IMG/VR virus record: IMGVR_UViG_641736225_000038 | Strand: one strand, 5' to 3' | DNA: 19,876 nucleotides | DNA from: a virus | Lineage: Duplodnaviria; Heunggongvirae; Uroviricota; Caudoviricetes | Shown: positions 1 to 19,876 of the stretch, piece after piece | How positions within the stretch are numbered: the first letter of the stretch is position 1 | How the letters are laid out: each line of letters opens with the position of its first letter | Notes under the pieces: model-generated | The model's input: only the letters and a program-made list of their open reading frames with translations | What the model was told of the DNA's origin: nothing | Database searches by the model: none | Program-made: the position numbers and the translations under genes

Positions 1-438
1 GGCCTGAACTGCCGGAGGCGTAGGCCATTCAATATCTGGCGCACCGGAAGTATCGACCAGCTCCAGTGCGTCCAGATAATCCAGCCACAAATTATATTGC
101 GTCAGTTCGTCACCTTTCAGACGACCAATAGCCGCTTTACCGGGCCATTGCTTACTGTTCATGTATTCGTTGGCCTGGTTAATTAGTAGCTGTCTTTCTG
201 ATTCAGTAATTTCAATAAGCTCTTCATGCGTGGGTGGAGGAATATCTGCCCACGCAGGCAGCCCATCATCTCCGGCAATACGGATTTTTCCTTGTGGCGG
301 TTCAGCCATAAACTCACTGATAATATTTTGATTTACTTCCTTAGCGTCTGATAAATCCCATCCCTCTGATTTATATTTATCAATCATATCCACAGGGAAA
401 AAAGCATTATGCCTTGCGCTATAAACATATTCGTCCAT
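1..438 (-). CDS. tfa: Phage tail fibre assembly protein (Tfa / Mu U-like); 3' end runs off the window start
   Basis: Minus-strand frame opens with ATG at 438..436 (MDEYVYSARHNAFFPVDMIDKYKSEGWDL...) and is still open at position 1, where it reads ...LVDTSGAPDIEWPTPPAVQA, the conserved C-terminal motif of tail fibre assembly proteins. Lies directly downstream of a tail-fibre C-terminal ORF on the same strand. Not in the ORF track because it is truncated by the window edge. Confidence 0.8.
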   Translation of the reverse strand, partial: MDEYVYSARHNAFFPVDMIDKYKSEGWDLSDAKEVNQNIISEFMAEPPQGKIRIAGDDGLPAWADIPPPTHEELIEITESERQLLINQANEYMNSKQWPGKAAIGRLKGDELTQYNLWLDYLDALELVDTSGAPDIEWPTPPAVQA

Positions 439-458
439 ATAAATCACCCTGAATAAAA

Positions 459-872
459 TTACTCACCAACAGCCCACCAACTGTAATTCATCGATACCGT
501 GTCGCTGGTTGATGACGTTCTGTAAGCAGAATTAAAGCCGGTTAACGTTGGGCCTTCTGCAGTCATCACGAACCCTCGCCCAGCGCCTAAAGGCGCACCG
601 CCATCACCAGAATGAGTAAGCATGGCGCAGTCCGCTTTTTTGGGGAAAGGGATGCTGAATGTAATTCTCATTGTTTGCGTCGATAATGTCGGCGTAACCG
701 CACCACGACCATATTGCAGGATTTTCCCGTTGGGTAATTTCATCCATCCATTACCACTGGCAAAAGAGGCCATGTCCGGTATCTGATTTTCCCCTGTCCC
801 CACATCCCGTTTTGCCGCTTCTCCCAAACCAACGTTTATGAAAATGCAGAAATAACGAGCAAATGGCATCAT
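459..872 (-). CDS. Tail-fibre C-terminal variable cassette (Sv-type segment of an invertible tail-fibre region); lacks its own N-terminal constant part in this orientation
   Basis: 137-aa minus-strand ORF, Gly/Ser/Thr-rich, ending ...SMNYSWWAVGE, immediately upstream of tfa on the same strand (tail fibre then tfa order) and abutting an invertase gene on the opposite strand, as in Mu G, P1 C and e14 P segments. The first codons (872 to about 845) lie outside the putative crossover site and are probably not part of the expressed fibre. Confidence 0.6.
   Translation of the reverse strand: MMPFARYFCIFINVGLGEAAKRDVGTGENQIPDMASFASGNGWMKLPNGKILQYGRGAVTPTLSTQTMRITFSIPFPKKADCAMLTHSGDGGAPLGAGRGFVMTAEGPTLTGFNSAYRTSSTSDTVSMNYSWWAVGE
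819..844. other. Candidate invertase crossover site (gix/hix-like 26-bp site)
   Basis: TTCTCCCAAACC-AA-CGTTTATGAAAA: two imperfect 12-bp half-sites around a central AA, with the AAACC / GTTT core arrangement recalled for Hin/Gin sites (hixL TTCTTGAAAACC AA GGTTTTTGATAA). Located 55 bp upstream of the invertase start, at the edge of the tail-fibre cassette. Confidence 0.4.
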
Positions 873-898
873 TCCTGCTTTTGTCAGGGAGATCTACC

Positions 899-1453
899 AT
901 GCTTATTGGCTATGTACGTGTGTCAACAAATGACCAGAACACAGATCTACAACGTAATGCGCTGAACTGTGCAGGATGCGAGCTGATTTTTGAAGACAAG
1001 ATAAGCGGTACAAAGTCCGAAAGGCCGGGACTGAAAAAACTGCTCAGGACATTATCGGCAGGTGACACTCTGGTTGTCTGGAAACTGGATCGGCTGGGGC
1101 GCAGTATGCGGCATCTGGTCATTCTGGTTGAGGAGTTGCGCGAACGTGGCGTTAATTTTCGCAGCCTGACGGATGCTATTGATACCAGTACCCCAATGGG
1201 GCGCTTTTTCTTTCATGTGATGGGGGCCCTGGCTGAAATGGAACGAGAACTGATTGTTGAACGAACAAAAGCTGGACTGGAAGCTGCTCGCGCACAGGGA
1301 CGAATTGGTGGACGTCGTCCCAAACTTACACCAGAACAATGGGCGCAGGCCGGACGATTAATTGCAGCAGGAATTCCTCGCCAGAAGGTAGCGATCATCT
1401 ATGATGTTGGTGTATCGACACTGTATAAGAAGTTTCCGGCCGGAGATAAATGA
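899..1453 (+). CDS. pin: Serine DNA invertase, Hin/Gin/Cin/Pin family (184 aa)
   Basis: Translation from ATG 899: MLIGYVRVSTNDQNTDLQ...VVWKLDRLGRSMRHL...FRSLTDAIDTSTPMGRFFFHVMGALAEMERELIVERT...GRIGGRRPKL, with catalytic serine context (YVRVST) and C-terminal HTH typical of small serine recombinases. The 12 upstream codons in the ORF track (863-898) are probably untranslated. Adjacent to the tail-fibre/tfa cassettes. Confidence 0.9.
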   Translation: MLIGYVRVSTNDQNTDLQRNALNCAGCELIFEDKISGTKSERPGLKKLLRTLSAGDTLVVWKLDRLGRSMRHLVILVEELRERGVNFRSLTDAIDTSTPMGRFFFHVMGALAEMERELIVERTKAGLEAARAQGRIGGRRPKLTPEQWAQAGRLIAAGIPRQKVAIIYDVGVSTLYKKFPAGDK

Positions 1454-1510
1454 AACCGTAGCACGTCGTATGCAAGATCGTGCTGCGGTTTATGCTTACC
1501 ACTTGAAGAT

Positions 1511-2380
<870 letters not shown>

Positions 2381-2463
2381 CTAACCCTTTGAATTTACAT
2401 AGCGCAAAAAGATACCTTTCCTCATAATGTGAGCTAATTTTATGTTTCGTTTGATGATCGGGT

Positions 2464-2525
2464 CGGTCTCGAAAACCGGAGTAGGGGCAACTCTACCGGG
2501 GGTTCAAATCCCCCTCTCTCCGCCA
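2464..2525 (+). other. 3' fragment (62 nt) of tRNA-Ser(CGA), serU-type; attachment-site core, not a functional tRNA
   Basis: CGGTCTCGAAAACCGGAGTAGGGGCAACTCTACCGGGGGTTCAAATCCCCCTCTCTCCGCCA contains anticodon loop CTCGAAA (anticodon CGA), long variable arm, T-arm and 3' acceptor strand. The 5' acceptor strand and D-arm are replaced by only partly similar sequence (2440-2463), as expected at a phage/host att junction. Confidence 0.75.
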
Positions 2526-3107
2526 CTTTATCAATGACTTATCTCCCGACTTCCCGTCTTGCTTTTCCTAAACAGAACAATCGTAGAATATTCTTGAAGG
2601 GTTAGATCGTCACTGTTTTCTGTTCGATACTGTGACATTCAGCACTTGATTCGCTATGGATCTGACAGGAAGGTTTTGAGCGAAAATCTGCAGTTATTCA
2701 GTCGTTTTCTTATCGGTCACCATTATTCTTTTAGACATTGATCCTACAAAGCTGCCGCAAAGTTGGTGGTGGGAACTGAAGTTGCGTAGAGAAGGGGTCA
2801 ATACCCGGAGGCAAACATGGGCTGGCAAAAGTGTAGCGGTATTAGGCGCAGCTATTTAGCCTAGTTATGTTTTATGAAAACTTGATATCATATAAGTGTC
2901 TTACTTATTGGCTGTAAATAAGTTTTTCCTAAGGAATTGTTTCTTGAGTATCATTTGTAACTGTAACGGAATTTATAATCCTTTGCTTTATTGTTACGGT
3001 ATTTTTTATCACACCCTATTTTTAGTGGTTTTTTATACTGAAGTTTGGCAAAGTGAACTTTATATACATATACTTCATCCTGGTTTCAGTTAAATTGGGG
3101 GGATGAT

Positions 3108-3851
3108 ATGGCAACTACATGTTCAGTTATATTGATTTTGGAGTCCTTTGATGTTTATTTCGGAAAAGAGAGTGTGTTTCTGGAGAGAGGTTCATCTGTA
3201 CTTGTCGACTCTAGCTCTAGAGATTTTTTCCTGACATATCCTGAAAGAGTGATAGTGGCGGATTTTGGCGCTGAGTTTATTAGTCGCTATTTGAAAGCTA
3301 ATAACTTAAGGGATATTTCTGATTGTAGGGAATATCCATCTTATTTAAAAATAAACTTTGCTGACTTCAGTTTAATTAAAGGATTAATTAGTTGGGCTAA
3401 TCACTGTGCTGAATACATAGAAATTTTTGATGAGTCTATTGCTTTTACATGTCTCTCTGCATTTTCTTCTGAAAAACAATTTGGAGTATTTCTGTTTGGA
3501 TGTTTGAAAAGCACAGGGGCTAAAGTTAAAACGATTATTCATACGGATTTATCTGCACCATGGCGTCTTAAGGATATATCATCAAGATTATATCTCAGCG
3601 AAAGTTTACTAAAGAGGAAATTGAAAGAAGAGGGGGTATCATTCAGTAAGATCATACTTGATGAGAGGATGCAAATGGCTGAATATTTACTCAGCACTCG
3701 TTGTTATCCTATTAGTAAAGTAGCTAAGGTCTGTGGTTATGCCAGTGTCTCATACTTTACTTATGTATTTAGACGTTATTTTGGTGTTTCTCCAAGTCAA
3801 TACTCTCAGAGGAGTTCAGAAAGTAAAATTCTTACTCACCAGGGAATCTGA
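3108..3851 (+). CDS. AraC/XylS-family transcriptional regulator (247 aa)
   Basis: C-terminal ~100 aa show the two-HTH AraC signature (...ISSRLYLSESLLKRKLKEEGVSFSKIILDERMQMAEYLL...ISKVAKVCGYASVSYFTYVFRRYFGVSPSQY). AT-rich gene; G-rich stretch before the ATG. Confidence 0.75.
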   Translation: MATTCSVILILESFDVYFGKESVFLERGSSVLVDSSSRDFFLTYPERVIVADFGAEFISRYLKANNLRDISDCREYPSYLKINFADFSLIKGLISWANHCAEYIEIFDESIAFTCLSAFSSEKQFGVFLFGCLKSTGAKVKTIIHTDLSAPWRLKDISSRLYLSESLLKRKLKEEGVSFSKIILDERMQMAEYLLSTRCYPISKVAKVCGYASVSYFTYVFRRYFGVSPSQYSQRSSESKILTHQGI

Positions 3852-3855
3852 TCAT

Positions 3856-4330
3856 TGTTCTTGCCCCCTTATTTCCAGACAGGGGGGGTATCTTAAGTTA
3901 ACGTTACCCGCTGACGTCGATATTCTCGCGGAGAGCGATAACCCAACGCACTGTGCGGATGGTTTTCATTGTAATGTTCGATCGCCACTGCAAGATTATG
4001 CAATGCCGTTCTTACATTCGGTTTCGGCATGAACGCGATGTAGTCTTCCTTCATCGTTTTCACGAACCTTTCTGCAATTCCATTACTCTGAGGACTGCTG
4101 ATTGCCGTTGTGCAGGGCTCCAGATTCAACTCTCTGGCGAACTGCCGTGTTTCATGCGCTCTATACGCTGAACCGTTATCTGTCAGCCACTGGATGGACT
4201 GTTCCGGTACTTTATCGCCAAAGCGTTTTTCTATCGCTCCTAACATGACATCCTGCACTGTCGCTTTATCGTAACCTCCCGTGCTTGCGGCCCAGTCTAT
4301 GGCTTCACGATCGCAACAGTCCAGGGCGAT
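3856..4330 (-). mobile_element. Truncated IS3-family (IS2-group-like) insertion sequence remnant: one terminal inverted repeat plus 3' part of transposase orfB
   Basis: Minus strand near 3856-3880 reads ...TGTCTGGAAATAAGGGGGCAA..., resembling the IS2 right end as recalled. The orfB-like frame is open from 4330 down to the stop at 3893. No orfA and no second IR. The inner boundary is approximate; decayed homology may extend to about 4400. Confidence 0.6.
3893..4330 (-). pseudogene. IS2-like transposase OrfB, C-terminal fragment
   Basis: Translation ...[93 protein letters not shown]...[19 protein letters not shown] matches the C-terminal DDE-domain region of IS2 InsD-type transposases (recalled, roughly 60-70% identical). 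An in-frame TGA at 4331-4333 ends the homologous frame upstream. Confidence 0.65.
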
Positions 4331-4605
4331 TCATCTGGGCCAATCCTTGCTCATAACAGGCATTCACTTCAGTCATGGCAGAAAGGTATGCATGCTGGAG
4401 AAGTCGTGAAAGAAAAGAAGACTGCTGCGCCGTTTGTCGTCACGTTTATCTTCATTGGCTATGCAAGTCGTAATACAAGGTGGGACAAAACTGAGACACA
4501 TAAGGCCTCGCAATGGCTTGCAAGGCTTTACATGTTTTGATGTGGTGGGACGTGTGAGCGCAGTGTTGATGGGGTAATGCTTTGAATTAGAAGCGGATTC
4601 TTATA

Positions 4606-4651
4606 ATTCGTAATGCGAAGGTCGTAGGTTCGACTCCTATTATCGGCACCA
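4606..4651 (+). other. 3' fragment (46 nt) of tRNA-Thr (thrW-type); left attachment core of the P4-like element
   Basis: ATTCGTAATGCGAAGGTCGTAGGTTCGACTCCTATTATCGGCACCA matches the 3' part of tRNA-Thr(CGU) from the anticodon loop to CCA. Upstream sequence does not match the tRNA 5' half. A P4-type integrase gene starts 160 bp downstream in the same orientation. Confidence 0.75.
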
Positions 4652-4813
4652 TCTCAACTTCCTCAAACGTCCGTATTAGTCCATAAAATCTCTGATTTAT
4701 AACATTTTTTATTCTTTTAAGTCCATAGTAGTCCGTAACCATCCAGTAGAATCCGGTACTGAATGTGTATAGGATTGTGTATATGTTCCTGTTCGGTCTG
4801 GATTCCTATACAC

Positions 4814-5995
4814 ATGCCTTTAAACGATATGCAGATTCGCCGCGCTAAGCCTGAAGCTAAAGCCTATACATTTGGAGATGGGCTAGGGTTGTCATTACTT
4901 ATAGAACCTAATGGAAGCAAGAGTTGGCGGTTCCGCTATCGCTATGCCGGCAAACCCAAAATGATCTCGCTTGGTGTTTACCCAACGATCACCCTTGCCG
5001 ATGCTCGTTCCCGTCGTGATGAAGCTCGAAAACTTGTGGCAGAAGGAAAGAACCCTAGTGAGGTTCGAAAAGAGCAAAAGCTAGCTATGCAAACAGAGTC
5101 AGAGAACGCCTTCGAAAAGATAGCCAGAGAGTGGCATCAACTTAAATCTGCTAAATGGTCGGCGGGATATGCATCAGACATCATGGAAGCGTTTAAGAAC
5201 GACATTTTTCCTTATGTCGGAACAAGGCCTGTGGGAGAGATTAAACCGCTAGAGCTGCTGAACGTTCTGCGTAAAATTGAGAAACGTGGTGCGTTGGAGA
5301 AAATGCGCAAAGTGCGGCAGCGTTGCTCCGAAGTGTTTCGCTACGCAATTGCAACGGGTAGGGCGGAGTACAATCCTGCGGCTGATCTCTCCAGCGCTCT
5401 CGAAGTACACCAATCCAATCATTTCCCATTCCTAAAAGCTGATGAGATACCTGATTTTCTACGTGCCTTAGAGGGTTACTCCGGGAGTAAGCTTGTCCAG
5501 ATAGCCACGAAATTACTGATGATTACGGGTGTGAGAACCATCGAATTACGCGCGGCATTATGGCAAGAATTTGATCTGGATAACGCTATTTGGGAAATTC
5601 CTGCTGAAAGGATGAAAATGCGTAGGCCACATCTTGTGCCCTTATCATCTCAAGCGGTAGATTTACTCAATGAACTCAAGATCATGACAGGGAACTATCG
5701 TTATGTTTTTCCAGGGCGGAACGATCCGAATAGGCCAATGAGCGAAGCGAGTATAAATCAAGCCATTAAGCGTATTGGGTATGGAGGAAAAGTCACTGGA
5801 CATGGTTTTCGTCATACCCTTTCTACAATCCTGCATGAGCAAGGTTTTGAGAGTGCTTGGATTGAAATCCAGTTGGCTCATGTAGATAAAAATTCTATTA
5901 GGGGGACTTATAACCATGCTCAATATTTTAGTGGAAGGAAGTCTATGATGGACTGGTACAGTAATTTGATATTTGAAAGACTAAAAAGGAGTTAA
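4814..5995 (+). CDS. int: P4-type tyrosine integrase (393 aa)
   Basis: Start at ATG 4814: MPLNDMQIRRAKPEAKAYTFGDGLGLSLLIEPNGSKSWRFRYRYAGKPKMISLGVYP... (characteristic P4-integrase N-terminal domain); C-terminal catalytic region with ...HGFRHT... and ...HVDKNSIRGTYNHAQY (tyrosine recombinase R-H-R-Y context). The track's upstream extension (4763) is unlikely. Confidence 0.9.
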   Translation: MPLNDMQIRRAKPEAKAYTFGDGLGLSLLIEPNGSKSWRFRYRYAGKPKMISLGVYPTITLADARSRRDEARKLVAEGKNPSEVRKEQKLAMQTESENAFEKIAREWHQLKSAKWSAGYASDIMEAFKNDIFPYVGTRPVGEIKPLELLNVLRKIEKRGALEKMRKVRQRCSEVFRYAIATGRAEYNPAADLSSALEVHQSNHFPFLKADEIPDFLRALEGYSGSKLVQIATKLLMITGVRTIELRAALWQEFDLDNAIWEIPAERMKMRRPHLVPLSSQAVDLLNELKIMTGNYRYVFPGRNDPNRPMSEASINQAIKRIGYGGKVTGHGFRHTLSTILHEQGFESAWIEIQLAHVDKNSIRGTYNHAQYFSGRKSMMDWYSNLIFERLKRS

Positions 5996-5998
5996 TTT

Positions 5999-6415
5999 GT
6001 GTCTCAACCACTTTCGGAAATATTGACATGGGATGATGAACAATGGGAGGTATTTGTCCATGATTGGCTTATTGTCTGTAAATCAGATGATTACCCGTGG
6101 AGCGAACGTTTGGGAGGAGCTGGAGATAAAGGTAGAGACGTTGTTGGATATAAATCGGATCCTAACGTAGAAGGTTATTCTTGGGATAATTATCAATGCA
6201 AACTGTACAAAAAAAGTTTAGGGTTCTCTGATGTTGTAGTTGAGTTTGGAAAACTTATCTATTTTACTCTGAATGGTGATTATCCCATCCCTCAGAAGTA
6301 CTTTTTTGTGGCACCCTATGATTTATCTACTACATTTTCTAATTTATTGAAAAATAAAAACGAGCTTAAAAAAGCAGTCCTTGATTCATGGGATTCAGCA
6401 ATTTCAAAAAAATAA
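5999..6415 (+). CDS. Mrr-like (PD-(D/E)xK, Mrr_cat-type) restriction-endonuclease-domain protein, 138 aa; probably the N-terminal part of a frameshifted effector gene
   Basis: GTG start at 5999 with AAGGAG 10 nt upstream, 3 nt after the int stop. Motif ...LGGAGDKGRDVVGYKSD...(25 aa)...YQCKLYKK fits the G-x-D-x-G-x-D ... Q-x-K active-site pattern of Mrr-type nucleases. AT-rich. Ends in an A7 tract where the next ORF begins in another frame. Confidence 0.55.
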   Translation: MSQPLSEILTWDDEQWEVFVHDWLIVCKSDDYPWSERLGGAGDKGRDVVGYKSDPNVEGYSWDNYQCKLYKKSLGFSDVVVEFGKLIYFTLNGDYPIPQKYFFVAPYDLSTTFSNLLKNKNELKKAVLDSWDSAISKK

Positions 6416-7005
6416 CTAAAAAGATTGATATTCCATTAGATGATGAAATAAAAAAATATATTGAGGATTTTGATTTTAGTATTTTTTACTCTCTACCCTT
6501 ATCATTGATTTTAAATGATATTGCAAATACACACCTTTATTTTAAGTACTTTAACGAGCTGTATGTCGTGAGAATCCCTCCAAATGAAATTCCAACATAC
6601 AATTCAAAAAAAGAGTCTGTATATGTTAATGCACTGCTTCAAGCCTATTCAGAGCATGGAAATAAAACTTATAGTTCTTTCTTAGAGCTTGATGATCCAT
6701 ACAGACGACACTTTAATAATAGTAGAAATGATTTTTATTTTGCATCTTCGCTTGAGGTTTTTGTCCGCGAAGTATTTAAAGATGATGTATTCAAAGCATT
6801 GAAATGTTACATTTCATCTTCAATTGAACCCGTCTTTTATGAAGACCATAATTATGCATTTATTAGGTGTAATGCAGTCTTGAAGCAGGCTGTTCTGACA
6901 CCAATTGCACATTCAGTACTATCAAAAATATGTGAAGCAAATGATAAAAAAGGAATATGCCATCATTTGGTTAATGATGGTGAAGTAATTTGGACGGTGA
7001 GATAA
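6388..7005 (+). CDS. Hypothetical protein (205 aa); probably the C-terminal continuation of the upstream nuclease ORF
   Basis: ATG 6388 is immediately preceded by an in-frame TGA (6382-6384), has no SD and overlaps the upstream ORF by 28 nt. One extra A in the A7 run (6401-6407) would fuse the two ORFs into about 343 aa. Stop TAA 7003-7005 overlaps the next ATG (TAATG). Confidence 0.5.
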   Translation: MGFSNFKKITKKIDIPLDDEIKKYIEDFDFSIFYSLPLSLILNDIANTHLYFKYFNELYVVRIPPNEIPTYNSKKESVYVNALLQAYSEHGNKTYSSFLELDDPYRRHFNNSRNDFYFASSLEVFVREVFKDDVFKALKCYISSSIEPVFYEDHNYAFIRCNAVLKQAVLTPIAHSVLSKICEANDKKGICHHLVNDGEVIWTVR

Positions 7006-7463
7006 TGGTTAGAATTTATAATTCAAGTTTAGAAGTGGCATGTCGAATGGCGAAAGTGCTCGTCGCTATTTATCCTTCTTCATTAAGCCTTGAACGGCTT
7101 ATTTGTTTTGATTTTATTTTAGTAAATCTTAAGGATTTTTTACCTGAAGAGATTAGTCTTCATCCTCCAATACCCCGTAGAGATGCTCAGTTAGCCCTAA
7201 AACGAGAGATTGTTTTAGAATCATTGGCTTTGTTGCAAGGCTATGAACTAGCCTCAAAAATTTATACACATCGTGGTTTTGTATATAAAGCTTCTGAAAA
7301 AACATATGCATTTACAAATTCTCTACATAATGAATATGTTGCGCAGATGGAGCATAATATAAATTTGGTGGTTAAGTTATATAGTGATATTCCTGATGAG
7401 CAGTTGCAATCAATTATAAAAAATAAAATTGGCAAATATGATATGGAATTTAATTATGAATGA
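7005..7463 (+). CDS. Small hypothetical protein (152 aa), candidate middle component of the cargo module
   Basis: ATG at 7005 overlaps the upstream stop (TAATG coupling); the track's TTG at 6990 is an alternative. AT-rich with no recognisable motif. Its stop overlaps the start region of the ATPase gene. Confidence 0.5.
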   Translation: MVRIYNSSLEVACRMAKVLVAIYPSSLSLERLICFDFILVNLKDFLPEEISLHPPIPRRDAQLALKREIVLESLALLQGYELASKIYTHRGFVYKASEKTYAFTNSLHNEYVAQMEHNINLVVKLYSDIPDEQLQSIIKNKIGKYDMEFNYE

Positions 7464-7895
7464 CAATTTTTTTACGTTCAGAAAAATAAAGGTAACCGGA
7501 TTCAATAAATTAGATGCTATAATTGAATTTGGTTCTAAATTGACTATTTTATATGGTGGTTCTGACTCTGGAAAAACATACATATATTATTTGATTCGAT
7601 ATTTATTAGGGAGTGAAAAACTAAAAAATAAAGATATCGATCATGCTCAAGGTTATGATTTAGCCTATCTGGAATTTAATTTTCAAGGTAGGGTAATGAC
7701 AATTGAGAGGTCTCTTCAGGATAGCGCCCATTACAGATTATATGATTCGAGCATTGAAAATGTTAGTGAAGCTAATCTGTTGATGGTTTTTTCCAAAAGT
7801 GCTTCGTCTAAAAAGAGTTTTTCATCATACTTTTATGGTAGGTTGAATTTCAAAGAGGCTAAAGTAAGAACAAACTTAAGTAATACTCTTCATAA
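7456..7895 (+). pseudogene. 5' fragment of an SMC/RecF-like ABC ATPase gene, truncated by IS629 insertion
   Basis: MNDNFFTFRKIKVTGFNKLDAIIEFGSKLTILYGGSDSGKTYIYYL...: N-terminal head-domain pattern with Walker A GGSDSGKT. The reading frame runs straight into the IS terminal repeat at 7896; the ORF-track tail ...NEPPRVSWRVFYL is IS-encoded. Start could also be ATG 7438. Confidence 0.7.
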
Positions 7896-7937
7896 TGAAC
7901 CGCCCCGGGTTTCCTGGAGAGTGTTTTATCTGTGAAC

Positions 7938-8828
7938 TCAGGCTGCCAGATCATCGTTTCCGATGGAAGCATAATAAGCTTTTTCTGCTTCTGCCGGAGG
8001 AGTATGGCCCAGCCTTCCCAGCAATCGTCGATTGTTATACCAGTCCACCCACGTTAGTGTGGCCAGTTCCACTTCTGCACGGTTTTTCCAGCTCTTACGG
8101 TGTATTACCTCCGCTTTGTAAAGACCATTGATGCTCTCAGCCATCGCGTTGTCATACGAGTCGCCTGTACTCCCTGTTGATGCCAGTAATCCGGCTTCTT
8201 TTAGTCGCTCCGTATAGGCCAGTGACACATACTGAGAGCCTTTATCGCTGTGATGGATGGTGCCAGACGGACGACGGGCCCACAACGCCTGCTCCAGCGC
8301 ATCCAGCACGAATGTCGTTTCCATAGACGATGAGACCCGCCACCCCACGATGTATCCGGCAAACACATCAATGATAAACGCCACATAGACGAAGCCCTGC
8401 CATGTGCTGACGTAAGTAAAATCAGCCACCCACAGCTGGTCAGGTCGTTCTGCCACGAACTGACGGTTTACGCGGTCGCCTGCGGCAACGGCTTTCCGGC
8501 TGATGGTCGTACGGACCTTTTTACCCCGGAGAACACCGGCAAGTCCCATAACCGCCATGAGACGTGCCACTGTACATCTGGCCACCCTGATTCCTTCCCG
8601 TAACAACTGACGCCAGACTTTACGCACACCGTACACCTGATGATTTTCATCGTATACGCGCTGTATCTCTCTCTTCAGCCAGTCGTCGTGCTGCGCACGG
8701 GCACTGCGTTTATCCGGATGATGTCGCTGTTGCTGACAATGGTAATACGTTGACGGGGCAATATGCAGTTCGCTGCATACCGGTCCGACCCCGTACTGCT
8801 CACGCAGCTTATCCAGCAGTGGCATCAT
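7938..8828 (-). CDS. IS3-family transposase OrfB (DDE domain), IS629-type
   Basis: 296-aa ORF ...[50 protein letters not shown]...[11 protein letters not shown]...[21 protein letters not shown]...: integrase-core catalytic triad context. Overlaps orfA by 4 nt, as for frameshift-fused IS3 transposases. Confidence 0.9.
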
Positions 8829-14878: not shown

Positions 14879-17212
14879 ATGTCAGGAATGAAAGTTAGCC
14901 AGGCTGAGAAAGCAGCTCGGGGTCACTGGTCAAGAATTTTACCTGCGCTGGGCGTAAATGTACTGAAAAATCGGCACCAGCCCTGCCCGGTCTGTGCCGG
15001 GAAAGACCGCTTTCGATTTGATGACCAGGAAGGGCGGGGAACGTGGTTCTGTAACCAGTGCGGGGCAGGTGATGGCCTGGCGCTTGTAAGTAAAGTACTG
15101 GATGTAGGCATTAGTGAAGCGGCAGACAGAATAAACGGCATTATCGGAAACCTGCTGCCAGTATCTCAGGGAATGCTTGAATCTGGTTCTCCTGAAAAAG
15201 AGGACGGGAGAAAAGCTGCAGCAGTGCTGGCTGCCCGTTTGTTTGATAAGTCCCGCCAGACCACTGGCAATGCCTATCTGACGAGTAAAGGGTTTCCTGC
15301 ACTGCCTTGCCGGGAATTAACCGCTATGCATAAAGTCGGTGGTGTGGCATTTCGCGCGGGAGATCTTGTCGTTCCATTGTATGCAGATGGAGAGCTGGTA
15401 AATCTGCAGTTAATCAACGCTAATGGGGGCAAATGCTTCCTTAAAGGCGGTCAGGTTAAGAATGCCTTTTACCTGGTTGAAGGTACTGCCAAAGCAGCCA
15501 AACGGCTCTGGATAGCGGAAGGATATGCCACCGCACTTACTATCAACTATCTGACTGGCGATGCTGTCATGGTGGCCTTTTCGTCCGTCAATTTCCTTTC
15601 CCTGGCGAGCATTGCCTGCAGTGAGTACCCAACGCACCAGATAATTATTGCTGCTGACCGCGATCTCAACGGTGCGGGGCAAACAAGGGGCGCAGCTGTT
15701 ACCGGGGCCTGCAATTGCACAATGGCGCTCCCGCCTGTGTTTGGTGACTGGAACGATGCATTCACGCAAAACGGCGAAGAAGCCACCCGGCATGCAATTC
15801 ATGAAGTAATAAAACCAGCTGTTGCCAGCCCCTTCGACACAATGAGCGAAGCTGAATTTACCGCGCTGAGCGTCAGCGAAAAAGCGCAGAGGGTAGTGGA
15901 TCACTATAAAAATTCACTGGCAGTAGACCCGAACGGGCAGCTCCTTTCACGCTATGAGGCGGGGGCCTGGAAAGTTATCTATTACGCCGATTTTGCCCGT
16001 GATGTCGCTGCGCTGTTTCAGCGCCTCGACGCACCTTTTTCATCCGCGAAAATTGCGTCTCTCGTGGAAACCCTCAAACTGATCGTTCCGCAACAGCAGA
16101 ATCCGGCGCGGCAACTTATCGGATTTCGCAACGGTGTGCTCGATACCCGGACAGGATTGTTCAGCCCGCACGATAAGAAGCACTGGTTACGTACGCTGTG
16201 CGAGGTGGATTACACGCAGCCCGTTGACGGTGAGTCACTGGAAACCCATGCCCCGGCATTCTGGCGCTGGCTGGATCGTGCCGCAGGTTTTAATCCTGAA
16301 AAACGGGACATTATTCTGGCTGCATTGTTTATGGTGCTGGCTAACCGTTATGACTGGCAGCTGTTTCTGGAGGTCACTGGCCCTGGCGGAAGTGGAAAGA
16401 GTATTCTTGCTGAAATAGCAACCATGCTGGCGGGTGAAGATAACGCGACCTCGGCAACCATTGAAATGCTTGAGTCGCCAAGAGAACGAGCTGCGTTAAT
16501 AGGTTTTTCACTGATTCGACTTCCCGACCAGGAAAAGTGGAGCGGTGACGGGGCCGGACTAAAAGCCATCACTGGCGGCGATGCGGTATCCGTTGATCCC
16601 AAATATCAGAACGCCTATTCAACCCACATCCCGGCGGTCATCCTGGCTGTGAACAATAATCCGATGCGCTTCACTGATCGTAGTGGTGGAGTTTCACGCC
16701 GAAGGGTGATCCTGCATTTCCCCGACCAGATAGCCCCGGAGGAACGCGATACCCAGCTCAAAGAGAAAATTGCCAGTGAGCTAGCGGTGATTGTTCGCCA
16801 GCTTATGCAGCGTTTCAGCGACCCAATGAGTGCCAGGACATTGCTTCAGTCACAGCAGAACTCCGATGAAGCGCTCACCATCAAACGTGATGCTGATTCA
16901 GCTTTTGATTTTTGCGGCTACCTTGAGGTCCTACCTGACACCACGGGCATGTTTATGGGGAACGCTAATATTGTTCCACGTCAGCCTCGAACTTACCTCT
17001 ACCATGCCTATCTGGTCTACATGGAGGCTAACGGCTATAAAAATACGCTCAGTCTGACCATGTTTGGCAAGGGGCTACCGTTAATGCTCAAGGAATATGG
17101 GCTGCAGTATGAGAAACGACGGACCAATCAAGGAATGCAGACTAATCTGGCCCTAAGAGAGGAAAGCAATGCTGACTGGTTGCCAAAATGCGATGAGTTT
17201 GCAGCGAAATAA
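14879..17212 (+). CDS. P4 alpha-like bifunctional primase-helicase (777 aa)
   Basis: Start ATG 14879 with AAGGAGG 9 nt upstream. N-terminal zinc-binding motif HQPCPVCAGKDRFRFDDQEGRGTWFCNQCGAGDGLALV, a central Toprim-like region, and a C-terminal P-loop NTPase with Walker A VTGPGGSGKS and a Walker B-like hydrophobic stretch. The track's longer form (14822) is rejected. Confidence 0.9.
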   Translation: MSGMKVSQAEKAARGHWSRILPALGVNVLKNRHQPCPVCAGKDRFRFDDQEGRGTWFCNQCGAGDGLALVSKVLDVGISEAADRINGIIGNLLPVSQGMLESGSPEKEDGRKAAAVLAARLFDKSRQTTGNAYLTSKGFPALPCRELTAMHKVGGVAFRAGDLVVPLYADGELVNLQLINANGGKCFLKGGQVKNAFYLVEGTAKAAKRLWIAEGYATALTINYLTGDAVMVAFSSVNFLSLASIACSEYPTHQIIIAADRDLNGAGQTRGAAVTGACNCTMALPPVFGDWNDAFTQNGEEATRHAIHEVIKPAVASPFDTMSEAEFTALSVSEKAQRVVDHYKNSLAVDPNGQLLSRYEAGAWKVIYYADFARDVAALFQRLDAPFSSAKIASLVETLKLIVPQQQNPARQLIGFRNGVLDTRTGLFSPHDKKHWLRTLCEVDYTQPVDGESLETHAPAFWRWLDRAAGFNPEKRDIILAALFMVLANRYDWQLFLEVTGPGGSGKSILAEIATMLAGEDNATSATIEMLESPRERAALIGFSLIRLPDQEKWSGDGAGLKAITGGDAVSVDPKYQNAYSTHIPAVILAVNNNPMRFTDRSGGVSRRRVILHFPDQIAPEERDTQLKEKIASELAVIVRQLMQRFSDPMSARTLLQSQQNSDEALTIKRDADSAFDFCGYLEVLPDTTGMFMGNANIVPRQPRTYLYHAYLVYMEANGYKNTLSLTMFGKGLPLMLKEYGLQYEKRRTNQGMQTNLALREESNADWLPKCDEFAAK

Positions 17213-17219
17213 CTGACCT

Positions 17220-17240
17220 AAGACCGGCTGTGCCGGTCTT
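17220..17240. other. Stable hairpin between convergent primase and orphan gene (possible terminator, no U-run)
   Basis: AAGACCGG-CTGTG-CCGGTCTT: perfect 8-bp stem with 5-nt loop, 8 nt after the primase stop. No adjacent T-run on either strand, so it is not a canonical intrinsic terminator. Confidence 0.3.
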
Positions 17241-17344
17241 AAATCCGCTACAGGAAATTATCTCAAAATATATATCGATAAAATTTAAAAGTTATATGCT
17301 AAGGCGTCAGCGGAAAATGCATCTAATTCATTGTTAGATGATGT

Positions 17345-18301
17345 TTATTTTTGAATTGATTTAAACATCCCATCGAGTTGTAATTTATTTATGTCGGTTT
17401 TCTTTATGGCTTTAATTAAGTTTTCAATAACTTCCAAAGAAAAAATTACATCTTTCTTTTCAATTCTAACCCCCCCGTGGTGGCTGCAAGCATTAAGGAT
17501 GTCCTTTGTAATTTCAACATCATTTTTCATTAATGGTTCATAGTCCAGAGCCTCAATAACAGAAACTAAACTACCTAGCATTTGCTCTTGGTATTGAACG
17601 TTGTTTAAATGCATTATACGAATATTAACAAGCATGAGAATATATTCTAAATATCTCCTGGCAGTATTTCCTTTCTCTTGTAAAGAATCACGATCATATT
17701 CCTCAATACTCATGACTTCATTATGTAAAGAGGCTATTTTGTGCTCTGCTAATGAAATATTTATCGCATCCATGAGGTTTCGTGAGAAGCCTGTAGATGT
17801 AACATGACCATTTGCGGGCCTTGTTAAAATACATGTAGTATAGCAATTTATATTTGGGGTCTGGATTGTCTCATTTACTCTTTTAACCGTTCTATAAACG
17901 TCTACCATATAAGAACCTGAGTTTTCAAATGAACATGAAGAGCATTTTGTATTATATATTCTATTTAGAGATAACTGATTGTGATAGTATCCCTTTAAGA
18001 AAGCATATATAGTGTCATTAAACTCGACAAACACAACGGACTCAATATATATATGGAATTTATCATTGGGGTGCCACTCTAATTCAAGTCTTCTTGTAGA
18101 GTCATCAAAGGAAAAGTTTGAAATAAAATCCCAGTTACCTAAATCTATAAAATCAACGATATTTCTACCTGCACCATGGATATTTTTATTTATTAAAGTT
18201 GTGATTGAGTTTTTTATAATGTCCCAATCATGAATTTCATGATCGAATTTATTATTGATGGTTTCTTTTATTTGATTGGAAAAGTTTGAATAACTAGTCA
18301 C
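17345..18301 (-). CDS. Hypothetical protein (318 aa), AT-rich orphan cargo gene at the right end of the P4-like element
   Basis: GTG start at 18301 with GAGG 8-9 nt upstream. Long, clean ORF in strongly AT-rich DNA with its own AT-rich upstream region. Asn/Ile/Lys-rich composition typical of horizontally acquired genes. No motif I can assign. Confidence 0.6.
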   Translation of the reverse strand: MTSYSNFSNQIKETINNKFDHEIHDWDIIKNSITTLINKNIHGAGRNIVDFIDLGNWDFISNFSFDDSTRRLELEWHPNDKFHIYIESVVFVEFNDTIYAFLKGYYHNQLSLNRIYNTKCSSCSFENSGSYMVDVYRTVKRVNETIQTPNINCYTTCILTRPANGHVTSTGFSRNLMDAINISLAEHKIASLHNEVMSIEEYDRDSLQEKGNTARRYLEYILMLVNIRIMHLNNVQYQEQMLGSLVSVIEALDYEPLMKNDVEITKDILNACSHHGGVRIEKKDVIFSLEVIENLIKAIKKTDINKLQLDGMFKSIQK

Positions 18302-18600
18302 TTGTTAGCCTCAAAATTAATAATGAGTATTAAAATTTAATTGATATTGTCTATAAAATGTAGCGATGCAATTTTATTGCAACGAAATGATTTTTACAAC
18401 ATACCATTATCGCTAAACAAAATCGCACCCATCAAATCAACTTACGTTACAATCACTACAAAGCGATTGCATTTAAATTCAAAACAGTTTTCTGTTGGGC
18501 GCATTTTTTGTTGTACTGGACTAAAGAGAAAAAATGGGGTAAGGAACAAATACCTTCCGTGCTCAAAAATTAGGTTTTTATGCACTTATTAATCAGTCAA

Positions 18601-18622
18601 GGTGAACAGTAAAGTGTTCACT
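18601..18622. repeat. Inverted pair of P4 type-I-iteron-like octamers (GGTGAACA ... TGTTCACT)
   Basis: GGTGAACAgtaaagTGTTCACt: the first octamer is the exact reverse complement of TGTTCACC. A further GAACA copy lies at about 18683-18689. Lies on the far side of the primase gene from the 12743-12959 cluster. Confidence 0.4.
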
Positions 18623-18831
18623 TCTTATCAATCGTTAATTTCATATCTTTTTGAATATTAATGAAAAAAAACACAATGAGTAGTATGAACAGTTTTCCCC
18701 CAAAAAAAGTTTTTTCTGCCTTGAGAATGCGCGGAAAGCGAACGCCTTCACCAATGTGTATAGGGGTGTGTGTAGTTTAAATCTTCTATTTTAATTTATG
18801 TATTAAAATCATTGTGTTGGTGGCGATTATT

Positions 18832-18850
18832 GGTTCCTATTATCGCACCA
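18832..18850 (+). other. Degenerate copy of the tRNA-Thr 3' end; candidate decayed right attachment site of the P4-like element
   Basis: GGTTCCTATTATCGCACCA versus GGTTCGACTCCTATTATCGGCACCA at 4627-4651: identical except for a 4-nt and a 1-nt deletion, in the same orientation as the left core. Confidence 0.35.
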
Positions 18851-18976
18851 TTTAAATCAAGTAGTTACCCCATATTTAAATACACCACGTTTCCTCCTGT
18901 GCCGCATTTGTGCCATTGTAACCCTGGCAATTAATCAAAATACTGTTCTGACATCAGGCAATGCAGGTGCAGACAT

Positions 18977-19876
18977 TTAAGCCAATTGCTGCCGCCATTC
19001 CTTAACGTGGTCAATCAGAGCGCGGAGCTTTGGTGCAATATTGCGACGCTGTGGGAAATACAGATAGAAGCCCGGAAATTGTGGAAGAAAGTCATCAAGC
19101 AGAGATACAAGCTTACCGCTTTCAATATACGGCCTGAAAGTTTCCTGAGTGGCAATTGTTATTCCTCCGCCGGCAAGAGCCAGCCTCAACATCAGACGCA
19201 GATCATTAGTCGTAATCTGCGGTTCAATCGCAAGGTCGAAAGCTCTCCCGTTTTCTTCAAATGGCCAGCGATAAGGCGCAACCTCCGGGGACTGACGCCA
19301 GCCGATACACTTATGATTCACAAGTTCACGCGGATGAACAGGTGTGCTGTTGGCTGCGAGATAGGAGGGAGAGGCAACGACCATTTCACGCTGCCTGCCG
19401 GTAAGGGGCACAGCAATCATGTCTTTTTCAATGACCTCTCCGAGCCTTACGCCAGCATCGTAACCTGCGGCCACGATATCGAATTCCTCATCCGTGACAA
19501 CAATATCAAGCGTAACGGCTGGATTGGCTGCTGCAAACGAAGCGATTAGCGGACCTGAAAGAAATTCTTCAGCTATTGACGTCACCGCGATTCTGAGAAG
19601 TCCGCGTGGCACATGGTCAGAAACCATCTCTTCGAACGCTGCCTCAATACCGGATAAAGGTAATGACAGCGATTTATGCAGCCGTTCTCCCGCTTCTGTC
19701 AAATTAACTGAGCGCGTGGTCCGCATTACAAGCATTGTCCCGAATGCATCTTCAAGGCGTCTTATTCCCTGACTGACCGCTGAACGGGTAACGCCCAGCC
19801 GTGCGGCGGCTTTACTAAAATTACTCTCTTCTGCTACCGCGATAAAAATGGGTAAAAGATTAAGATCGATTTTCAT
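18977..19876 (-). CDS. LysR-family transcriptional regulator (299 aa)
   Basis: N-terminal HTH MKIDLNLLPIFIAVAEESNFSKAAARLGVTRSAVSQGIRRLEDAFGTMLVMRTTRSVNLTEAG followed by a substrate-binding-type domain of typical LysR length. The ATG is the last codon of the window, so an upstream extension cannot be excluded. Confidence 0.85.
   Translation of the reverse strand: MKIDLNLLPIFIAVAEESNFSKAAARLGVTRSAVSQGIRRLEDAFGTMLVMRTTRSVNLTEAGERLHKSLSLPLSGIEAAFEEMVSDHVPRGLLRIAVTSIAEEFLSGPLIASFAAANPAVTLDIVVTDEEFDIVAAGYDAGVRLGEVIEKDMIAVPLTGRQREMVVASPSYLAANSTPVHPRELVNHKCIGWRQSPEVAPYRWPFEENGRAFDLAIEPQITTNDLRLMLRLALAGGGITIATQETFRPYIESGKLVSLLDDFLPQFPGFYLYFPQRRNIAPKLRALIDHVKEWRQQLA

Follow-up and report, generated by a model that had tools for sequence, protein, structure and literature searches.

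The window analysed here, a stretch of DNA of 19,876 nucleotides, raises the question of why the 3′ ends of two different tRNA genes flank an interval of about 2.1 kb that holds a regulator gene and a truncated insertion sequence. The initial annotation had placed this interval at positions 2526-4605, and had proposed an IS-mediated joining of remnants of separate islands, a tandem integration or an assembly join. These limits are precisely those of the gap between the two tRNA fragments, and both fragments are real. The left one, serU′ (plus strand, 2464-2525), matches exactly positions 29-90 of the K-12 serU gene and comprises the last 62 nt of tRNA-Ser(CGA), beginning in the anticodon stem and ending with the CCA. 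The right one, thrW′ (plus strand, 4606-4651), matches exactly positions 31-76 of thrW, which are the 3′ 46 nt of tRNA-Thr(CGU). Exact matches of 62 and 46 nt within 19.9 kb exclude chance. The thrW piece had rightly been described as a 3′ fragment, but the serU piece is likewise only a 3′ fragment, its first 28 nt being absent. ARAGORN analysis of the whole window returns no complete tRNA gene, and these two segments are all that the window holds of serU and thrW, neither of which is present as a functional gene. Rfam hits of serU′ with tRNA-Sec (27.5 bits) and with a plastid 3′UTR family (40.9 bits) fall below the Rfam thresholds and reflect the tRNA fragment only.

The window originates from E. 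coli O157:H7 and is the same DNA as Sp1, a lambda-like remnant (CP-933H, O-island 8), and Sp2, a P4-like element, of strains Sakai and EDL933. Apart from one extra IS629, located in Sp2 of the present strain, its identity with EDL933 is 100%. Within the tandem that the two elements form at thrW, the interval corresponds to the right-hand end of Sp1, a defective prophage, up to the point where it meets the P4-like satellite Sp2. A search of the genome collection finds the 2.5-kb structure in 323 complete genomes, EDL933 and Sakai included, a genome being counted when at least 80% of the region is held in one place; in all 30 matches listed, coverage is full and identity 100%. An assembly artefact, in which contigs would have been joined falsely at tRNA or IS repeats, has only the presence of such repeats in its favour. 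Its probability is practically negligible, since the region stays together in 323 complete genomes that were produced by many laboratories on various platforms and include the finished sequences of EDL933 and Sakai, and the assembly join proposed at first is thereby contradicted. We consider it very likely that the locus as a whole is explained by the Sp1-Sp2 tandem at thrW, together with serU′ as a fossil attR carried inside a cargo block that also contains the regulator gene patE.

The right-hand tRNA fragment is the simpler of the two. In the Sakai annotation, Sp1 covers positions 300042-310627 and Sp2 positions 310628-323514, and the boundary between them corresponds to window positions 4634/4635, inside thrW′. 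An intact thrW gene is located 10.5 kb to the left of thrW′, outside the window (L001 11691-11766). The array thus displays an intact thrW, a 46-nt internal repeat and a degenerate far repeat (17/18 nt), as a tandem prophage array at a tRNA gene does. Moreover, each element has its own integrase, an SfIV-type int pseudogene after thrW and a P4-type int after thrW′, and each is found alone at thrW elsewhere. The DNA preceding thrW′ (plus strand, 4330-4605) is phage DNA adjoining attP: its segment 4349-4540 resembles the region to the left of attP in phage 21 and lambda-like phages (87.5% identity), while 4481-4605 is an SfIV-type attP P arm, and the identity with SfIV, between gtrA and int, reaches 98.3%. 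When the SfIV attP is split at its core, the core and int are 99.2% identical to the EDL933 thrW and int pseudogene, and the P arm and core are 98.3% identical to the Sp1 right end in the window. The split SfIV attP therefore reproduces both ends of Sp1, which identifies thrW′ as the attR of Sp1; the same 46 nt are the attL core of Sp2. In the phage phi458 record, an Sp1-type arm and core are fused straight to the native downstream flank, the thrW′ core continuing there into a sequence that corresponds to window positions 18835-19315 (96.9% identity).

The Sp2 integrase is a P4-type tyrosine integrase (plus strand, 4763-5995, with an annotated start at 4814) in which the domains Arm-DNA-bind_3, Phage_int_M and Phage_integrase are recognised. 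As expected for a P4-like satellite, psu, delta, sid and the alpha primase are annotated in EDL933 and Sakai, the DNA of which is identical here. Rfam analysis of Sp2 returns the C4 (84 bits) and isrK (71.9 bits) RNAs, both above their gathering thresholds, and c4-a1b1 target sites at 44.6 bits, slightly under the threshold of 46.7. At the right end of Sp2, a degenerate copy of the thrW 3′ end, GTTCCTATTATCGCACCA, is read from the sequence at 18833-18850 (plus strand), where the Sakai Sp2 end also maps, and is followed by native chromosome. In 118 genomes, among which is the O55:H7 strain DEC5A, an intact thrW is immediately followed by an Sp2-type integrase gene. Tandem integration, one of the possibilities raised at first, is hence borne out for the thrW′ part by the intact thrW upstream, by the adjacency of Sp1 and Sp2 in Sakai and by these 118 genomes. 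The initial annotation had also held that an identical structure in several strains, with an intact thrW ahead of a separate island, would reduce the case to ordinary tandem integration; the many identical genomes and the thrW and Sp2 findings lead to this outcome. The Sp1-Sp2 pair has been described as a compound prophage at thrW (PMC8190617), and both elements are reported to be degraded and not to circularise (PMC2669165). Based on strain distribution, Sp2 probably arrived first, as it is the sole element at the intact thrW of O55:H7 and of certain O157 strains, and an SfIV/SfV-like phage would then have integrated into the re-formed thrW. Alternatively, Sp1 may have been lost secondarily from the strains having Sp2 alone at thrW.

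The left-hand fragment requires another explanation. To its left lie a P arm of a serU-type attR on the phage side (plus strand, 2336-2463) and, further out, a LEM-3-like GIY-YIG gene (minus strand, 1511-2335; Pfam PF22945), which is the last cargo gene of an SfV/e14-like prophage arm where the gene order is tail fibres, pin, GIY-YIG. To its right, positions 2526-2803 (plus strand) form a 278-bp B′ flank that aligns to the K-12 chromosomal serU-yodB spacer and was captured together with the att core. This flank is 96-99% identical to the DNA immediately downstream of serU in 5405 of the 5426 E. coli genomes. A chimeric query assembled from the GIY-YIG gene, the arm, serU′, the flank and yodB is 100% covered, at 97.5% identity, at the native serU of MB15 and RMDEC332, a site occupied there by an entire 39-kb prophage that encodes its own integrase; the P arm is matched within this query, and the GIY-YIG gene adjoins the attR of the complete prophage in MB15. 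The extent of the serU′ core is also that of the Sp14 attR core at serU in Sakai. Hence, serU′ has the composition of an attR junction, with a core of 61-62 nt, a matching prophage arm on its left and 278 bp of native flank on its right. It does not, though, occupy the serU locus: it lies in the thrW locus, about 2.4 Mb from the real O157 serU locus, its flank ends after 278 bp at an IS fragment, and the Sp1 annotation includes no serU-type integrase. With serU′ away from serU, its flank interrupted and no such integrase in Sp1, the junction is a fossil rather than an active one, and it is not an att site of the thrW locus. The annotations and the papers cited here contain no description of a serU fossil inside Sp1.

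Phage attP sites normally hold the 3′ part of the target tRNA, and the length of serU′ fits a core spanning the anticodon loop to the 3′ end, so that it might be read as the attP core of a serU-integrating phage, that is, as phage DNA instead of a captured host junction. This reading is very improbable, because the next 278 bp match the DNA downstream of serU in nearly all E. coli, prophage-free strains included, and no serU-type integrase is adjacent; furthermore, the variable arm of serU′ has the native-type bases, whereas the phage-derived copy in the Sakai attL differs at two positions.

The genuinely chromosomal nature of the flank, along with the IS fragments present at two junctions (2804-2858 and 3856-4329), could suggest that a rearrangement of the O157-lineage chromosome, by IS-mediated fusion, translocation or deletion, joined the serU piece to the thrW locus. 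We regard this as highly unlikely. The O157 serU locus is intact in the order mtfA, serU, Sp14, attR, yodB, with the Sp14 prophage occupying serU and having its own attR, and the fossil flank differs from the O157 serU flank at 11 of its 278 nt. In addition, the fossil flank allele is common to all phage copies, 7 common positions distinguishing it from the native K-12, Sakai and MB15 flanks, and both it and the surrounding block recur, 99% identical, in free phages as well as at the att-lambda site of unrelated strains. The suggestion that IS elements joined separate remnants therefore holds insofar as IS pieces mark mosaic junctions and the serU piece comes from another locus, but it fails as a rearrangement of the present chromosome.

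One of these IS pieces is an observation beyond the initial annotation. It is an IS630-family terminal fragment of about 55 nt (plus strand, 2804-2858), the inner, truncated side of which abuts the host flank; it matches at 92.9% the last part of the transposase gene and the terminus of an IS630-family element on plasmid pJNE23-001_1. The other piece (minus strand, 3856-4329) had been reported as a truncated IS2-like element. It is indeed truncated and belongs to the IS3 family, with rve and rve_3 domains, but it is an IS2-group relative and not IS2 itself: it retains the 3′ 470 nt of the transposase gene and one IS2-like terminal repeat, about 860 nt being absent, and it is 70% identical to IS2 positions 857-1326 at the nucleotide level and to InsD residues 148-288 at the amino acid level, instead of being a complete and near-identical element. 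The Sakai annotation names it 'ISEc48 Family: IS3 partial'. Its end does lie just past the stop codon of the regulator, at a distance of 4 nt, and its other limit, position 4329, is the right limit of the module shared by every phage and prophage compared.

Between the two IS pieces lies the regulator gene (plus strand, 3108-3851), which encodes a 247-residue protein of the AraC/XylS family. Pfam analysis reports the double helix-turn-helix typical of AraC (HTH_AraC, PF00165, E = 1.3e-16; HTH_18, PF12833, E = 8.6e-16), and the GC content of 0.32-0.36 agrees with the AT-rich AraC-family regulator first proposed for this spacer. No other AraC-family gene is annotated in Sp1/CP-933H (OI-8). According to a review (PMC10877973), patE is z0321, located on OI-8, and PatE activates the acid-resistance genes gadE and hdeAB and represses the LEE genes. 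The gene at 3108-3851 is thus most likely patE, the correspondence between the old locus tag and this ORF being deduced. It resembles the other EHEC prophage-borne AraC-like regulator genes, psrA and psrB, in being an AT-rich AraC/XylS gene at a prophage end; no functional difference from PatE, PsrA and PsrB was found, but patE is here in physical linkage with a fossil serU attR and is found, in addition, in lambda-like phages residing at att-lambda. A putative functional role within the interval likely belongs to patE only, the att fragments and IS pieces being scars.

The segment 2463-4329, which contains serU′, the host flank, the IS630-end fragment, patE and the IS2-group remnant, recurs at this 99% identity between the tail fibres and attP of free lambda-like phages (ev099, PhiR70_1 and mEp332) and of prophages at att-lambda. 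Window positions 2527-3870 are present, with 80% coverage or more, in 542 E. coli genomes. The same fossil block occurs in NJS001, whose thrW is occupied by an SfV-like prophage that is nearly complete and has one integrase only, of the thrW type. The block is a piece of phage cargo that originated once, all copies carrying one flank allele. Its structure suggests that, most likely, a prophage resident at serU excised imprecisely, as in lambda-bio specialised transduction, and that the host flank was thereby fused to the interior of an IS630-family element located upstream of patE. The resulting block now travels among different temperate phages as cargo, its place being after the tail-fibre genes and next to attP, and in the Sp1 lineage it has replaced the O-antigen (gtr) cargo that SfIV holds at the same position. 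The gene patE may have been taken from host DNA together with the flank, or it may already have been in the phage. Among the 5426 genomes, none has patE directly after an intact serU (chimeric query of K-12 mtfA-serU and window 2526-3870, at least 80% coverage), and in none are patE and the IS remnant continuous with the remainder of the serU-yodB spacer (window 3600-4329 and the K-12 flank beyond position 278); the configuration preceding the capture is therefore absent from this collection.

The left side of the block is more variable. The core and flank allele is preceded by an arm of the O157/NJS001 type in some copies and of the ev099 type in others, and the occurrence of two phage arms on one core and flank allele requires that an exchange at the core or close to it took place at least once more. 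The crossover is confined to 2464-2673, a span that includes the core, and three different left arms meet the serU′ core at the identical nucleotide. BLAST comparison of the ev099-type arm with the Sp14 attR arm returns nothing at E < 1e-4, and their global alignment (95 identities over 159 columns) displays a few short motifs in common, ATTTATTCCAA, TTGATTTT and GGAATATTCT, which are suggestive only. Two of these motifs, searched together with their reverse complements, have no occurrence in window positions 2201-2470, the O157-type arm region.

One mechanism for this exchange would be secondary-site integration, in which a serU-specific phage or integrase used the fossil core, within the cargo of a thrW- or lambda-type phage, as a surrogate attB and swapped the left arm. 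It would be a sub-mechanism added to the capture of the block by imprecise excision, not a replacement for it. Such an event would account for the two arms on one allele and is consistent with the common junction nucleotide and with a crossover span that includes the core; besides, the anticodon stem-loop of the fossil is nearly whole, with 4 of the 5 bases of the 5′ stem, the entire loop and the 3′ stem. A precedent is provided by Sp10 and Rac, where insertion took place in the attR of a resident prophage (PMC2669165). However, homologous recombination in the stretch of about 210 nt shared with a native attR gives the same picture, and NJS001 holds one integrase only, and we consider secondary-site integration doubtful, even if it is the most plausible of the alternatives. 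It is less probable still that the fossil serU core may serve more generally as a portable surrogate attB in phage genomes for serU-specific integrases, including that of the excisable Sp14 in the same cell, which could then insert DNA or exchange modules at this site.

Compared with known systems, Sp1 is an SfIV-type lambdoid remnant. The Shigella serotype-converting phage SfIV and its SfV-like relatives integrate at thrW, and their attP arm, core and integrase are 98-99% identical to the Sp1 ends; the relative carried by NJS001 at thrW is complete and has a myovirus-type tail. SfIV bears gtrA, gtrB and gtrIV next to attP, whereas Sp1 bears the block of serU′, flank and patE there and has lost most of its genome. 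Lambda-bio and lambda-gal specialised transducing phages arise by imprecise excision. The fossil block is similar to them in that a phage genome contains host DNA from beside an attR; this DNA adjoins a hybrid att site and occupies the dispensable region flanking attP. It differs in being a natural fossil in viable phages that have a different functional att-int module, the excision itself being deduced, and in a host piece of only 278 bp that ends inside an IS fragment.

The region is accordingly ordinary and largely known, its Sp1/Sp2 junction being already annotated, and the fossil serU site is a modest curiosity. The mismatched tRNA fragments reveal neither a misassembly nor a rearranged chromosome but mark the well-known Sp1-Sp2 compound prophage, which removes a false lead. 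For the calling of prophage boundaries, it follows that a tRNA fragment within a prophage is not necessarily a boundary. The locus also provides a natural example of a temperate phage retaining an old attachment junction together with 278 bp of host DNA. Should the fossil core act as a surrogate attB, it would drive the insertion of prophages into prophages and the spread of patE between phage types. The acid-resistance regulator patE moves, as part of a block, among phages of lambda-like and SfV-like type whose integration sites differ, and the fossil block helps to trace how such cargo genes are acquired.

The window is E. coli O157:H7 DNA, 100% identical to EDL933 except for an IS629 insertion at about 7896-9201, and belongs to a compound prophage annotated long ago. 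In both EDL933 and Sakai, proBA and an intact thrW are followed by an integrase pseudogene (minus strand), cI, cro, cII, O/P remnants, tail fibres, pin, a GIY-YIG gene, the 3' part of the tRNA-Ser gene serU (serU'), an AraC-family gene, an IS remnant, the 3' part of the tRNA-Thr gene thrW (thrW'), a P4-type integrase, an ABC-three-component cluster, delta, psu, sid, a primase, a degenerate thrW end and yagP. The Sakai annotation divides this region into the lambda-like prophage Sp1 (Sakai 300042-310627) and the P4-like prophage Sp2 (310628-323514), their boundary falling at window 4634/4635, within thrW'. Both have been reported as degraded, without circularisation (PMC2669165). The assembly join considered in the initial annotation is ruled out, since the stretch 2300-4800 is found in one place, at ≥80% coverage, in 323 complete genomes, with full coverage and 100% identity in 30/30 matches listed out of these 323. 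Some O157:H7 strains carry an extra IS1203/IS629 within this stretch (e.g. NZ_CP045863.1 80276-84089, where the match is split in two over 3.8 kb), and the interval is therefore an IS target in the population.

ARAGORN reports no complete tRNA gene in the window. Two tRNA fragments do bound the interval 2526-4605, which is exactly the gap between them, as originally observed, with the small corrections that the serU piece is also just a 3' fragment and that a second IS scrap is present, the 55-nt end of an IS630-family element (2804-2858). The serU' fragment (2464-2525) is an exact copy of serU positions 29-90, from the anticodon stem to CCA, and thrW' (4606-4651) is an exact copy of thrW positions 31-76. 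Between them, an AT-rich gene (3108-3851; GC 0.32-0.36) encodes a 247-residue AraC-family protein with HTH_AraC and HTH_18 domains. It is most likely patE (z0321), as Sp1 / O-island 8 has no other annotated AraC-family gene, with the locus-tag mapping inferred. Starting 4 nt past its stop codon, a truncated IS3-family element (3856-4329, minus strand) bears an IS2-like terminal repeat along with rve and rve_3 domains; it shares only 70% identity with IS2, in nucleotides as well as in InsD residues 148-288, and is annotated in Sakai as 'ISEc48 partial'.

Regarding thrW', window 4481-4652 is 98.3% identical to the 172-bp stretch between gtrA and int of Shigella phage SfIV, and the SfIV core and integrase are 99.2% identical to the EDL933 thrW 3' part and the neighbouring integrase pseudogene. 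Hence, the SfIV attP split at its core reproduces both Sp1 ends, the hallmark of SfIV-type phage integration. The P4-type integrase is found on the right side of thrW', and the far end of Sp2 is marked by a degenerate thrW copy (18833-18850, GTTCCTATTATCGCACCA). In 118 complete genomes, among them O55:H7 DEC5A and the O157:H7 strains 493/89, 2571, and F6321, proA and an intact thrW are directly followed by an Sp2-type integrase. Conversely, DNA found right of Sp2 in the window directly follows an Sp1-type arm and core in the phi458 record (96.9% identity). Sp1-type and Sp2-type elements thus occupy thrW independently of each other, and the tandem integration proposed at the outset is borne out for thrW'. 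The strain distribution suggests that Sp2 would have arrived first at thrW, an SfIV-like phage later integrating into the re-formed thrW; alternatively, Sp1 may have been lost from the strains with Sp2 alone.

The serU' fragment has a different origin. In 5405 of 5426 E. coli genomes, the DNA that directly follows serU is 96-99% identical to the 278 bp after serU' (2526-2803), which correspond to the serU-yodB spacer of K-12. In Sakai, the lambda-like prophage Sp14 resides at the real serU, some 2.4 Mb away, and its attR, adjoining yodB, has a core that matches serU' in extent. Compared with K-12 serU, the functional Sakai serU (the attL copy, 47172-47261 of the comparison locus) harbours two compensatory variable-arm changes (A to G, T to C) that evidently came from the Sp14 attP core, while its displaced native 3' part lies at the Sp14 attR next to yodB. 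The fossil serU' retains the native variable-arm bases, as expected of an attR. The phage DNA left of the fossil was tested with a chimeric query comprising the GIY-YIG gene, a 128-nt arm, serU' and its flank, then K-12 flank and yodB, which is 100% covered at 97.5% identity in MB15 and RMDEC332. In MB15, the match marks the right end of a complete prophage (39 kb) that occupies native serU and encodes an integrase of its own; it also has a lambdoid early region, an HK97-type head, a contractile tail and, with pin, an invertible tail-fibre segment. Window 1-2803 thus reproduces the right end of a prophage resident at serU, its attR and a host flank of 278 bp included. The MB15 prophage also contains three hypothetical genes between serU (attL) and the integrase (8183-10434 of its locus), a position that is a second cargo site of this phage type, across attP from the GIY-YIG gene.

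The block formed by the core, host flank, IS630 end, regulator, and IS2-group remnant (2463-4329) is found at 99% identity in three free lambda-like phages, ev099, PhiR70_1, and mEp332. It lies between the tail-fibre genes and attP-int in ev099, and past the tail-fibre genes, close to the record end, in PhiR70_1. It is also 99% identical in att-lambda prophages adjoining ybhB and bio, complete in OkiPb01703 and shortened by IS1 in MS15047. NJS001 possesses a near-complete SfV-like prophage at thrW, with one thrW-type integrase, whose right end carries the same block, a tandem duplicate, then thrW' and an Sp2-type integrase; Sp1 is a deleted derivative of such an SfV-type phage. In this pig strain, the duplicated unit (9582-12254 of its locus; window 2886-4337, 1452 bp) comprises patE and the IS2-group remnant, the second patE copy being frameshifted. 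All block copies have one flank allele in common, with 7 common differences from the native K-12, Sakai, and MB15 flanks, the closest native flank among the matches listed being 98.9% identical. Between this allele and the serU flank of O157 itself, 11 of 278 positions differ, which points to a single capture event from another lineage rather than duplication within O157; together with the near-identity of the block in free phages, it leads us to reject a local rearrangement. For serU', the suggestion that remnants of another locus were joined in association with IS elements is roughly right, but the joining took place in phage genomes, not in this chromosome.

As to the mechanism, we infer that the serU' structure arose when a prophage at serU excised imprecisely. 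A fossil attR and its host flank are what such an event would be expected to leave, the formation of lambda-bio being the model. The host flank ends at 2803 against an internal point of the IS630-family element, the true end of which is at about 2858, consistent with an illegitimate joint. The regulator gene was found neither directly after an intact serU nor joined to the rest of the serU-yodB spacer (0/5426 genomes in each case), and may have been either captured host DNA or a gene that the phage carried beforehand. Two different phage arms abut the same core and flank allele, implying at least one later exchange between 2464 and 2673, for which either homologous recombination or an integrase acting on the fossil core could account.

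On the Sp2 side, the IS629/IS1203 copy inserted relative to EDL933 (7896-9201; ALIL pseudoknot, 121.5 bits) sits within an AAA-family ATPase gene downstream of the ABC-three-component genes, probably disrupting the candidate defence cluster of the present strain. The P4-type RNA immunity region of Sp2 (13829-14075) looks intact, with C4 antisense RNA (84 bits) and isrK (71.9 bits) above the Rfam thresholds and the a1/b1 target sites just under (44.6 bits). There are two copies of the 12-nt motif AATGTGTATAGG, one shortly before the Sp2 integrase gene (4762-4790) and one just inside the Sp2 right end (18752-18775), with GTGTAT-like repeats nearby; the P4-type integrase may use these as arm-type binding sites.

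According to PMC10877973, PatE activates gadE, gadBC, and hdeAB and represses LEE genes. The literature consulted contains no earlier description of a fossil serU attR linked to this acid-resistance regulator gene, and the linkage is a small addition to what is known of the region.

What the first reader, a model, noticed from the sequence alone, without database searches (positions are those of the whole stretch)
6380..6420. Effector gene is split at an A7 homopolymer: likely frameshift (or slippage-prone tract) joining the Mrr-like ORF to the downstream ORF
ORF 5999-6415 ends within CAAAAAAAT (6401-6407). The next ORF's ATG (6388) is one codon after an in-frame stop, lacks an RBS and overlaps by 28 nt. 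One extra A in the tract gives a continuous ~343-aa protein (...DSWDSAISKK-ITKKIDIPLDDE...). This is either a pseudogenising indel, a sequencing error in a homopolymer, or a slippage-dependent switch.
Basis: seen in the sequence. Interest (0 to 1): 0.45.

Follow-up and report, generated by a model that had tools for sequence, protein, structure and literature searches.

The report
Frameshifted Lamassu nuclease gene, decaying locus
The split gene is real: it is the nuclease gene (lmuA) of a Lamassu anti-phage system in an E. coli O157:H7 satellite prophage, broken by loss of one A from an A8 run, and the partner ATPase gene is also wrecked, so this is an ordinary decaying pseudogene and not a regulatory switch.

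Summary
The A7 run is at 6406-6412, not 6401-6407. ORF1 (5999-6415) stops at TAA 6413-6415. ORF2 (6388-7005) overlaps it by 28 nt in the -1 frame. One extra A gives a 335-aa protein, not ~343.

The repaired protein aligns without a gap across the junction (ISKK|ITKK) to more than 100 single-ORF homologues of 324-381 aa. PADLOC matches it end to end as LmuA (E 8e-89). It carries an N-terminal PD-(D/E)xK-type nuclease domain and the ABC-3C CTD6 domain. It lies in the defence hotspot of a P4-like satellite prophage of E. coli O157:H7.

It is not a sequencing error. About 300 complete O157:H7/O55:H7 genomes match at 99.9-100%, all four loci read directly show A7, and none matches an A8 query without a gap. 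The same result argues against a phase switch. A programmed frameshift is unsupported: there is no downstream RNA structure, and no diverged orthologue keeps two ORFs.

The partner ATPase gene lmuB is independently destroyed by a shared frameshift, an O157-specific nonsense codon, an IS1203/IS629 insertion, and further strain-specific A-run indels.

Verdict: a fixed 1-nt homopolymer deletion in a defence system undergoing neutral decay. Low interest.

The parts
4763..5995 (+). P4-type tyrosine integrase of the satellite prophage. RefSeq calls it from 4814. It lies directly upstream of the defence hotspot.
   Evidence: annotated as tyrosine-type recombinase/integrase, WP_001130487.1
5999..6415 (+). 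lmuA 5' part (ORF1, 138 aa). It holds the complete N-terminal PD-(D/E)xK (Mrr-like) nuclease domain and ends prematurely at TAA 6413-6415. It has a good RBS (AGGAG) and a GTG start.
   Evidence: Invariant G42, D43, G45, D47 ... Q66, K68 are all inside this part.
6406..6412 (+). The A7 homopolymer, which is the frameshift site. The inferred ancestral state is A8 (TCA AAA AAA ATA ACT = S K K I T).
   Evidence: The orthologue in L007 reads AGC AAA AAA ATT ACA (S K K I T) in frame. The junction ISKKIT recurs in several orthologues.
6412..7005 (+). lmuA 3' part, in the -1 frame: a linker plus the ABC-3C/Lamassu CTD6 domain. PGAP calls it as ORF2 from ATG 6388, which has no RBS.
   Evidence: PF20282 CTD6, E 2e-29, residues 206-332 of the repaired protein; the LmuA profile is matched end to end.
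7005..7463 (+). lmuC (ABC-3C middle component 2), 152 aa, apparently intact.
   Evidence: PF20288 MC2, E 5e-30. LmuC, E 3e-36. Same length as the Xenorhabdus orthologue.
7456..7895 (+). lmuB (SMC/ABC-like ATPase) 5' fragment with the Walker A motif GGSDSGKT, cut off by the IS.
   Evidence: 65% identity to residues 8-144 of the Xenorhabdus LmuB.
7896..9205 (-). IS1203/IS629 (IS3 family, 1310 bp) inserted in lmuB, with a 3-bp target duplication. The insertion is strain-specific.
   Evidence: TW14359-type strains carry the same IS in the integrase gene instead.
9206..10588 (+). Remainder of lmuB, in two frames. It carries a nonsense codon TAA at 9399-9401 (TTA in O55:H7) and a frameshift within 9957-9975, probably one A lost from the run at 9968-9971.
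   Evidence: Three repairs restore a 606-aa ORF, against 604-609 aa in the orthologues.
10998..12576 (-). P4 core genes that bound the hotspot on the other side: ogr/delta-like, psu (polarity suppression) and a sid-like gene.
   Evidence: RefSeq annotation of the identical locus.

Best explanation
The two ORFs are the halves of one gene, lmuA. This gene encodes the effector nuclease of a short (type II) Lamassu / ABC-3C anti-phage system, lmuA-lmuC-lmuB, carried in the defence hotspot of a P4-like satellite prophage of E. coli O157:H7. An ancestral A8 run encoding Ser-Lys-Lys-Ile lost one A, most likely by replication slippage. Translation therefore stops after residue 138, at the end of the nuclease domain, and the C-terminal CTD6 domain is left in the -1 frame behind an ATG with no ribosome-binding site.

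In solved Lamassu complexes, the LmuA C-terminal domain mediates tetramerisation into the active nuclease, and LmuA is held in the LmuBC complex until it is released. Cutting that domain off should therefore inactivate the effector; this step is inferred.

The mutation was fixed before O55:H7 and O157:H7 diverged. It is one of several independent lesions in a system decaying neutrally. At most a fraction of a percent of full-length LmuA could arise by unprogrammed -1 slippage on A_AAA_AAA, and without LmuB it would have no system to work in.
For: Shown:
1. The repaired 335-aa protein matches 157 proteins. Nearly all are single ORFs of 324-381 aa that cover 91-100% of it. The best are Xenorhabdus (68%) and Serratia, Yersinia and Aeromonas (56-60%).
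2. The alignment has no gap across the junction, and the junction residues ISKKIT recur in orthologues.
3. Orthologous loci read effector 334-335 aa, MC2 152-159 aa, ATPase 604-609 aa. In Serratia the locus sits next to a P4-type integrase and an ogr/delta gene, as it does here.
4. PADLOC gives LmuA at E 8e-89 over profile positions 10-333 of 336, plus LmuC and LmuB. Pfam gives CTD6 and MC2.
5. The AlphaFold model of the 68%-identical orthologue has pLDDT 95. Its best PDB matches are solved LmuA chains (9nxx, 9hqx, 9ny1, 9uxl), followed by the Cap4, MspJI and FokI nucleases.
6. 310 records from 309 complete E. coli genomes match ORF1+ORF2 at 99% identity or more. The best match to an A8 query is 99.7%, which is one gap, so no revertant exists. 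O55:H7 RM12579 also has A7.
7. lmuB is dead. It has a frameshift at 9957-9975 shared with O55:H7, a TTA>TAA change at 9399-9401 in O157 only, and IS629 at 7896-9205 in this strain. O55 has A5 for A6 at 9931-9936, and TW14359 has A7 for A8 at 9760-9767.
8. The 88 nt downstream of the tract fold no better than shuffles (-5.9 kcal/mol, z = +1.37).

From the literature:
- LmuA tetramerises through its C-terminal domain, using residues that are occluded while it sits in the LmuABC complex (PMC12663957).
- A_AAA_AAA is listed among heptamers giving more than 0.10% frameshifting without stimulators. Unstimulated motifs were at most about 10 times a 0.055% background (PMC4066793).
Against: The tract sits in exactly the register of a -1 slippery heptamer (A_AAA_AAA) and is followed at once by a stop codon. 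A GGGA lies 12 nt upstream, so some full-length protein is probably made, and no expression data were available.

The closest intact orthologue is only 68% identical. The ancestral A8 is therefore inferred from the reading frame and the conserved K-K-I residues, not observed.

lmuC, the nuclease domain and the CTD6 reading frame are all still free of further lesions. That could reflect recent inactivation, as assumed here, or some residual use.
Confidence: 0.9

Rival explanations
1. Programmed recoding. The A_AAA_AAA heptamer, or RNA-polymerase slippage on the A7 run, is used to make a set ratio of a short nuclease-only protein and full-length LmuA, in the way dnaX and IS3-family transposases work.
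For: The heptamer is in the correct 0-frame register, with a stop codon directly 3'. GGGA lies 12 nt upstream; from my own knowledge of dnaX, that spacing could stimulate slippage. A_AAA_AAA is a proven frameshift motif in some IS elements (PMC4066793).
Against: The register follows automatically from deleting one A out of TCA-AAA-AAA-ATA. The GGGA comes from the W-D codons, where W131 is invariant. There is no downstream structure (z +1.37). None of more than 100 diverged homologues has the split, and the orthologues that encode KKI there read straight through in frame. Unstimulated efficiency is only a few tenths of a percent at most. The partner ATPase needed for any Lamassu function is destroyed.
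Confidence: 0.04
2. Phase-variable contingency switch. The homopolymer toggles between A7 (off) and A8 (on) in the population, turning a costly abortive-infection nuclease on and off.
For: Homopolymer indels clearly do occur in this 31% G+C locus: three other A-run indels are seen in lmuB among strains.
Against: None of about 300 complete genomes from the lineage matches an A8 query without a gap. From my own knowledge, tracts of 7-8 nt in mismatch-repair-proficient E. coli mutate far too slowly to act as a switch. Switching the effector on would achieve nothing with lmuB broken in every strain examined.
Confidence: 0.02
3. Sequencing or assembly error in a homopolymer. The real gene would then be intact.
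For: Homopolymers are error-prone on some platforms. A few assemblies do show isolated indels elsewhere in the gene: NE 1092-2 lacks one base at window ~6042, and 'plasmid' pAR-0428-2 lacks two bases in ORF2.
Against: The tract is A7 in all four E. coli loci read directly, from two O157:H7 clinical strains, one cattle strain and O55:H7 RM12579. About 300 complete genomes from many laboratories match at 99.9-100% with the same two-ORF annotation, and none matches the A8 query gap-free.
Confidence: 0.005
4. A functional split. The 138-aa nuclease domain and the 205-aa CTD6 protein are made separately and still work, either as a two-piece LmuA or as a stand-alone nuclease with a new role.
For: Both halves remain open and unchanged across the lineage. 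PGAP annotates both as ordinary CDSs. The break falls at the end of helix 120-138, just before a loop between the two domains in the model.
Against: ORF2 has no RBS, and its ATG lies 25 nt upstream of the ORF1 stop. No other lineage has this split. The lineage is too clonal (99.9-100% identity) for the open frames to indicate selection. LmuB, which controls LmuA in solved systems, is dead.
Confidence: 0.03

Closest known systems
Short (type II) Lamassu / ABC-three-component system with an Mrr-type LmuA effector (DefenseFinder 'Lamassu-Mrr'; Pfam CTD6 + MC2 families)
   Same: Gene order lmuA-lmuC-lmuB. LmuA has an N-terminal PD-(D/E)xK nuclease plus CTD6. LmuC is the MC2 family. LmuB is about 606 aa once repaired. 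There are full-length matches to the PADLOC LmuA/LmuB/LmuC profiles, and solved LmuA structures are the best fold matches.
   Different: This copy is non-functional. lmuA is frameshifted between its two domains, and lmuB carries a frameshift, a nonsense codon and an IS insertion. Sequence identity to the solved LmuA proteins (Cap4-type) is only 8-11%, and there is no sequence-level PDB match.
Intact orthologous systems in Xenorhabdus bovienii (prophage) and Serratia marcescens (P4-like satellite)
   Same: 68% and 57% identical LmuA, with the same three-gene layout. The Serratia copy sits in the same place, between a P4-type integrase and ogr/delta.
   Different: Those have one 334-335-aa lmuA ORF and one 604-609-aa lmuB ORF. 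The E. coli O157:H7/O55:H7 copy has both genes broken.
-1 programmed ribosomal frameshift sites of dnaX and IS3/IS1-family transposases
   Same: An A_AAA_AAN heptamer in the 0 frame, with the downstream ORF in the -1 frame. IS1203, inside this same locus, is itself annotated with a genuine programmed frameshift and pseudoknot.
   Different: There is no stimulatory hairpin or pseudoknot and no conservation of the overlap in relatives. The ancestral arrangement is a single ORF.

Membership tests
Lamassu LmuA / ABC-3C effector | C-terminal Lamassu/ABC-3C coupling domain (here CTD6, PF20282) | tested here: met
   E 2.1e-29, 103 bits against a cut-off of 26.4, covering profile positions 1-130 of 130. 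It lies in the -1 frame part (ORF2).
Lamassu LmuA / ABC-3C effector | N-terminal effector domain (nuclease of the PD-(D/E)xK / Mrr type) | tested here: inconclusive
   D43, D47, Q66 and K68 are invariant in 118 sequences. Pfam Mrr_cat matches 3 of 19 homologues (best E 6e-6) but not this protein at E<=0.1. Fold matches to LmuA, Cap4, MspJI and FokI have E 6e-5 to 0.2 with low TM-scores. The nuclease fold is well supported; specific Mrr membership is not shown for this sequence.
Lamassu LmuA / ABC-3C effector | Effector domain and C-terminal domain on one polypeptide | tested here: not met
   The window has a stop at 6413-6415 after residue 138. The feature is met in all diverged homologues. 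The window copy is therefore a pseudogene of the family.
Lamassu system (operon level) | Adjacent lmuC (middle component) and SMC/ABC-like lmuB in the order A-C-B | tested here: met
   MC2/LmuC at 7005-7463, and LmuB-homologous DNA from 7456 to 10588.
Lamassu system (operon level) | Intact LmuB ATPase | tested here: not met
   an IS insertion, a nonsense codon and a frameshift. Three repairs are needed to restore a 606-aa ORF.
Lamassu system (operon level) | Protection against phage or plasmid | not testable with these tools
   Needs an experiment. Predicted to be absent.
Programmed -1 ribosomal frameshift site | Slippery heptamer X_XXY_YYZ in the 0-frame register | tested here: met
   tcA AAA AAA TAA. 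This register is also the automatic result of the deletion.
Programmed -1 ribosomal frameshift site | Downstream stimulatory hairpin or pseudoknot | tested here: not met
   MFE -5.9 kcal/mol against a shuffle mean of -9.5, z +1.37; 188 of 200 shuffles fold at least as well.
Programmed -1 ribosomal frameshift site | Two-frame arrangement conserved in diverged relatives | tested here: not met
   relatives are single ORFs. Only the clonal O55:H7/O157:H7 group has the split.
Phase-variable (contingency) homopolymer | Tract-length polymorphism among closely related isolates | tested here: not met
   matches in about 300 complete genomes are 99.9-100% identical to the A7 sequence, the best match to an A8 query carries one gap, and all four loci read directly have A7.
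P4-like satellite defence hotspot | Cargo between the integrase and the psu/delta core genes of a P4-like element | tested here: met
   integrase, then the Lamassu remnant, then ogr/delta, psu, a sid-like gene, an icd-like gene and the primase-helicase.

The most novel reading that the evidence does not exclude
The A7 tract allows a low, constitutive level of -1 slippage (ribosomal or transcriptional). The lineage would then make mostly a free 138-aa nuclease domain plus traces of full-length LmuA, and one of these products would have been kept for a role independent of LmuB, for example low-level interference with incoming DNA. This would be a 'leaky pseudogene' kept as a tuned, detoxified effector.
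Probability: 0.04. Interest if true: 0.5.

Novelty: already known. Interest (0 to 1): 0.12.

Why it matters
Mostly this is a matter of correct annotation. RefSeq lists the two halves as ordinary proteins, 'hypothetical protein' and 'ABC-three component system protein', in hundreds of O157:H7 genomes, and lists the lmuB pieces as 'ATP-binding protein' and 'hypothetical protein'. All of them should be marked as pseudogene fragments of one dead Lamassu system, and defence-system censuses should not count it as active.

There is one modest biological point. A 2026 survey reports that recognisable defence pseudogenes are rare in P4 hotspots (<1% of P4 pseudogenes) and argues that systems are swapped before they decay (PMC13586616). 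This locus is a clear counter-example. A whole system has decayed in place through at least two shared lesions and several later lineage- or strain-specific ones. The likely reason is that the satellite itself is trapped in a clonal lineage.

Why the O55:H7/O157:H7 ancestor lost Lamassu is open. One untested idea is a conflict with its many prophages or with plasmid pO157.

Tried and rejected
- I looked for a closer intact relative that would show the ancestral A8 directly, and found none. The 5.8-billion-protein search has nothing between 68% and 100% identity. The GTDB representative genomes gave only one 32%-identical Clostridia locus. The phage collection had no match. The plasmid collection had only a 64.5%-identical Yersinia frederiksenii plasmid and an O157 'plasmid' contig carrying the same ORF1 protein.
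- NCBIfam had no model for LmuA or LmuC.
- A PDB sequence-profile search found nothing; only the fold search linked the protein to solved LmuA structures.
- I considered dN/dS on the two halves and rejected it, because the lineage differs by only 8 substitutions in 3.4 kb.
- I considered the upstream GGGA as a frameshift stimulator and set it aside, because it is forced by the W-D codons, where W131 is invariant.
- No tRNA gene lies in the window, so the attachment site was not defined.

Full report
**1. The observation**

The sequence reads ...GAT TCA TGG GAT TCA GCA ATT TCA AAA AAA TAA CTA AAA AG....
- The A run is seven bases, at 6406-6412.
- ORF1 (GTG 5999 to TAA 6413-6415, 138 aa) and ORF2 (ATG 6388 to 7005, 205 aa) are both in the mechanical ORF list. 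They overlap by 28 nt, with ORF2 in the -1 frame.
- ORF1 has AGGAG 7 nt upstream of its start. ORF2 has no purine-rich stretch upstream, and its ATG follows an in-frame TGA by one codon.
The product is 335 aa, not ~343.

**2. Where the window comes from**

The window is E. coli O157:H7 chromosome: 100% identity to many complete genomes. The region is a P4-like satellite prophage. In order it holds a tyrosine integrase (4763-5995), the locus in question, and then ogr/delta, psu, a sid-like gene, an HTH regulator, an icd-like gene and the primase-helicase. The segment between the integrase and psu/delta is the known defence hotspot of P4-like satellites (PMC13586616). G+C falls to 30-33% across it.

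**3. What the gene is**

- The repaired 335-aa protein has the ABC-3C CTD6 domain at residues 206-332 (Pfam, E 2e-29).
- It matches a PADLOC LmuA profile end to end (E 8e-89).
- The next ORF (7005-7463) is ABC-3C middle component 2, that is LmuC.
- The DNA after it is homologous to LmuB ATPases.
- In 118 aligned sequences the N-terminal half carries invariant G42, D43, G45, D47 ... Q66, K68, a PD-(D/E)xK-type signature. Three of 19 homologues match Pfam Mrr_cat, but this protein itself does not.
- An AlphaFold model of the 68%-identical Xenorhabdus orthologue is confident (pLDDT 95). Its best PDB fold matches are the solved Lamassu LmuA chains 9nxx, 9hqx, 9ny1 and 9uxl, followed by the Cap4, MspJI and FokI nucleases.
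- The locus is therefore a short (type II) Lamassu system with a restriction-endonuclease-fold effector.

**4. Single ORF or two?**

- The protein search returned 157 hits. Apart from the E. coli fragment itself (P0003) and one truncated metagenomic sequence (P0016), the listed hits are single proteins of about 324-381 aa that cover 91-100% of the repaired query. One shorter 298-aa hit (P0104) covers 79%.
- The alignment has no gap at the junction, and several orthologues read I-S-K-K-I-T there.
- In the orthologue in L007 these residues are encoded AGC AAA AAA ATT ACA, in frame.
- Orthologous loci in Xenorhabdus and Serratia are effector 334-335 aa, MC2 152-159 aa, ATPase 604-609 aa. The Serratia one is in the same P4-like position.
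- The ancestral gene was therefore one ORF. The simplest history is TCA AAA AAA ATA (A8) losing one A.

**5. Not a sequencing error, not a switch**

- ORF1+ORF2 match 310 records from 309 complete E. coli genomes, all at 99% identity or more. All listed strains with a stated serotype are O157:H7 or O55:H7.
- A query carrying A8 finds the same genomes at 99.7% at best, which is one gap. No A8 allele exists among them.
- Direct reading of four loci, including O55:H7 RM12579, shows A7.
- The lesion therefore predates the O55:H7/O157:H7 split and has not varied since.

**6. The rest of the system is dead too**

Comparison with the Xenorhabdus and Serratia LmuB proteins shows the window's lmuB in three pieces.

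| Piece | Window coordinates | Frame |
|---|---|---|
| Residues 8-144 | 7483-7893 | 1 |
| IS1203/IS629 (3-bp target duplication) | 7896-9205 | - |
| Residues 137-414 | 9183-10016 | 3 |
| Residues 401-604 | 9974-10585 | 2 |

The lesions in lmuB are:
- an in-frame TAA at 9399-9401, within the frame-3 piece. O55:H7 has TTA there, so the nonsense change is O157-specific;
- a frame change within 9957-9975, which is identical in O55:H7 and therefore shared;
- in O55:H7, its own A6>A5 deletion at 9931-9936;
- in TW14359-type O157 strains, A7 for A8 at 9760-9767, with the IS in the integrase gene instead of lmuB.

Removing the IS and its duplication, adding one A at 9968-9971 and reverting the stop restores a 606-aa ORF. 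This is stepwise neutral decay, dominated by A-run indels in 31% G+C DNA. That DNA holds 21 A/T runs of six or more bases in 3.3 kb.

**7. Programmed frameshifting?**

- The tract happens to be a perfect A_AAA_AAA heptamer in the 0 frame, followed by a stop. That register is the automatic result of the deletion.
- The 88 nt downstream fold worse than shuffled controls (z +1.37).
- The only upstream G-rich element is GGGA, which comes from the W-D codons (W131 is invariant).
- No relative keeps the overlap.
- In E. coli, heptamers without stimulators give at most about 10 times a 0.055% background. A_AAA_AAA is listed among those above 0.10% (PMC4066793).
- A trace of full-length LmuA is therefore likely, but it would be incidental.

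**8. Mechanistic consequence (inferred)**

In solved Lamassu complexes, LmuA tetramerises into the active nuclease through its C-terminal domain, using residues that are occluded while it sits in the LmuABC complex (PMC12663957). The stop after residue 138 falls at the end of helix 120-138, before a loop that precedes the C-terminal part in the model. The product is therefore a nuclease domain with no coupling or oligomerisation domain. With LmuB also broken, the system cannot sense or respond.

**9. Novelty and score**

This is a known defence family in a very well studied genome, inactivated by the commonest kind of mutation. RefSeq does not flag the lmuA halves as pseudogene fragments, which is worth correcting. 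The locus is also a clear example of in-place decay of a P4-hotspot defence system, which a recent survey reports as rare. Interest is low.

Noticed in passing
window 7896-9205: IS1203/IS629 (1310 bp, 3-bp target duplication) is inserted in lmuB in this strain. TW14359-type O157:H7 strains carry the same IS in the P4 integrase gene instead, so the IS position in this island differs between O157 sublineages.
   Followed up: partly
window 9760-9767, 9931-9936, 9968-9971: Three further A-run length differences or losses lie inside lmuB: A8 versus A7 in TW14359, A6 versus A5 in O55:H7, and the shared frameshift, probably A5>A4. Homopolymer indels dominate the decay of this 31% G+C locus.
   Followed up: yes
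window 9399-9401: A TTA>TAA nonsense change in lmuB is present in O157:H7 but not in O55:H7 RM12579, so it arose after the two lineages split.
   Followed up: yes
L007 6001-7005 (Logan SRR25209460 contig): A Serratia-like orthologous lmuA carries an in-frame stop (…SVYVG*LLEVY…) while its lmuC and its 609-aa lmuB are intact. This is either an independent inactivation of the effector or a read error.
   Followed up: no
window 5999-7005 and 7456-10588 (RefSeq annotation of identical loci, L001/L002): PGAP annotates the lmuA halves and the lmuB fragments as ordinary CDSs ('hypothetical protein', 'ABC-three component system protein', 'ATP-binding protein', 'AAA family ATPase'), not as pseudogenes.
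   Followed up: partly
window 17345-18301 (-): An AT-rich (31-36% G+C) 318-aa hypothetical ORF lies just beyond the P4 primase-helicase gene and before a LysR regulator. It may be further satellite cargo. I did not examine it.
   Followed up: no
window 1-4700: Upstream of the P4 integrase lies a remnant of another element: tail-fibre and tail-fibre-assembly genes, a pinE invertase, a GIY-YIG protein, an AraC regulator and a truncated IS integrase-core pseudogene.
   Followed up: no
NZ_CP044147.1 33270-34274 (L012): A 46.9-kb linear 'plasmid' record of O157 strain AR-0428 duplicates this chromosomal island, with two missing bases in ORF2. It looks like an assembly artefact, not a real plasmid copy.
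   Followed up: no
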